Shown: piece after piece, positions 1 through 64,000 of the stretch
Layout: every line of letters starts with the position of its first letter
Position numbering within the stretch: position 1 is the stretch's first letter
Origin: Patescibacteria group bacterium
GTDB taxonomy: Bacteria > Patescibacteriota > CPR2 > UBA1875 > CAIMLA01
Assembly: GCA_041738615.1 (NCBI GenBank)
Contig: JBGSPL010000003.1
Coordinates: 24,708-88,707 of the forward strand
Direction of reading: 5' to 3'
DNA: 64,000 nucleotides
Program-made: the position numbers and the translations under genes
The notes under the pieces: generated by a model
What the model was told of the DNA's origin: nothing
The model's database searches: none
Seen by the model: the letters and a program-made list of their open reading frames with translations, nothing else

Positions 1-111
1 ATCCGCTTTTTGCAATGGATTCTGTGGTGACAGATATATGGCGAGCGCGAAGGGCACAAAAATCACAATCAAAACTGCTATTAGAATGGCGGCGATAAGT
101 TTCTTAAGCAT
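1..111 (-). CDS. Partial CDS (N-terminus only); hydrophobic membrane protein continuing beyond the window start
   Basis: ATG at 109-111 on the minus strand overlaps the stop of the downstream gene (ATGA). Reverse translation gives MLKKLIAAILIAVLIVIFVPFALAIY..., a TM helix. Confidence 0.3.
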   Translation of the reverse strand, partial: MLKKLIAAILIAVLIVIFVPFALAIYLSPQNPLQKAD

Positions 112-1073
112 CAGTCTGTAAACTCCTGAACGAAAACCTTGCCGTGGACTCCGCCATCAAAAGCGGCGATACCCACCTTGCCATAATCCCCAGAGAGCAT
201 ATTTGCTTTGTGCCCTGGAGAGGCTAGCAGCCCCGTCATCGCCTCGTCTGTGTCGGCAGCAGCTGCAAGATTCTCACCCGCAAAAAAAGAGCTAATACCA
301 ACGGCTTTCATTCGGTCAAAGGCACTTTTCCCTTCTGGTGTGTAATGAGATAAATAGCCGCGAGAAAACATATCCTTGCCATGGAGAGCTGCTACTTTTG
401 CCAATTTCTCATCGGCCTTTAGGGCCTTTAGTCCGGCCTTTTCCCGTTCCGCATTGAGACGGGCGAACATCCTGTCCGCCGAAAGTGAATCAGGGGTCGG
501 GTTTACTACCCGAAAACCCAAGTCAGCTTTATCCTTGCTCCCACTAGTAACGGTGGCGAACCTGGCCAGATTACTCGCCACCTCACCAAAAGTAGATTCC
601 AAAAATTTGCCAACTGTTTTTGAGTTACCCTGTAGCTGGCTCCCTACTAGTGACTTGTGAAGATTTGCATCCACCTCTTTCCCCAAAGGGAGAATCACCA
701 GAGTTGCCATAACTAATGCCACGATACCCGCCGCCTTCACAACCCCTAGCGCAACTCCCCACCACTTATTCCACCCAGAATCTACTACCTCCTCCGGAAT
801 ATATGCAAGTGCGTAGCTACTGACAATATATAGTATTAACTCAACGACAAACCAGATTACAAAAAATGCCCCGGCTTTGACAAAAGTTTCCGGTAGGCTT
901 GTCAGGGCTCCTAAAAAACTAGCTAAACCCGAATAGAAAACTAGCGCCGAACCAAATGAAATCAAAAGAATCCCTAGGTCCGCGGCCTCGCGAACTAACC
1001 CTCGGCGAAAACCGAGCAGCCCGAAAATAACTAGAATTAATCCAATAATCAGGTCAATGTAATTCATAACCAC
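111..1073 (-). CDS. CvpA-family membrane protein fused to a C-terminal CAP/SCP (PR-1-like) extracellular domain
   Basis: N-terminal ~160 aa has four hydrophobic helices typical of CvpA (colicin V production). C-terminal GYLSHYTPEGKSAFDRMK...HYTQ.. AGENLA...GHKANMLSGDYGKVGIA matches CAP/SCP motifs. Confidence 0.6.
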   Translation of the reverse strand: MVMNYIDLIIGLILVIFGLLGFRRGLVREAADLGILLISFGSALVFYSGLASFLGALTSLPETFVKAGAFFVIWFVVELILYIVSSYALAYIPEEVVDSGWNKWWGVALGVVKAAGIVALVMATLVILPLGKEVDANLHKSLVGSQLQGNSKTVGKFLESTFGEVASNLARFATVTSGSKDKADLGFRVVNPTPDSLSADRMFARLNAEREKAGLKALKADEKLAKVAALHGKDMFSRGYLSHYTPEGKSAFDRMKAVGISSFFAGENLAAAADTDEAMTGLLASPGHKANMLSGDYGKVGIAAFDGGVHGKVFVQEFTD

Positions 1074-1118
1074 CCTATTCTACATTTCCAGGCACAAAAA
1101 AGCTATTGAAACGATCGC

Positions 1119-3326
1119 CTATAGTCTTCTTAGGCGCAACAAAAGTGAATTTGTAAGTACGCTAACACTCGAGAGGGCCATAGCCGCACCAGCAAACTCA
1201 GGGCGTAGAACCAAGCCGAAACTAACAAAGAATACTCCGGCCGCTACCGGGATACCCACGGTATTGTAAGCAAATGCCCAAAACAGGTTCTGTCGAATCT
1301 TGTTCATCGTCAGCCTGGAAAGACGGACCGCTCGTGCTACATCACGGATATCATTCTTGATCAAGACTACATCTCCAGACTCTATTGCAACATCAGTTCC
1401 GCTTCCCATAGCAATGCCAACGTCCGCTTTTGCGAGCGCTATCGAGTCATTAATTCCATCGCCTACAAAGATTACTCGGCCCAGTTCTTTCTGAATTTTA
1501 GCAACATTCTCGGCTTTCTCTTCTGGCAGAACCTCAGCAACGACACGTTGAACACCCACCAGGTGTGCAATACTCGCTGCCGTTACCTTGTTGTCACCCG
1601 TAACCATATATGTCGCAATCCCCATACTATGGAGCATTGCCACTGCCTCTTTGGCGTTTTCCTTAGGCTTATCCGCAATCGCAATCAAACCAACGAACAG
1701 TTTTTTGGTAAACAGAATCACAACCGTCTTTGATTCTTTCTCAAGGCGTAACTTGGCTTCTTCCTGTATTTCTCTGCCCATTATCTGCTCGGCGTATTTA
1801 GTGTTGCCTATAAAATATTCCGAGCCAGATATTTTTGCCGTTACTCCAAGTCCTGTAACAGAAGAGAAACCCGCAATCTTATCTACGGCTACCTTATTTT
1901 CCTTTGCGAAAGCGACAATTGCATCAGCAAGAGGGTGTTCACTCATCTTTTCAATCGAAGCTGCCACTCTCAATACGTCTGCCTCCGTATAACCGTCGGC
2001 CAACACCACCACATCCGTAACTTCGGGTTTACCCACTGTAAGTGTCCCTGTTTTGTCAAATATCACAGCACGGATTTTTTCTGCTGTTTCCAGTGCCTCA
2101 CCGGACTTGATAAGGATTCCATACTTCGCCCCCATGCCGGTGCCAACCATAATTGCGGCTGGAGTTGCCAAGCCTAGAGCACAAGGACAGGAAATCACCA
2201 AAACGGCAACCGCCATCATCAACGAAAATTCAAAACCCTGGCTAGTGGCAAAGAACCAATACAGAAAGGTGACAAGAGAAACCGACATCACGAAACCAAC
2301 AAAATAACCGGAGATTGTATCGGCGAGCTTCTGAATTGGGGCTTTGCTTCCCTGCGCCTCCTCAACGAGCCTTACAATCCGCGAAAGCACTGTACCCTCA
2401 CCAACTTCTGTTGCCCTTATTGTAATCGCACCGTGCCCGTTGATCGTGGCGCCTATGACTTTACTCCCCTTTTCCTTCGAAACAGGGAAAGCTTCGCCAG
2501 AAATCATGGACTCATCCACGCTGCTAGATCCTGATATCACCACGCCATCAACCGGTATTTTCTCGCCCGGCTTCACAAGAATTGTGTCCCCAATCCTCAC
2601 CTCGTCAATCCCGAGTACCAACTCTTTACCCTCTCGAATAACACAGGCGGTTGGAGCCTGTAAATTCAAAAGCTCTTTGATGGCAGAACCACTTTTTGCC
2701 TTGGCTTTTGCTTCAAGTACCTTACCTAATAGAATAAATGTAACCAAAACTGCAGCCGTCTCGTAATACACATCGCCGTTTGCCAGGAAAGTATTATAGA
2801 CGGAAAAAAGAAAGGCCGACATCGTACCTACTGCGACCAAAGTATCCATATTTGCCGTCCGGTTCCTCGCCGCCAAAAATGCTCCCCGAATAAATTGCCA
2901 CCCAGCCACAAACTGAACCGGCGTAGTTAGTGCCAAAAGCCATAATTTCCGTCCAGGAAATTCCATCAACATCTCTGCATTAATACCCAGCGGCATAAGC
3001 AGCTGCGGCATAGAGATTAAAAGCACAGGGAGAGAAAATAGCAACGCAAGCAAGAACTTTTGCACTAGCGAATCCTGATACCAACGAGTTGATTTTTCTT
3101 TGGGTGCAGTCATCTTAAGCTCTGTTGCACCGTACCCAAATAGTTTCACCCTTTTCTGAATCTCGGCAGAATTAATTATCTCCGCGTCGTACTCTACCAC
3201 CATTTTTTCAGAGGCAAGATTTACGTTAACTTTGGCGATACCCCCTACTTTAGATAGGTTGTCTTCAATTATTTTCACACAAGACGCACAATGCATCCCC
3301 GTAATTGTATATGTTCTTTTTTCCAT
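1119..3326 (-). CDS. copA: Copper-translocating P1B-type ATPase
   Basis: N-terminal HMA domain (GMHCASCV), CPC transmembrane metal motif, DKTGTLT phosphorylation site, [11 protein letters not shown] hinge. 735 aa. Confidence 0.92.
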
Positions 3327-3336
3327 GGTTATTCCT

Positions 3337-4686
3337 CTATTCTGTTACCGTAAAGTCGCCGCTATACATCCCCATCGAACAGGTAAAATGCAAAGTTCCG
3401 ACATCTTTTGGTGTAAAAGTTAATGTGTTCGGACCCTTTCGTAATAGCTGTTGAATGTCCATATCGGTCGCCAAGATATAGCTTGCACAAGTAGATATAT
3501 CCTTCACATCTATCTGCCAACTCACTGGAACACCCTTCTTTACGGTGAAGTGGCTTGGCGAATAACCGTACTTCGTAACGTCCATTTTCACCACCTGTTC
3601 CCCGTCTTGGACAGTCGCAGTTTGAGGCGTATCACTGTTGTCGGTTGTGGAAGTTGATACATCGAACTTTGGCAGCTGGAATCCTATCAGATTAAATGAT
3701 GCTGATAGATTTACAAGAGACAAGATAACCACTACCACACCCATAAAACGGAATAATTTCGTCGCAAACGAGCCCTTGGCAAATGAAGCTATAGAGCCGA
3801 CAAGTAATAATCCGGGGGTGGTACCGAGTGCAAATAGAGACATAAGTAGCGCCCCTGATATGAAACTACCAGAAGATATTGCCACAAGTTGCACAGCTTG
3901 AGTAAATCCGCAGGGCAAAAAAAATGTAAGAGCGCCCGAGATAATTGCGCCCGAGTGAGAGTATGCCCCCCGAGAGAACCTAGTCGGTACTAGATTGCTA
4001 ATGAATTTCGGTATGGTAAAGTTAATCTTTGATATTTTGGGAGATATCTCCGTCAGCTGCAGGCCAATGACAAGCATTACTACTGCAACCACAAACAGCA
4101 ACCAACCGTTTGCCGCCGGCGACACCTTGATGAATGTGCCTAATTCACCGAGAATGCCACCCAGTACAAAGAATCCAACTATTCTACCAATATTGAAGTA
4201 AATGTTTGGTATAAACGACTTAAGCCCCGTGATTTCTGGATGTTTTTCTCGAAATCTCGCCGTAAAACCAAGTACTAGGCCACCAACCAAGGCCATACAG
4301 GTCGAAAATCCTGCCGTCATACCGAGAAATACTACTACTCCGTAGCTGTAACTACCGCCCGTAATTGCGGGTAACAATTTTGAAGCGCCCGAAAGACTAA
4401 AAAGCACATAGATAATCGCTGCCAATAGAAGCGATAGTACCACGTCTAGGTAAACAGACGTTTTCTGGGTAAAGAACCCCGATTCCTCAAGTCCTAGTTT
4501 GTATCCGGCACTAACGATTACAGACTCTACCTGTTTGATGTCAAAATCGCCATCTACACGGACCTCGGCACGAACGTTACTGGCCTTAACTTTCGTAACA
4601 CCAGGAATCTGAGAAATATTGCTTTCTAGTAACAATTCACACGATTTGCAGTGCATCCCACTAACTTTAATCTTTTTCACTTCCAT
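3337..4686 (-). CDS. HMA-domain membrane permease (TauE/SafE- or DsbD_2-like) with C-terminal cupredoxin-like domain; putative copper-handling protein
   Basis: N-terminal [10 protein letters not shown] heavy-metal-associated domain. About 8 TM helices with an FLPCG motif. C-terminal ~90 aa beta-rich domain ([14 protein letters not shown]) resembling a cupredoxin fold. Adjacent to copA. Confidence 0.6.
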
Positions 4687-4695
4687 AAGATTGCC

Positions 4696-5082
4696 TTATT
4701 TCTTACTTCGGTAGTCTTTAATCGCCGCCTGCAGCGCATTGGCCGCGAGATTTGAGCAATGCATCTTTACTGGTGGCAAACCACCAAGAGACGCTGCCAC
4801 CTCGGCATTTGTTACCTTCTCTGCCTCGTCTATGGTCATCCCCTTCACCATCTCCGTAATACGGCTAGATGTGGCTACTGCGGCACCACAACCAAAGGTC
4901 TGGAACTTCACGTCCTTGATTGTTTCCTTGCCATCTACGAGCTCCACATCAAGGTAGATTTTCATAATGTCACCACAGGTTGGGTTCCCTGTCTCGCCCA
5001 CTCCGTTGGCGTCCTTTAGTATCCCTACGTTGCGTGGGTTCATAAAGTGGTCCATCACTTCTTTAGTATATAAATCTGCCAT
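4696..5082 (-). CDS. nifU: Fe-S cluster assembly scaffold protein, NifU/IscU N-terminal type
   Basis: Conserved cysteines in GNPTCGD...FQTFGCGAAVATSS...MHCSNLAANALQAAIKDY. 128 aa. Confidence 0.88.
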   Translation of the reverse strand: MADLYTKEVMDHFMNPRNVGILKDANGVGETGNPTCGDIMKIYLDVELVDGKETIKDVKFQTFGCGAAVATSSRITEMVKGMTIDEAEKVTNAEVAASLGGLPPVKMHCSNLAANALQAAIKDYRSKK

Positions 5083-5083
5083 T

Positions 5084-5440
5084 TCAGTCTCCTATCCTCT
5101 TTATGTTGTCTATTGTTACCAGAATCGCACCTTTGACGGGTAACCCTTGATTTTCGGTTATGTTTCTCGCGTAATCTAGCCACTTACCTGCGTCTTCGTA
5201 GGCTGCTTTTCCTGAGATCTTGTACCCTATCCAGTCATCACCCCATACCGCGAGTTCGACTTTACCATTTTTGTGTAAATTCGATACCGTTGTCGTCATG
5301 TAATTATCCGTAATTAGCAGCTTCTCGTCTGGCAAAACCTTCACATAAGCCGCTACACTAATATTCGGCTTATCCATAGAGCAAGTCGATATCGCGACCG
5401 GATTGTTCTCGATTAACTTTTTCGCTTCGTCTGAAATCAT
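5084..5440 (-). CDS. Pyridoxamine 5'-phosphate oxidase-like FMN-binding split-barrel protein
   Basis: 118 aa with PNPOx-like/flavin reductase-like pattern (NPVAISTCS...ISVAAYVKVL...LITDNYM). 4-nt overlap with nifS. Confidence 0.5.
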   Translation of the reverse strand: MISDEAKKLIENNPVAISTCSMDKPNISVAAYVKVLPDEKLLITDNYMTTTVSNLHKNGKVELAVWGDDWIGYKISGKAAYEDAGKWLDYARNITENQGLPVKGAILVTIDNIKRIGD

Positions 5441-6636
5441 CGTACTGGGCTCATATCTCTTAGTTTCTTTACGATTCCTGGAAGATGTTTCATCAACTCC
5501 TCTACGTCCTCTTTGCTGTTCATCTTGCCCAGCGAGAACCGGATTGCCCCATGGGCGTCAATATCCGCAAATCCCATGGCTTTCGTTACATGCGATGGCT
5601 CTAGACTCCCAGAAGTACAAGCTGAACCCGACGAAGCTGCAATCCCAACCATGTCCAGATTTATGAGGATTGATTCACCCTCGATATGTTTGAAAAGAAA
5701 TGAAACTATATGCGGTAACCGTTTGGACAACTTCTTTGGTCCCAGTAGCTCAACGTCTGGTATTTCTTTAAGGATCCTTGCGATCAGATAGTCGCATACT
5801 TCCGCGATTTTCTTCTCGTTTGTGGTCCTGTCTGCGGCTGCCTGTTTCATCGCCGCAGCCATACCGACGATGTATGGCACATTCTCGGTTCCGGCACGCA
5901 GATTACGCTCCTGAGCCCCACCTTGCTGCTGCGATGAGAACTTAGTACCTTTCTTCACGTAGAGAAGTCCCACTCCCTTGGGACCATAGAACTTATGCCC
6001 AGTAAGACTGAGCATGTCCACTCCAAGATCATGAACGTTGATATCGATGTATTGAAACGCCTGCACCGCGTCTGTATGAAATACCAGGGGCAGCGGGTTC
6101 CCCTCTTTCTGTCTCTTGTCTTTTGCTTTCTGTATAACCTTACCAATCTCGGCAATTGGTTCTACGGCCCCCATCTCATTATTGCCGTACATTACCGAAA
6201 TAATAGCTGTGTTGTCACGAATTGCTTCTGCTACGTCCTTGGGGTCTACGAGACCCTCTCGATCGACAGGAAGATAAGTTACATCAACACCATAAGTCTT
6301 GTGAAGATATTTTGCAGAGTCCAGAACACAATGATGTTCTACTGAGCTGACTATAATGTGAGGCGTGGCATGCAGAATAGTAGCCGCTGACTGGCAAACA
6401 CCCTTCAGCGCCAGATTATTGGATTCTGTAGCACCACTGGTGAAGATAATCTCTGAAGATTTCGCACCTAGTAGGTTCGCGATTTCTTCCCTAGCCTCAT
6501 TTACTGCCTCTTTTGCATCTCGCCCTAGAGAATAGATGCTCGAAGGGTTGCCAAAATGCTCAGTAAAATAGGGTTTCATTGCCGCAAGAACAGCTTCGTC
6601 TACAGGTGTCGTAGCCGCATGATCCATGTAAATCAT
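5437..6636 (-). CDS. iscS: Cysteine desulfurase (NifS/IscS, class V aminotransferase)
   Basis: MIYMDHAATTP N-terminus, SGATESNN, PLP-lysine region HKFYGPKG, active-site SSGSACTS. 399 aa. Confidence 0.92.
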   Translation of the reverse strand: MIYMDHAATTPVDEAVLAAMKPYFTEHFGNPSSIYSLGRDAKEAVNEAREEIANLLGAKSSEIIFTSGATESNNLALKGVCQSAATILHATPHIIVSSVEHHCVLDSAKYLHKTYGVDVTYLPVDREGLVDPKDVAEAIRDNTAIISVMYGNNEMGAVEPIAEIGKVIQKAKDKRQKEGNPLPLVFHTDAVQAFQYIDINVHDLGVDMLSLTGHKFYGPKGVGLLYVKKGTKFSSQQQGGAQERNLRAGTENVPYIVGMAAAMKQAAADRTTNEKKIAEVCDYLIARILKEIPDVELLGPKKLSKRLPHIVSFLFKHIEGESILINLDMVGIAASSGSACTSGSLEPSHVTKAMGFADIDAHGAIRFSLGKMNSKEDVEELMKHLPGIVKKLRDMSPVR

Positions 6637-6854
6637 TACTTGAGCTCCTTTTTTACTGTAGTGATACAGGACTTGCAGGCATTTACCTGAGCTCGCTCCT
6701 GATTTTCAATCTTTTTGTAGTCATCCCAGGAGATTAGCACTCCTACAGGATCCGAATATCGCAAAATCACGGTACCGGTGCCGCTTTTGAGGCCCCCCAG
6801 TATCTTTGATGCATTATTTGCTAGCTCTGCGGTAGTTATAAACTTTTCCTTCAT
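6636..6854 (-). CDS. Phd/YefM antitoxin-like small DNA-binding protein (orphan; leader gene of the nifS operon)
   Basis: 72 aa. ITTAELANNASKILGGLKSGTGTVILRYSDPVGVLISWDDYKKIENQ matches the Phd/YefM N-terminal fold pattern. 1-nt overlap with nifS. AGGAG RBS. No toxin gene follows. Confidence 0.5.
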   Translation of the reverse strand: MKEKFITTAELANNASKILGGLKSGTGTVILRYSDPVGVLISWDDYKKIENQERAQVNACKSCITTVKKELK

Positions 6855-6868
6855 GTGTCTCCTACAAA

Positions 6869-6894
6869 ATGTTACCCTACTTCTAGGGTAACAT
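6869..6894. promoter_or_regulatory. Perfect palindrome ATGTTACCCTA-cttc-TAGGGTAACAT (11-bp arms); candidate operator for the yefM-like/nifS/nifU operon
   Basis: Read directly from sequence. Lies 15-40 nt upstream of the yefM-like start codon, adjacent to its RBS. Confidence 0.55.
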
Positions 6895-6919
6895 TAACGG
6901 TAACTTTGTGTCAATATAT

Positions 6920-7393
6920 TTACGGTATCGTCGTCAGGTCTTTACTACACCAGCCGGTCTTTCCACTGTAAGTGACCTTCAACCAACCAGATTGTTCTTC
7001 CTCTACCGTGAGTTTCGTTTTGTCGGGAATGATTGTCAGCACAGCAGCCGTTGTAACTGCTGTTTGGCGCAAATTCAGGCCACCTTCTGAGTTCACATAG
7101 ACACTCTTTGGGGCCACGGTTGTAGGCTCTGTGGTTTCCTGAGCCTCCGACACAATCGAACCTTCGATCTTCTCCTCCGCCTTTATCTTGTTATCACTGG
7201 TATAAGCCCGATAAGCCGTATATACAACGCCACCTAGCAATAGAGCAAGAGCAAGACAGGCTACAACAGTTACCCAGATGCTTCTATTCGGCTCATCTAG
7301 CGTGATGATGTCCGAGGGCTTCTCTGCGATTAGCTCTTCCTCTGGCACCGCCACCATAAATTCTTCTAGTGTCTTTTTGCGCTTTGCATCCAA
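6920..7393 (-). CDS. Membrane-anchored protein with C-terminal SH3b (bacterial SH3) domain
   Basis: N-terminal TM helix, acidic linker, C-terminal VYVNSEGGLNLRQ...GWLKVTYSGKTGWCSKDL SH3b pattern. Paralog of 24708..25532. Confidence 0.6.
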   Translation of the reverse strand: MDAKRKKTLEEFMVAVPEEELIAEKPSDIITLDEPNRSIWVTVVACLALALLLGGVVYTAYRAYTSDNKIKAEEKIEGSIVSEAQETTEPTTVAPKSVYVNSEGGLNLRQTAVTTAAVLTIIPDKTKLTVEEEQSGWLKVTYSGKTGWCSKDLTTIP

Positions 7394-7405
7394 GGTCGTG
7401 CCTCC

Positions 7406-8269
7406 CTAGATTCCAGCCTTCGCTGGAATGACGGTTGGTTTTAGATTAAATAGTTTTATTGCATTCATTGTAGTACGTTCCAAAACTGTTTCCAATGGGA
7501 TACCCGAGGTGTCGGCTATAAACTGTGCCACCATAAAAGCGTTACTAGGTTCATTGCGCTCACCTTTTTTCTCGCCCGGTGCTAGGTACGGACAGTCCGT
7601 TTCTAAAACGATATGATCGAGCCCCACTTCTCTTATAAGTCTCTTATAAGTATCCGAGTAAGTAACGATACCGTTGAGTCCGATGCTATAGCCGAGTTCG
7701 ATAAATTTTCGCGCTGTCTTATACCCGCCGATAAAGCTGTGAATTACACCCGCTTTCTTTACAGGGTGTGCGGTAAGGATCTCTAGCAGATCTAGGTAAC
7801 CGTCCCAGCAATGGATCATTACTGGCTTTTCCACCTCGTTAGCGATATTGATGAGCTCGATGAGTGTTTCTTTCTGCCTAGCTTTCAATGCTTCCACATC
7901 GTCCGTTTCCTCGAAATGATGATAGTCGAGCCCAATCTCTCCGATTGCCACCACCTTCTCATCCCTTGCTAGCTCAAGATATTTATCCCGATCAAAGACC
8001 TCCCCCCTGGTATGTATTTCTATTGGTTCGAGCTCATTACTGTCCGCGTAAGTAAAGCTCCCTTCCTGCAAATGTACTGGGTGGATACCGACGGCAGACC
8101 AGACATTCTCGAAACGGTGGGCAGTATGAACCGACCGTTCGCTGGTAGAGTACTGGGTACCAACGTTTATAACACCCATCCCGAGTCCCAAGGCTCTCTG
8201 CAACACCTCATCACCATCCTCTTTATACGCGGCAAAATTTACGTGAGCATGTGTATCAACTAGTTTCAT
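7406..8269 (-). CDS. tatD: TatD-family metal-dependent hydrolase (DNase)
   Basis: MKLVDTHAHVNF... HxH motif, conserved TIM-barrel hydrolase acidic residues. 287 aa. Confidence 0.8.
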   Translation of the reverse strand: MKLVDTHAHVNFAAYKEDGDEVLQRALGLGMGVINVGTQYSTSERSVHTAHRFENVWSAVGIHPVHLQEGSFTYADSNELEPIEIHTRGEVFDRDKYLELARDEKVVAIGEIGLDYHHFEETDDVEALKARQKETLIELINIANEVEKPVMIHCWDGYLDLLEILTAHPVKKAGVIHSFIGGYKTARKFIELGYSIGLNGIVTYSDTYKRLIREVGLDHIVLETDCPYLAPGEKKGERNEPSNAFMVAQFIADTSGIPLETVLERTTMNAIKLFNLKPTVIPAKAGI

Positions 8270-9500
8270 GAATTGTCCTTATTTTTGGTATTACGTGTAT
8301 GGTTTTATCTTTCTTTACATACGGCAATTCACACTTGGCCCGCGGCATCAGCCCGGCTGCCATTGCGCCAGCTGCCCCAGAGAGGAGACCCACAATTATC
8401 AGTGTCTTGTCGTTTAAAAAATAGCTCAAAGCTATCAAGATAGCATAAAAGATAATCTTTGCAGCGTCTATTGCAGATTCCATGGCAAAGATGTATTCCT
8501 GACGACTGTTCTCATCGGCGTGAAGATAGTACTCCGAAGTGTATGGCGCTTGCCGAAGCGAACTTACCAGACTACGCGCCATGTTCAACGAGATGATCTG
8601 CACAAAAGTGTCGACAAAAGTAACCAGTACGAAGATAAATCCATCTAGTAAACTCCCCGTGGTGATGAACCGATGGCGGTTAGCATTATTTACTCTCTTC
8701 CCGACGAGGTATGTGACGATGATGGTCATTACAAGCGCCGCGGAGGTGATAAACCCTACAGACTGGTAGCTTTTGACGCTAGCATAGACGAAGAGCGGCC
8801 AAAAGACGAGGGAAACTGAAGCCTCTATTCCCGCCCCTCCATAGGAAATAAGGTCGCGAGATATATTACCTAGTTTGATTTTAGAAAGGTCTATAGGAGC
8901 TCCAGTGTGTAGCTCAGACTTTTTGAGCAGTGGAGTAAACACCAAAGCAAGCATTGCGATAACAATTAGGTAAAGAACACCGAACCCAAACCTGCTAGCT
9001 ATCAATCCTCCAGCCAGTGGTGCTACAGCACCGAGTACGGCTAGGATAATATACATTTTACTGACGTCCCTGGTAGCGTCTTTCTTCTTGGTGCTCCTCG
9101 AAAAGTCGTAGTGGTACCCTTGCCAGTATAACGCGAGCGCAATACCGCCACAGAGGCCGATAAACCACAGCGGCCAGTGATACGCGGGCAATGTAGAAAG
9201 CATCCAGAAGTGAGCGATCAGTGGTGGCATGGAAAGCGCTATCGCGTGCTTGGGGCCTACCTTGGAGATATACGAGGCAGAGACAAACTCGAAACTAAGC
9301 TCAGTCACGAACATCACGAGGTGCAAAACGAGAACATCACGCAGACTATATCCTAGCGAAAGCAAATATATAGGCACAAAAATGCTAATCATAGAGCAGA
9401 CGAAGGAACGCATACTCATGACTAAAAATATTTCGTTTATCTCGGTGTGTTTGATACGAAACATCTGATGTTGAACTAGTTGATGATCGCTAATAGACAA
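8256..9500 (-). CDS. MFS-type transporter (multi-TM)
   Basis: About 12 predicted TM helices, 414 aa, MFS-like loop spacing. Confidence 0.5.
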   Translation of the reverse strand: MSISDHQLVQHQMFRIKHTEINEIFLVMSMRSFVCSMISIFVPIYLLSLGYSLRDVLVLHLVMFVTELSFEFVSASYISKVGPKHAIALSMPPLIAHFWMLSTLPAYHWPLWFIGLCGGIALALYWQGYHYDFSRSTKKKDATRDVSKMYIILAVLGAVAPLAGGLIASRFGFGVLYLIVIAMLALVFTPLLKKSELHTGAPIDLSKIKLGNISRDLISYGGAGIEASVSLVFWPLFVYASVKSYQSVGFITSAALVMTIIVTYLVGKRVNNANRHRFITTGSLLDGFIFVLVTFVDTFVQIISLNMARSLVSSLRQAPYTSEYYLHADENSRQEYIFAMESAIDAAKIIFYAILIALSYFLNDKTLIIVGLLSGAAGAMAAGLMPRAKCELPYVKKDKTIHVIPKIRTIHETS

Positions 9501-9613
9501 ATCCCCTCCAGAAAGCTTAATGAAAAATGATTACACCGTCGAAGAACCAGGCTGTTCGAAATTATGGAAGCGGAAGCAAAGAATAATTTCTATCCAATTC
9601 TACTTCATGACTC

Positions 9614-10456
9614 TTATCTCATTAGTAATGTCGCTACGACGCATCCGAGTATTATGAAATCCGCCATGGCTTTTCTAAAAGTAAAGTGCTCTTTTAGATA
9701 AACCTTTGAGAAAGTAAGGGTCAAAAGAGGTGAAAGAAGCAAAATAAGCGTTGATTGAACAATTCCCAAGTAGATTATAGCGTAAAACCTAGCAATATAC
9801 TCTATATAAGTAATCAGTCCTGTTGCTAGAATATTCCGTTTTTCAAAACTAGGTAACTTACTGATTTTTGGGCGAAACACTATCCAAAATATCACAGTTA
9901 ATAATCCAGTTCGAAACAAATAGAATCCCACTGGAGACATTACCTCTAGTAGAACCTTCGCTAGCTGAGCCTCCAGCGACAACAAGAAAATAAATCCGAC
10001 TAAAGCTAATGTTGTCTTCTTGAAACCAATCTTAAAATGTTTCCTTTTCAACCTAGAAAGAATCAGTGCAAAGGCTGCAATGAGTGTAAGAACTAAAGGC
10101 CAAAGACTTCTTTCTGATGGAAATAATAGGGCGGCCATTATCACAGTAACTGGCCGGTCGAGTAATACAAATGGTTCTACATCGCAAAGTTCTTCTTTTT
10201 TAAGGCTATAAAAGAAGAACACGTTATAAAAATATGCGACAAATGTCTCTAAGATGAAAAGTAGCAAATACTTTGTAGTAAAAAACTCAATATCAACCCT
10301 GCCTAAAAAAGGGAAAACGAACAGCCCAATTATAAATAATATTGCCATAGAGAAAGGCAGGAACTGTTTATAGGTAATATTTTTTGTTTTCAAAATTACT
10401 TTATCTAGTATGCTCTCAGCTGAGTTTGCAAACATATTGATAATTGCAAAAATCAT
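9614..10456 (-). CDS. Integral membrane protein of unknown function
   Basis: 280 aa, about 8 hydrophobic helices. No motif recognised. Confidence 0.4.
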   Translation of the reverse strand: MIFAIINMFANSAESILDKVILKTKNITYKQFLPFSMAILFIIGLFVFPFLGRVDIEFFTTKYLLLFILETFVAYFYNVFFFYSLKKEELCDVEPFVLLDRPVTVIMAALLFPSERSLWPLVLTLIAAFALILSRLKRKHFKIGFKKTTLALVGFIFLLSLEAQLAKVLLEVMSPVGFYLFRTGLLTVIFWIVFRPKISKLPSFEKRNILATGLITYIEYIARFYAIIYLGIVQSTLILLLSPLLTLTFSKVYLKEHFTFRKAMADFIILGCVVATLLMR

Positions 10457-10472
10457 TTGCCCTCCACCGACA

Positions 10473-12035
10473 CTATTTTTCGAGCTCTAGCCGCGGGAAA
10501 AGCTGCGCTGGCTTAGTCACTTTCTGTCCTACCGGCAGGATAGACCAAGAATCCTTGATATTTGGCTCCGCTGCCAGCAGCCCCTTGATACCGAGTGATT
10601 TTGCAATCGCAAGTGAAGTACGAGGCATTACGGGATAAATCATCCAAGCGAGCTGGTGAATGCCCTCGAGAAGTCCCACGACTACCCATTTTAAATCATC
10701 TGTCTCCCCCGTTTTGGCAAGCTGCCACGGCCGAAGTTCCTCTATATACTGATCGCATGTTTTCACAAATGCTTCGATAGTTGCTAGGGCGTCTCCAAAA
10801 CGAAGCTCAGCAATTGATCTATCGTATTCTGCATATGTCTTCTTCCAATTCCAGATATCCTCTCCTACTCGCAGTAGATGCTCATCTGGGTGACGCTCTA
10901 CCTTTGGCACCACCCCATCACAGTATTTCTCTACCATAGTGACGACGCGCGAGACCAAGTTGCCAATACCATTCGCGAGGTCATAGTTGTAGCGTTCTGC
11001 AATCTTGGTCTCAGAAATGTCTCCGTCGGTACCGTAAGGTAAAGCACGCAAGACGGAATAACGAACGGCGTCTGAGCCAAACTTCTCCACTAACTCATGT
11101 GGTCGCAGTACATTACCAATTGATTTACTCATCTTTTTTCCATCAACTGTAAAGTAACCGTGAACGTAAAGTTGCTTCGTTGTCGGTAGTTTTAGAGCGA
11201 GAAGCATGGCTTGCCAAATAGTTGCGTGAACTCTAGCAATATCCTTTGCCATTAGCTGTACGTCCGCAGGCCAGAATTTCTCGGCAAGCTTGATCTCTTT
11301 TGGCCATCCAAGTCCTGTTAAATAATTTAGGAAAGCATCAATCCAAACATAAGTTGTCTGGGTCTCGTCGAAAGGCAAATCAATCCCCCAGGAAACATTT
11401 TCCTTCTTTCGGGAGACTGCCACATCGTCAAGGCCACCGCGAACGAATGCTAGGATTTCGTTCTTCCGCTCGACGGGCAAAATCTGGATTTCGTCCTCTG
11501 AAATCAGCTGTTCCAACCTGTCTTGGTACTTAGATAAGGCAAAAAGATACGCCTCCTCCTCGTGGATTTCGCATTCACGATTGTGATCTGGACAAACCTT
11601 GCCATCCACAAGCTCAGAAATAGTCTTGTATTGCTCACAACCTACGCAGTAAAGTGCCTGGTAAGAGCCTTTGTAAATGTCGCCCTGATCGTAAAGCTTC
11701 TGTGTGACCCACCTTACCGCTTCCTCATGTTGAGGGTCGGTGGTTCGTAAGAAGTTATCATATGTTATGTCCAAAGACTTCCAAGCGGTTTTAAATTTGG
11801 CCGCCACATCGTCGGTAAACTGCTTCGGATTCTGCCCGTTAGTCTCAGCAATCTCCTGAATTTTGGCGCCATGCTCGTCGGTACCCGTCATAAAGAAGAC
11901 ATTCTCCTTGCCATAGGCTAGACGATAATAACGAGCGAGCACGTCTGCCACTGTTGAGGTGTAGACGTGGCCAATGTGGGGCTCTGCGTTGACATAATAT
12001 ATCGGAGTTGTAACATAAAATTTATTTTTTGGCAT
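10473..12035 (-). CDS. metG: Methionyl-tRNA synthetase
   Basis: HIGH-type motif (PHIGHVYT), KMSKS, Zn knuckle CVGCEQY...CPDH. 520 aa. Confidence 0.93.
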   Translation of the reverse strand: MPKNKFYVTTPIYYVNAEPHIGHVYTSTVADVLARYYRLAYGKENVFFMTGTDEHGAKIQEIAETNGQNPKQFTDDVAAKFKTAWKSLDITYDNFLRTTDPQHEEAVRWVTQKLYDQGDIYKGSYQALYCVGCEQYKTISELVDGKVCPDHNRECEIHEEEAYLFALSKYQDRLEQLISEDEIQILPVERKNEILAFVRGGLDDVAVSRKKENVSWGIDLPFDETQTTYVWIDAFLNYLTGLGWPKEIKLAEKFWPADVQLMAKDIARVHATIWQAMLLALKLPTTKQLYVHGYFTVDGKKMSKSIGNVLRPHELVEKFGSDAVRYSVLRALPYGTDGDISETKIAERYNYDLANGIGNLVSRVVTMVEKYCDGVVPKVERHPDEHLLRVGEDIWNWKKTYAEYDRSIAELRFGDALATIEAFVKTCDQYIEELRPWQLAKTGETDDLKWVVVGLLEGIHQLAWMIYPVMPRTSLAIAKSLGIKGLLAAEPNIKDSWSILPVGQKVTKPAQLFPRLELEK

Positions 12036-12624
12036 TTTCTCTCTCGATTATCGCTTCTAATTCCTGTTTCGCCTGATCCTGGCTCGTAAATTGTATAACA
12101 TTCATGCCTAGCTCGCTAGCAGCATCAGTGTTTCGCAACTTGTCGTCAATAAATACTACTTCACTAGGCTCCAGCCCAAGCTTATCGATAACGAAATGAA
12201 AGGCGCCTGGATGAGGCTTGAATTCCCCTATCACCGAGGAATAATAGATTCTATCCTCAAAAAACCGTTCATAGTGCCAAAGCTCAGAATCGTTTATTGA
12301 AAAATTACCAAAATCGTTCGAAAGCATAGCCAGTATAAACCCCCTCTGTTTTAGATCCTGAAGCCAGTCTTCGCTGCCGCTGTACAGTGCTGGTATTTCC
12401 ATCATTTTTTCAATACCTTCATCGAAACCGGTGTATGCACGTAATTTCACAAGGAACTCTGAGACATTAATTTCCCCTCGCAGTGTTTGCTGCGTGAATT
12501 CCCGGATACCTAGCAGAAACTCGTCTTTTGTGACTCCCATACGACTGCTGGCCATCAATAAGTAATCTAACCAGGTGTCTTCTACCAGCACACCGCCGTT
12601 GTCAAAAATAATCGCCTTAATCAC
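12022..12624 (-). CDS. HAD-superfamily hydrolase (paralog 2 of a tandem pair)
   Basis: Likely true start GTG at 12624 (VIKAIIFDNGGVL, RBS GGAGGTGA), overlapping the upstream paralog's TGA as GTGA. The ORF track start at 12663 is probably an over-extension. DxD motif plus C-terminal FIDD motif. Confidence 0.7.
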   Translation of the reverse strand: MIKAIIFDNGGVLVEDTWLDYLLMASSRMGVTKDEFLLGIREFTQQTLRGEINVSEFLVKLRAYTGFDEGIEKMMEIPALYSGSEDWLQDLKQRGFILAMLSNDFGNFSINDSELWHYERFFEDRIYYSSVIGEFKPHPGAFHFVIDKLGLEPSEVVFIDDKLRNTDAASELGMNVIQFTSQDQAKQELEAIIERENAKK

Positions 12625-13226
12625 AGGTTCACCTCCAAAATCTTTGCTAAATCCTCCCTGCATTGCTCTGGAGAATGGAATAATATAGTTTTCATACCTA
12701 GTTCCCGCGCTGGCACTAGGTTTGCTTCACGGTCATCGACGAAGATAACCTCCCCTGGATTTACCCCGAGTCTTTCGGTTGCATACTGGTAAAAATCTGT
12801 GTCAGGCTTTGCGAGATGTAGCTTAGAAGAAACAAAAACCTTGTCCTCCTCGAATATCTCCTCGTAATTCCACAGGTTCTCGTTCAAGGTGTCGAAACAA
12901 TCAACAAAGTTTGTGAGCAGTGCCAAATCATATTTTCCCTTCAATGAGAGCAGAAGTTCTCGCATTTCCTGCTTTGGCTGATAGCAGGAAAGTAATATCT
13001 CCCACAATTCTTGGGGTTGATACTTCTTCCTGAGAGTTGTAGCCAAACGCTCAAAAAATTCCTCTGTGGTAATCGCTCCACGGTCCGCTGCCTCAACAAC
13101 TTTGTGAAATATCGGACGTAGATACTCGGTATCAACGCCAAAATAGTCCGCAAATCGAGGCACAGTCGTGTCGTTGTCGCATGAAGTAAGAACCCCGTTG
13201 TTGTCAAAAATAATCGCCTTGATCAT
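12621..13226 (-). CDS. HAD-superfamily hydrolase (paralog 1)
   Basis: MIKAIIFDNNGVL motif I, FVDD motif. 201 aa, same architecture as the adjacent paralog. Confidence 0.75.
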   Translation of the reverse strand: MIKAIIFDNNGVLTSCDNDTTVPRFADYFGVDTEYLRPIFHKVVEAADRGAITTEEFFERLATTLRKKYQPQELWEILLSCYQPKQEMRELLLSLKGKYDLALLTNFVDCFDTLNENLWNYEEIFEEDKVFVSSKLHLAKPDTDFYQYATERLGVNPGEVIFVDDREANLVPARELGMKTILFHSPEQCREDLAKILEVNL

Positions 13227-13882
13227 TTGGCCGACTCCAGAATGACTACGAATTCACCCTTCTCTTTGATTTTGGGTAAAACTTCGCTGATTTTACCCCT
13301 ATATGTTTCCTCAAATTTCTTCGTGAGCTCCCTCGAGACCGAAACTTCCCGATCTCCTACAAATTCTAGGAGCTCAGTAAGCAACTTGTTGATCCGAAAT
13401 GGTGATTCGTACAAAATAGTTGTTCGGTTGATAAGCGCAATTTCCTTAAGCTTTGTTTGCCTTCCCTTCTTATGGGGCAGAAAGCCGATAAACACAAATT
13501 CATCGGTGCTAAGTCCGGAAACTGAAAGTGCCGTTACGGCAGCCGAAACGCCAGGAATAGGCACGACATCAATGCTATTTTCTATCGCGGCACGGATTAG
13601 AAACTCTCCTGGATCGCTAATCCCTGGTGTACCTGCATCGGTAACCAGCGCAACGTTTTTGCCCTCCAGAATTGAGCTAATTATTTGTTCAACCTTGCTG
13701 TCCCGCGAGTGCTGATGATAGCTTACAAGAGGCTTCTTGATATCAAAATGATTGAGCAGCTGCAGGGTGTGACGGGTATCCTCACAGGCTATCACGTCTG
13801 CTGACTTTAGGGTGTCTAGTGCGCGTAAAGTAATATCGCCTAAATTCCCTATCGGTGTGGATACTACATACAGAGTTCCCAT
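13223..13882 (-). CDS. rsmI: 16S rRNA (cytidine1402-2'-O)-methyltransferase RsmI
   Basis: MGTLYVVSTPIGNLGDITLRAL...ADVIACEDTRHT tetrapyrrole-methylase-like RsmI signature. Confidence 0.85.
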   Translation of the reverse strand: MGTLYVVSTPIGNLGDITLRALDTLKSADVIACEDTRHTLQLLNHFDIKKPLVSYHQHSRDSKVEQIISSILEGKNVALVTDAGTPGISDPGEFLIRAAIENSIDVVPIPGVSAAVTALSVSGLSTDEFVFIGFLPHKKGRQTKLKEIALINRTTILYESPFRINKLLTELLEFVGDREVSVSRELTKKFEETYRGKISEVLPKIKEKGEFVVILESAK

Positions 13883-14151
13883 TAGCGGATCTCGAATCCT
13901 TTTTCCAGTTTAGTAGGCTTCTCTTCCACGACTTCTACCTCGTCTACAGTAGCAAGTGGAGAGCCTTCCTTCGCCCACCTAGCAAAAGAATCTACGGCCT
14001 TATCTTCGCCTTCGGCAATCATGAAGACGCTTCCGTTGGGCTCGTTACGACACCATCCGTCTATAGCAAGTTTGTCAGCTTCTTTTTTTGCGTTATAGCG
14101 GAAGAATACTCCCTGTACGTCGCCGCTAACAACAATCTTTACCCTCTTCAT
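13882..14151 (-). CDS. acyP: Acylphosphatase
   Basis: 89 aa, VSGDVQGVFFRY...GWCRNEPNGSV acylphosphatase signatures. Confidence 0.8.
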   Translation of the reverse strand: MKRVKIVVSGDVQGVFFRYNAKKEADKLAIDGWCRNEPNGSVFMIAEGEDKAVDSFARWAKEGSPLATVDEVEVVEEKPTKLEKGFEIR

Positions 14152-14159
14152 ACGCCTCC

Positions 14160-14993
14160 TTAACTTTTATAGATTTCGGTATATACGTTATATAAATTAT
14201 ACCAGTCCATCATAGTAAGGCCCTCTGCCCTGGTCATCGGGTTTATACCCGCTTTATTTAGCATCTCTTCTACGATATCCCGTTGAAGCAACAGACCACC
14301 GCTGAGTGAGTTGATGAGTTGCTTTCTTTTTTCGTGGAATCCTGCCTTCACGATGCGAAAGAAAATGCGCTTGTCGACATCAAAAAGTGGTTTCTTGTAC
14401 ACACGGATTTTTAGAATTGCTGAGTCCACCTTGGGTGCGGGGAAAAAGGCGGTACGCGGTACCACCTCAACTATAGTGGGGTTGCCGTAAAATTGAACCG
14501 AAACCGCAAGCACACTCATTCGAGATGGTTTAGCGCAGATCCTCTCGGCAACCTCGCGCTGAATTAGTAAAACCATCTCTTCTGGTTTGTTATCTGATTC
14601 TAGAAAAAGTCGAATGATTGCACTGGTAATGTAGTAAGGGACATTGGCGACAACCTTGTAATCGCCTAGCTCATCGGTATTGTATTTGAGTACATCGACA
14701 TTCTCCACACGCAAGTTCGTGTGTTTGATACAGCTAGTTTTGACGATTGCTATCATCGAACGATCTAGCTCGAGAGCCACCACTTCCTTGGCCTTTTTAC
14801 AGAGCTCCTTGGTAAGAATCCCCATGCCGGGGCCAACCTCGACAACCCTATCGTTTTCTTGGACATCGGCAGCCTCTACTATTGCCTCCAAGGAGTGCTG
14901 GTCTACTAGAAAATGCTGACCGAGGTCCTTATTGGCGTAAGCGCCGTAGGCCTTTAGAGTTTTCTTGATTTCGGTTATATCGGTAAGATCCAT
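14160..14993 (-). CDS. rsmA: 16S rRNA (adenine1518/1519-N6)-dimethyltransferase RsmA/KsgA
   Basis: LGQHFLVD...VVEVGPGMGILT SAM-binding motif, NVPYYITS motif. Confidence 0.88.
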   Translation of the reverse strand: MDLTDITEIKKTLKAYGAYANKDLGQHFLVDQHSLEAIVEAADVQENDRVVEVGPGMGILTKELCKKAKEVVALELDRSMIAIVKTSCIKHTNLRVENVDVLKYNTDELGDYKVVANVPYYITSAIIRLFLESDNKPEEMVLLIQREVAERICAKPSRMSVLAVSVQFYGNPTIVEVVPRTAFFPAPKVDSAILKIRVYKKPLFDVDKRIFFRIVKAGFHEKRKQLINSLSGGLLLQRDIVEEMLNKAGINPMTRAEGLTMMDWYNLYNVYTEIYKS

Positions 14994-15050
14994 AAAAAAA
15001 GGCCCTTTCGGGGCTAATTATATCGTAATTCGTGCTCAGAGTCTATGAGA

Positions 15051-16235
15051 TTACGGCTTACAACCCCAAGCTGACCAACCGTTTTGGCTGACACGTAGCG
15101 CTGTAGCATAAATTTGCGCGGTACCATCGTTGATACTTGCGCCTGGATAGCCGGCTTTGGCAGACCAGGAATAGAAAGAGCCATCCCACTGGAATAATCC
15201 CTGGTAGGTGGTTCCCGAGTACGGGTTCCCACCGCTTTCACAAATCATGACATTGTACATGCCGACTGGGTCAACTCCGTATTTTTGCCCAGCAGCCACG
15301 ATAGTCTCCCACCACATGCCCGCATTGTATGGTTTTACTCCAAATATTGTGATTTGGGTTTGTGGCTCAGAAAGTACTGTCGTCGACGTGACCTCTCGGG
15401 AAATCTCGGTGCCATTGTGGTAAACGATGTGCAGCATCTGCTTCTTGCTGCCGTTTACTCCGGCCTGAGTTACCTTGGTTTGCCCTTTATACATGTCGTA
15501 GCTACTCTGTGACACGGTCTGGAAGGCCACTGGCACTGTTTCCTCAACATCTGCATAGTTTACGCGAGTAACCTCTATCTGCCCACTGACAGGGGCGAGT
15601 GCATCCCTAGCTGGGTCCGTAAGGTCGTTCTGATTGAGTTTGATGCCAGCGTCGGTCAGCACTTGCAATACTGTCTTGCTCCAGCTATGAACTACGTTCT
15701 TCAACCCATCAACTGAGACGGTATAAACAGGGGCGCGCTTGATAGAAATCTTCTGGCCGGCCATATTTTCTTCCACTGGGTTCCAGATAAGCTCGGTGCT
15801 GACGATATCTGCCTTGTCGGTCTCGATTCCTAGCTGCTTCAAGATATCTGCTGTGGATGTATACGCACTCCGTCCCACCCAGGACTGCCCGTTGTCACTA
15901 ACAAGTACCGGCTGCGAGGGAACGAGAGACACAGACAATTCTCCCCCGATCAAAGTCGTTGCGAGTGGTGGATTCGTAATGTCGTTCTTGCCAAGCTTGA
16001 TCCCGTGCATGGTAAGGGCGTTGGCCAGGGTATTCTCATGGGTACCAAAAGTGGCCGTTTTCCCGTTTGCAGTATAGTGAACAGTGGTCTCAATACTACC
16101 GACTACGCTCTCTGCACTTACCTGCTGCGAAAGGGCCGCTATCAGGATAAATGACATACAAAAGACCGCCAAATAGGCGTTTTTACACTTTTGGTGGAGG
16201 CTTTGGAGGGTATTTGTACTGAGGGTTATCTTCAA
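15051..16235 (-). CDS. Secreted RpfB-like protein: DUF348 repeats + G5 domain + C-terminal Rpf/transglycosylase-like domain
   Basis: Signal/TM at N-terminus, two DUF348-like repeats, G5-like segment, C-terminal YGVDPVGMYNVMICESGGNPYS...GLFQW matching the Rpf lytic transglycosylase-like catalytic region. True start may be the internal Met (MSFILIAALS). Confidence 0.65.
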   Translation of the reverse strand: MKITLSTNTLQSLHQKCKNAYLAVFCMSFILIAALSQQVSAESVVGSIETTVHYTANGKTATFGTHENTLANALTMHGIKLGKNDITNPPLATTLIGGELSVSLVPSQPVLVSDNGQSWVGRSAYTSTADILKQLGIETDKADIVSTELIWNPVEENMAGQKISIKRAPVYTVSVDGLKNVVHSWSKTVLQVLTDAGIKLNQNDLTDPARDALAPVSGQIEVTRVNYADVEETVPVAFQTVSQSSYDMYKGQTKVTQAGVNGSKKQMLHIVYHNGTEISREVTSTTVLSEPQTQITIFGVKPYNAGMWWETIVAAGQKYGVDPVGMYNVMICESGGNPYSGTTYQGLFQWDGSFYSWSAKAGYPGASINDGTAQIYATALRVSQNGWSAWGCKP

Positions 16236-16323
16236 AATTTAGAAACTTTTCTTAACGCAGATGACATTGTATGACGGATGGAGAAGCCTGTCAATGTTTG
16301 TACACAGGCCTCCCCCTGAGTGG

Positions 16324-16794
16324 TTATAAATCCAGAAAATAGATGTCCGAATCTTCGTTTCTATCGTTTGTAGTATGCTCTAGAAAGGTCCAACCTAGTT
16401 TTTCGTATAAACCCTGAGCTTTCTCGGTATGAAGATAGAGGCGCCGGATCCCCAAGTCTCTCGCCCTCTCCACAACTTCCGTCACAAGTCTGGTCGCCAC
16501 TCCTTGTTTTCGAAATTCCGGCTTCACGAGAACCCCTATCACCCATGGTGTTAGCTCCGGTCTTTTTTCTAGGTCGTGCTCCGAGAGGCCGGCAGAACCC
16601 ATCAGCTCATGTCCCCGATGTGCAACTAGGACAAAGGGGATTTTCCCAACGTTTAACCTGGTGCGATACTTCCGTTTCTTTTTTTCTATGTAGCTAGGAT
16701 CGGTACAGGACCCCCACTCTCGCAACCAAAGTAAGGCAAGATCATCAAAGAACTCCTGCTTCTCCCCGAGATAATCAATCTCAAAACCAGACAT
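16324..16794 (-). CDS. GNAT-family N-acetyltransferase
   Basis: 156 aa; RKQGVATRLV...ARDLGIRRLYL acetyl-CoA-binding motif A region. Confidence 0.7.
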   Translation of the reverse strand: MSGFEIDYLGEKQEFFDDLALLWLREWGSCTDPSYIEKKKRKYRTRLNVGKIPFVLVAHRGHELMGSAGLSEHDLEKRPELTPWVIGVLVKPEFRKQGVATRLVTEVVERARDLGIRRLYLHTEKAQGLYEKLGWTFLEHTTNDRNEDSDIYFLDL

Positions 16795-16798
16795 TTTG

Positions 16799-18964
16799 CT
16801 ACACCTTCTTTAGCTTTGCATAGCTTAGAGAAAGCCACTTGATACCATAGTCATCAAAGTGGACGGTGACTTCATCATCATCAATCTCCGTGACTTTGCC
16901 TTCGCCAAAGTCCTCATGGGAAACTTTGTCCCCGACATTCAGATAACCACTAAGGGATTCCTCCGCTACCTGCCCGAGCCGAGGCTCGTTCGGGCGGGCG
17001 GTCGGAATGACAGTAGAAGAAGATGAGGTCGAACCAGGAAGAATACTCTCATATCCGGTCATCAGATGGCTCGGAATGTCGGCCAGGAAACGACTCGGTG
17101 AATTACTAAGTGTCTTGCCGTAAAGCATACGAGTATTTGCAAGCGTAAAATAAAGACGTTCGCGGGCACGTGTAATCCCCACGTAGCAAAGACGACGTTC
17201 TTCCTCTAGCTGCTCATTGTCGTAGCTACTATTGGCATGGGGAAAGAGATTCTCCTCCATTCCGGCCATAAAGACAGCCTTGAACTCTAGTCCCTTAGCA
17301 GCATGGAGTGTCATTAGCGTAATCGCCTCTTCGTCTGGGTTCCAGTTATCGATATCTGCGACGAGCGCCATCTCCTCTAGAAATTCCTCCAGCTTAGCGT
17401 CAGAGTGCGCATTTACGTATTCCACTGCTACGGAGAGTAACTCACGTACATTTTCTACCCGTTCGTCACCTGTAGTAGTGCCGTCGCGAAGGTATTCCTC
17501 GTAGCCACTCTTTTTAATCACAAGCCCTACCAACTCTGGTAGAGTCTCGACCTCAGCAGATCGTCGAAAAACCTCGAGCAATCTGGCAAAATCAGTCAGC
17601 GCTGCCGTCTGCTTGGGTCCCAGACCCATCTGCGGCACTCTGTCAAGCAAAGTCGAGATATGTAAATTGTTTAGCCGGCCGAAATCTATAAGCTTCTTCA
17701 GTGTGGTATCCCCGATTCCTCTACCGGGGACGTTGATAATCCGCTCAAAGGCAACCCAGTCACTGTCGGAGCTTATCACCCGCAGGTAACCAACAATATC
17801 TTTAATCTCCTTGCGCTCAAAGAAGCGAAAACCGCCGATAATGCGGTATGGTACGCGAAAACGGACAAACTCGGACTCTATAGAGCGCGACTGCGCGTTA
17901 GTCCTGTATAACACCACAATATCGCTAAGCTTGTAGTCATCTTCGCGAACTAGGCGTTCTGACTCGCGAATAATGGTCTGTGCTTCGTTGTGCTCATCAT
18001 AGGCGTCTATAGTAACTATAGGGATCCCGGCCTCGTTCTGCGTAAATAGTTTCTTGTCGCTCCGATTCTCGTTCTTTGTAATCACATGATGGGCAGCATC
18101 AAGGATTACCTTTGTCGAACGATAGTTTTCCTCGAGCTTGACGACCTTGGCGCTCGGCCAATCGCGCTCAAAATCTAGAATGTTGCGAAAGTTGGCACCG
18201 CGCCAAGAGTATATAGATTGCCAATCGTCCCCCACCACACAGAGATTCTGACTCTCGGCCGCCAAGAGCTTGGCGAACATATATTGAGCGTGATTGGTGT
18301 CCTGGTACTCGTCGATATGGATATATTTCCAACACTTTTGGTACTTCGCCAAAACTTCTGGGAATTTCTGGAAAAGAACTACCGTTTGCATCAGGAGGTC
18401 ATCGAAATCCAGCGCGTCATTTCTTTTCAGGTTTTCTTGATAAAGGGGGTAAACTTTTGCCGCGATCTCTTGGAAATATCCACTGGCAACCGTAACGTAT
18501 TTCTCTGGCGTCATTAGCTCATTTTTGGCACTCGAAATATAGGTAAGAAATGTGGATGCCGATGCCTTCTTATCTTCGATGACGACCTGATTCATCGCCT
18601 GCTTCATCGCCGACTGTGAATCCGCAGTGTCAAAGATGGTAAAACTACGCTTGTAGCCGAGATAGTGACCGTCCTCTCTCATGATTCGAGCGCAAATAGA
18701 GTGAAAGGTGCCCATAGTAGGCTGAGCGCTACCGCCAACGAGTGTGGCAACTCTGGCCTTCATTTCCTTGGCGGCCTTGTTGGTAAAGGTCACCGCAAGG
18801 ATGCTGTCTGGGGCCATTCCCTTTTCGCGAATAAGATAAGCCACGCGGTGAGTAAGGGCCTTTGTCTTGCCACTACCCGCTCCCGCTAAAATTAAAACTG
18901 GCCCCTCTGTGGCCAGAACCGCTTCTACTTGTGAGTCATTTAAACCTTTTAGAATATCTTGCAT
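16799..18964 (-). CDS. pcrA: ATP-dependent DNA helicase PcrA/UvrD family
   Basis: Walker A GAGSGKTKALTHR, UvrD helicase motifs, C-terminal Tudor-like region. 721 aa. Confidence 0.9.
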   Translation of the reverse strand: MQDILKGLNDSQVEAVLATEGPVLILAGAGSGKTKALTHRVAYLIREKGMAPDSILAVTFTNKAAKEMKARVATLVGGSAQPTMGTFHSICARIMREDGHYLGYKRSFTIFDTADSQSAMKQAMNQVVIEDKKASASTFLTYISSAKNELMTPEKYVTVASGYFQEIAAKVYPLYQENLKRNDALDFDDLLMQTVVLFQKFPEVLAKYQKCWKYIHIDEYQDTNHAQYMFAKLLAAESQNLCVVGDDWQSIYSWRGANFRNILDFERDWPSAKVVKLEENYRSTKVILDAAHHVITKNENRSDKKLFTQNEAGIPIVTIDAYDEHNEAQTIIRESERLVREDDYKLSDIVVLYRTNAQSRSIESEFVRFRVPYRIIGGFRFFERKEIKDIVGYLRVISSDSDWVAFERIINVPGRGIGDTTLKKLIDFGRLNNLHISTLLDRVPQMGLGPKQTAALTDFARLLEVFRRSAEVETLPELVGLVIKKSGYEEYLRDGTTTGDERVENVRELLSVAVEYVNAHSDAKLEEFLEEMALVADIDNWNPDEEAITLMTLHAAKGLEFKAVFMAGMEENLFPHANSSYDNEQLEEERRLCYVGITRARERLYFTLANTRMLYGKTLSNSPSRFLADIPSHLMTGYESILPGSTSSSSTVIPTARPNEPRLGQVAEESLSGYLNVGDKVSHEDFGEGKVTEIDDDEVTVHFDDYGIKWLSLSYAKLKKV

Positions 18965-19008
18965 TATTTAATTATACGGGAAAAACGACAGCAAAAAAAG
19001 TAGAGACA

Positions 19009-19257
19009 CTAGCGATACTTTAGTTTATACAGAATGATTGCCCCTACGATAAAGACAGAAACTATATTGGCGATGATTATAGGACTTGAACCAATAAGTA
19101 CACCGTAAACCAGCCAAAGCAAGATCCCCAGAAAAGACATGGAGAACATTAGCAGGGAAAGATCTTTTGTATGCTTCGTCTTCATTATCTTAATAAGCTG
19201 AGGAACCGCAGCAAACGTAGTTAGCAGGGCCGCTAAATAACCAAGTAGCTCGATCAT
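19009..19257 (-). CDS. SemiSWEET / PQ-loop sugar transporter (3-TM)
   Basis: 82 aa, three TM helices, AVPQLIKI PQ-loop motif. Confidence 0.65.
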   Translation of the reverse strand: MIELLGYLAALLTTFAAVPQLIKIMKTKHTKDLSLLMFSMSFLGILLWLVYGVLIGSSPIIIANIVSVFIVGAIILYKLKYR

Positions 19258-19497
19258 CTAATCCTTAACTCTTATGGCCATGTCGGGGCAAATTTTCTCG
19301 CACAGTTTGCACTCAATACAATTTTTGACGTCACATTTTATAGTTGGCCTACCAAAGTGACCCAGGACACTATCATCCCAGCTGAGCACCTGCTTAGGAC
19401 ACACCTCGATACAAAGCCCACAACTCTTACATTGTTCTGGAAACTGGACCCAAACCTTGGCCTTATCTTCAAATTTTTTGATTGTGTGTTTACTCAT
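19258..19497 (-). CDS. porD: 2-oxoacid:ferredoxin oxidoreductase delta subunit (2x[4Fe-4S] ferredoxin)
   Basis: Two CxxCxxCxxxCP motifs (CKSCGLCIEVCP, CIECKLCEKICP). 79 aa. Confidence 0.85.
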   Translation of the reverse strand: MSKHTIKKFEDKAKVWVQFPEQCKSCGLCIEVCPKQVLSWDDSVLGHFGRPTIKCDVKNCIECKLCEKICPDMAIRVKD

Positions 19498-20081
19498 CTT
19501 TTCCTACCGACTGGCTCATATGCTTCCCTGGCAAGTTTCTCGCCATACTCCAAAGCCTTTTTGTTCAAATTGCGCAACTGTGGTTTTTGTTTGTATTTGT
19601 ACCCCAGTACTTCCTCGAGGGCGGTCTCCACCTGCCTTCGGGATAACAGATGAATCTCCGATAGTAACGCTCCCGCGAGCACCATATTGAAGACTGCTGG
19701 AGAAAGCTTACTGGACGCTATGCTTGTTGCCGGTATAGCCAGCTTCTCCGCCGACACATCCCTAAGCTCAGAACCGGTGATAAGATCGCTGTCGTATATG
19801 TACAGAGTATCTTCTCCGATATATTCACTCACCCTATCAATTGCCCGATCCCTCATGTTCACAATGATATCTGCTTTTTCGAACTTCGGAAAACCAATTA
19901 CCTCTTTGCCTAGCTGCAAAAAGCCTAGAGAAACCCCTCCACGTTGTTCCACACCATAATTGGGCATATACACCACGTTCAGGTCGGCCTCGAAGGCAGC
20001 CCTCGTTAGGACGTGGCAAAGAGCTTGGACCCCTTGCCCTCCCTCTCCTGCAATAAGTATCTTGTAGTGATTCTTAACCAT
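19494..20081 (-). CDS. porC: 2-oxoacid:ferredoxin oxidoreductase gamma subunit
   Basis: ILIAGEGGQGVQ motif; operon context. 195 aa. Confidence 0.85.
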   Translation of the reverse strand: MVKNHYKILIAGEGGQGVQALCHVLTRAAFEADLNVVYMPNYGVEQRGGVSLGFLQLGKEVIGFPKFEKADIIVNMRDRAIDRVSEYIGEDTLYIYDSDLITGSELRDVSAEKLAIPATSIASSKLSPAVFNMVLAGALLSEIHLLSRRQVETALEEVLGYKYKQKPQLRNLNKKALEYGEKLAREAYEPVGRKR

Positions 20082-20790
20082 TTATCACTCCCGGTTTGTA
20101 GATACTCTCGAGTTTCTTTGAAAAATCGATTGTTGCTTCTGCGTTGGTTTTCCAATTTGTTGGGCAATATGAAACCACTTCAACCAAGGAAAAATTGCCG
20201 GCAAGCTGGGCCTCGATCGCCTTCTTGATATACGACTTTAGTACAGGAATGTTGTTTACTGTCCCGCGAGCGAGAAATGCCCCTTCGCTGGCCACTGGCT
20301 GCAGCAATTCCGGTCCATAGATAGGTTTTGGTTCGGTAAATTTACCGCCTGGTGTGGTGGTAGTTACCTCGCCCGGAAAAGTAGTTGGGCTAGATTGGCC
20401 GCCCGTCATCGCGTATAGGCTGTTATTTACTCCAATAATCGTAACTGCCTCGTTTCGATGTGCCGTGTGAATCAGACCCTGGAGCCCAATCGCGTAGAGA
20501 CCGCCGTCCCCAGCAATTCCGATGGCGACACTTTCCTTTTGCCCTCTTTTGTACCCTGCTAGCATCGGCGTCACTCGGCCATGATGTGACTGGGCTGTGT
20601 CTAGGTCATAGTAATTCCAAGCCAAAAGATTACAGCCAATATCTAGTCCGATTACCGTGCGCGGCGAAATCTCCATTTCGTCTATCACTTCCCCAATGAC
20701 ACGTAGAATAATGCCATACCCACAACCTGGGCAAAAATTACTAGGCTTCGATTCTTGCTTCAGTACCTTTGGCATCCTAGGAGTGTTCAT
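20074..20790 (-). CDS. porB: 2-oxoacid:ferredoxin oxidoreductase beta subunit (TPP-binding)
   Basis: CPGCGYG, TPP-binding GDG...N region. 238 aa. Confidence 0.88.
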   Translation of the reverse strand: MNTPRMPKVLKQESKPSNFCPGCGYGIILRVIGEVIDEMEISPRTVIGLDIGCNLLAWNYYDLDTAQSHHGRVTPMLAGYKRGQKESVAIGIAGDGGLYAIGLQGLIHTAHRNEAVTIIGVNNSLYAMTGGQSSPTTFPGEVTTTTPGGKFTEPKPIYGPELLQPVASEGAFLARGTVNNIPVLKSYIKKAIEAQLAGNFSLVEVVSYCPTNWKTNAEATIDFSKKLESIYKPGVING

Positions 20791-21866
20791 TTCGCCACCT
20801 CCCGAATCTTCTTCTCAATCTCTTCAGCTGTGATTCCCTCGGCGGGTTTATACAAGCGGACGTATTCTGCGTCGGTATTCTGAGCTAGGGTCTCTCGTAT
20901 AATTCGCCCAAAATGCCCAGCACTGCTTTCGGCGATGATGATGTGCTTCGCCCTAGCAACCGCCTTTATCGCGGCTGCGCTATCGAAGGGGCGCATAGTA
21001 ATCGGCCGAAACAGGCCCACCTTGAGCTTGTCCTTCCTGGCTTTGGCCACAGCGACCTTGGCTGCATATCCCACAGATCCCCAGGCGAAAACCACTACCT
21101 CTGCATCCTTTGTCTGATAACTCTCCGATTCGACAATCTCTTTGCTTGCCTCCGAAAACTCTTTGAACATAAAGTTTAGGTGTTCTACAAGCTCCTCTTC
21201 CATCGAGAAGCAATTACGCATGTTCTTGATCGGTCCATTCAGAAAGTAAGGGGTCGATTTTACCTTGGGCAGTTTGGCAGAAACATCTACTGGAGCTTGC
21301 ATCTTAGAAAGGTAGCCATCCCCAAGAACAATTACGGGAAAACGATATTTCCATGCCGTCTCAAATGCTTTGTGCATATAGGTATACATTTCGGCTAACG
21401 TAGAAGGGGCATAAACGATACGCAGACCCTCGCCATTCCCGCCAAACCTAGCGAGTGTAAGTTCCTGCTGCGAGTAGATTACGGTACCTGTAGAAGGGCC
21501 GCCTCGCTGTCCAACATACATCACAAAAGGTAATCTGTAAGACTCCGCAACAGCAAGTGGATCTTGCATCAGCACGTGACCAATACCGGCAGTTGCAGTC
21601 CAGGCCTTCTTCCCTGCAAGAAGAGCACCTATCACAGCGAAGCCAGAGGCAATCTCGTCTTCCATCTGCAAAAACTCAAGCCTGCTGTCATGTGCTGCGG
21701 CATTGGCCCAGCCAGTAAGGACTTCTGTGGTCGGTGTTATGGGGTACCCTGCAAAAAAATCAGCTCCGGCAGCATATGCGCCGCGTAACAATACATCGTT
21801 GCCCGTAAGAAGCTCTTTTTTAGGTTTTACTCCTGATGATATTTTCTTTTCTGTATTATTCGCCAA
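20787..21866 (-). CDS. porA: 2-oxoacid:ferredoxin oxidoreductase alpha subunit
   Basis: 359 aa; alpha-subunit architecture; 4-nt overlap with porB. Confidence 0.85.
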   Translation of the reverse strand: MANNTEKKISSGVKPKKELLTGNDVLLRGAYAAGADFFAGYPITPTTEVLTGWANAAAHDSRLEFLQMEDEIASGFAVIGALLAGKKAWTATAGIGHVLMQDPLAVAESYRLPFVMYVGQRGGPSTGTVIYSQQELTLARFGGNGEGLRIVYAPSTLAEMYTYMHKAFETAWKYRFPVIVLGDGYLSKMQAPVDVSAKLPKVKSTPYFLNGPIKNMRNCFSMEEELVEHLNFMFKEFSEASKEIVESESYQTKDAEVVVFAWGSVGYAAKVAVAKARKDKLKVGLFRPITMRPFDSAAAIKAVARAKHIIIAESSAGHFGRIIRETLAQNTDAEYVRLYKPAEGITAEEIEKKIREVAK

Positions 21867-21907
21867 AAATCCCTCCGATAACTACTGTTTTACTGAACTA
21901 TTATACG

Positions 21908-23986
21908 TTACTTGGACTCTGGCTCAAAGATAATCTTCGCGTCCAGGGCCAGGATTCCCTTGTGGTCAGTGTTCACCCTTATCGGATTTATGTCCACCTC
22001 GCGTACGTGTGGAAAGTCCACCATAAGCTGAGAGAGACCCGATATCGCAATCGCCAACGCCTCAACGTCGAATTTTTCTCCATTTCGATAGCCGTGCAAG
22101 ATATCAACATAGCGAATCCCCTGAATCATTTCCTTCGCCCTCTCCACACTAATCGGGGCGAGGCCAAGCTTAAAATCCTTGAATAACTCGATATACACCC
22201 CGCCTAGACCGAACATAATCACTGGACCAAATAGTGGGTCCCTCTTTGCACCAATAGCCACCTCTACTGTCGAACGCACCATGTGGTAAACGGTTACTCC
22301 AAGAATCTTGGCTTTTGGATGGTGTTTTTTAGCATTTTTCAACACTTCCTGATAGGATTTTCTGAGATCTGCCTCGTCCTCGATACCAAGCTTTATTGCC
22401 CCAACCTCTGTCTTGTGTAAAATATCAGGAGATGTCACCTTGAGAACCACCGGATAACCGATTCTGGCGGCTGCCTTGGCTGCGTCGGTAGCGTTAGTAG
22501 TCAGCTTCGAGCTTGCCATAGGAATGCCATAAGCCATAAATATCTTTGCTATATCTGCATCATCAAGCAATTTGTAAGCCTTGATTACACGCCCCGCAAT
22601 GTCTTTTCTTACCTTCGTGTAAGTTTCTATCTTTGGCTTCTTGTAGTAATATTCTGCATATTTTTCAAGCTTGTTTAGGGCTATTACCGCCCTTTCTGGG
22701 TATAGGAATGTACAAATCTTGTGTTCAGAAAGGATCCGCTCTGCCTCCGCAAATTTCGGCCCCCCTATGAGGGCCACAGCTATGTCTTTGTTACTGTTTT
22801 TTACGATCACATGGGCAATCTTCTCTGCATCGGTTGACGACTGCGGAGTCAAGATAACGAGCTTCAGGTCACTGTCATGTTTTCCTTTCATAACCTTGAA
22901 TACCACCTCAAAAGTACGGCTTGTGGCGTCTCCGAGCAGGTCGATTGGATTATGAACTGCCGCACCAAAGGGTAGTACCTTGGAAAGTATATCCCTTTGC
23001 TCAGCGTTTGGCTCAAAAAAGTCCAGATGCTTGGCGTGCGCTATAGAGTCAGAAGTCATCACAGCTGGACCGCCAGCATTTGTAAGTATTAGCAACTTAT
23101 TCCCCTTTGGTAAGCTCATGTCAGCAAATATCGTCGCAAGCTCAAAGAGATCTTCCAGGGTCTCTGCGCGGATAATGCCGGCTTCGGAAAATACAGTCTC
23201 GACGATGTTATCATCGGCTGCCAAAGCTCCTGTATGCGAACTTGCGGCACTGCTACCCTCTGTACTTCGACCAGCCTTTAGGATTATAAGCGGCTTCTTG
23301 CGAGTGATCTTTTTAGCAACTTGGAGAAATCGTTCGGGTTCTGAGATAGACTCCAGATAACCGATGATGACCTCTGTACTCTTGTCGTCCGCTAGAAACT
23401 CCAAAACATCGCACTCATTTATATCCATCTTGTTACCAAGACTAACAAAATGGGAAAACCCAAGGTTATTACCATTTGCCCAATCGAGGATTGCGGTACA
23501 GGTGGCGCCACTCTGGGAGAATACAGCAATGTTCCGCTTGGCAGGCATGTTGGTGGCAAACGAAGCATTTAGCTTAGTGGTAGGATCGATTATACCGAGA
23601 CAATTCGGTCCCAAGACACGGATACCATAGGTTCCCGCTATCTGAGATAGGTCATTCTGTAATTTTACTCCTTCGGGTCCTGATTCAGAGAAGCCTGCCG
23701 AGATGATTATGACACTACCAATATGTTTTTTCCCACACTCTAAAAGAGTCTTTCCTACTATATGGGCAGGGACTACTATTACCGCTAGGTCTATCTTGCC
23801 CTTTATCGCATCCAAATCTGGGTAACATTTTAGCCCCAGCAAATTATCGGTGGTTGGGTTTACAGGATATATCCTTCCCTGATAGCCACCGTCAATCACA
23901 TTTTTTAATACAGAAAAACCAATCTTCTCAGGATGAGAAGACGCGCCAATAATTGCAACTGAACGTGGTAAAAAGAAATCTTTCAA
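21908..23986 (-). CDS. acd: Acetyl-CoA synthetase (ADP-forming), fused alpha/beta subunits (NDP-forming acyl-CoA synthetase family)
   Basis: N-terminal CoA-binding domain (SVAIIGAS...GYQGRIYPVNP), succinyl-CoA-synthetase-like flavodoxin domain, C-terminal ATP-grasp. 692 aa. Immediately downstream of porABCD. Confidence 0.85.
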   Translation of the reverse strand: MKDFFLPRSVAIIGASSHPEKIGFSVLKNVIDGGYQGRIYPVNPTTDNLLGLKCYPDLDAIKGKIDLAVIVVPAHIVGKTLLECGKKHIGSVIIISAGFSESGPEGVKLQNDLSQIAGTYGIRVLGPNCLGIIDPTTKLNASFATNMPAKRNIAVFSQSGATCTAILDWANGNNLGFSHFVSLGNKMDINECDVLEFLADDKSTEVIIGYLESISEPERFLQVAKKITRKKPLIILKAGRSTEGSSAASSHTGALAADDNIVETVFSEAGIIRAETLEDLFELATIFADMSLPKGNKLLILTNAGGPAVMTSDSIAHAKHLDFFEPNAEQRDILSKVLPFGAAVHNPIDLLGDATSRTFEVVFKVMKGKHDSDLKLVILTPQSSTDAEKIAHVIVKNSNKDIAVALIGGPKFAEAERILSEHKICTFLYPERAVIALNKLEKYAEYYYKKPKIETYTKVRKDIAGRVIKAYKLLDDADIAKIFMAYGIPMASSKLTTNATDAAKAAARIGYPVVLKVTSPDILHKTEVGAIKLGIEDEADLRKSYQEVLKNAKKHHPKAKILGVTVYHMVRSTVEVAIGAKRDPLFGPVIMFGLGGVYIELFKDFKLGLAPISVERAKEMIQGIRYVDILHGYRNGEKFDVEALAIAISGLSQLMVDFPHVREVDINPIRVNTDHKGILALDAKIIFEPESK

Positions 23987-24007
23987 AAATGTCCCCTCCG
24001 AGATTGT

Positions 24008-24694
24008 TTAACCGAGACTACCGGATCGGTCTTCTCCGCTAGCTGCTGGCACTGTAGTGGCAGGAGTAGTAATAGCTGGCGTAGCTACAGGCTCTGGCTT
24101 AGTAGCGGCTGGTGTTTCTACAGGAGCACTTGTTGCTGGCGTATCAGATTCCGCGGCTGTCAGCGGACTCGGTGCCTCTGTAAGACCGGCCAGTTTCGCG
24201 TTCAGCTCGTCAAGCACTGCTTGTTGTTTTGCTAGCTTACTAGAATTACTTGAGCTGACGACAAAAAATGTTATCGTCGAAATAATAACCAAGGCGACAA
24301 GCCCAATACCTACTATAACGAGAAGCCCTCGTACGTTCAGTGGCGCGTTCTTCGTGTATGACGAATGAGCTTGAGTCTCAACAGGACTAGGGGTGGCCGG
24401 CGTGAGATCGGCAAAAGGATTATTGTTAGGCGTTTGTTCTGTAGCCTGAGGACTCTCCGCATTTGTGTTTTGAAACACTTCGGGAGCCTCTACTACTGGA
24501 TTTGTAGGGACTGATTCTCCGGTATTTTGTGAGGCTAAGTTAATCTTAACATCGTCTGGTTTATCGAACCCACCGTAAAAATGATCGCTTGCGGTTGCCT
24601 GATCAGCGGGAGCGGAGTCCGGTTGGATACCAGTAGCAGAGCTAAACTCATCTGGCTCGCTAGTATTTGGATTGATTGTATCAACCATCATCAT
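24008..24694 (-). CDS. Membrane-anchored Pro/Thr/Ala-rich low-complexity protein
   Basis: 228 aa. Central TM helix. N- and C-terminal PT/PA-rich low-complexity stretches. Confidence 0.45.
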   Translation of the reverse strand: MMMVDTINPNTSEPDEFSSATGIQPDSAPADQATASDHFYGGFDKPDDVKINLASQNTGESVPTNPVVEAPEVFQNTNAESPQATEQTPNNNPFADLTPATPSPVETQAHSSYTKNAPLNVRGLLVIVGIGLVALVIISTITFFVVSSSNSSKLAKQQAVLDELNAKLAGLTEAPSPLTAAESDTPATSAPVETPAATKPEPVATPAITTPATTVPAASGEDRSGSLG

Positions 24695-24707
24695 AATTTC
24701 ACCCTCT

Positions 24708-25532
24708 TTAACTAATTGTAAGAGTATTTAACATTTTTAGCAAATCTTCCGAATAGCCACCGGCTTCGGAGAAGATTATTGAGCCGCTACTGCTTGCGAC
24801 CACGACCGTCGTTACCTGAGTGTTTGAGGTTGGAGACGTGAAGGTATACTTCTGAGCTGTACGTCCCGCTACAGTAAGGGACTCTACGGTAACCCCGGCC
24901 ATTGAGGCATAGCTCTTGTTGGTATCTACGGCAGTCTTGGCGGTGGTGTTCACTACCACCGGTGCAATAAAATCACTACCCGCCGGTATGGTTGCCGGCA
25001 AACTCTGATTACTGAAAGCGACTACAGACGTCATCCCAGTGGTTTCGTTCTTACCATAATCCTGAACGTTCCACCCCACCTGGTACTTTATGGTATAGCC
25101 ACTACCAGCAAAGATCTTCCAGTCTTTTGTCGGATCTACTGCAGGCACTGCCGTGGTCGTAAATTGCTTCGATATCCAGCCATCCTTACCTTCAAAGCTA
25201 ACCTTATACCAGCCATCGAGCTCTTGGGTGACAGTTAGCTTGGTTCCGTTTGGTATCAAAGTCAGGCGCTTTGATCCAGCGTCGCGAGACTCCCTTAGGC
25301 TCAGTCCCCCATCTGCATTTACGTAAACTGCCAGCTCCTTGGTTACTGGCTGGTCCCCTGTTGCGACAGCAACCTCGACTTTATTCCCGCTAGCTGGCTT
25401 CATAGCACTGAAACGCACAATGCTAAAAACAAACAAACTTGCGCAAGCCAAAATAACGGCAATTGTCAAAAACTTTTTACGTCGACCGGCCAATGGAGAT
25501 TTCTTGATTCGATAAATATTTTTTGAAAGCAT
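24708..25532 (-). CDS. Membrane-anchored protein with SH3b domain and C-terminal beta-rich domain
   Basis: TM helix, then VYVNADGGLSLRESRDAGSKRLTLIPNGTKLTVTQELDGWYKVSFEGKDGWISKQF SH3b pattern paralogous to 6920..7393. Confidence 0.6.
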   Translation of the reverse strand: MLSKNIYRIKKSPLAGRRKKFLTIAVILACASLFVFSIVRFSAMKPASGNKVEVAVATGDQPVTKELAVYVNADGGLSLRESRDAGSKRLTLIPNGTKLTVTQELDGWYKVSFEGKDGWISKQFTTTAVPAVDPTKDWKIFAGSGYTIKYQVGWNVQDYGKNETTGMTSVVAFSNQSLPATIPAGSDFIAPVVVNTTAKTAVDTNKSYASMAGVTVESLTVAGRTAQKYTFTSPTSNTQVTTVVVASSSGSIIFSEAGGYSEDLLKMLNTLTIS

Positions 25533-26005
25533 TAGATAGCGGTAATCCCCTTTATTTTCCAGACGCCCTCGACCTTTACTAGCTCAAAGGTACGTGCTAC
25601 TTGATCGGTCCCAACTACTAAGTTGATGCTCACTGTAGAAGAATCGCTCTCTACGGTTTGCTCCGAGTCACCAACCGTCATGTTCGCAAGATCGCTGCCC
25701 AGCTTGAGGGTATTCTTTATATCCATGCCCTGTACTGAACTATCAAGATAGAGTTTCGCCTTTGCAGTAGCATCGGACTTCACCTCATTAAGAAATGCTA
25801 CCACTAGTTCGGTTGGCGTGAAGTTGTTTGTATCCTTCGCATTAGTAATTTCGTCGACTTTTCTTTGTGTTTCGGCGGTTTTCTCCGCGATTTCCGATGA
25901 CTTGGCGTTGTACGAGCTGCCTTGCAGTAATACAATTGCGGCAACTACTAGAACCAGCATGACAACCATGCTTATGATAACGATAAGTGGCAATTTGTTT
26001 TTCAT
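25532..26005 (-). CDS. Membrane-anchored NTF2-like (DUF4878-like) protein
   Basis: 157 aa, N-terminal TM. ATGA overlap with the downstream SH3b gene. Confidence 0.4.
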   Translation of the reverse strand: MKNKLPLIVIISMVVMLVLVVAAIVLLQGSSYNAKSSEIAEKTAETQRKVDEITNAKDTNNFTPTELVVAFLNEVKSDATAKAKLYLDSSVQGMDIKNTLKLGSDLANMTVGDSEQTVESDSSTVSINLVVGTDQVARTFELVKVEGVWKIKGITAI

Positions 26006-26028
26006 TTTCCCTCTTTTCCTAAATGATA

Positions 26029-27015
26029 CTATGCTTCGGGGAGAACCTTACTATCTATTTTAGCGCTAAGTTCATCAAAAGTCATCAACCCTTCTTGGGC
26101 CCCAAGAAAACGAACCACGCTACCCGAGTTGACCGCGGCGAGTTTCATCGCATATTTAGCCCCGTAGCCCATAATGTGGGCCGCCACAAAGGTCCCTCCG
26201 TAGGCATCTCCTGCGCCCGTCGTCTCTACCACCTCTCCCGCCAATGCTGGCTCATGATACTCCTTATTGCCGTCGGTCAGATAGCTACCGTTTGCACCGT
26301 CTGTGACAATTACGATACCGCCAGTCATTTTTTGAAGTTCACTAAGCAGCTTTTTTTCGTCAGCTTTTGCCAGAGCCTTATCCTTACTAGACGCTAGCTT
26401 TATGGCCTCGTCTCGATTTAGTATCAAAACTGCGGTTTCCTCGAGGTAGCTACTAAGGTCGTCGTATCCTCCTGAGACCTGTTCGCTTCCAGGATTCCAG
26501 GCAACTTTGACGTTATGGGCTCTTGCGAAAGAAAAGAGCTCTGGAATAATGTCAGCGGATTCACCTGTCAACGAAGAAAGGTAGAGCCACTTACTGCGCA
26601 ACGGACGCCAATCATGGACCTTCAGGTTGTTGTTCGCACCGCGATAGAGAAACATTGTATGGTCTTCACCAGGCAGGCCCACAATGATCGACATCGCGGT
26701 GTGATGCTTGTGGTCACGAACTATGTGGTCGGTATTCACTCCAACAGCTGCTAGGTCCTTGATTACCAAACTCCCCGTGCCCTCAGAACCTATGTTCATT
26801 ACGGTCGAAACTCGGAGCCCCATCTTAGCGCACGCCACGGCGATATTAAAGGCCCCTCCCCCATAGGTGAACTTTGATTGCTGGGGGATTATTTTGGAGC
26901 CATACTCAAAGGCAATTAATTTTTGATGACGCCTTAGATCGTTAACAACCATGGCCTCGTCTGTCATAAAGAAAACGTCCCTAGTAGCTCCGCCGACTGT
27001 AATTAAATCAAACAT
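26029..27015 (-). CDS. PfkB-family carbohydrate kinase (ribokinase/phosphofructokinase-B-like)
   Basis: GGGAFNIAV, C-terminal TTGAGDAYGGTF anion-hole motif. 328 aa. Confidence 0.8.
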   Translation of the reverse strand: MFDLITVGGATRDVFFMTDEAMVVNDLRRHQKLIAFEYGSKIIPQQSKFTYGGGAFNIAVACAKMGLRVSTVMNIGSEGTGSLVIKDLAAVGVNTDHIVRDHKHHTAMSIIVGLPGEDHTMFLYRGANNNLKVHDWRPLRSKWLYLSSLTGESADIIPELFSFARAHNVKVAWNPGSEQVSGGYDDLSSYLEETAVLILNRDEAIKLASSKDKALAKADEKKLLSELQKMTGGIVIVTDGANGSYLTDGNKEYHEPALAGEVVETTGAGDAYGGTFVAAHIMGYGAKYAMKLAAVNSGSVVRFLGAQEGLMTFDELSAKIDSKVLPEA

Positions 27016-27026
27016 AACTCCCTACC

Positions 27027-28598
27027 TTACTTTATCAAAGTTTTACTTGTCATCTCAGGAGGCACCGGCAAGCGCATCAGGGTAAGAATTGTCGGCGCAA
27101 TGTTCGCAAGCCCCGGACTGAGCACACGGGTAGTTTGTAGTTTCTTGTTGCTGACTACCACGAGGGGTACTTGAGAGGTCGTATGGGTGGTACACGGTAG
27201 ACCGTTCGCTTCCGCCATTTTTTCGGCATTGCCATGATCCGCGGTAACCAAGATGTCGTACTCTAGCTCAGAAGCTCGGGCGATCACCTCACCGAGAGCC
27301 TTGTCCACGGTTTCCACTGCTTTGACAGCCGCTTGAAGCTTACCCGTATGACCAACCATATCGGGGTTTGCAAAGTTTACTACAATAAAGTCGTACTTCC
27401 CAAGGTGCCCCAGAAGCTCTTCCTTTACCTTCTCGGCGCTCATTTGGGGCTTCTCGTCGTAGGTAGACACCCTAGGCGAAGGCACCATAGTACGATCTTC
27501 TCCCACTTCTTGGTACTCGTTGCCACCCTCCAAAAAATAAGTTACATGAGCAAACTTTTCCGTCTCCGCAAGATGAAACTGGCTTAATCCGTGTTCTGAA
27601 ACCACGTCCGAGAGCGTCTGCGATAGCTTAGTAAAGGGGAAAGCAATACCTGTAACCGGAAGGGTCTTTTCGTATTCGGTAAGAGTTACGAAGTACAGGT
27701 TTCTAGCAACAACATTTCTTTTAAACGAAGTAAATCTTTCTGCAACGATGGCTCTGGCAAGCTGCCTGGGTCTATCGGATCTGAAATTAAAGAAGATCAC
27801 AACGTCACCAGGTTCGATCTTCCCGTCACCACAAATGACAGTAGGCTTTATAAATTCGTCGCCTATTCCTAGCCTATAGTTATCGTTCACTGCATCACTA
27901 GCGCTATCCGCAAGCTCTCCCTGACCAGCCACTAGCGCTCTATAGGCAAGCTCTGTTCTATCCCATCTATGGTCCCTGTCCATAGCATAGTAACGTCCGC
28001 AGACGGTTGCTATCTTACCGACCCCGATCTTCTTCATCTCATTTTCGAGTAGCTCTACGCTCTTTATCCCGGAGCGAGGGTCGGTATCACGGCCGTCAGT
28101 AAATCCATGAACGTAAACATCATGAACAGCATTATGCTTAGCCATTTCGAGCAGGGCAAAAAGGTGTTTCTCGTGAGCATGAACCCCGCCTGCCCCCAGT
28201 AGCCCTAGTAGGTGAACTTTCTTTTTATTTTCTTTTGCAAAATCTAGGGCTTTTAGCAAAGTATCATTATGGAAAAAGCTGCCACTCTTAATACTTGCGG
28301 ATATTCGCGGCAGATCCTGGAGCTCCACTCGGCCTGATCCAATAGTCAGGTGTCCCACTTCGGAATTCCCCATCTGACCCCCTGGCAAACCCACGGCGGC
28401 TCCCGAGGCATCTAGTGCAAAGTGTAGATTCTGAGACCAAAGAAGGTCGAAATTCGGCGTGCGGGCAACACTAATAGCATTTGTAGGGCCTGCTGGTGCC
28501 AACCCCCAACCATCCATAATAATGAGTAATACCCTCCGCTGCATATAGCCATTATAGCAGAAGAAAGGTTTAAAAAAGAGCCCCTTTGTGGGACTCAA
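27027..28598 (-). CDS. gpmI: 2,3-bisphosphoglycerate-independent phosphoglycerate mutase
   Basis: LLIIMDGWGL, metal-binding DHGN, SEVGH motifs. 523 aa (the ORF may start at the internal MQRRVLL). Confidence 0.9.
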   Translation of the reverse strand: MSPTKGLFFKPFFCYNGYMQRRVLLIIMDGWGLAPAGPTNAISVARTPNFDLLWSQNLHFALDASGAAVGLPGGQMGNSEVGHLTIGSGRVELQDLPRISASIKSGSFFHNDTLLKALDFAKENKKKVHLLGLLGAGGVHAHEKHLFALLEMAKHNAVHDVYVHGFTDGRDTDPRSGIKSVELLENEMKKIGVGKIATVCGRYYAMDRDHRWDRTELAYRALVAGQGELADSASDAVNDNYRLGIGDEFIKPTVICGDGKIEPGDVVIFFNFRSDRPRQLARAIVAERFTSFKRNVVARNLYFVTLTEYEKTLPVTGIAFPFTKLSQTLSDVVSEHGLSQFHLAETEKFAHVTYFLEGGNEYQEVGEDRTMVPSPRVSTYDEKPQMSAEKVKEELLGHLGKYDFIVVNFANPDMVGHTGKLQAAVKAVETVDKALGEVIARASELEYDILVTADHGNAEKMAEANGLPCTTHTTSQVPLVVVSNKKLQTTRVLSPGLANIAPTILTLMRLPVPPEMTSKTLIK

Positions 28599-28612
28599 AT
28601 TTTGTGATACGG

Positions 28613-29902
28613 CTAGCTTCTTTGTGCCAATTCCTCTTCTATTTCTACTAAACGATTGTATTTGGCAACTCGCTCACCTCTCGCTGGTGCCCCTGATTTT
28701 ATTTCTCCAGTGCCTGTAGCAACCACGAGGTCAGCAATAAACGTGTCTGTCGTTTCCCCCGAGCGGTGCGAGATCATACATTTGTATTTATTGTCTAGGG
28801 CCAGTCGAATCGCGGCAAAGGTCTCAGTGAGTGTTCCAATCTGGTTGAGCTTGATAAGTACCGCGTTGGCTGCTTTCGCCTTGATTCCCATCGCAATTCT
28901 TTCCGCATTGGTCACAAATAGATCATCGCCTACGAGCTGAACCTTACGGCCAATCTTTTCTGTCAATAATGTCCAACCCTCCCAATCGTCCTCGGCCAGG
29001 CCATCCTCTATCGAAATAATCGGGTAGTTGGTTATGAGCTCACGGTACCACGCTACCATTTGTTGCGCACTTAACCCAATGTTTTCGCTACTCAAAATGT
29101 ACTTTGAATCTTTCTCGGGGTCATAAATCTCGCTTGCAGCAATATCGAGTGCCAGAGAGACATCTTTCCCTGGTTTATAGCCAGCCAATGTAATAGCCTC
29201 AACGAGTAGGTCTAGCGATTTGGTGTTTGACTCTAGATTAGGGGCAAAACCACCTTCATCACCAAGACTTACGGACAGATTTCTGCTCGCAAGTAGCTTC
29301 TTTAACGAATGATAAACCCGACTAGCAACTTCCAGATTCTCAGCTACAGTTTTTCTCAGTGGAACTATCATCGATTCTTGAATATCAACATTGTTATCGG
29401 CGTGTTGCCCACCATTTAGAACGTTGAAATACATCTTTGGCAATACAAAGTCTTTTGCCACAAGAGCCAGCTCTGGCTGCCAGTGACCCTCGTTCTCAAA
29501 CAAATCGTTGAGGTAGCGATAAAGCGGGATCCCCAACCTCTTTGACATTGCCACCGCCGTAGCCGCAGAAACTCCGAGAATGGCGTTCGCGCCTAGACTA
29601 CTCTTGTTGGGTGTGCCGTCAAGTTTCAATAAAGTGTGATCAATCTCTGACTGATTTGCCGCGTCCATCCCGACTAGAGATTCCCTGATGGGACCAACCA
29701 CATTGGCAAGGGCTTTCTCAACCCCCAGGCCGTCGTATTTTTTGGTACCATCCCTGAGCTCAAGCGCTTCATGAACGCCGGTAGAAGCACCGCTCGGTAC
29801 CGAGAACTCCCCACATACGTCACCAAGGTAAACCCTGACTTTTAGTGTTGGGTTACCTCGAGAATCGAGAATTTGAATTGCTGAAATATCGGTTATTTTC
29901 AT
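28613..29902 (-). CDS. eno: Enolase
   Basis: MKITDISAIQILDSRGNPTLKV N-terminus, enolase signature region. 429 aa. Confidence 0.95.
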   Translation of the reverse strand: MKITDISAIQILDSRGNPTLKVRVYLGDVCGEFSVPSGASTGVHEALELRDGTKKYDGLGVEKALANVVGPIRESLVGMDAANQSEIDHTLLKLDGTPNKSSLGANAILGVSAATAVAMSKRLGIPLYRYLNDLFENEGHWQPELALVAKDFVLPKMYFNVLNGGQHADNNVDIQESMIVPLRKTVAENLEVASRVYHSLKKLLASRNLSVSLGDEGGFAPNLESNTKSLDLLVEAITLAGYKPGKDVSLALDIAASEIYDPEKDSKYILSSENIGLSAQQMVAWYRELITNYPIISIEDGLAEDDWEGWTLLTEKIGRKVQLVGDDLFVTNAERIAMGIKAKAANAVLIKLNQIGTLTETFAAIRLALDNKYKCMISHRSGETTDTFIADLVVATGTGEIKSGAPARGERVAKYNRLVEIEEELAQRS

Positions 29903-29970
29903 ATTGTTTATTATTACTGATTCTCGTCGTTATTACTAGTATCTGTGGCGTCAGTAGCGGTTGTGCCTTC

Positions 29971-31035
29971 CTAGTTTGCCGTGTCAGCGCTACTTTCTTC
30001 GACATTAAACTCGTCGAGAGGGAAAAGGTAATCCGCCAAATTTCCCGAACAGGTTGTACCATTGATGCTCGCCAGTGCTTCTGGGGCGGTGAGCGTACTC
30101 CCCAGCGAGCAAACCATACTCTGCCCTTCTTTCGTCGCATCTTCTGGATTTTTATCCAGGGTAGCCTCGACTTCACAAGAATTCTCTACGATTCCCCTGA
30201 TTTGATAACCAAGATCGATACTTCCTGCGACATCAGAATCAAAGTTGCCACTCCAACTAGCAAGAGTACATTTCGCATAGCTTTCCGCAATACAAGAGTT
30301 TTTCTCGTCCTCTTTACCTTCCGCATTACAGTCAAGCACGGTTTCATCAGTGCCCAAGTCCCCAGCGGCTAAGTCGGCACCTCGGCTCAGTACTTGGTAG
30401 CCCCAAATACCTGCTGCCAATAACACAAGGGTTAGCACCGCGCCACCGACTAATATAATAAGATTCGTTCTTCTGCTTTCGGTCATGGTTGTCTTTGTGC
30501 TCGGCGACTTTGGTGAATTCTCTGCGGGAAGCGGAAGTTCGTACAATGGATCTTGGTAAATCTCTGGATTTTCTGCAAGTGGCTCCCCACCCATCGGTAA
30601 CAGCGAAGCTACAGGCGAGGGAGCCAAGTCGCTCTCCTTTTCTTCTTTCGTAACCTGCTGGACTTCAGCGGTAGTTACAGACGCGGGTGCATCCCCCGAG
30701 AGTATAGCCGGGTCGGATGATTGCGACTCTAGTGCGGGGAAGAAGCCAACGTCTTCTGTTTTATTTTCTACTTGTAGTTCTGTGGCTTCTATCTCGTGCT
30801 CAGGACCTTTGACCTCCGCCTGTTCAGACTCCAACTCCAAATCGGAATCTATCGATTCTAATTGCTCCGAAATGCTGCTTGCTCCAGGTGCCGGAACTAC
30901 TTTTTCACCCCCAAAAGAACCCTGACCCCAATCGCCCTGATTAATCTCTGACTCAGGAATTTCCTTACCACAATCTGAGCAGACGTAACGACCGCTCACT
31001 TGGACTAATTCTGTTTTACAATTTGGACATTGCAA
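29971..31035 (-). CDS. Zinc-ribbon (CxxC...CxxC) single-pass membrane protein with acidic linker and Cys-rich extracellular domain
   Basis: N-terminal CPNCK...CSDCGK. TM helix around residue 190. C-terminal domain with 8 Cys. Confidence 0.45.
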   Translation of the reverse strand: MQCPNCKTELVQVSGRYVCSDCGKEIPESEINQGDWGQGSFGGEKVVPAPGASSISEQLESIDSDLELESEQAEVKGPEHEIEATELQVENKTEDVGFFPALESQSSDPAILSGDAPASVTTAEVQQVTKEEKESDLAPSPVASLLPMGGEPLAENPEIYQDPLYELPLPAENSPKSPSTKTTMTESRRTNLIILVGGAVLTLVLLAAGIWGYQVLSRGADLAAGDLGTDETVLDCNAEGKEDEKNSCIAESYAKCTLASWSGNFDSDVAGSIDLGYQIRGIVENSCEVEATLDKNPEDATKEGQSMVCSLGSTLTAPEALASINGTTCSGNLADYLFPLDEFNVEESSADTAN

Positions 31036-31044
31036 GAGTCGCTC

Positions 31045-33471
31045 CTAGTTTTTGTTTCCGAACTTTGCTTCTAAATCCTTAATCTCGTCCCTCATCTTGA
31101 CTACGTCGTTGAGTAATATCTTCTCCTCAACCGCTGCTACCAATCTTCTGGTGCTGTCAATCATATCTGGGTTTACGGAAATTGAGGTTGCTCCGTACTC
31201 TACCATCTTCTGTGCGACTTCTGGGTAGACACTCGGTGCCTGGCCGCAGATAGAGCAAGTCACGCCATACTTAGCACAAGTCTCGACCGTTCTCTGAATC
31301 ATCCACTGCACAGCTGGATAGCGTTCGTCGAATTCCTCTGCAACTACCGAGGAGTCGCGGTCCAAGCCTAGCGTTAACTGAGTTAAATCATTCGAACCTA
31401 TCGATACCCCATCGATTCCCATCTCACAATATTTGTCTATCTCGATAACTGCACTTGGTACCTCCACCATAATCCAGAGCTTGAAGTCAGGGTCACTCTG
31501 TTTGTTCAGTCCGCTAGCTTCTACAATTTGCTTCACTTTGGCAAACTCGTCGGTTCGACGCACAAACGGAATCATTAGCTGCAGGTTGTTGTAGTTCTGA
31601 CGCACACGTTTTATTGCCTCGAGCTCCAAAGAGAACTCTTCTGGATCCTTGAGGTAGCGGAAACAGCCACGGTAGCCAATCATTGGGTTTTCTTCGTTTG
31701 GCTCAAACTCTTCTCCACCCTTCAGACCTCTATACTCGTTTGTCTTAAAGTCAGTAGCCCGATAAACTACGTTTCTTGGATGAAATGCCTTGGCGAATTT
31801 CTCCATCCCCTCAGCAAGCTTGGTCACGTACTCTTCCTGACGGCCCTGCTTGATCATCGACTTTGGATGTTCGCCAATAGATTCCATAATGATAAACTCG
31901 GCACGTAGTAATCCGACTCCGTCCACATCCATAGCAGCGACTTTCTCCGCAAGTGAAGGCTCCGCAAGGTTCACGTATATCTTTGTTGCGGTAATAGGAG
32001 CAGCCGGTGCAGCCATCATGGCCTCCCCTGGCGCAGGTGTAGCAATTTTTGGTGGCTCTACCTTGCCTTCATAAACACTGCCACCCTTACCATCGACTGT
32101 CACCACCTGGCCATCCTTAAGCTTCGTGGTGGCGTCTCCCGTACCAACGACGCATGGAATACCTAGTTCACGCGATACTATCGCTGCGTGGCATGTACGC
32201 CCCCCTGCATCAGTTACAATCCCTGCTGCTCGTTTCATGGCCGGTACGAAATCTGGCGTTGTCATCTCAGTGACCAAAACGTCACCTTCTTTGATCAAGT
32301 CAATTTCGGAGGGACTATGGATAATCTTTACCGGGCCCGAAGCCATGCCAGTACTCGCGGCCTGGCCTTTCATAATCACTTCATGGTTCTCGGTGCTAGC
32401 GTCTGGGCTTGTATTACTAGAGTCTGCTTCAGGGGGCCCACCCAATGTAGTTACCGGCCTACTCTGAACCATAAACATCTTGCCGCCCTCTAGTGCCCAC
32501 TCTGTATCCTGGGGCTTACCATAGTGCTTCTCGATCTCTAGTGCCAGCTTGGAAAGCTGCATTATCTGTTCATCGTTTATCTTCTGAACCTCCTGATCCT
32601 CTATCTGAACAGGGATACTTTCGCTCTTCAAAACTGATAGGTCACCAGTATCTCCAGAACCAGAATCTCTGGTAAGCTTCCAAGTCTGCTTAAAGATCTC
32701 TTTGGATGTTACCTCGAGGGTTTTCTTGTCTACCAAGTAACGGTCTGGGGTCACAGCGCCCAAGACCACTACCTCGCCGAGTCCATAGGCCGCCTCTATC
32801 GAGATATGGTCGAGGTCGTTGTTCGAAGGGTCAATGGTGAACATCACTCCTGCGGCTTGCGAATTGACCATTTTCTGCACTGGAACTGCGATGCCCACGT
32901 CGAGCTGTCCAAAACCCTGCTCCTCGCGATAATAGATAGCGCGGGCTTCAAAGAGTGATGCCCAACACTTAAGAACCGCGACGAGAACTTCCTCATCACC
33001 TTTTACATTCAGGTAGGTTGCCTGCTGGCCTGCAAAAGAAGCCCCGGCGAGGTCCTCTGCTGTCGCGCTAGAACGTACCGCAACATACAGCTCGTCCAAT
33101 GGAGTCTTACTGTCCTTGGCAAGTTTGTGGTAGTTGTCTAAAATCTCCGTTTTGAGCTCCACCGGGAGTGGTGTATTCAAAATTAGGTCTTTTGCCTTCT
33201 CTGCACGTTCCTGCAAGTCCTTGGAATCTTCCTTGTTGAAGCCGTCGATTACTGAACTAATTTTTTGTGCAAGATCCGTGGCTTTCAGGTAATCAAAGTA
33301 AGCATCTGCAGTAATAATAAAGCCTGGCGGAACAGGTAATCCTGCCTTTGTAAGCTCCCCTAGGTTCGCTCCTTTACCTCCGACAATGGCGCCATCATCC
33401 TTGCCGACCTCAGAAAACCATAATATATCTCTACTCATTAAATATCCCTCCCTTATTATTACTTTTCTCAC
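31045..33471 (-). CDS. ppsA: Phosphoenolpyruvate synthase (pyruvate, water dikinase)
   Basis: ATP-grasp N-domain, phosphohistidine mobile domain GGRTCHAAIVSRELGIPCVVG, C-terminal PEP-utilising TIM barrel. 808 aa. Confidence 0.88.
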   Translation of the reverse strand: MRKVIIREGYLMSRDILWFSEVGKDDGAIVGGKGANLGELTKAGLPVPPGFIITADAYFDYLKATDLAQKISSVIDGFNKEDSKDLQERAEKAKDLILNTPLPVELKTEILDNYHKLAKDSKTPLDELYVAVRSSATAEDLAGASFAGQQATYLNVKGDEEVLVAVLKCWASLFEARAIYYREEQGFGQLDVGIAVPVQKMVNSQAAGVMFTIDPSNNDLDHISIEAAYGLGEVVVLGAVTPDRYLVDKKTLEVTSKEIFKQTWKLTRDSGSGDTGDLSVLKSESIPVQIEDQEVQKINDEQIMQLSKLALEIEKHYGKPQDTEWALEGGKMFMVQSRPVTTLGGPPEADSSNTSPDASTENHEVIMKGQAASTGMASGPVKIIHSPSEIDLIKEGDVLVTEMTTPDFVPAMKRAAGIVTDAGGRTCHAAIVSRELGIPCVVGTGDATTKLKDGQVVTVDGKGGSVYEGKVEPPKIATPAPGEAMMAAPAAPITATKIYVNLAEPSLAEKVAAMDVDGVGLLRAEFIIMESIGEHPKSMIKQGRQEEYVTKLAEGMEKFAKAFHPRNVVYRATDFKTNEYRGLKGGEEFEPNEENPMIGYRGCFRYLKDPEEFSLELEAIKRVRQNYNNLQLMIPFVRRTDEFAKVKQIVEASGLNKQSDPDFKLWIMVEVPSAVIEIDKYCEMGIDGVSIGSNDLTQLTLGLDRDSSVVAEEFDERYPAVQWMIQRTVETCAKYGVTCSICGQAPSVYPEVAQKMVEYGATSISVNPDMIDSTRRLVAAVEEKILLNDVVKMRDEIKDLEAKFGNKN

Positions 33472-33546
33472 CCTTTTGCTATTTGATATTTGATCTCTGG
33501 TATTATCACTCTAGTTTCCCGCTTCCGCGGGAATGACATGGGGTGG

Positions 33547-34401
33547 CTATGCTTTGTCAGCACTTCCAAACATTATAATTTTTCGCTTTACCACTTCCTT
33601 AATCGCCTCTATCTCTTCAGGTAAATATTTATAAGGCACAATCTCGTCTGGGTTATCGCTAAGCTCTTCTCTGAGCGTCTCGGTATATGCAGCCCGAAGT
33701 TCGGTGTTTACGTTTACTTTCGTAATCCCCAGGGCGATTGCTCTCTTTATCTGCTCCTCAGGTATCCCCGAACCACCATGCAGCGAGAGTGGGACTCCTA
33801 TTTCGCCAATCTTTTTAAGCCGTTCGAAATCTAACTCTGGTTCATTCTCATAAATACCGTGAATATTTCCGATAGACGACGCAAGGATATCGATACCAGT
33901 TGCCTCTACAAACTCCGCCGCCTTTACCGGATCTGTGTAGGTACTCTTCTCCATAACCGCAGACTCGCTGTGCATTTCACTACCACCACCAACATGTCCT
34001 AGCTCACCCTCGACGGTGATTTCTTTACTGTGGGCGTAATCAACTACGGACTTAGTAAGTGCAAGATTGTCATCATACGGCAGGACGGAAGCATCAATAT
34101 GAACCGAGCTATAGCCGGCAGTGATTGCTTCTTTTACGGTATCTAGATTCTGTCCGTGGTCGAGATGAATCGCCACTGGAATATTGAGGCCCTCCGCAAG
34201 ATCGCGAACAATATCTGCTACCACCCTGGCCCCCATGAAGTTCTTCTCTTTCTCCGAGGTCTCTATCACTACGGGTGCATTCAGCTCAGTTGCGGCTTCT
34301 AAGATTCCTCTGATTGCCTCTGGTGTTGAGACATTGAATGCCCCGACTGCATAACCACCAGCCTTCGCTTTCTCGTATAATTCCTTACTCGTAACAATCA
34401 T
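33547..34401 (-). CDS. fba: Fructose-bisphosphate aldolase, class II
   Basis: GYAVGAFNV, HLDHG, LHGGSG class II aldolase motifs. 284 aa. Confidence 0.9.
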   Translation of the reverse strand: MIVTSKELYEKAKAGGYAVGAFNVSTPEAIRGILEAATELNAPVVIETSEKEKNFMGARVVADIVRDLAEGLNIPVAIHLDHGQNLDTVKEAITAGYSSVHIDASVLPYDDNLALTKSVVDYAHSKEITVEGELGHVGGGSEMHSESAVMEKSTYTDPVKAAEFVEATGIDILASSIGNIHGIYENEPELDFERLKKIGEIGVPLSLHGGSGIPEEQIKRAIALGITKVNVNTELRAAYTETLREELSDNPDEIVPYKYLPEEIEAIKEVVKRKIIMFGSADKA

Positions 34402-34583
34402 TTTTTCTTCTTTCCTTTCGGTACTACTTTACCTACAGTTCGTGGCACTACATATCCAAGGAGTTTGGACAGAGCCCAAACGAAGCCACCGACAGCTGCT
34501 AAAAATAGTACAAGCAATCCACCGCCAAATATGTAATCCAAAAGTCCGGTTACCGGCTGAGTGTATCCTGCGACAACGGACAT
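34398..34583 (-). CDS. Small single-TM membrane protein (61 aa)
   Basis: Hydrophobic helix plus C-terminal KGKKKK. Start/stop coupled between tpiA and fba. Confidence 0.35.
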   Translation of the reverse strand: MSVVAGYTQPVTGLLDYIFGGGLLVLFLAAVGGFVWALSKLLGYVVPRTVGKVVPKGKKKK

Positions 34584-35380
34584 TATTTTGCCGCCTTTTT
34601 CTTTGCCGCTGGCTTCCCGTCAAAGGATTTTACGATAGCGCTAAACTTGTCAAAGCTTAGGCTCGCGCCACCTACTAGAACGCCGTCGACGTCAGCAATC
34701 TTGGCAATCACTGCCGCATTCTCGTCGTTCACGCTTCCTCCGTACAGAACGCGAATACCTTCTGCGGCCTTCTTGCCATAAAGAGCAGAAACTAAACCAC
34801 GTATATTCTTTGCCATTGCAGTAATCTCTGCGGGTTCACAGGTGAGACCCGTACCTATTGCCCACACGGGCTCATACGCTACCACGACATCAGCCACTTC
34901 ACCGGCGGTGAGCTGTGAGAGAGCAGCCTCGAGCTGACTCATCACCACCACTTTCGAAAGCCCATCCCCCTTTTCATGAAAAGTCTCACCGACACATATA
35001 ATCGGGGTGATACCGTAAGAGTAGGCAGCTACCACCTTCTTTGCGACCAGTTTATCATTTTCACCAAACAGTGCCCTGCGCTCTGAATGGCCAATAAGCA
35101 CATACTTTACAAAATTTTTGAGCTGAGAGGCAGCCACTTCTCCGGTATAAGCCCCCTCTTCTTGATAATAAACGTTCTGTGCACCGACAGAGATATTCTC
35201 TCCCGAAAGCTCCTTGGCAGCAGCATAGATATCCAAGAATGTTGGACAGACCACTATCTCGGTTTCCTCTACCTTGGCTAGATTCTTTCGAAGTTTCTCG
35301 ATGAGTATCGTGCTCTCAGGCACGGTCAGATTCATTTTCCAGTTACCAACGACTAGTTTTTTATACAAAACTCCCTCCAA
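34583..35380 (-). CDS. tpiA: Triosephosphate isomerase
   Basis: VVGNWKMN, IGHSERR, AYEPVWAIGTG motifs. Confidence 0.93.
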   Translation of the reverse strand: MEGVLYKKLVVGNWKMNLTVPESTILIEKLRKNLAKVEETEIVVCPTFLDIYAAAKELSGENISVGAQNVYYQEEGAYTGEVAASQLKNFVKYVLIGHSERRALFGENDKLVAKKVVAAYSYGITPIICVGETFHEKGDGLSKVVVMSQLEAALSQLTAGEVADVVVAYEPVWAIGTGLTCEPAEITAMAKNIRGLVSALYGKKAAEGIRVLYGGSVNDENAAVIAKIADVDGVLVGGASLSFDKFSAIVKSFDGKPAAKKKAAK

Positions 35381-35424
35381 TCCAATGTGCTCATTCTACC
35401 AAAAATGCTAGCAACTTGATACTT

Positions 35425-35748
35425 TCAGCCGAATATCATGTTCGAGAAAGTAGCCTGGCTTTCCTCCGTTAGCTCTGATTTGATTGCCTCAACGTAATCA
35501 TAAACACTCTCAATCGTTATCTTCTTGATCGATGCCATGCTCTCAGCAGACAAAGCATGGTCATTTAGATAATCTCGAATAATGTTGGCGTCGTCTGTAT
35601 CGGGATAATTAGAGTCGATTTCGGCAAGTTTATTCGAAATCTTGATAGAAATTATTTCGTTTAAACTCACTATTTGCTCTTCGGCGGCTACTTGAGTGAA
35701 CCCGGCGAAAATCAAAGCTTTTTTTAATTTCTCTACTTCTTCATCCAT
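35425..35748 (-). CDS. Hypothetical protein (107 aa) embedded in glycolytic operon
   Basis: ORF with coding-like composition between pgk and tpiA. No motif recognised. Confidence 0.35.
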   Translation of the reverse strand: MDEEVEKLKKALIFAGFTQVAAEEQIVSLNEIISIKISNKLAEIDSNYPDTDDANIIRDYLNDHALSAESMASIKKITIESVYDYVEAIKSELTEESQATFSNMIFG

Positions 35749-35751
35749 ACA

Positions 35752-36126
35752 TTACCCCTGCTTCTTAAAAATGGTATTCTCTGCAATTCCCTTGAGACCA
35801 ACGCCGACCGTTGCTGTTCCAAGCAAGGTTTCAGCGCTCGTGCCTGTGGCTGTACCCAAGGTAAACGCACCTAAACCTATCAAAACCACAACCCCACCGC
35901 GAGAAACCGGGTGTTTAGCAAATGAAACGATCCTTTCCTTGGCCTCAGTTAGATAACGCCCCATTTTTTCTGGTAAGGAAAGGACATCGTCTTGTACCAC
36001 CTCTGGTTGCCGCGCAACGTTATCTGGCAGATATAAGCCTCCCTTATCGACCTCGCCATCAAACCCAGCGTCTATCCCCCTAGAATCAAACATATCCTCA
36101 CTTACCACCAAGTCTTTTTCTGCCAT
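35752..36126 (-). CDS. Hypothetical protein (124 aa) with C-terminal TM segment
   Basis: ORF tightly packed (3-nt gap) with the neighbouring hypothetical. Confidence 0.35.
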   Translation of the reverse strand: MAEKDLVVSEDMFDSRGIDAGFDGEVDKGGLYLPDNVARQPEVVQDDVLSLPEKMGRYLTEAKERIVSFAKHPVSRGGVVVLIGLGAFTLGTATGTSAETLLGTATVGVGLKGIAENTIFKKQG

Positions 36127-36136
36127 GACATACTCC

Positions 36137-37306
36137 TTAGTTTAAGATTTCAATCCCTGGCAGCTCCTTGCCTTCCAGGAACTCCATGCTGGCACCTCCG
36201 GCCATAGAAACAAAATTGAACTTATTCTTGGTCTCTTCCGAGAGAGCAGCTATCGTATCGCCGCCGCCAATTGCCGTGTAGGCACTCGATCTAGTGATTG
36301 CGGCGCCTACAGCGATAGTGGCCTTGGCAAAGTTTGGAAACTCAGCTATACCCAGTGAACCATTCCAAAATATTGTCTTGGCGCCAGTTATTTCTTTCTC
36401 GAAGGCAGCCACTGTTTCTGGACCGAGGTCTACAATGATATCTAGGTCCCCGACCTCTTCTACTGGCACTGTGAGTCCCCTCGCGTTCTCAGCTACTGCC
36501 TTGGTTATTACCACGTCTCTAGGTAATACCAGCTTCACTCCATGCACCTTGGCGCCCTGTACAATTTCGTTAGCCTGCTTCACATATTCTTCCTCGTAAA
36601 GAGAGCATCCAACCTCCATGTGTTGCGAGCACAGGAATGTATTGGCCATACCACCGCCGATAAGGAGCGTATCCACTTTGTCTAACAAATTGTTCAGGAT
36701 CCCAAGCTTATCAGAAACTTTGGCCCCACCAGAGATAAAGACAAATGGTTTCTCGACGTCGCCAAGCAGTCTAGATAGATTATCGACTTCACGCTGCATA
36801 CAGAATCCGGCATAAGCTGGCAGATACTCTGCAACACCCACTACCGAAGCGTGCGCCCTATGAGATGATGAAAAAGCGTCGTTCACATATACGTCACACC
36901 CCCGGGCCAACTTTTGTGCAAACAAAGCGTCGTTCTGTTCTTCGTCAGCATAGTAACGAACATTTTCTAAAAGCAGTACGTCTCCACCTTTTGCCTCGTA
37001 GACGGCCTTATCTCTCTGTTCACCAACACAGTCAGAAACAAACTGAACACTTTTTTTGATCAATGATTCCAGCTCTTTTGCTACTGGGCGCAATGTGAAT
37101 TCCTGCTGGTTCTCGGCGCTAGGCCGACCCAAATGACTCATGAGTACTACTGCAACGTCATGATCTAAAAGATAGTTTATCGTCTCTAGGCTTGCGATTA
37201 TTCTCTCGTTATCGGTAATCTTGCCCTCGGCCATGGGGACATTGTAGTCCACACGTACCAGAACCTTTTTGCCTGCTATATCGGTAATATCTTGGATTCT
37301 TTCCAC
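36137..37306 (-). CDS. pgk: Phosphoglycerate kinase
   Basis: VRVDYNVP, FISGGAK, GGGDT motifs. 389 aa. Confidence 0.93.
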   Translation of the reverse strand: MERIQDITDIAGKKVLVRVDYNVPMAEGKITDNERIIASLETINYLLDHDVAVVLMSHLGRPSAENQQEFTLRPVAKELESLIKKSVQFVSDCVGEQRDKAVYEAKGGDVLLLENVRYYADEEQNDALFAQKLARGCDVYVNDAFSSSHRAHASVVGVAEYLPAYAGFCMQREVDNLSRLLGDVEKPFVFISGGAKVSDKLGILNNLLDKVDTLLIGGGMANTFLCSQHMEVGCSLYEEEYVKQANEIVQGAKVHGVKLVLPRDVVITKAVAENARGLTVPVEEVGDLDIIVDLGPETVAAFEKEITGAKTIFWNGSLGIAEFPNFAKATIAVGAAITRSSAYTAIGGGDTIAALSEETKNKFNFVSMAGGASMEFLEGKELPGIEILN

Positions 37307-37307
37307 G

Positions 37308-38303
37308 TTATTTCCCTATGTAGACGGACATCTCTGCCAGGCGGCAAGAGTAGCCCCATTCGTTATCATACCAACCGATAATCTTGAAGAAATTCTCACC
37401 CACGCACTTCGTCATGGCAGCATCATACCCTGCTGAGTACTCGCTTCCCTTGTAGTCCATCGAGACTATCGGTGCCGTAACATACTCCAGATAGCCCTTC
37501 ATTCGGCCCTGTGACGCTTCGAGCATCTTGGCGTTAATCTCCTCCACTGTAGTGGCTTTCTCGAGCTCCACCGTGAGGTCAGTGACAGAAACTGTAGGGG
37601 TAGGTACTCGCAAAGCGATTCCATCTAGCTTTCCGGCAACCTCAGGGATTACTTCCTTCAGCGCCTTGGCAGCGCCAGTGCTTGTGGGGATAATATTTAG
37701 TGCTGCGGCACGAGCGCGACGTAAATCTTCGTGCGGTAGGTCGAGGATTTTCTGGTCATTTGTATAGGAGTGCACAGTGGTCATAAGGCCAGCCTTCAGG
37801 CCGAAATTATCGACAAGTACCTTTACAATTGGTGCGAGGCCGTTAGTTGTACAAGATGCATTGGAAACGATGTGATGTTTTTCCTTGTCGTATGTCTCTT
37901 CGTTTACCCCAAACACCAGCGTTGCGTCTACATTCTTACCTGGTGCCGAAAGCAGTACTTTCTTGGCTCCTGCAGTGAGATGCGCCTTTGCCTTCTCGCC
38001 ATCAGTAAAGAATCCGGTACATTCTAGCACAACGTCTACATCCAGCTCTCCCCATGGTAAATTTGCCGGATCCTTCTCCGAGTATACTTTTACTTCCTTA
38101 CCACCGACTACAATAGCGTTACTCGTGGCCTCAATCTCCGTCTTCCAGACGCCATAGTTCGAATCATATTTCAATAAGTGCGCCAGCGTAGCCACGTCCG
38201 AGAGGTCATTTACCGCGACGATGGAAACCTCGGGATACTTTGTAGTCAAAATCTTAAATACCTGTCGCCCAATACGACCAAAACCGTTTATCGCAACCTT
38301 CAT
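37308..38303 (-). CDS. gap: Glyceraldehyde-3-phosphate dehydrogenase
   Basis: INGFGRIGR NAD-binding, catalytic SNASCTTN, C-terminal WYDNEWGYS. Confidence 0.95.
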   Translation of the reverse strand: MKVAINGFGRIGRQVFKILTTKYPEVSIVAVNDLSDVATLAHLLKYDSNYGVWKTEIEATSNAIVVGGKEVKVYSEKDPANLPWGELDVDVVLECTGFFTDGEKAKAHLTAGAKKVLLSAPGKNVDATLVFGVNEETYDKEKHHIVSNASCTTNGLAPIVKVLVDNFGLKAGLMTTVHSYTNDQKILDLPHEDLRRARAAALNIIPTSTGAAKALKEVIPEVAGKLDGIALRVPTPTVSVTDLTVELEKATTVEEINAKMLEASQGRMKGYLEYVTAPIVSMDYKGSEYSAGYDAAMTKCVGENFFKIIGWYDNEWGYSCRLAEMSVYIGK

Positions 38304-38617
38304 GCTTTTCTCCTTCTGATTAAAATAACGTAAATCACTAGTCCCAGTACTTCAGTGCCGATGAGTGTCGATAGATAAGCGATCTCATCCAGGTTCGAGG
38401 TTTCGCTACCGCAGCTCCCTGTATCGGGGGTCTTGTAGAGAATACACATCCGGTACTTCTCGTCCGACATTTCCTCGCGTACACACGCTGCGGGAGGAGG
38501 ACACCGGCGCGCCTTGTCTACCTGAGCCTTCGTTAAAGCCCCGAGATATGAGCCCACAAAGAAACAGATGGCAATCACCGCGGCTAAAGCGGCAGCCTGT
38601 TTTAGTCGGTTTTTCAT
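38300..38617 (-). CDS. Small Cys-containing membrane protein (105 aa)
   Basis: N-terminal TM, CPPPAAC and CGSETS, C-terminal TM. Overlaps gap by 4 nt. Confidence 0.35.
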   Translation of the reverse strand: MKNRLKQAAALAAVIAICFFVGSYLGALTKAQVDKARRCPPPAACVREEMSDEKYRMCILYKTPDTGSCGSETSNLDEIAYLSTLIGTEVLGLVIYVILIRRRKA

Positions 38618-38655
38618 ATATTCATTCTACCGCGCTGAGCACAAAAAAAGAAGCT

Positions 38656-38868
38656 TTATCGCTTCTTTTTATTGGCCATTCCCTCCAGCTTCTTCTTGGC
38701 ATATTCCTTTATCTTATCCAGAAACACAAGCTGGATACCAAGCAGCTCGATCCCCACAAATATCAGAATCCATCCAGGCAATATCGGCAAAACTACTCCT
38801 GCAATACCTATAAGCACGAGGAGAAGACCAAAGACGATACGAACTATTCGCAATACTTCTTGCTGCAC
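38656..38868 (-). CDS. Small 2-TM membrane protein (PGPGW-like motif LPILPGW)
   Basis: 70 aa; two hydrophobic helices; C-terminal KKKR. Confidence 0.35.
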   Translation of the reverse strand: MQQEVLRIVRIVFGLLLVLIGIAGVVLPILPGWILIFVGIELLGIQLVFLDKIKEYAKKKLEGMANKKKR

Positions 38869-38875
38869 TGGCCCC

Positions 38876-39187
38876 TTAGTCCTTTACCATCACGAGCAAC
38901 ATCTTGAATTTATCGGTGGCATATACCTTGTGAGGTTCATTTGCTGGCATCGTGATAGTCTGGCCAGATTTTAGCGAAAAAGTCTCACCAGAGATAGTCA
39001 CCTCCGCCTCGCCATCAGTGACTAGCACCATCGCATCGAAAGGTGCGGTGTGCTCGCTGAGCCCCTCACCCTTATCAAAGGCGAAGAAGGTTACAGTCCC
39101 AGCGTCCTTTTTTATCAAAGTACGACTGGCAACAGTACCTTCCTGGTACCCTACCAAAGAATCTAAATCTTTCATTTCTGCTTTCAT
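38876..39187 (-). CDS. Cupin-domain protein
   Basis: 103 aa with a double-stranded beta-helix pattern (HTAPFDAMVLVTDGEAEVTISGE...PANEPHKV). Confidence 0.65.
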   Translation of the reverse strand: MKAEMKDLDSLVGYQEGTVASRTLIKKDAGTVTFFAFDKGEGLSEHTAPFDAMVLVTDGEAEVTISGETFSLKSGQTITMPANEPHKVYATDKFKMLLVMVKD

Positions 39188-39252
39188 CGCGGTTCTCCGT
39201 TATCGTCTACCTATCTTAACATAGATAGTAGCATGTTTTACTCTCAATAATC

Positions 39253-39281
39253 TTGATTAATCGCTACTTTTTTGTTATAAT
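39253..39281 (+). promoter_or_regulatory. Sigma70-like promoter TTGATT-N17-TATAAT upstream of tRNA-Glu
   Basis: -35 at 39253-39258, -10 at 39276-39281, 14 nt upstream of the tRNA 5' end. Confidence 0.55.
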
Positions 39282-39295
39282 ATCCAAGTTCTAGC

Positions 39296-39370
39296 GGTCC
39301 CATCGTCTAGTGGTTAGGACGCCAGGTTTTCATCCTGGTAACAGGGGTTCGACTCCCCTTGGGACTACCA
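39296..39370 (+). tRNA. tRNA-Glu (anticodon UUC), CCA encoded
   Basis: Manual cloverleaf: acceptor GGTCCCA/TGGGACT, anticodon loop TTTTCAT, T-arm GGGGTTCGACTCCCC, discriminator A. Confidence 0.85.
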
Positions 39371-39530
39371 GCAAGAAATCTCAGCCATTTGGCTGGGATT
39401 TTTGCTTTTAGCTAAGTGGTGAGAACCCCTGGGTGACCAAATGGTTGAGTTCAATTTACAGATAAACCAGGCGGTAAATACATGGATTTGTGATATAGTA
39501 TGTAGGTCCTGATATTGGTGAGAAGCTCAG

Positions 39531-39551
39531 CGACTCCCCTTGGGACTACCA
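39531..39551 (+). repeat. Exact 21-nt direct repeat of the tRNA-Glu 3' end (CGACTCCCCTTGGGACTACCA), att-like
   Basis: Identical to 39350-39370. Followed by hairpin AGAGACTGATC...GGTCGGTCTCT plus a T-run. Confidence 0.8.
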
Positions 39552-39605
39552 AAAAGAGACTGATCATTTGTGGAAATGGTCGGTCTCTTTTTTTATTATC
39601 TATTC

Positions 39606-41834
39606 TTATTCGTGTTTTGCGGCAATTTCGGTTGCAGTAGGCATCGATGACACAGTCCCTTCTGGACGTGGTGCAGGAGCACTAGCGAGCTTCGGTGCCG
39701 GCCTTTTCTTTAGCGGGAACTTGAATCCAAATACAGAACCTTTGCCCTCTGTTGAGTCAAAGATAATCTCACCGCCATGATCGAGCACGACACGTTTCGC
39801 AAGGTAAATCCCTAGACCAGTACCATCCGGACGAGCGGTACGAGCATTATCGGCACGGAAGAATTTCTCGAAGAGATGGTCTCGCTGGGCTTTCGGTACA
39901 CCGATACCTGTATCATGCACTTCATAGATAAAGTTGTCTTTGTCATGGCGCAGCACCACTGTGACTCCGCCCGTGTTCGTATAGTAAATGGCATTGTCCA
40001 TGAAGTTCATCACTACCTGGCGAATCTTGGTCTCGTCCGCATAGATATGTGGCACCTTGCCCTTGGCTTCGAGCTTCAGATACAGCCCCTTTGCCTTGGC
40101 GCTATTGCTGAGTTGCTTCACTTCCTCATTCACGACACGTTCGATGTCCACCTCCTTGGGCTCTAGGAAGAAACGACCAGTATCCATACGAGAAACATTC
40201 AGGAGGTCGTTGATCAGACCCACCATACGGTTTGCACCACTGTAAGCTTCGTTGATGAAGTCGTACTGGCTTACCTTGATATCTCCGGCATCTCCCTCCA
40301 AAAGCATCGACAGATAGCCCTTGATGGCCGTCAGAGGGGTACGAAGCTGATGGGACGCCATGGAGATAAACTCGTCCTTGGCATGGTCTAGCTCCATCAG
40401 CTGCTCATTCTTTTGCTTCAGCCTGTATGTAGCGCGTTTTACTTCCTGACGCAAAGTGGTGTTGAAGCGGCTAATCTCCTCGTACGACTTGGCATTCTCT
40501 ACAGCAATGGCAAGCTCTGGTGCCAAAATTTCCAGAACGCTCATGTCCTGCTGACTATACATATCCCCCGAGCTCTTCTCCCCAAGTAGCATCACACCGA
40601 CTATTTCTTTCTCGGTCTTCAATGGAACTGCCAAAGTTGCTTCGTATTCGGATAGTAGGTGCTTCATACGAGAGCCGTCCTCAAGGTCGTCTAGATGGAT
40701 GATTCCATCCTTTGTGAGCTTGAGTACATCGCGAGGATCTACATCTGGAGTTTTCTTGTAGCCAATAGCCTGGGCGGTATAGAGGCGACTATCGTCCTTT
40801 ACAAGGGCAAAGAGCACTCTACTCGCCTTCACGTTCTTGGAAAGTAAATCTCCTACCTTGTATAAAAGCTCGATAAGAACAATGGTTGAGCCCATAGTAT
40901 TTGATAAACTGCCCAACAGTTCGTCGGCACTATAGGCGTTTCTGAAAAAAACTTTGTCTGTTACTTTTGTTATCCAAGTCTTGAGTGGTTGGAACAAGAA
41001 AACCATGACCACTGATATTACCGTTCTTAGAATGCCCTCTCCCCAGCCAAAATTCGCTAATTGCTCCGGGAAGAACAGTTTCTCTAAGCCCAGAACTGAA
41101 CCCGCATAAAATCCTGCCAGAGAAAGTAAAAGCAATAAATATGCTACTGATCGAGCTACCACTAACCTTATATCCAAGAATCGATGCCTCACAATTGCAT
41201 AGGCCGAAAAACCTACAAGGAAAATGGCGCTCTGTGCGTCAAATGGTACGGCTGGAGTAACACCGACTAAAGGCAACACTAAGCCCACCAGAAGAGCCAC
41301 GAAGGCATACAGGGTCAAACCGGTTAATATGTATTGCAACTGTAAACGCTTAACTCCGCGTGCCTTCATAAATGCCTTCACGACCAGGTAAAACATATAT
41401 ATTAGTGACACAAATACTGCACCACTGAAAATATTAAATAACGGTCCTGTTGTAAAGGTGTAAGACGAGGCGCTTGTGGCATTTATGGATTGGATAACTA
41501 ATCCGTCAATTAATGGCATCGCAAAAAGGACAAGACTAATGAAGTAAAAGATAGCAACCTTTGTGAACTTTGGCTCTCTCTCAAGCAAATACAGAAACCA
41601 AGGAACTAAAAGTGGTCCGACCGCGCCACCTGTAGAATATACCAACTTAAACATCAACAGGTCTTTGTGGAAGGAGAAGAAATAGAAATTAACTAGCGCC
41701 CAGAACGTGCTCATTAACGAGAAAATCAAGAATGAGATATTTAGCGGTTTCTTCCAGTTCTTCTGGAAAACCAATAGGCCAAGTAAAAAACTCGCTATTG
41801 CCACTATTAATGTAAAGTAGTTAAGTAAGTCCAT
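39606..41834 (-). CDS. Sensor histidine kinase: N-terminal ~8-TM sensor domain, GAF-like domain, HisKA + HATPase_c
   Basis: About 8 hydrophobic helices in the first 300 aa. H-box ELDHAKDEFISMASHQLRTPL. N/G1/G2 ATP-binding boxes. Pro/Ala-rich C-terminal tail. Start is 2 nt after the stop of the upstream alpha-oxoamine synthase gene. Confidence 0.85.
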   Translation of the reverse strand: MDLLNYFTLIVAIASFLLGLLVFQKNWKKPLNISFLIFSLMSTFWALVNFYFFSFHKDLLMFKLVYSTGGAVGPLLVPWFLYLLEREPKFTKVAIFYFISLVLFAMPLIDGLVIQSINATSASSYTFTTGPLFNIFSGAVFVSLIYMFYLVVKAFMKARGVKRLQLQYILTGLTLYAFVALLVGLVLPLVGVTPAVPFDAQSAIFLVGFSAYAIVRHRFLDIRLVVARSVAYLLLLLSLAGFYAGSVLGLEKLFFPEQLANFGWGEGILRTVISVVMVFLFQPLKTWITKVTDKVFFRNAYSADELLGSLSNTMGSTIVLIELLYKVGDLLSKNVKASRVLFALVKDDSRLYTAQAIGYKKTPDVDPRDVLKLTKDGIIHLDDLEDGSRMKHLLSEYEATLAVPLKTEKEIVGVMLLGEKSSGDMYSQQDMSVLEILAPELAIAVENAKSYEEISRFNTTLRQEVKRATYRLKQKNEQLMELDHAKDEFISMASHQLRTPLTAIKGYLSMLLEGDAGDIKVSQYDFINEAYSGANRMVGLINDLLNVSRMDTGRFFLEPKEVDIERVVNEEVKQLSNSAKAKGLYLKLEAKGKVPHIYADETKIRQVVMNFMDNAIYYTNTGGVTVVLRHDKDNFIYEVHDTGIGVPKAQRDHLFEKFFRADNARTARPDGTGLGIYLAKRVVLDHGGEIIFDSTEGKGSVFGFKFPLKKRPAPKLASAPAPRPEGTVSSMPTATEIAAKHE

Positions 41835-41835
41835 T

Positions 41836-43098
41836 CTACTTAATAATCTTCAACTCTTTACCAATTATTTCACAGGCATTAATGTATGCATCAAGATGCT
41901 CTTTCGTGTGGGTTACCATAACAATGATTCGAAACCTGCTCTGTCCTTCGGGTACTGCTGGCCATCTAACGATTGGTGAAAGGAATTTTCTCTCAAACAA
42001 TTTATTCGCAAATTCCACACCAAGTTTTTCATCCCCTACAAACAAGGCGACTGAGGGGATATTGTCTTTACCGACTATCTTAAATCCCTTCTCCTTTAGT
42101 TTGTCACGGAGATACTGCGATTTCTCAAAAAGGTTCTTTCTCAAGTTTTGGCCCTTTTTAATTTGCTTCACAGACTCAATCATTGCACCAGACATTGAGC
42201 ATGTCAGCGACGACGAAAGGATAGAAGACCTAGTAGCTATTCTAAGATAATCAATAAGTTCTTTCTTGCCACACAGATAGCCGCCAGTTCCACCCATGGC
42301 CTTATCCATACAACCCATCAGAATATCAATATCTTTAACACAATTATGATGCTCGGGGGTTCCGCCCCCATCCTTCCCTAAAATCCCGATACTATGAGCA
42401 TCGTCAATCATAATTTTTGCATTATATTTTTTTGCTAGGTTGATGTAGTCAGGCAAATTGATTATTTCGCCGTCGAGACTAAAAACGCCTTCTGTTATTA
42501 TCAATTTATTTTCAGTACTTTTATACTCTTTGAGCTTATTTTCTAAATCAACCAAATCATCATGCTTAAAAACAACGGTTTTGGCTGAGCTTAGCTTACA
42601 ACCATCAACTATAGATCCGTGATTATACTCATCACTAAATATCGCGCCGCTCCCTTTTTTGTAAGGGAGACCCATCATAAACTCATCCATAACCGCCCTG
42701 ATAACACCAACGTTCGCCATATAACCAGTTGGTAAGGTTAGGCAATCCTCAGTACCTGTTAGCCCAGCGATTTCTCGCTCTAACTCCTCGATTATATCCA
42801 CGTTACCACTTATGACACGAGAGCCACCTGGACCCATTCCATACTTTCGGATAGCTTCTATCCCGGCTTTCTTTACTGCCTCGTTTTCGGACATCCCTAA
42901 GTAGTTATTTGCACAAAAAATCTTGAAGGGTTCACCATCAATCTCGCAGACCGGTTCATTAACGCCACCTGTTATAACTGGGAACATGGGATAAAGTTCA
43001 GCGTCTTTTAGATAGTTAACGAGCTTATAAGCGTTGCCAAAGTGTTCTTTTTCCTTAATCAATTTAGAACCAGCGAAAAGCTTAACTTCTTTTAGCAT
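41836..43098 (-). CDS. Alpha-oxoamine synthase family PLP enzyme (BioF/Kbl/Spt/CqsA-like acyl-CoA:amino-acid C-acyltransferase)
   Basis: Class II aminotransferase fold: GSRVISGN, DEYNHGSIVDG, IMIDDAHSIG, PLP-lysine context MGCMDKAMGGTGGY. 420 aa. Confidence 0.8.
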   Translation of the reverse strand: MLKEVKLFAGSKLIKEKEHFGNAYKLVNYLKDAELYPMFPVITGGVNEPVCEIDGEPFKIFCANNYLGMSENEAVKKAGIEAIRKYGMGPGGSRVISGNVDIIEELEREIAGLTGTEDCLTLPTGYMANVGVIRAVMDEFMMGLPYKKGSGAIFSDEYNHGSIVDGCKLSSAKTVVFKHDDLVDLENKLKEYKSTENKLIITEGVFSLDGEIINLPDYINLAKKYNAKIMIDDAHSIGILGKDGGGTPEHHNCVKDIDILMGCMDKAMGGTGGYLCGKKELIDYLRIATRSSILSSSLTCSMSGAMIESVKQIKKGQNLRKNLFEKSQYLRDKLKEKGFKIVGKDNIPSVALFVGDEKLGVEFANKLFERKFLSPIVRWPAVPEGQSRFRIIVMVTHTKEHLDAYINACEIIGKELKIIK

Positions 43099-43165
43099 TG
43101 AGTATCCCTCCAGAGTTATTGTTATATTTAAATGATACTACCGACCGAGTGTAATTTAAAGGTCA

Positions 43166-44911
43166 CTATTGGTATAATCCTTCCAGGATATTCTCATATT
43201 TCCCTGCGATTACCTGCCTTTTTAGCGACAATTTTGGTGTCAATTCTCCACCTTCAATGCTGAAAGGCTCGGAAAGTAAAGCGAATTTACGCACGTGCTC
43301 GATTGTAGAGAGGTGCGCCGTCTTGTTTATCGCCTCACCCGAGATTAGCTCGATTACCTCTGGCATCTTAGCGAGTTTCGCCTTGTTTTTTACGTTAAAG
43401 TGAAGCGCTAGCTGGGAGTAATCGGGAACAATCAGCGCTGCGATATGCTTGTAGCCATCCCCCACCACCATGGCTTGCTCGATATATATACTAGACTCCA
43501 AGGCATTCTCGATAGCTACTGGCCCAATCTTTTTTCCTGTGGTTAGAACGATCAGGTCCTTTTTGCGCCCAGAAATAGTAAGAAAACCATCCTTATCAAT
43601 AGTGCCGAGGTCCCCAGTGCAAAAATATCCATCCTTGGTGAAGGCTTCTTTGTTGTCACTAGCGCGCAGATAACCCTGCGTGATAGTCGGGCCCTTCACT
43701 AGGATCTCTCCGTCATTGGCCAGCTTCAGCTTGATGTTGTAGATTGGGTGGCCAACAGTGCCAAAACGATAGCTTCCTATCTCGTTGACAGCCACTATCG
43801 GCGACGTTTCGGTGAGCCCGTAGCCCTCAAGTACCAGCATATCGACCTTGGCAAAGAACTGACCTATCTTCTTCGGCAGTGAAGCACCGCCGGAGATGAA
43901 GAAGCGAATGTTACCGCCAAAGTTTCCCTTTACCTTGGAGAAAACCAGTTTATCGAAAAGTGGATATAACGGACTGCTCTTCTTGGTTGCAAAAGCCAGC
44001 CGGAATATCAGCTTGGTGACCAGACTCTTGTTTGCCTTCGCCTGAACCTTTTCGTATATCTTTTCGTAGAGGCGCGGAACTGCTAGAACTATAGTCGGCT
44101 TGATCGCCTGAATCTCATCGGAGAGAGTGTCTAAGCTCAGGCAGTATGCGATGCTGGCACCGGCATAGATAGGGATATAATAGCCAGCAGTGCGCTCGAA
44201 AACATGTGAGAGTGGCAAGATTGAAAAGAATTTGTCGGTTGGCAGTATCCATATAGAGTGTGTGGTGCCGACAATGTTCTCGATAAAGTTGCCATGGGTA
44301 AGCTTGACCCCCTTTAGATGCCCCGTGGTACCAGAGGTATAGATGATGCTCGCGAGCACATCGGGGCGAATCTCCAGAGCGCCTGCCGCTATTGCCGACT
44401 CCTGAACCTCGGTGATTTCCATGTCGTTTATAAGCTTCTTGAAGTACAAAAGCTTTGAAAAATTTGTATCCTCGATGTGAGTGAAGGAAACAAGATGCTC
44501 GATTTTCGCTACATCTCTAGCAATTTCGAGTAACTTATCCTCGATAGCCTTCTCGGAAAAGAAGATTGCCTTTGGCTTGATCTCCTCGATGATGCCAGCG
44601 AGCTGGCCGGCAGAGAGCACTTCGTGAACCGGTACCGTGACGCCTCCAATAAGCTGCAGAGCAAGGTCGGTAATCACCCACTCTGGGCGGTTTTCGGAGA
44701 TTAAGAGTACCTTATCTCCCTGTTTGAAGCCGAGGTTCAGCATCGATTGCGCTAGCGCCATGACCTCACTCTTCAGCTCAAAATAGGTTAGGCTCTCATA
44801 ATGATGGCCCTTCTTGTACTTCAGAACCTCGTTTTCGGCGCGTAGTTCGGCAGAAGTGAGAAACATATCGGCGAGATTTAGCGGTATCCACTGCTCTTTT
44901 GGCTTTGTCAT
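43166..44911 (-). CDS. Long-chain fatty acid--CoA ligase (AMP-forming, FadD-like)
   Basis: AMP-binding motif IYTSGTTGHLKGV, TGDLG...DGFL, C-terminal lid; 581 aa. Confidence 0.85.
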   Translation of the reverse strand: MTKPKEQWIPLNLADMFLTSAELRAENEVLKYKKGHHYESLTYFELKSEVMALAQSMLNLGFKQGDKVLLISENRPEWVITDLALQLIGGVTVPVHEVLSAGQLAGIIEEIKPKAIFFSEKAIEDKLLEIARDVAKIEHLVSFTHIEDTNFSKLLYFKKLINDMEITEVQESAIAAGALEIRPDVLASIIYTSGTTGHLKGVKLTHGNFIENIVGTTHSIWILPTDKFFSILPLSHVFERTAGYYIPIYAGASIAYCLSLDTLSDEIQAIKPTIVLAVPRLYEKIYEKVQAKANKSLVTKLIFRLAFATKKSSPLYPLFDKLVFSKVKGNFGGNIRFFISGGASLPKKIGQFFAKVDMLVLEGYGLTETSPIVAVNEIGSYRFGTVGHPIYNIKLKLANDGEILVKGPTITQGYLRASDNKEAFTKDGYFCTGDLGTIDKDGFLTISGRKKDLIVLTTGKKIGPVAIENALESSIYIEQAMVVGDGYKHIAALIVPDYSQLALHFNVKNKAKLAKMPEVIELISGEAINKTAHLSTIEHVRKFALLSEPFSIEGGELTPKLSLKRQVIAGKYENILEGLYQ

Positions 44912-44978
44912 GGGTATCCCCTCCAGCTATTCAGTATTAGTATATTATCAGATTACCTGGTGCTTGTAGAGACTTTCC

Positions 44979-45935
44979 CTACTGCGAAAACTTCCACTTA
45001 TACTTGCTTGATGCGCCAAGATAAGCATCAAAGGTGCCCTGCAAACCTTGGGCGGTACTAGTCGGGAACATGCGAATCCTGGGAATTTCATAGTTGTTTC
45101 CCGACTTGGCAAATGGTTGGGTAGTAACCGCGGCCTTATAGCCTGCAGCTTTTGCCTCACGCTCGGTAAGGTCCCCAAAACGTCCCGACGGATAGCAGAG
45201 AAATTCTACTGGCTTGCCTGTAATCTCCTCTAGGGAGGCCTTGCTGTTTGCAAGTTGGCTATCCATATCGCCCTTCTTTGCATACTGCATATCGATGTGG
45301 CTCACAGTATGCGACTGAATATCCATGCCAGCATCCGACATCTCGCGGAGCTGGGTGCTATTCATATATCCGCCCGCACCAGCGTAGCTAGATATGATAA
45401 AGAAGACGCCTTTTTGGTCACGTTCTTTGAGCATACTAAAAACCTCTGTATAGTTGTCGGCGTAGCCGTCGTCGAAGGTCAAGATTACTGACTTTTCGAC
45501 AACTTTTCCAGAGAAAAGGTCGCTAAAGGTTATGGTGTGGTAGCCATTATTCTTTAGCCAGTCTAGGTGTGAGGCGAACGCCGCAGGCGTCACTGAGAGA
45601 CCGGCCTCTATCTTGTCTGTTCCTGCATAGTTTTGGATATGATGATACATGAGCACTGGCACTAGCTTGTCCCCAGCCACATAATGTCGCTCCTCGCCCC
45701 GTGGCATTGGCGAAATGTTGGGTGGCTGGTATTCTCCCTCATGAAAGACTCTCTCTGCCAGCATAGTGTGGGCTTCGTTAACCGTCTTGGGTCTTCTATT
45801 GCTAGAGAAACTGCGCAGACTACGTGCCCACACAGACACTCCCATAATTAAAAGCACGACACCGATTACGGTGACAGGGAAATCATAACGTAGAAAACGG
45901 TGTTTATTCGGTTTTTTGAACATTACTTTTTGCAA
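44979..45935 (-). CDS. Polysaccharide deacetylase (NodB homology domain) with N-terminal TM anchor
   Basis: NodB motifs ILTFDDGYADNY and MYHHI, catalytic His region. 318 aa. Confidence 0.75.
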   Translation of the reverse strand: MQKVMFKKPNKHRFLRYDFPVTVIGVVLLIMGVSVWARSLRSFSSNRRPKTVNEAHTMLAERVFHEGEYQPPNISPMPRGEERHYVAGDKLVPVLMYHHIQNYAGTDKIEAGLSVTPAAFASHLDWLKNNGYHTITFSDLFSGKVVEKSVILTFDDGYADNYTEVFSMLKERDQKGVFFIISSYAGAGGYMNSTQLREMSDAGMDIQSHTVSHIDMQYAKKGDMDSQLANSKASLEEITGKPVEFLCYPSGRFGDLTEREAKAAGYKAAVTTQPFAKSGNNYEIPRIRMFPTSTAQGLQGTFDAYLGASSKYKWKFSQ

Positions 45936-45952
45936 TTTGCTCCTGCATATCC

Positions 45953-47608
45953 TTAATTACTAACCGTGTACACTTTGTTTGGTGCGCTGCCCGTAATGTT
46001 CGCGCCGCTCTCATTTTGATTATTTAGCCGAAATCCAAATTTGTATTTGCTGGTTTTGGCATCGTATTCATAATTTATATTTGTAATGTCATAGTCCGAG
46101 GTAAGATACGGGTTATCTCCAGCTGTGAGCACCGTGAGAAGCTCAGTGGCGTCGACGGCGGTAGGATACGAGCCCTTGTCTTTCTTGTACTGTTCGACCG
46201 CTGTCTTTAGCGTAGTAATTTCGGCCTTGATTGTCTCGTCTTTCGCCTTATTTGCTGCGCCCGTGCCAAAGTTTTCGTCATAGGCAGCTGCAGCATCAGT
46301 AGTGTTGATGATTCTAGCTCCAATCGGTAGCTTGATGGCTTCATTGAAATCATAGTTGAAGCTTTGCTGCCACGAAAGTGTATAGCTAGTCTCCATCCCT
46401 TGCGAGGTTGTTGCCGATGCTGTATCTCCTGTCGCCGCTAGTTTAGCTGCCGCACGAATGTCGAGCTTGGATACTCGACCACTAGCTGCGTCTATCCAGA
46501 CATCAGCTCTGGTGGCTGCCTCGTCTACGGTGATATCTACCCCGCTCTTGCCACCCTCCAAACTGTCCTTGATGGCCCCAATTTGTTCCGTAGTGGGAAC
46601 GAAAATAAAACGGTACTGCTTCTTACCCTCTACTACCTCGTCGCTTCCGCGAGTAAAACCCCTGGCACTACTCGCCGTGAGCCAGCTCTTTTGCGGTAGG
46701 AGCTGCGCTGTATCGGCACCCATTGCCTCCGAGTTTGTGGCTGCCTTCCAGGCATTCTTGTATTCTGTGAATTTCTTGGTAGAAAGCTTGGAGTTTTCTG
46801 CGTCCGCAATATATAGGGTATCCTTCTTCTTTAGATAAACCAGACTCCCCGGTAAACCCGCCTCAGTAAGCGTTAATCGAACGTTCTGATCACTATCCAC
46901 CTCTAACTTGCCCTTGGCAGTAAAGCCGGTTGCGCTCAAATCTAGCTTGCTAGACATCTTGGGTAGCGCCGCTAGCTGAGCGACAGCCCCTTGGAGTATC
47001 TTTTGATTATTACTTGTCTGATATGCCCGAAACCCTAGGAAACCACCGACCGAGATGGCCACTAACAGCACAACCAAACCGCTATACATCAAAACTTTTT
47101 TATAGGCTTTCTTTCCTGAGGCAGTGAATGACTTTTCTACCGGTACCGACGCGGGCCTCTCTATCAAAGTACCATCTACTGCTACGCTCATTCCCCTGCT
47201 ATCCATCGAGTCTTTCTCGAGAAGCGGATCGGCAACCATTGCTGGGCTGTTGTATGAATCCCGAATCGGCTCCCTGGGAACTCCGACTGGCGCTGACGGT
47301 ATAGCAACTGGGGCCTCCGTTGGGACTTGCGGCATTGGTGCATACGTTTGCTCCATGCTCGGCTGCTCTGCCTCCGCTTGCCCTTCGCTAGCACCCTCTT
47401 CTACAGTGGGCGCAGTACTATTCTCCTCTGGAGCCTCAGGCACAGGGGCTACCACAATCTCGGGCTCGGCCACCATATCATCGGGGCGAAAAATCGGCGG
47501 CATATTTGTGTCTGCGGTACTCGGAGATGGCAAATCTGCTGCTGGCGTTAGACCACCGGCAGCATCTCCCTCCAGGGAGTTTATCGCATTTGCAATATCA
47601 TCGTCCAA
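45953..47608 (-). CDS. Single-pass membrane protein with Pro/Ala/Glu-rich N-terminal region and C-terminal pseudopilin (GspG/type IV pilin)-like domain
   Basis: TM at about residues 170-195. C-terminal segment KAEITTLKTAVEQYKKDKGSYPTAVDATELLTVL matches the conserved pilin/pseudopilin alpha-beta junction pattern (A..DI..L..AL..Y..D.G.YP). No prepilin leader. Confidence 0.45.
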   Translation of the reverse strand: MDDDIANAINSLEGDAAGGLTPAADLPSPSTADTNMPPIFRPDDMVAEPEIVVAPVPEAPEENSTAPTVEEGASEGQAEAEQPSMEQTYAPMPQVPTEAPVAIPSAPVGVPREPIRDSYNSPAMVADPLLEKDSMDSRGMSVAVDGTLIERPASVPVEKSFTASGKKAYKKVLMYSGLVVLLVAISVGGFLGFRAYQTSNNQKILQGAVAQLAALPKMSSKLDLSATGFTAKGKLEVDSDQNVRLTLTEAGLPGSLVYLKKKDTLYIADAENSKLSTKKFTEYKNAWKAATNSEAMGADTAQLLPQKSWLTASSARGFTRGSDEVVEGKKQYRFIFVPTTEQIGAIKDSLEGGKSGVDITVDEAATRADVWIDAASGRVSKLDIRAAAKLAATGDTASATTSQGMETSYTLSWQQSFNYDFNEAIKLPIGARIINTTDAAAAYDENFGTGAANKAKDETIKAEITTLKTAVEQYKKDKGSYPTAVDATELLTVLTAGDNPYLTSDYDITNINYEYDAKTSKYKFGFRLNNQNESGANITGSAPNKVYTVSN

Positions 47609-47626
47609 GATCCCCTCCCGTTGTGA

Positions 47627-48439
47627 CTATACCGATGTATCCCTAAAGATAAACCGAGCTAGCGCCAAGATAGTAAATACCGCCGAAACTCCTAAGAAAT
47701 AGGGTAAGTAGTTCTCTACGTACTCCCCTTTGACTATATTGGTAGCACCGTTTAGATAGTGGAAAAATGAATAATCCTTCAGGTAAGCCATATCGGCCTT
47801 GAGTCCACCAACAATATTGATTCCATAGAGAGCTATCACGATTCCGGCGGTCGAAAATGATGCTTTGCTCTTCTCCGAAAACAGCGCCGAAAAGAGACAG
47901 GCAGTGCTGAATACAGTGATTCCGAAAAGCAAACCGCTAACCGCAAGTGGCAGATTGTTCATCCCCTCTAAGTTTATTTTGTGCAACTTGGCCAGAGGAA
48001 CTATGGCATACACTGTTGTAAAAGCAAAGAATGCGAGTAGAGTCACTGATGCCGCATAACGACCCATAAATATCTTCCACCTTTGTAAGGGTAGCGCCAG
48101 CGTCTGCTCGATCGTCCCCTTTTCAACCTCTCCAGAAATCATCGAGTTCGCCAAAGAAATCCCAAGGACAATCACAATAATCGGCCAGATGATGCTGTAT
48201 TGTTCAGAGGCTACAAAGGTAGAAATCTTTGCAAAGTTCAAGTTTGCAGGATCAAGGCCAAATACCGTCCAAATCTCCTTAGGGTAGCTGTCTAACAACA
48301 CATTGATCTTGTCCATCGCCACTGAGCCAAACGTCGGAAATAGCGCTACGTACATCTCAAGAAAAGCGACTGTGCTGATGATATAAAGGAGTATTGACCA
48401 GATTCTATCCTTTAGGAAGCGAAAATATACTGCAATCAT
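47627..48439 (-). CDS. ABC-2 type transporter permease
   Basis: 270 aa, 6 TM, ABC-2 topology. ATGA-coupled to the upstream ATPase gene. Confidence 0.7.
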   Translation of the reverse strand: MIAVYFRFLKDRIWSILLYIISTVAFLEMYVALFPTFGSVAMDKINVLLDSYPKEIWTVFGLDPANLNFAKISTFVASEQYSIIWPIIVIVLGISLANSMISGEVEKGTIEQTLALPLQRWKIFMGRYAASVTLLAFFAFTTVYAIVPLAKLHKINLEGMNNLPLAVSGLLFGITVFSTACLFSALFSEKSKASFSTAGIVIALYGINIVGGLKADMAYLKDYSFFHYLNGATNIVKGEYVENYLPYFLGVSAVFTILALARFIFRDTSV

Positions 48440-49323
48440 TATTCTTTCCTTTCGTAATACTTCAGGAAAACATCCTCTAGGCTAGCGTGCGAAACCTCGA
48501 TATCTAGCAACTTGTGTTTTGAGAGCTTGTGCATCACTGGGTTGATGTCACCAGAAACCGTAATCATCACGCCGTCAGATACTTCCTCTACCTTATCCAC
48601 TCCCTTGCCGATAAACTCCGATACTTCGTACTTGTCAGCAAAACGCACCTCTATCTTGTGGAGTTTCTTTTCGCCAAGAGCTTTGATGCTCTCTACGGCG
48701 ACAAGCTTTCCCTCCTTGATGATGGCAACCCGATCACAAAGACGCTCTACCTCTGGTAGATTGTGAGAGGAGATAAATATCGTCGTGCCCCTATCTCTCA
48801 TGGAGAGCAATATCTCATAAATGGTGTTCTGAAGTAACGGATCGAGGCCTACTGTAGGCTCATCCATGACTAGTACCTTTGGATTATTCATAAGCGCCAG
48901 AATCAAGCCGAGCTTTTGCTTATTCCCACTAGAGAGATGCCGAAATTTCGCCAAAGGGTTGTAGTCGAGCTTCTTCATGAGGTCTCGTACGGTGTCGGAC
49001 TTGCCACGTACACTCTCGAAGAAGTGGATGTGGTCCCAGCCAGTCCAATTATCATAAAGCTTTACATTGCCAGGTAGGTAGCCAATCTGTCTTTTTACGT
49101 CCTCCGCACCTAGGAAAAGACGTTTGCCTAATACTGTGACTTCACCCTTGGTGGTCTTGTTAAAGCCCATGAGGCAGCGAATAGTCGTGCTTTTACCAGC
49201 GCCGTTCGGCCCCAAAAAACCAAAAATTTCCCCCTCCGGAACTGCAAAAGATATCCCGTCTACCGCATGGAGTTTGCCGTAGTGTTTTGCGAGGTCAGTA
49301 ACCTCAATCACATTTTTCTTCAT
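48439..49323 (-). CDS. ABC transporter ATP-binding protein
   Basis: Walker A GPNGAGKST, signature LSSGNKQK, Walker B LVMDEPT. 294 aa. Confidence 0.88.
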   Translation of the reverse strand: MKKNVIEVTDLAKHYGKLHAVDGISFAVPEGEIFGFLGPNGAGKSTTIRCLMGFNKTTKGEVTVLGKRLFLGAEDVKRQIGYLPGNVKLYDNWTGWDHIHFFESVRGKSDTVRDLMKKLDYNPLAKFRHLSSGNKQKLGLILALMNNPKVLVMDEPTVGLDPLLQNTIYEILLSMRDRGTTIFISSHNLPEVERLCDRVAIIKEGKLVAVESIKALGEKKLHKIEVRFADKYEVSEFIGKGVDKVEEVSDGVMITVSGDINPVMHKLSKHKLLDIEVSHASLEDVFLKYYERKE

Positions 49324-49388
49324 GTATATATATTAGAGCCAGAGCAGAAAATTGTCCACTCGTAAGTAGGCCCCATCAACGGCGAAGG

Positions 49389-49417
49389 CCCCGGAACCTT
49401 GGCGGTTCCGGGGCCTT
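49389..49417. terminator. GC-rich perfect hairpin GGCCCCGGAACC-ttggcg-GGTTCCGGGGCC (12-bp stem) downstream of the foreign ORF
   Basis: Inverted repeat read from sequence. Lies between the stop of the 49426..49992 ORF and the ABC operon promoter. Confidence 0.5.
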
Positions 49418-49425
49418 GCAGAAAG

Positions 49426-49992
49426 CTAGTACTTGATGCCGTACTCGTCGAGCTTCTCGCAAACCGGGGGCGTGAGCCACCCATTCTTGCGCAGAACCTC
49501 GATACCGTCGTCGGGCAAGTCACCCGTCTCGATCCGGTTTCGGATGCACTCATCCATTGCACCCAACTCGGCGACCTCCTTGGTCGGCCGGTGGCGCGTA
49601 GCACACACACAGGCGCTCTTTGCCGCGCCGACGATGCGCACGTGCTCAGTGAGAACCCAGAGCTCGTTGATCCCAGTGGGATCACTAAGCTCGAATCCCA
49701 CCTCGGTCCCATCCTGAGGGACTATCCCCTTGGGCGTCTCGAGCGGATGATCGAGGTCGACACACACGTACTTCTTGCCCGAACGAGCCCAGAAACCTCC
49801 AGGTACCTTTACCCGGTACTCATGAAGGTCCTTGGTCAGGACCGTGGCATAGCGGTAACGACCGCGCCCGGCGGTCCCGGTAATGGTGCCGAACGTGAGC
49901 ATAGCCTCGCGGACGTCCCGGTTGAATGTAAGCCCGGTCTTGTCCTCGAAGTTCTGCCCAGTTGTTCTGGAAACCTCCACCTTGCGCTGCAT
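49426..49992 (-). CDS. Hypothetical protein (188 aa) encoded in a ~62% GC island; likely horizontally acquired
   Basis: Local GC is about 15 points above flanking DNA. Balanced amino-acid composition (K/E/D-rich). Purine-rich RBS (GAGAGGGGA) before the ATG. The competing plus-strand ORF has antisense-like L/R/G-rich composition. Confidence 0.55.
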   Translation of the reverse strand: MQRKVEVSRTTGQNFEDKTGLTFNRDVREAMLTFGTITGTAGRGRYRYATVLTKDLHEYRVKVPGGFWARSGKKYVCVDLDHPLETPKGIVPQDGTEVGFELSDPTGINELWVLTEHVRIVGAAKSACVCATRHRPTKEVAELGAMDECIRNRIETGDLPDDGIEVLRKNGWLTPPVCEKLDEYGIKY

Positions 49993-50118
49993 TGCATCCC
50001 CTCTCGCTGTGGGTAACTTTCCGCTTCCTCCGAAAGCTGGCTAAACCAGCTCACGAACATCCAAGTATACAACAGTTGTTCTCTAAAGTCAAGTATTTCG
50101 ATACCGCCACCCTTCGTA

Positions 50119-50146
50119 TTGACAGGGTCACTGGGTAGAGTAAAAT
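50119..50146 (+). promoter_or_regulatory. Sigma70-like promoter TTGACA-N16-TAAAAT for the response-regulator gene
   Basis: -35 at 50119-50124, -10 at 50141-50146, AGGAG RBS at 50153-50157, ATG at 50163. Confidence 0.55.
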
Positions 50147-50162
50147 AAACACAGGAGTAAAT

Positions 50163-50552
50163 ATGGCAATAAGAATCTTACTTGCAGAAGATGACATCCA
50201 GCTAGTCGACATGTACAGTCGCAAATTTGCGCTCGACGGCTTTGATGTTCAACTAGCCGAGGATGGTCAGAAAGCAATCGACATCCTGAAAACTGGTTTT
50301 GTACCAGATGTTGCCATTCTTGATGTAATGATGCCCCAAGTGGATGGCTTGCAAGTACTCGCCTATATCCGCGAGCAAAAAGAGCTAGATGATCTCATCG
50401 TAATCATGCTCACAAACCTCTCCGACGAGAAGACCGCAGAAAGAATCTATGCCCTCGGTGCCACTGAGTACCTCGTGAAAGCGGAGTTTACCCCACTCGA
50501 GGTTTCGGCCAAAGTAAAAGAACTGATCGAATACTACAAAAAAAAGAAATAA
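50163..50552 (+). CDS. Stand-alone response regulator receiver (REC/CheY-like) domain protein
   Basis: ILLAEDD...phospho-acceptor Asp in ILDVMMP, conserved T and K. 129 aa with no output domain. Confidence 0.85.
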   Translation: MAIRILLAEDDIQLVDMYSRKFALDGFDVQLAEDGQKAIDILKTGFVPDVAILDVMMPQVDGLQVLAYIREQKELDDLIVIMLTNLSDEKTAERIYALGATEYLVKAEFTPLEVSAKVKELIEYYKKKK

Positions 50553-50577
50553 AAAAGACCCCGACCGGGGTCTTTTT
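50551..50577. terminator. Bidirectional rho-independent terminator AAAAAAGACCCC-gacc-GGGGTCTTTTT
   Basis: 6-bp GC stem flanked by an A-run and a T-run. Lies between the convergent REC and thioredoxin genes. Confidence 0.8.
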
Positions 50578-50582
50578 CGAAA

Positions 50583-51092
50583 CTAGTTTAGATATTTATC
50601 AATGAAAGTTTTGAACTCAGCCTTAGTTCGCTCACCAGTGATAGTTTCCATCTTTTGACCGTCTTTGTAAAATGAAACGGCAGGGACGTATTGGAAATTC
50701 TTGTCCCAGCTGAGAATGAAGTCACGATTAGCATCCACTGCGACACTCATCTTCCCGACCACAATCTTGTCACCGTATTCATCCGAAAGCTCCGTGAGTA
50801 TTGGCGCTATCTTCTGGCAATGTGAGCAAGTTGGTGAATACATATCGACTACAACCATCTTGTTTTTGGTTGTTACTTCATCGAAATTCTCTGGAGTTAA
50901 GGCTATCTCGCGCGCACCGAGCTTATCGACATCAGCGACCGTCGTGTCTTCTGACTTCGTCGTTGTCTTGGTATTATTATCTGCCGGTTTCGTGCTCCAG
51001 GAATAGTAAATGATTCCGCCGAGGGTAAGTAATGCTACCACGATAAGTCCGATAGTTGCCTTATTCGATGTACTGACTGTATCTTTTGCCAT
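50583..51092 (-). CDS. Membrane-anchored thioredoxin-family protein (CxxC)
   Basis: N-terminal TM, thioredoxin active site SPTCSHCQ. 169 aa. Confidence 0.8.
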   Translation of the reverse strand: MAKDTVSTSNKATIGLIVVALLTLGGIIYYSWSTKPADNNTKTTTKSEDTTVADVDKLGAREIALTPENFDEVTTKNKMVVVDMYSPTCSHCQKIAPILTELSDEYGDKIVVGKMSVAVDANRDFILSWDKNFQYVPAVSFYKDGQKMETITGERTKAEFKTFIDKYLN

Positions 51093-51154
51093 GGTGTATC
51101 TCCGTTTAGTCCAATAATTATACCAGAGATAGATTCAACCTACAAAAAGCAAAA

Positions 51155-51178
51155 GCCCCACCTTTCGGTGGGGAGCTT
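51155..51178 (-). terminator. Rho-independent terminator downstream of tRNA-Lys (hairpin CCCCACC-tttc-GGTGGGG plus T-run on the minus strand)
   Basis: Minus-strand reading: GCTCCCCACCGAAAGGTGGGGCTTTTGCTTTTT. Confidence 0.7.
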
Positions 51179-51182
51179 GCTA

Positions 51183-51258
51183 TGGTGGGCCCGGCGCGAC
51201 TCGAACGCGCGACCAGTTGCTTAAGAGGCAATTGCTCTACCAACTGAGCTACAGGCCC
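51183..51258 (-). tRNA. tRNA-Lys (anticodon CUU)
   Basis: Reverse complement gives GGGCCTGTAGCTCAGTTGGTAGAGCAATTGCCTCTTAAGCAACTGGTCGCGCGTTCGAGTCGCGCCGGGCCCACCA. Loop CTCTTAA. Confidence 0.85.
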
Positions 51259-51447
51259 GCAAATAACTCTGACATACTAAAGATGACGGGGAAAATTATA
51301 GCATTTTAGAGACTGGTTTTCAACCGTTTCAACAATATCTTTCGGCCCCGACAAAAAACGAAGATTTTTGTCGGAAAACGAGGAGTTGCGAAAAGGTGAA
51401 TCGATTAGCTTTAGATAACTCGTGGAGTCTGACAGCAAACTCCGAAG

Positions 51448-51523
51448 TGGTGCGCCCGGTTGGATTCGAACCAACGACCAATAGCTTAGAAGGCTACTGC
51501 TCTATCCCCTGAGCTACGGGCGC
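51448..51523 (-). tRNA. tRNA-Arg (anticodon UCU)
   Basis: Reverse complement gives GCGCCCGTAGCTCAGGGGATAGAGCAGTAGCCTTCTAAGCTATTGGTCGTTGGTTCGAATCCAACCGGGCGCACCA. Loop CTTCTAA. Confidence 0.85.
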
Positions 51524-51612
51524 GTAAAGCCACCTGATTATACTTGATTTAAAGGATATTTTCAATCATTAACCTAGCCACAAAGCCATTTTTCTGTTAT
51601 AATCTGCAGGCC

Positions 51613-52815
51613 ATGAAAACAGACACTAAACAACTAGGCTTTGCGCTTGGTCGCGACACTGCACTCTCGGTAGCAGAAATTTTTGCATACCTGAAGAGAT
51701 TAGGCATAGACACTTTGTCGCGCCTCCTCATCGGTGACATTCTGATTATTGAAATAGCTAGCGCCGAAAAGGATCGGATAGACATAAACTCACTTGGTGG
51801 TAGTATCAAGGTTTTCGAGGTTCTGGGTGAATTTACCTCAGGCACAGAAATCGCCGAAAAATTGCTTACCGAAGTCAATTACGAGTCAGAAAAGCGCGTT
51901 AACTTTGGCGTTTCGGGTTACGGAAATGTGAACAAAAATTTTGTTCTAAAAGCAGGTTACGACGTCAAAAATAAGCTCCAAGAGAGTGGCTATGCCGCAC
52001 GTTTCGTCACAGGGAAAACTGTCGATTTATCGAGCGTAATTGTAAACGAAAACAAGCTTATCGAGCGTGGATTCGAAGCAATCATCGTAAAAGCTGGCAC
52101 ACAATATATCTTAGGCAAAACACTTGCAGTCCAGGACTACAAAGCCTACTCAAAACGTGACTTTGGACGCCCAGTAAGGGATGCACGCAACGGAATGTTG
52201 CCACCAAAGCTTGCTCAAATGATGATAAACTTTGCCGCTTCCCCACTGGAATCCGTCCTATACGACCCTTTTTGTGGTAGTGGTACTATTCTACAAGAAG
52301 CCCTATTTCTCGGTTACCGTGACATTTACGGCAGTGATATAGAAAAGAAGAACATTACCGATACCCTTACCAATATGGAATGGCTCTACCAGCGCTTCGG
52401 GATGCCAAAAATTACCGAGGATAGAGTCTTTCTCTCTGATATTCTAAAGCCAGAAAGAGAGATCGCGAGCGCTGCAATAGTTGGTGAGGGCTACCTCGGT
52501 GAACCAGTGCGTAGACGTAAGGACAAGGCAATCGCCGACTCTCAGAAACTTGCTCAATTCTACATACACGCTCTTACGAACATGACCAAACAGCTTACAG
52601 CAGATGCGACTATAGTAATCGCTATCCCTTTCTATATAGTTGAGAAAGAATACATATACCTGCCGCTAATGGATAAACTCGAAAAGCTGGGTCTTACAAC
52701 GATAAACTACATCCCTAAAGATTTGGAAATCCGTCGTTTTGGGCGTGGGAACCTCACTTACTCACGAGCTGATCAGTTCGTGGGACGAGAAATCCTAGTA
52801 CTCAAAAAGAGCTAG
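51613..52815 (+). CDS. THUMP-domain class I SAM-dependent RNA methyltransferase (RlmL/Trm14-like)
   Basis: N-terminal THUMP-like region; methyltransferase motif I DPFCGSGTILQEA; 400 aa. Confidence 0.7.
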   Translation: MKTDTKQLGFALGRDTALSVAEIFAYLKRLGIDTLSRLLIGDILIIEIASAEKDRIDINSLGGSIKVFEVLGEFTSGTEIAEKLLTEVNYESEKRVNFGVSGYGNVNKNFVLKAGYDVKNKLQESGYAARFVTGKTVDLSSVIVNENKLIERGFEAIIVKAGTQYILGKTLAVQDYKAYSKRDFGRPVRDARNGMLPPKLAQMMINFAASPLESVLYDPFCGSGTILQEALFLGYRDIYGSDIEKKNITDTLTNMEWLYQRFGMPKITEDRVFLSDILKPEREIASAAIVGEGYLGEPVRRRKDKAIADSQKLAQFYIHALTNMTKQLTADATIVIAIPFYIVEKEYIYLPLMDKLEKLGLTTINYIPKDLEIRRFGRGNLTYSRADQFVGREILVLKKS

Positions 52816-52842
52816 CCGGCCGGCTAGCTCTTTGAATAATAG

Positions 52843-54054
52843 TTATTCGTATCTCAAGGCTTCGATCGGATCCTTTTGAGCCGCTCGTAGTGCTGGCCAA
52901 AGGCCGAAGATAATTCCGATTACTGTAGAAACGCCGAGTGCTACTAGTATCACATTCGGGGTTATGGATGGTGTTAATGGTGTCTTCGCAGCGACTACAG
53001 CACCGACGCCAAATGAGATCAGAAGTCCGATCAGTCCACCGATGAGGGTAACGAATACAGCCTCCACTAGGAACTGTGTAGCGATGGCAAGCTTCGTGGC
53101 ACCGACCGCCTTTCGCAGGCCGATCTCCTTGGTTCTTTCGGTTACGGTTACGAGCATGATGTTCATGATACCAATACCGCCAACCACCAGTGAAATCGCT
53201 GCAATTGCAGATACCAAGGTCGTTGCAAGAGACAAGAACTGGTCAAATAGTCCCAAAATGTCGTCCTGTGTAAGCACAGAGAAATTTTCTTCCCCTGCAT
53301 GCGATTTCAATATCGCCTTCTTCACAGCTTCCTTTACGGATGAAACCTTTGCGTCATTTGCCGCCTTCACAACGATACGATTTATAGTTACCTTGCCTTT
53401 ATTGAGAGCTGTACCTGTTTCGAAAGGTACCACCGCAAGTGAGCTAAATTCGTTGCCAAAGATACTAGACGCTTCTACTTCGCCGAAAACACCCACTATC
53501 GTGAAAGGGGTCTTGTTGATACTGATAGTCTTCCCTACAGCATCTACGTCCCCAAACACGTCTTTTTTTATCTGAGGACCGATGACTACGACGTCCCCTG
53601 CGGTAATAGATTCAAACATCTTGCCGTCTTTGACCTTCAGAATCTCGAGGGCTTTCTCAAAATTGGGATAAGTACCTGTGACAGTAGCGTTTACTGGCTT
53701 ACCGTCACTAGTAACCGTGCCAGCCACAAGAGCCATAGGGGCTACTTCTGTTACCCCCGAGACGCCCTTGATTGCATCCACATCATTCAAGGTCAGTATG
53801 TCTCCCGCAATAAAATTCGCCGGGTTCGAACCCCCCATCCCCGAGCCGCTCTTGGTATCAATCTTTCCTGCTGTTACAAACATTAAATTCGAACCAAAAC
53901 CTCTGATTAGGGTGGAGACCTCGTCCTTCAAGCCTTGGCCCAAGGAAACCAGGATGGTGACTGAAGCAACTCCGATAACGATACCAAGAACAGTAAGCAC
54001 ACTGCGAACCTTGTTGGACCAGATAGATAGTAGTGCTGTCTTTACGCTTTCCAT
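52843..54054 (-). CDS. ABC transporter permease, MacB/FtsX-like (periplasmic MacB_PCD + FtsX 4-TM)
   Basis: N-terminal TM, large extracytoplasmic domain, C-terminal FtsX TM bundle. 403 aa. Confidence 0.8.
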   Translation of the reverse strand: MESVKTALLSIWSNKVRSVLTVLGIVIGVASVTILVSLGQGLKDEVSTLIRGFGSNLMFVTAGKIDTKSGSGMGGSNPANFIAGDILTLNDVDAIKGVSGVTEVAPMALVAGTVTSDGKPVNATVTGTYPNFEKALEILKVKDGKMFESITAGDVVVIGPQIKKDVFGDVDAVGKTISINKTPFTIVGVFGEVEASSIFGNEFSSLAVVPFETGTALNKGKVTINRIVVKAANDAKVSSVKEAVKKAILKSHAGEENFSVLTQDDILGLFDQFLSLATTLVSAIAAISLVVGGIGIMNIMLVTVTERTKEIGLRKAVGATKLAIATQFLVEAVFVTLIGGLIGLLISFGVGAVVAAKTPLTPSITPNVILVALGVSTVIGIIFGLWPALRAAQKDPIEALRYE

Positions 54055-54782
54055 TACTTCGCTCCTTTCATTGGTTTCTGGACCTCGCCATCCAGGATTC
54101 TGATTGTGCGATCAGCAAAATCTGCTATCCTCTGATCATGAGTGATAAGAATAACCGTTTTACCCTTTTTGTTAAGCTCCGTCAGCAAATTCATGATTTC
54201 TGTACCGCTCTTGCTATCGAGGTTCCCCGTAGGTTCATCGGCAAGAATGATGTCCGGATTGTTGATGAGAGAACGTGCGATAGCCACACGTTGGATTTGA
54301 CCGCCCGAAAGCTCTGTAGGCCTGTGATCTTCGCGACCTGCTAGCCCGACCTCCCGGAGAAGCTCCCTTGCTCTTTCTTCGCGGTCAACCTTTCCAATCT
54401 TTCGGTACTGAGTGGGCATCAGGACATTCTTCATGGCAGTTATCTTTGATAGTAGATTAAATGTTTGAAAGACGAAACCAATTCGTTCCGAACGCAGCTT
54501 CGCTAGTTTTGAATCGGCCATGTCGAGCTCTATCTTCTTACCAGCGATGAAGAGCTCACCCTTGGTTGGACGATCAAGTAGTCCAATGATATGCATCAAA
54601 GTCGATTTACCTGATCCCGACGGCCCCATAATCGCTACAAACTCTCCGGACTCAATCTTGATATCGATGTTCTTTAGTGCATCGACGTGTAACTTACCTG
54701 TCTTGTATGACTTTGATACCTTTCTTAGTTCTATTGCTACTGACATATCACTCCCATCTAAATAGTTTAATTGCCAAGACAA
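54054..54782 (-). CDS. ABC transporter ATP-binding protein (MacB/LolD-type)
   Basis: Walker A GPSGSGKST, signature LSGGQIQR, Walker B ILADEPT. ATGA-coupled to the permease. Confidence 0.88.
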   Translation of the reverse strand: MSWQLNYLDGSDMSVAIELRKVSKSYKTGKLHVDALKNIDIKIESGEFVAIMGPSGSGKSTLMHIIGLLDRPTKGELFIAGKKIELDMADSKLAKLRSERIGFVFQTFNLLSKITAMKNVLMPTQYRKIGKVDREERARELLREVGLAGREDHRPTELSGGQIQRVAIARSLINNPDIILADEPTGNLDSKSGTEIMNLLTELNKKGKTVILITHDQRIADFADRTIRILDGEVQKPMKGAK

Positions 54783-55935
54783 ACATTATTACCGCCCATA
54801 TTGCGAGTCCTATCAGGTCTCCACTGATCTGAGTGATCGTGTATCCTTTCACCATGACGTTACGGAGTGCATCAGAGAAGTAGGTCAGGGGAAAGTAGTC
54901 CGACGCCCTAAGTAGCCAGTCTGGGAATGCATCCCGAGGGAAAAAGATACCGGAGAGAAACATCTGAGGAAACACAAACAAGTTGGCAAGGGCTGCTACA
55001 GTATTCTGCGTACTTGCGATTCCCGAAAGCGCAAAACCCATCGACAGGAAGATCAAACCTCCGGCAACAATCAAGAGGACCACGAGACCTAGACTGCCGA
55101 CAACATGAAGGTTGAATGCTAGGATGCCGAGGAGTATCAGAATCGATGCCTGCATAAATGTGATGATAACCCTGGAAACTATCTGAGAGAAAATGATTAC
55201 CCCAGGATGAATTGGTGTAGCCAAAAGACGCTTCAGGATACCGCGCTCGCGCCAGGAAACTATCTGGCCAGTGACGGCGAAAATAGAGAGTTGCATTACA
55301 CTCATCGCCACAAGCCCCGGGATCAAGAAATCGATATATTTGAGGTCATTACCAGATATCGAGAGTTGTTTTACCTCGAAGAAATTCGGGACTCTTGCAA
55401 TCTGGTGCGTCACCCCGTCAAATATCTTGTCAAAGACCGTGAATCCGACGCTTATGGTGGACGAGTTCTGGCTCTGATCATAGTAGATATCGATTCGCTG
55501 CGGCGTTACTGTCAATGCAGCTACAGCTGCCTGCTGTTGTGATACTGGCAACTTCGCTAGCTCTGCTTGCTTTGCCCCGTACTCCGCAAAATTCGCCCCA
55601 AAACCCTCAGGAATCACTAGTGCATAGGTCTGCTTGGAGTTCTTGAGGTCCGCCAGAGCGTCGTCCTTGCTCTTCGTGGTAATCGTAAAGACACTGACCT
55701 TTTGTAGTGCTGTTACAATCTGCTGTGACGCCTGATTGTTTGCCTCATCAACAACCGCAACATTAAACTTTACACCGCCGCCCGTATTGATGACACCAAA
55801 AATGCTCATCAACATCACGGGGATAAAAAGCGAGAAGAAAATGGCGGTTTTCTCACGGAAAAACATCAAAATCATGTATTTTGCGATTGTAAGCGTGTTT
55901 AGGATTTCTTTTTTGATTTTACGTAAGTTCATCAT
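54748..55935 (-). CDS. ABC-2 family transporter permease
   Basis: 395 aa. N-terminal TM, large extracytoplasmic loop, five C-terminal TM helices. Confidence 0.7.
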   Translation of the reverse strand: MMNLRKIKKEILNTLTIAKYMILMFFREKTAIFFSLFIPVMLMSIFGVINTGGGVKFNVAVVDEANNQASQQIVTALQKVSVFTITTKSKDDALADLKNSKQTYALVIPEGFGANFAEYGAKQAELAKLPVSQQQAAVAALTVTPQRIDIYYDQSQNSSTISVGFTVFDKIFDGVTHQIARVPNFFEVKQLSISGNDLKYIDFLIPGLVAMSVMQLSIFAVTGQIVSWRERGILKRLLATPIHPGVIIFSQIVSRVIITFMQASILILLGILAFNLHVVGSLGLVVLLIVAGGLIFLSMGFALSGIASTQNTVAALANLFVFPQMFLSGIFFPRDAFPDWLLRASDYFPLTYFSDALRNVMVKGYTITQISGDLIGLAIWAVIMFVLAIKLFRWE

Positions 55936-56693
55936 TAGTCCCTCAATGTCTTTCCGGTTAAGTCTAGGAATACGTCTTCAAGTGTTGCCTCTTGCACCAC
56001 TTTTTTCTTCTTGAACCCACGACCGAGTAGTTTCTTGATCAGGTTTGCCGGGCTATCAATATCGATTATTTGGCCTTTATCTACTACAGCCACGCGGTCA
56101 CAGAGCTCCTCAGCCTCGTCCATATAATGGGTTGTGATAACAACAGTCATCCCTTTTCCGTTTATGTCCCGAATCAGGTCCCATAGATGGCGCCTAGCCT
56201 GAGGGTCCAGACCTGTAGTCGGCTCATCAAGAAAGAGCACTTCAGGTCTATTTACAAGTGCTGAGGCTATAGAAAAACGCTGTTTTTGACCACCGGAAAG
56301 TTTCTTCACCTGGGTTTTTGCTTTCTCTGTCAGTCCAACCTCTTCGAGAACCCTCATAGCGTCCACTCTGACCCCATAGAGGGAAGAGAAGAATTTAATC
56401 AGCTCCTCGAGCGTCAGGTTGTCAAAGAAAGCAGACGACTGAAGCTGCACGCCGATGAGGGCCTTTACCTTAGACTGATCCCGGCAAACATTCACGCCAG
56501 CAACTACAATGTCTCCGCTGTCGCTTTTGCGCAACCCTTCGAGCATTTCGAGAGTGGTGGTTTTCCCCGCGCCGTTTGGCCCGAGCATACCGAATACCTC
56601 CCCCTTCTTGACCTCAAAACTGATACCACGAACAGCCTTCACGTTGCCGAAGGACTTTTGTAAATTCTTTACAGTTATAATGTTTTCGGACAT
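55935..56693 (-). CDS. ABC transporter ATP-binding protein
   Basis: Walker A GPNGAGKTT, signature LSGGQKQR, Walker B LFLDEPT. 252 aa. Confidence 0.88.
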   Translation of the reverse strand: MSENIITVKNLQKSFGNVKAVRGISFEVKKGEVFGMLGPNGAGKTTTLEMLEGLRKSDSGDIVVAGVNVCRDQSKVKALIGVQLQSSAFFDNLTLEELIKFFSSLYGVRVDAMRVLEEVGLTEKAKTQVKKLSGGQKQRFSIASALVNRPEVLFLDEPTTGLDPQARRHLWDLIRDINGKGMTVVITTHYMDEAEELCDRVAVVDKGQIIDIDSPANLIKKLLGRGFKKKKVVQEATLEDVFLDLTGKTLRD

Positions 56694-56929
56694 TATTTCT
56701 CCTTCTTGATTATTGCTGCAAGCATGGACTGCCTTCTCGCCATCTCTGCAGTCATTTTTTCAAAAGCCGAGACCTTCATAAGCATCAGACCGTTATCATC
56801 GATTCCCATCACAAGCAACTTCTCCCCCTTATCGAGACCCAGAGCATTTCTAGCCTCTACAGGAATAACCACCTGCCCCTTATCGCTGACCACCGTGCTG
56901 CCATAAAATTCCGGTTGTGGCATCTTCAT
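56693..56929 (-). CDS. AbrB/SpoVT-type DNA-binding domain transcriptional regulator
   Basis: 78 aa. GQVVIPVEARNALGLDKGEKLLV swapped-hairpin motif. ATGA-coupled to the downstream ABC ATPase. Confidence 0.65.
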   Translation of the reverse strand: MKMPQPEFYGSTVVSDKGQVVIPVEARNALGLDKGEKLLVMGIDDNGLMLMKVSAFEKMTAEMARRQSMLAAIIKKEK

Positions 56930-57006
56930 ATTTACCTCTTACTTTTCTTACTTGTAGTAATTGTAGTATATCCAGAGATTTATGTCAATATCCGACCCAT
57001 TAAGCA

Positions 57007-57035
57007 TTGCAAAAATGTCTGTTTCGTTATATAAT
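57007..57035 (+). promoter_or_regulatory. Near-consensus sigma70 promoter TTGCAA-N17-TATAAT oriented toward the high-GC ORF
   Basis: -35 at 57007-57012, -10 at 57030-57035, in AT-rich DNA about 140 nt upstream of the ATG at 57176. Confidence 0.55.
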
Positions 57036-57175
57036 CGCAAATTACAGTACCTTAAGAATTGGGACTGCCTATACGCTTATTTTTACGAGTGCAAGCTGTA
57101 TTTGATCGTGAATGAATCACTGACAGCTGCCACTCGTAAATGCGAGCTGGCATACACCAATCAGCCAAGGAGGCG

Positions 57176-57901
57176 ATGATTGTGACGAGCACATTGCTTT
57201 GCCTGACCGAGGAGCAGCAGAGGTCTATTCAGGCCCTTGCATCAAATCTCCGGGCAGGATGGTTCGGCGACCTCATGACACACATGCAGCTCACCCTTCT
57301 CGACGGCTACGTTAGCATCGGGACAGACCAGCTCAATCGCGACAAGATCACCCTCAAGTACACCGAGGGGGTATCCTCGCTCGAGATCGTCTCGGAGCCC
57401 AAACGATGGGAACTCCGGGCTCATCACGACGGCGCCGACGCGATGGTGATCCTTGAGCCCGTTGTGACTTCAACGTTCGAGACGGAACCTGTCCTGGAGT
57501 GGACGTTGAAGGCAGTACAACTGCTTACCCCGGCCGCATCCAAGAGCCAGGAGTTCCTGATTCTGGAAGTACTCTTTGCCGCGCTTCGGCGCAATGGCAA
57601 GAAGGCCTTCACGACCCAGGGCAGCGGCAATGTCTTCTCCTTCGACGGTGATCACACTGTTTCATACGTGGGCAAGAAGGACGGCTTCGGCCACCAGCAC
57701 ATCTGGGTCTACGTCGAACATGCCGACCACTTCGAGCTCATCGGGAACGTCTACGGAGACGAGATCCGCACCACGAAGGTCGAGGTGGACGGCATCTACT
57801 TCCACGACAGTGAACAGCGGCGCCACCGCAGCGACCTGATCAACACGAAGGAGATGCACCCAGCCGAAGAAGCGCTCCGCCACATCTGCCGGCGCTTCTA
57901 G
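57176..57901 (+). CDS. Hypothetical protein (~241 aa) encoded in a ~59% GC island adjacent to tRNA-Pro; likely horizontally acquired
   Basis: Likely start ATG at 57176 with SD AAGGAGG at 57167-57173 (the ORF track start at 57140 lacks an SD). GC content is far above flanking DNA. No recognisable domain. Confidence 0.55.
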   Translation: MIVTSTLLCLTEEQQRSIQALASNLRAGWFGDLMTHMQLTLLDGYVSIGTDQLNRDKITLKYTEGVSSLEIVSEPKRWELRAHHDGADAMVILEPVVTSTFETEPVLEWTLKAVQLLTPAASKSQEFLILEVLFAALRRNGKKAFTTQGSGNVFSFDGDHTVSYVGKKDGFGHQHIWVYVEHADHFELIGNVYGDEIRTTKVEVDGIYFHDSEQRRHRSDLINTKEMHPAEEALRHICRRF

Positions 57902-57949
57902 CCGACGTCTGTGTAGACAACACCACGCAAGTTCTACGGAACGCATTAC

Positions 57950-57990
57950 GGACCCCTACGCCACACGGCGGAGGGGTCCAGTTTCGTTTT
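57950..57990 (+). terminator. Terminator hairpin GGACCCCT-(14 nt)-AGGGGTCC followed by T-rich tract
   Basis: 8-bp GC-rich inverted repeat at 57950-57979, then AGTTTCGTTTT. Confidence 0.55.
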
Positions 57991-58024
57991 ATACTATAAA
58001 AAAATAACCCGCAAAGGTTATATA

Positions 58025-58101
58025 TGGTCGGGGTGAAAGGACTCGAACCTTCGACCTCGCGGTCCCAAACCGCGCGCACTAGCCAACTGTGCTACACCCC
58101 G
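58025..58101 (-). tRNA. tRNA-Pro (anticodon UGG)
   Basis: Reverse complement gives CGGGGTGTAGCACAGTTGGCTAGTGCGCGCGGTTTGGGACCGCGAGGTCGAAGGTTCGAGTCCTTTCACCCCGACCA. Loop TTTGGGA. Confidence 0.85.
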
Positions 58102-58159
58102 TCGTATGAAATTAACCTCGATATTATAGTCTTTTTTTGTGCTTATTTCAAGGGAAACA

Positions 58160-59656
58160 CTAATTCCGTCTCAAGACTGCAAAGGTCTCAAAGCTTTTTT
58201 CATCGTGATAGTGTGTATCAAAATACTCCACCATTGGCTTGTTCTTGTAGTAGAGCGACTCCCTATCTTTGTAGACTACTACATATTTCGCCCTCGACTG
58301 CTCCATATCGGCAATAAACTTACCATCTAGGTTAAAGCCATAACCGTCACGATAGTCGAGAAGCAGAACACTCGCTGAGATAAAGCGTGAACCACTGTCT
58401 CTGTGTGACAGCTGATAGAACGTAGCACCATAGTCTGCTGCAAATACTTTGTCTGTCGACGCTGAATGGTCATCTACATATTTGGCGATTTGCAGATATT
58501 CCCTTGCCTCCGCATTGGTTCTGCCTACGAAACCTCTGTAAGTCTCGAGGGTCGAATAACTCAGGTTCACCGCAGCCCCAAAAACAAAGAGCAAGATAAA
58601 GAGTAGACCATAGGGTTTCAGCCAACGAGTTGCGCTGATCAGCAAGTATGCGGCCGCGATAACATAGGCCGGCATTAGAATCTGGAAGTAGTAGAGATAT
58701 GGAACTCCTACAGCAAAGAAAGCGACTGACCCAAATACGAAAGTTAGAGCAAGGTAAATGTAATCATGATTTCCCCGTTTTTTCCATGCCTTTGAGATGA
58801 AGAGCAGTGGTACAACTATGATTAGCGGCGCCGCAAAAGCCACTAGGATGTAGAAAATACTCAGGTTGCTCAGGTCTCCCTTCCAGGCGCTTGTCGAATA
58901 CTTCGCACTGAAGGTAAATGAGGCAAAAATAAACTCATTCAAAGTTCCCTTGGCAGTGAAATATGCAACCCAGGCACCAGCTGCGACGATGAGCGGTAGT
59001 CCAAAGACAAGCGCGTAACCAACAAACTTTTGAAGTTCACGCAAATAATCGACGAGCAACATGATTCCAACAGGGGTGGCAAGGAGCAAGAAATTGCCCT
59101 TCATGAAGAAGAGAACCGCAAAACAACACCCTGAGAGAGCCAGCTTCCACCACTTACGGTCCTCGCGAAAAGAAAAATAGCTGAGTAACATACCCAGATA
59201 AAACACGAGCCCAAAGTTCTCGTTGTTATTTCCACTACTCGTGAACTGAGACAGGTTTCGCCAGAACACGTATATCAGAAGTGAAAGCTTAGCAAATATC
59301 TCGGATTTTTGCGGCATCAGCTTTGGTGCTAATTTCCTTGCCAACAACCAAAAGAGATAGATATCGAAAAGCGCAAAAGCTGTGAGTAGCACTCGATGGA
59401 CTGCAATGTTACCGCCCAGAAATGACATTAGCCCGTTCAGAAGGAAAATCACCGGTGGTTTATGATCCCATGCCGTTACATAGAGAGACCCGCCATGGAG
59501 CCAGTTCTTGCCGACGTAAAAGAAGATCCAGTGGTCACTATCGAAAGGATAGAGCCAGGTTCCCATGCGACAAACTACAAAAGTAAAGACGATTAGCGAC
59601 CAGTAAGAGACCGGCTTCCGCCATTGCTTCATTGTGAATTGCTTGATGCCTTCCAT
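58160..59656 (-). CDS. GT-C fold membrane glycosyltransferase (PMT_2/ArnT-like family)
   Basis: 498 aa, about 11 TM helices. First extracytoplasmic loop WDHKPPVIF resembles the DEKPP-type motif of ArnT/PMT-family glycosyltransferases. Confidence 0.55.
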   Translation of the reverse strand: MEGIKQFTMKQWRKPVSYWSLIVFTFVVCRMGTWLYPFDSDHWIFFYVGKNWLHGGSLYVTAWDHKPPVIFLLNGLMSFLGGNIAVHRVLLTAFALFDIYLFWLLARKLAPKLMPQKSEIFAKLSLLIYVFWRNLSQFTSSGNNNENFGLVFYLGMLLSYFSFREDRKWWKLALSGCCFAVLFFMKGNFLLLATPVGIMLLVDYLRELQKFVGYALVFGLPLIVAAGAWVAYFTAKGTLNEFIFASFTFSAKYSTSAWKGDLSNLSIFYILVAFAAPLIIVVPLLFISKAWKKRGNHDYIYLALTFVFGSVAFFAVGVPYLYYFQILMPAYVIAAAYLLISATRWLKPYGLLFILLFVFGAAVNLSYSTLETYRGFVGRTNAEAREYLQIAKYVDDHSASTDKVFAADYGATFYQLSHRDSGSRFISASVLLLDYRDGYGFNLDGKFIADMEQSRAKYVVVYKDRESLYYKNKPMVEYFDTHYHDEKSFETFAVLRRN

Positions 59657-59761
59657 TACCCTGCCTTCCGTCTCATCTATGCTAGCTGGGCCAAAAATAT
59701 AATCTGCTCTGTGCCCGTCAATATTATTATAACAAAAAGAATGACTGCAAGCTGGTTTATA

Positions 59762-59790
59762 TTGAAAGAAAGGTCATTTTCTGCTAGAAT
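59762..59790 (+). promoter_or_regulatory. Sigma70-like promoter TTGAAA-N17-TAGAAT upstream of the tRNA-Arg/Gly/His cluster
   Basis: -35 at 59762-59767, -10 at 59785-59790, 19 nt upstream of tRNA-Arg. Confidence 0.5.
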
Positions 59791-59809
59791 AACTAGGCAT
59801 TTTGGTCGC

Positions 59810-59887
59810 GCGCCCGTAGCTCAGTTGGATTAGAGCGTGTGGTTTCGGCCCACAAGGCCGGGGGTTCGAGCCCCTCCGGGCGCACCA
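59810..59887 (+). tRNA. tRNA-Arg (anticodon UCG)
   Basis: Acceptor GCGCCCG/CGGGCGC, anticodon stem TGTGG/CCACA, loop TTTCGGC, T-loop TTCGAGC, CCA encoded. Confidence 0.8.
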
Positions 59888-59900
59888 ATTAGCATAATGA

Positions 59901-59976
59901 GCGGGTATCGTATAATGGTTTATTATGCGACCCTTCCAAGGTCGAGATAAGGGTTCGATTCCCTTTACCCGCTCCA
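59901..59976 (+). tRNA. tRNA-Gly (anticodon UCC)
   Basis: Acceptor GCGGGTA/TACCCGC, anticodon stem CGACC/GGTCG, loop CTTCCAA, T-loop GGGTTCGATTCCC, discriminator T, CCA. Confidence 0.8.
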
Positions 59977-60179
59977 CGTCAGAATAAACTGACAGCATTC
60001 GTAAATTAGTAAGTCTAACTTACTTCTGCTTCTCGTTATTCTTCCTTTCCGAACAAAATCACAATTTTGTTCGGTGGCTCGACAAAAACCGTAGGATTTT
60101 GTCGAAAGAGGAGGAATCGCGAAAGGACGAAGACGTTGCCTCTACGTAACGTCATAATCCGCTAGCGTTTTCCGACGTG

Positions 60180-60256
60180 GTGACTGTAGCTCAGCTGGTA
60201 GAGCTCCGGTTTGTGGTACCGGCGGTCGCGGGTTCGAGCCCCGTCAGTCACCCCAT
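60180..60256 (+). tRNA. tRNA-His (anticodon GUG) with encoded G-1
   Basis: G-1 + GTGACTG acceptor, loop TTGTGGT, discriminator C, CCA. Confidence 0.85.
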
Positions 60257-60411
60257 ATAAAAATATCTCACCCCTGGGGTGAGTTGTTTTTATATTAGCG
60301 ACCGATGTGTTAAGAATCCAAAGAAGCCATGAAGTTAAGGCCTCGATTACGTTAAATACTCCAACCCGACTTGTATGTCCTAACGCGAACTAATTAGATG
60401 GCTGTAACAGC

Positions 60412-60435
60412 TTCGAGCCCCGTCAGTCACCCCAT
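60412..60435 (+). repeat. Exact 24-nt direct repeat of the tRNA-His 3' end (TTCGAGCCCCGTCAGTCACCCCAT), att-like
   Basis: Identical to 60233-60256 plus one further base. Lies 155 nt downstream of tRNA-His. Confidence 0.8.
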
Positions 60436-60447
60436 TAATTATTAAAA

Positions 60448-60470
60448 AAAGAGGCCCCGGAGGCCTCTTT
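60448..60470. terminator. Bidirectional terminator AAAGAGGCC-ccgg-AGGCCTCTTT
   Basis: 9-bp perfect stem flanked by an A-run and a T-run. Overlaps the stop of the 60470..61057 gene. Confidence 0.75.
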
Positions 60471-61057
60471 CAGTTCTTTGTGGCAACAAAGTCATTTATA
60501 CTTTTAAGAGTATTTATTGCCCTCTGAATTCCCTTTGGATCAATTGTTTTAATCAGCTCGTAAACGTCATCAGACAAAAAGAACTTAATACGCTTCTTTT
60601 GAAGTTCTGGGGAATCATTCTCATTGTAGAGATCTATTTGCCCTGCTGATTGATCAAGCTCATAAACATATTTGAGCATTTCGTCAATTGCTACCGAGTT
60701 CGCTGAAATGACTCGAAGCAGTTCTATGCTTGATGAATCCATATTGCCAGCTATTTGATTCAGGGTCACTACTATCAGATTCAACCACTCAAAAGCGAGT
60801 TTGCGTTTACTATCATCTCGCAGATACTCTAGTAACCCCTCTTTAGTAAACAATTCTTTTGCCGCTTGGAGCTTCTCTATAAGAATTGCTTCGTCACTAG
60901 CAGATGCCTCAACAGAAGCCTGCAGCTCTATCTTCTCGGCTTCAGTAAACTTCGGCTCCATAGAGTTTGTTTCTGATTGGCCTAGTCGGTGACTGTACGA
61001 ATAATCTATATTGAAAGGAGAAAATTCATCGTTTTCTTTCATAACACGAGTATACAT
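60470..61057 (-). CDS. Hypothetical acidic protein (195 aa), AT-rich gene next to tRNA-His att-like repeat
   Basis: About 37% GC against a ~46% background. No motif recognised. Flanked by strong terminators on both sides. Confidence 0.45.
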   Translation of the reverse strand: MYTRVMKENDEFSPFNIDYSYSHRLGQSETNSMEPKFTEAEKIELQASVEASASDEAILIEKLQAAKELFTKEGLLEYLRDDSKRKLAFEWLNLIVVTLNQIAGNMDSSSIELLRVISANSVAIDEMLKYVYELDQSAGQIDLYNENDSPELQKKRIKFFLSDDVYELIKTIDPKGIQRAINTLKSINDFVATKN

Positions 61058-61072
61058 AACTTTGTAATTAAA

Positions 61073-61096
61073 AAGAACCCCGGAAGGGGTTCTTTA
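61073..61096 (-). terminator. Terminator AAAAAGAACCCC-ggaa-GGGGTTCTTTAAA downstream of hup
   Basis: 8-bp stem, loop GGAA, flanking A/T tracts. Confidence 0.75.
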
Positions 61097-61102
61097 AAGC
61101 TT

Positions 61103-61375
61103 TTATCGTACTGTCTCTTTGAGGTTCTTACCTGCTCGGAAGCGAGGCATCTTCATCTCAGGGATGCGGATAATCTCTCCGCTCTGAGGATCTCTACCAC
61201 GACGCGCTGCGCGCTTACCAAGGTCAAAGGTGCCGAAACCAGTAATGGCTACCTTCTCGCCCTTTTTCACGGTACGGGTGACCACCTCCGTCAGCTTATC
61301 GAGGAAGGCGTCTACCTCCTTCTTTGTATATGAAGACTCCTTTGAAAGTACATCGATTAGTTCCCTTTTAGTCAT
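61103..61375 (-). CDS. hup: DNA-binding protein HU
   Basis: MTKRELIDVLS...GFGTFDLGKRAARRGRDPQSGE...PRFRAGK HU/IHF signature. 90 aa. Confidence 0.92.
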   Translation of the reverse strand: MTKRELIDVLSKESSYTKKEVDAFLDKLTEVVTRTVKKGEKVAITGFGTFDLGKRAARRGRDPQSGEIIRIPEMKMPRFRAGKNLKETVR

Positions 61376-61490
61376 TTCTCTCCTTCCAGTCCGATTGGAC
61401 TTGTTAATAACCTTACCTATATATTATACATCAGATGTAAAGTTTTCTCGAATACAAAGGTAATATCGGAATCTGAGAAATGAATGAGAA

Positions 61491-62273
61491 CTAGAGTTCT
61501 ACGACCCTATCGACTCTGACAATAGACTTCGCTTTGCCGTCATGCCCAAGATCGATAAGAACTGCATTAATCTGTATCGGACCATCTGCAAGCTCAAACT
61601 TCTGCGGCATGCTAGTGATAAAGGTGTTAAATATGATGTCATCGCGTACTCCAAGTACAGATTCTCGGGGACCAGTAAAGCCAACGTCAGAGACTACAGC
61701 GGTACCTCCTGCCAAAACTCGTTGGTCAGCGGTTGGTACGTGAGTATGAGTGCCGACAACCACAGATGCCTTGCCGTCTAAGTAGCGTCCGAGGGCAACC
61801 TTTTCGCTGCTCATCTCGGCGTGAAAATCGACAAATACGTACTTGCACTCGGGGTGTGCGGCGATAATTTCATCCGCCGTTGTAAACGGCGACTTCACTA
61901 CTGCCTTGATTTCGTGCTGACCAAGAAGATTGACGATGAGTAGTTTGCCATAGCTGGTCTCTACGACCTTGAATCCTTCACCGGGTGTACCCTCGAGGTA
62001 ATTTGCAGGACGGATTAGCGGCAAGCCCAAAGAGTCTATCTTACTAGCGAAATCCTTCTGCCTCCAAATGTGGTTACCAGTGGTAAAAAAGTCGATACCA
62101 GCGGACATCATCTCACGAACTACCTTTTCATCCACTCCAACGCGATCAGAGAGATGCTCTCCATTCGCGATAGTGAAGTCGATGCCAAACTCTTGGCGCA
62201 GGCTAGGTAGCATCTGTTTTACGGCCTCACGGCCATTCTTACTGACGATGTCAGATATAAATAGAATTTTCAT
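61491..62273 (-). CDS. ymdB: YmdB-family metallophosphoesterase (2',3'-cyclic-nucleotide phosphodiesterase)
   Basis: MKILFISDIVSKNGR...ANGEH calcineurin-like motifs. Sits immediately downstream of rny, as in the conserved rny-ymdB operon. 260 aa. Confidence 0.85.
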   Translation of the reverse strand: MKILFISDIVSKNGREAVKQMLPSLRQEFGIDFTIANGEHLSDRVGVDEKVVREMMSAGIDFFTTGNHIWRQKDFASKIDSLGLPLIRPANYLEGTPGEGFKVVETSYGKLLIVNLLGQHEIKAVVKSPFTTADEIIAAHPECKYVFVDFHAEMSSEKVALGRYLDGKASVVVGTHTHVPTADQRVLAGGTAVVSDVGFTGPRESVLGVRDDIIFNTFITSMPQKFELADGPIQINAVLIDLGHDGKAKSIVRVDRVVEL

Positions 62274-62274
62274 G

Positions 62275-63801
62275 TTACTTTGCGTACTCTATTGCTCGGG
62301 TTTCACGAATTACGTTTACCTTTATCTGTCCTGGATACTTAAGATCCGCCTCGATCTTGGTGGCAACATCCTTTGCAAGCTTGAGGGCCGTGAGGTCGTC
62401 AATCTTCTCAGGTGTCACAAAGACTCGAACTTCACGCCCAGCCTGGATAGCGTATACCTTCTCGACACCTTCGAAGCCCTTGGCAATGTTCTCGAGCTCT
62501 GTAAGACGCTTGATGTAGTTGTCGAGAGAGTCACGACGAACGCCAGGGCGGCCTGCTGATATCGCATCCGAAACTTGGATGATGACAGCCTCGACTGTAT
62601 GGAAAGGTACTTCCTCGTGATGAGCTTCTACGGCGTGTATAATCTCGTCACTCATGCCGAATTTCTTACAAATATCGCGCGAGATGCTAGCATGAGAACC
62701 CTCGATATCCTGGTCCACTGCCTTACCAATGTCGTGCAAAAGCCCGGCTTTCTTGGCGATGGCAACGTCAGCGCCCAGCTCGGAAGCGAGAGCACTAGCA
62801 AGTAGCGCTGTCTCGATAGAGTGTTGTAATACATTCTGGGAAAACGAAGTTCGGAACTTTAGGCGACCAAGTAGCTTGATCATCTCAGCAGGAAGCCCAG
62901 CGACGCCAGCCTCATAAACGGCTTTCTCTCCGGCCTCCTTGATTTGCTTGTCAATCTCTTCCTGCGCCTTCAGTACTGCTTCCTCAATCTTGGTAGGATG
63001 AATGCGTCCGTCCTTGATCAGTTTCTCAAGTGCCACCTTGGCAACGTTACGGCGTACTGGGTCGAAACCAGATATTACGATCATACCTGGTGTGTCGTCG
63101 ACAATGATGTCACAGCCTGTAGCACGTTCGATAGCCTGAATGTTGCGACCTTCACGACCAATGATACGACCCTTGATTTCGTCGTTTGGAAGAGCAACGG
63201 CTGTCACTGTGCTCTCTGCAGTTTGCTCACCAGCGACACGCTGAATAGCTGTCACTAGAATCTCACGTGCCTTTGTATCGGCTTCTTCCTTGGTCTCACG
63301 CTCAATCTTACTGATAAAGCTGACGATATCCTTGCGGTACTCTTTCTCGACCATCTGCATCAGTTTCTCTTTGGCGTCCTCTTTGTTTAGCTTGGCGATC
63401 TTCTCAAGTGCCTCTTGCTGGCGAACCCGAAGATCACGCAGGTCGGTCTTCACTGACTCGATGTCTGCCTTTGCTTTATCGATATCGTCGCGTTTTTTGT
63501 CGATCTCATCACTCTTTTTGTCGAGTGTTTCCTCACGCTGCACTACACGCCGTTCCTGGGCGGTGAGCTGATCTCGGCGCTCGCGCTCCTCTTTCTTGGC
63601 GGTATCGGCAATCTTTAGTGCCTCATCCTTGGCATCGAGGATGATCTCCTTGGCTTTAGTTTCTGCCTCTGCAATCTTTTTCTCTGCCTTACCTTCTGCG
63701 TTTTGGACCCCCTTGGCCATCTGAGTCTTGCGATATGTATAACCGCCGAAACCACCAACGCCAAGAGCTACTACAGCAAATACGATGCTTAGTAATTCCA
63801 T
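62275..63801 (-). CDS. rny: Ribonuclease Y
   Basis: N-terminal TM, long coiled coil (KE-rich), KH domain GRIIGREGRNIQAIERATG, HD domain LLHDIGK. 508 aa. Confidence 0.93.
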   Translation of the reverse strand: MELLSIVFAVVALGVGGFGGYTYRKTQMAKGVQNAEGKAEKKIAEAETKAKEIILDAKDEALKIADTAKKEERERRDQLTAQERRVVQREETLDKKSDEIDKKRDDIDKAKADIESVKTDLRDLRVRQQEALEKIAKLNKEDAKEKLMQMVEKEYRKDIVSFISKIERETKEEADTKAREILVTAIQRVAGEQTAESTVTAVALPNDEIKGRIIGREGRNIQAIERATGCDIIVDDTPGMIVISGFDPVRRNVAKVALEKLIKDGRIHPTKIEEAVLKAQEEIDKQIKEAGEKAVYEAGVAGLPAEMIKLLGRLKFRTSFSQNVLQHSIETALLASALASELGADVAIAKKAGLLHDIGKAVDQDIEGSHASISRDICKKFGMSDEIIHAVEAHHEEVPFHTVEAVIIQVSDAISAGRPGVRRDSLDNYIKRLTELENIAKGFEGVEKVYAIQAGREVRVFVTPEKIDDLTALKLAKDVATKIEADLKYPGQIKVNVIRETRAIEYAK

Positions 63802-64000
63802 ACTTTCTCCTTCCTTCCCTGAATATCAGGTGCTTTTCATAAAAGCTGACATGCTAGCCGTCTTCTAGAAGATTCCGCAAACTATGCGGGTTCTCTATTT
63901 GATTGAGTACATCTTTTCTAAGATATTTTATGTGTAAAGTGAAAATTTGTAATTTAAGGCCAGGAATGTCAACTAGTTTGTTTACTAATTTACTTCGCAA

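Follow-up and report, generated by a model that had tools for sequence, protein, structure and literature searches.

A gene-free interval between two copies of the tRNA-His 3' end in a Patescibacteria genome: a possible cargo-less insertion and comparable modules at other tRNA genes

In a 64,000-nucleotide stretch of a Patescibacteria genome (the window), the tRNA-His gene is followed by an exact copy of its own 3' end, and beyond this copy lies an AT-rich gene. This layout raises the question of how the copy came to stand there, and whether the neighbouring gene came with it. Patescibacteria, or CPR bacteria, have tiny genomes in which few mobile elements are recognised. A preliminary description of the window proposed either a degraded element integrated at tRNA-His or a laterally acquired gene cassette. 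The features of the locus are as follows.

60179 to 60255, plus strand: tRNA-His(GTG), the last gene of an Arg-Gly-His tRNA cluster, identical to the tRNA-His of the relative L002.
60233 to 60256, plus strand: repeat copy 1 (attL-like core), an exact repeat with zero chance matches expected.
60257 to 60293, plus strand: terminator T1, consisting of an A-rich run, a CTCACCCC-TGG-GGTGAG stem-loop and a T-run.
60294 to 60411, plus strand: non-coding interior of the His module, with no ORF, no Rfam match and no relative in the sequences searched.
60298 to 60309, plus strand: candidate 5' arm GCGACCGATGTG, placed by eye, in which 9 of 12 positions pair with copy 2.
60400 to 60411, plus strand: small palindrome GCTGT-A-ACAGC, abutting copy 2 on its 5' side.
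60412 to 60435, plus strand: repeat copy 2 (attR-like core), with no T-stem 5' strand ahead of it and so not a tRNA.
60443 to 60472, no strand assigned: terminator T2, AAAGAGGCC-CCGGA-GGCCTCTTT.
60470 to 61057, minus strand: 195-aa acidic orphan gene, a neighbour of the module and not part of it.
61070 to 61097, minus strand: hup terminator hairpin GAACCCC-GGAA-GGGGTTC, homologous to the hairpin directly 3' of tRNA-His in L002 and L003.

ARAGORN and Rfam place tRNA-His at 60180-60255 on the plus strand, with G-1 encoded at 60179 and the CCA at 60253-60255. Within the 64-kb window, the 24-nt sequence TTCGAGCCCCGTCAGTCACCCCAT has two exact occurrences and no others, one at 60233-60256 and one at 60412-60435, both on the same strand; no match to it with up to three mismatches arose in 100 dinucleotide shuffles. 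The exact tail copy at 60412-60435 was thus as first described, and the first copy needed correction only at its end, which had been set at 60257 and lies at 60256. Copy 1 comprises the T-loop, the 3' strands of the T-stem and acceptor stem, C73, the CCA and one further base. Copy 2 starts abruptly at T54 in the T-loop and runs to the base after the CCA; immediately upstream of it, compared by eye, about 7 of 12 nt match tRNA-His, and beyond these the resemblance is at chance level (53 nt compared). Given its start in the T-loop and the mismatch upstream, copy 2 is not a decayed second tRNA, and given that the sequences after the two copies are mutually unrelated, it is not the product of a tandem duplication. 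A tRNA pseudogene or tandem tRNA duplication was likewise rejected, with no homology found over the tRNA body or the flanks. Across the window, only tRNAs reach threshold in Rfam 15.

The T1 hairpin and its T-run, CTCACCCC-TGG-GGTGAG as reported earlier, were found at 60267-60293, with the hairpin itself at 60267-60283, and belong to a CTCAC...GGTGRG type that recurs 3' of tRNAs with such modules. Between the two terminator hairpins lie 128 nt without an ORF, in agreement with the estimate of about 130 nt of non-coding DNA; the second hairpin, at 60448-60470, is common to the module and the convergent 195-aa gene. By eye, GCGACCGATGTG can be paired in acceptor/T-stem register with the part of copy 2 that corresponds to tRNA positions 61-72. 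The minimum free energy fold of the module pairs GAC.GAUG with CGUC.GUC, and the arm pairing at His taken alone is not significant. The interior has no relative in the sequences searched, and the profile of the S-family of modules described below is blind to it (nhmmer, E<=10).

Att cores in tRNA genes begin in a tRNA loop and extend to the tRNA 3' end. Some features of an att pair are found at tRNA-His: the tRNA 3' end is repeated on the same strand, the first copy lies in an intact tRNA and the tRNA body is not duplicated.

A scan with RNase Y assigned the window to a Saccharibacteria-like lineage of CPR bacteria. Relatives of the window were ranked by RNase Y / YmdB identity: L002 (99/95%), L003 (92/87%), L004 (88/75%), L005 (84/70%), L036 (82/60%), L028 (75/63%) and L007 (64/52%); L001 is a Logan contig identical to the window. 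The two closest relatives, L002 and L003, have the order Gly-Arg-His and the hup terminator directly 3' of tRNA-His, and at this site they have neither the tail copy nor the 195-aa gene. In L036, tRNA-His is followed by a T1-homologous hairpin (CCCCATATAAAAATA, then ACTCAC...GGTGGG, then a T-run); next comes an orthologue of the orphan gene, 189 aa long and with its 3' end facing the hairpin, and after it hup. The L036 interval contains no spacer, no copy and no second terminator. Snapshots of synteny from tRNA-His to hup, as proposed in the preliminary description, thus revealed an interval that varies, being wholly absent from L002 and L003, and a gene that L036 separates from the repeat. 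The simplest reading of L036 suggests that the interior, copy 2 and T2 were inserted downstream of T1, in which case T1 could be native. The predicted empty site, with T2 directly 3' of tRNA-His, was seen in no genome examined: L002 and L003 are without the whole interval, and L036 has a T1-like hairpin where T2 was predicted. The absent empty site is the main weakness of an integration reading at the His locus. The surrounding region of the window is also rearranged relative to L002, with the Arg/Gly order swapped and tRNA-Pro inverted, and a kinase-like gene of the L002 region is missing from the window.

A second locus in the window, at tRNA-Glu, offers a clearer comparison with relatives. 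Its features are listed here.

39296 to 39370, plus strand: tRNA-Glu(TTC), with core copy 1 at 39350-39370.
39371 to 39551, plus strand: Glu sister module, a 181-bp insertion as judged by comparison with relatives and by the family profile.
39374 to 39403, plus strand: T1 of the Glu module.
39406 to 39530, plus strand: S-family interior of the Glu module.
39414 to 39419, plus strand: 5' arm AAGTGG.
39531 to 39551, plus strand: core copy closing the module.
39552 to 39592, plus strand: native tRNA-Glu terminator, directly 3' of the tRNA in L037, L039 and L041.

The repeat at tRNA-Glu is a 21-nt exact copy, at 39350-39370 and 39531-39551, with a spacing of 181 nt against 179 nt at tRNA-His, which bears out the earlier observation of the same geometry at both genes. 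Homology of the His and Glu spacers was considered and rejected, as the two are not alignable. No tail copies lie behind the other four tRNAs of the window, and no copy of the tRNA-Pro tail lies beyond the high-GC ORF.

Relatives of the Glu locus were obtained via homologues of the adjacent histidine kinase; L037 is the genome of L002, and L038 that of L003. In L037, L039 and L041, tRNA-Glu is immediately followed by the terminator that trails copy 2 in the window (AAAAGAGAC...TTTGTGGAAA...GTCTCTTTTT, with compensatory changes in the stem). Compared by eye, the window and L037 match without a break for about 62 nt, from the core into this terminator. Because the terminator abuts the tRNA in three relatives, positions 39371-39551 of the window are a clean insertion of 181 bp: direct repeats bound it, and the native flank now stands beyond the second copy. 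Conservative site-specific integration has this geometry. The Glu module of L038 has a 21-nt copy that fits L038's own tRNA-Glu variant, and its interior is homologous to that of the window (69 identical positions vs 45.8 +/- 8, maximum 62, in 100 shuffles). In L038 the T1-homologous hairpin stands behind the copy and not behind the tRNA, a placement that calls for extra events such as successive integrations or accretion, and deletions. L002 has nothing at either His or Glu.

At its 3' end, the Glu interior is similar to what stands ahead of a tRNA-Arg 3' copy in L028, and a two-block pattern from the alignment of the two was used for a metagenome scan. This returned 19 loci, 8 of them genuine and the rest coding sequence or RNase P RNA; the Glu-specific attR junction had no matches in the metagenome scan. 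A profile built from seven members with nhmmer defines the S-family, whose members are detected at E values of 6e-25 to 2.4e-37 (6e-25 for the Glu module of the window). They are distributed over tRNA genes as follows.

tRNA-Glu(UUC): the window and L038.
tRNA-Arg(UCG): L028, L047, L058, L048, L054 and L057.
tRNA-Gln(CUG): L051.
tRNA-Glu(CUC): L056.

All S-family members lie on the strand of their tRNA and directly 3' of it, and each closes with a 19-22 nt copy of the tail of its own tRNA. The interior carries the signature GGYGAGAAC...ACTGA...TGATAGCGGTGAGAAG, and three blocks are conserved, GRGGGYGAGAAC-CCCC-GAG.TGA, ACTGA and TGATAGCGGTGAGAAG, the last of which precedes a small hairpin to which the GCTGT-A-ACAGC palindrome at His is analogous. 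Two tandem S-family units, about 155 nt apart, stand behind tRNA-Arg in L048. In L028, a 2.2-kb AbiEi/AbiEii islet flanked by tRNA-Arg 3' copies forms a separate unit; between it and the S-family unit lies a degenerate core whose right flank is the same (AATTGAAAAT). The content of one site, from tRNA-Arg to tRNA-His, therefore differs among relatives, with the AbiE islet and one unit in L028 and two units in L048.

Modules of the same geometry with unrelated interiors were found at tRNA-Glu in L032 (Berkelbacteria) and at tRNA-Pro in L007 (Howlettbacteria). The repeat spacing lies between 138 and 201 nt in all 13 modules at 10 loci, including those at His and in L032 and L007. The modules have in common a tRNA, in some cases a CTCAC..GGTGRG terminator, then a 5' arm with complementarity to the 3' strands of the T-stem and acceptor stem and, after a non-coding interior and a small hairpin, 14-24 nt that repeat the tail of the module's own tRNA. 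By inspection, the T1-type hairpin, the candidate 9/12 arm, the pre-core palindrome and the 179-nt spacing are all present at His, and we infer that the His module, unique as its interior is, belongs to the same kind as the others. Modules of this kind recur among Saccharibacteria-like bacteria and in other CPR lineages. The His locus alone is modest, and the family is the interesting part. Neither the S-family motif nor a tandem/attP-type pattern had any match in IMG/VR, and full-text literature searching gave no account of modules like these, whether from Saccharibacteria or from other organisms.

For seven S-family members, RNAalifold predicted one structure only, the pairing of the 5' arm with the tail copy. 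The arm is the segment just 5' of the GAGAAC block and its partner is formed by the 3' strands of the T-stem and acceptor stem in the copy, as in TGAGGG/CCCTCA at Arg, AAGGGG/CCCCTT at Glu and GGAGGG/CCCTCC at Gln. Pairs form in 88.9% of alignment cells vs 72.9% in shuffles (0/500), and the covariation score is 0.566 vs 0.258 in shuffles (0/500); as some of the sequences are related, these figures are not to be read as probabilities, and four tRNA identities are represented. Six of the nine arm pairs are altered on both sides, and sliding the partner lowers pairing to 38-56%. The duplex energy of spacer against core, relative to shuffles, was not significant for any single module, and RNAalifold found no conserved helix within the S-family interior, in which the conserved blocks are linear motifs. 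A search of three modules against Rfam at permissive thresholds (E<=10) gave nothing credible. Folding z-scores for intervals including the terminators were -2.6 at His, -4.5 at Glu and -6.0 in L032. Among the arm pairs, G-U occupies 4 cells vs 2 for A-C, which gives no strand signal. The covarying arm may belong to an attP-like core and provide its second recombinase-binding half-site, in inverted orientation; alternatively, it may form the 5' strand in an RNA minihelix.

The reading preferred here, to which we give an even chance, is that the His module is a cargo-less, non-autonomous site-specific insertion bounded by attL and attR. The 24-nt repeat would bracket a gene-free insertion of about 179 bp at the tRNA-His 3' end, produced when the tRNA gene and a small circle carrying the same T-loop-to-CCA segment underwent conservative site-specific recombination. 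Such an event would leave the tRNA intact. Behind it would come the T1 of the partner, then non-coding DNA of about 120 nt, and finally the repeated tail, now joined to the former downstream flank of the tRNA. The recombinase would presumably be supplied in trans. Several junctions are predicted. Excision would give GGGTTCGAGCCCCGTCAGTCACCCCAT followed by TAATTATTAAAAAAAGAGG, and the circle would be closed by GGCTGTAACAGC, the core and ATAAAAATATCTCACC. An empty site would join tRNA-His ...GTCAGTCACCCCAT directly to TAATTATTAAAAAAAGAGGCC, and a circle or tandem array would contain ...GATGGCTGTAACAGC, the core and ATAAAAATATCTCACCCC.

The modules as a group are consistent with this insertion reading, being gene-free, strand-specific, bounded by tRNA tails, similar in size, sometimes tandem and patchy among relatives. 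The start of the His repeat in the T-loop and the clean insertion at Glu also support the part of the preliminary description that proposed an element integrated at tRNA-His; its further suggestion that the element is degraded is probably wrong, for reasons given below. No recombinase was found among the 14 window ORFs scanned with Pfam, no ORF lies between the His repeats, and a crude H-x-x-R...Y motif filter found no recombinase in the flanks of the other modules. Searches by phmmer and jackhmmer with XerD and Hin queries gave no match, and since the positive control (an integrase fragment in L035) was also missed, they are void. Pattern scans of IMG/VR and the loci compared revealed no autonomous parent or circular form; the tRNA-His core occurs in IMG/VR only in an unrelated high-GC phage attP beside an integrase. 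A counterpoint is that an element switching between tRNA species must change both its core and its arm, and here simple integrase models fail.

A broader interpretation, which we regard as a tentative possibility, is that the modules are an undescribed miniature element of CPR bacteria specific to tRNA genes. It would be 140-200 nt long and gene-free, would rebuild the acceptor/T-stem minihelix of its host tRNA with a conserved interior inside it, spread between tRNA genes and form tandem arrays, either through a recombinase acting in trans that reads tRNA-gene structure or as functional tRNA-like RNAs. As RNAs they might, for example, serve as decoys, diverting enzymes or toxins whose target is the 3' end of tRNA.

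It is rather unlikely, in our estimation, that the module encodes a functional small RNA of about 150 nt, whose 5' and 3' ends pair into a minihelix like that of the acceptor and T-stem and leave free an NCCA tail, a copy of the adjacent tRNA. The unit would then be a gene of its own or lie within an operon, freed by tRNA processing enzymes, and such an RNA is compatible with mobility. The closing helix does covary with tRNA identity in the register of a tRNA minihelix, and every module lies on the tRNA strand directly 3' of the gene. Furthermore, the units of L048 stand inside a Pro-Gly-Arg-...-His operon with no terminator between them, elsewhere a module has its own terminator, and the folding z-scores given above point in the same direction. 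Against this, the interior holds no conserved helix and its conserved blocks (GGYGAGAAC, ACTGA, TGATAGCGGTGAGAAG) are linear, Rfam gives no match, the balance of G-U and A-C pairs carries no strand signal, and the clean insertion at Glu and the patchy presence of the modules require mobility anyway.

An ordinary scar is an equally doubtful origin. Under such a history a larger tRNA-His island with an integrase and cargo was almost entirely deleted, and 155 nt were left by chance, the outcome that textbooks give for elements integrated at tRNA genes. The His interior has no family, and a 2.2-kb AbiE islet between tRNA-Arg 3' copies does exist in L028, both of which would suit a scar. However, the 179-nt spacing lies between the 138 and 201 nt that closely bound every other module, the His locus has a T1-type hairpin, an in-register arm candidate and a small pre-core hairpin, and its interval holds no integrase pseudogene fragment or ORF remnant. 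Modules of such uniform size and common architecture are not what random decay of islands would be expected to leave, so that a degraded element is probably not what stands here.

That the 195-aa gene arrived as cargo with the tRNA-His insertion, or was recently acquired as a cassette, is very improbable. The protein is acidic, as first described (pI 4.7, 34 D+E vs 23 K+R), and the gene is AT-rich, with a GC content of 0.39 and not the 37% reported (z = -2.3 vs 55 window ORFs; GC3 0.37, z = -1.9). It is absent from the two closest relatives and has no family annotation, there being no credible match in Pfam, PADLOC or PHROGs. Its true start is probably at 61042 (M6), as the orthologue begins at the matching residue. 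The gene lies outside the repeat pair, however, and the orthologue in L036 sits between tRNA-His and hup without any repeat; the gene and the repeat are thus separable. This orthologue is 71% identical to the orphan, and the alignment of the two shows conserved blocks, with 70% identity in them. A remote homologue, P0227 (32% identity, E = 9e-25), occurs in L063 between a Pro-Arg-Gly-His tRNA cluster and hup-YmdB-RNase Y, which is the same interval between tRNA cluster and hup. The base composition of the gene follows each host: GC is 0.39 vs 0.47 in the window, and 0.31 vs about 0.40 (0.39-0.44) in L036, so that the gene lies about 8 GC points under its neighbours in both genomes measured. 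A similar deficit in both hosts fits long residence and not recent import. Other native-looking genes of the window are equally AT-rich or more so, such as an EamA transporter with a GC content of 0.35.

Homology searches, as suggested for this protein, gave few relatives. One homologue was found among 5.8 billion clustered proteins, and an exhaustive HMMER search brought the total to five proteins; an AlphaFold2 model from the two-sequence alignment was all-helical and unusable (pLDDT 39.9). From these comparisons it is concluded that the gene is an old, fast-evolving resident, lost in L002 and L003, and not cargo of the repeat. The lesson is that a tRNA 3'-end repeat beside an AT-rich orphan does not prove horizontally acquired cargo.

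Chance, or a local replication-slippage duplication without biological meaning, has nothing to recommend it beyond the short distance between the copies and is effectively refuted, given that zero chance matches are expected, that 10 loci from several CPR lineages have this layout, and that the flanks of the copies are unrelated, unlike those of a tandem duplication.

Several other candidates were considered and rejected. A retron was set aside because there is no reverse transcriptase and the order of inverted repeat and G is wrong, and an end of the IS200/IS605 or omega-RNA type because such elements create no duplication. A CAST homing spacer does not fit the native-flank junction, which is exact, as in conservative recombination. 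Motifs of the hammerhead or box C/D type did not fit the consensus and had no Rfam match.

Among known systems, the cargo-less insertion proposed here is close to the attL/attR scars left by tyrosine-integrase islands, prophages and tycheposons. Partial-tRNA scars and tandem integrations at tRNA islands have been described, including those of tycheposons (10.1101/2020.12.28.424599). The modules resemble such scars in that the repeat of the tRNA 3' end starts in the T-loop and the tRNA remains intact, the native flank is pushed behind copy 2 (shown at Glu), units occur in tandem and content is variable. They differ in having no integrase, cargo or gene, in their size of 138-201 nt, in an interior that one family conserves at four tRNA species, and in a 5' arm complementary to the core.

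Cis-mobilisable elements (CIMEs) are decayed elements that retain attL and attR (PMC5704250). Like CIMEs, the modules are flanked by att-like sites, are without genes for integration or transfer, and show accretion or tandem arrangement at one site. At His the attL-like and attR-like copies are kept and integration and transfer genes are absent; no ICE or IME parent was found in IMG/VR or in the loci compared. CIMEs measure kilobases, and the ICE or IME that each derives from can be identified; the modules are 10-100 times smaller, have no parent that could be found, and show a conserved architecture in place of random leftovers.

The modules share with MITEs a small size, a non-coding and multi-copy nature, a presumed mobilisation in trans and ends that are inversely complementary. 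Unlike MITEs, they are inserted solely 3' of tRNAs and in one orientation, the 14-24 nt 'target duplication' is always a tRNA tail, and the right 'inverted repeat' is itself tRNA sequence; on these features they do not qualify as MITEs.

If mobility were shown, a gene-free module family of about 150 nt would be something new. Such a family would amount to a miniature class of site-specific mobile DNA or else to a new RNA that mimics tRNA, and a recombinase or processing pathway so far unrecognised in CPR bacteria would be indicated. With regard to a tRNA-mimicking RNA, the modules can be compared with tRNA-like minihelix RNAs (the tRNA-like domain of tmRNA, and YrlA or Y-RNA-like molecules), with which they share a predicted closing helix, the 3' strand of the T-stem and acceptor stem, and a free NCCA. 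They differ from these RNAs in that they contain no mimic of a T-loop or D-loop, have no Rfam match, and carry a 3' strand that is an exact copy of the adjacent tRNA.

The tRNA neighbourhood at window positions 58025-59976 is rearranged relative to positions 12822-15346 of L002, the contig of the closest relative. Behind the same promoter region the tRNA order is Arg-Gly in the window and Gly-Arg in L002, tRNA-Pro is inverted between the two, and a kinase-like gene that adjoins a glycosyltransferase in L002 is missing in the window. At the tRNA-Glu locus, the tRNA in the window and in L041 (a further relative) is inverted with respect to L037 and L038, the genomes of L002 and of a second relative, L003.

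Between tRNA-Gly and tRNA-His lies a 203-nt spacer rich in hairpins (59977-60179), which is kept 5' of tRNA-His in two other relatives, L004 (77% over 155 nt) and L036 (63%), and is not present in L002 or L003. L004 has similar spacers in front of tRNA-Gly and in front of tRNA-Arg, and another occupies the tRNA-Arg(TCT)/tRNA-Lys interval of the window (51332-51449). Their common motifs are a CGTCAG hairpin immediately 3' of CCA, CCGTAGGATTT and AGGAGGAATCGCG, and these spacers may represent a conserved element that acts as a tRNA leader or in tRNA processing.

The native tRNA-Glu terminator (window 39552-39592; L037 8898-8938; also in L041 and a further relative, L039) has an invariant loop, TTTGTGGAAA, on a stem that carries compensatory substitutions across these genomes. 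This conservation is unusual for a terminator loop, given that the histidine kinases of the genomes compared are only 69-78% identical. Upstream, L037 has approximately 55 additional bases (8770-8822) from the conserved promoter-like TATAAT region to tRNA-Glu, which the window lacks.

Several window genes deviate in base composition from the 47% GC genome:

57140-57901 (+), ORF of 253 aa, GC 0.59, GC3 0.77 (z = +3.9)
49426-49992 (-), ORF of 188 aa, GC 0.60, GC3 0.76
9614-10456 (-), EamA-family transporter gene, GC 0.35 (z = -3.4), the window minimum

The first lies just past the 3' end of tRNA-Pro and is convergent with it; it is missing in L002, where tRNA-Pro is also oppositely oriented. Pfam, PADLOC and PHROGs assign it to no family, and the DNA beyond it contains no copy of the tRNA-Pro tail. 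The second also has no Pfam family. Because the transporter gene is at GC 0.35, the AT-richness of the 195-aa orphan gene between the tRNA-His module and hup is not unique in the window.

The 20-mer GGCTGTAACAGCTTCGAGCC, which comprises the palindrome and the start of the second tRNA-His tail copy, occurs once in IMG/VR, where about 0.1-0.2 matches are expected by chance (a rough, uncomputed estimate):

L065 1049-1068, match to GGCTGTAACAGCTTCGAGCC, IMG/VR UViG_2643221799_000001

This high-GC contig resembles the window little past the 20-mer; the adjoining long reverse-strand ORF was taken for a putative integrase.

Family units (gene-free modules ending in a copy of the preceding tRNA's 3' end) of approximately 155 nt each form tandem arrays of two, possibly three, in the metagenome loci L048 (5007-5314), L054 and L057, within a Pro-Gly-Arg-...-His tRNA operon and without terminators. 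The upstream unit is not alike in L048 and L054; therefore, tandem arrays vary among related strains. One family unit also follows in tandem after a 2.2-kb islet in the relative L028 (13184-15404), which is bounded by tRNA-Arg(TCG) on one side and by a degenerate copy of that tRNA's tail on the other, and which recurs in metagenome loci L047 and L058. The L028 islet has no integrase; its two ORFs, of 190 and 237 aa, overlap and were read by eye as a putative AbiEi/AbiEii-like antitoxin/nucleotidyltransferase pair.
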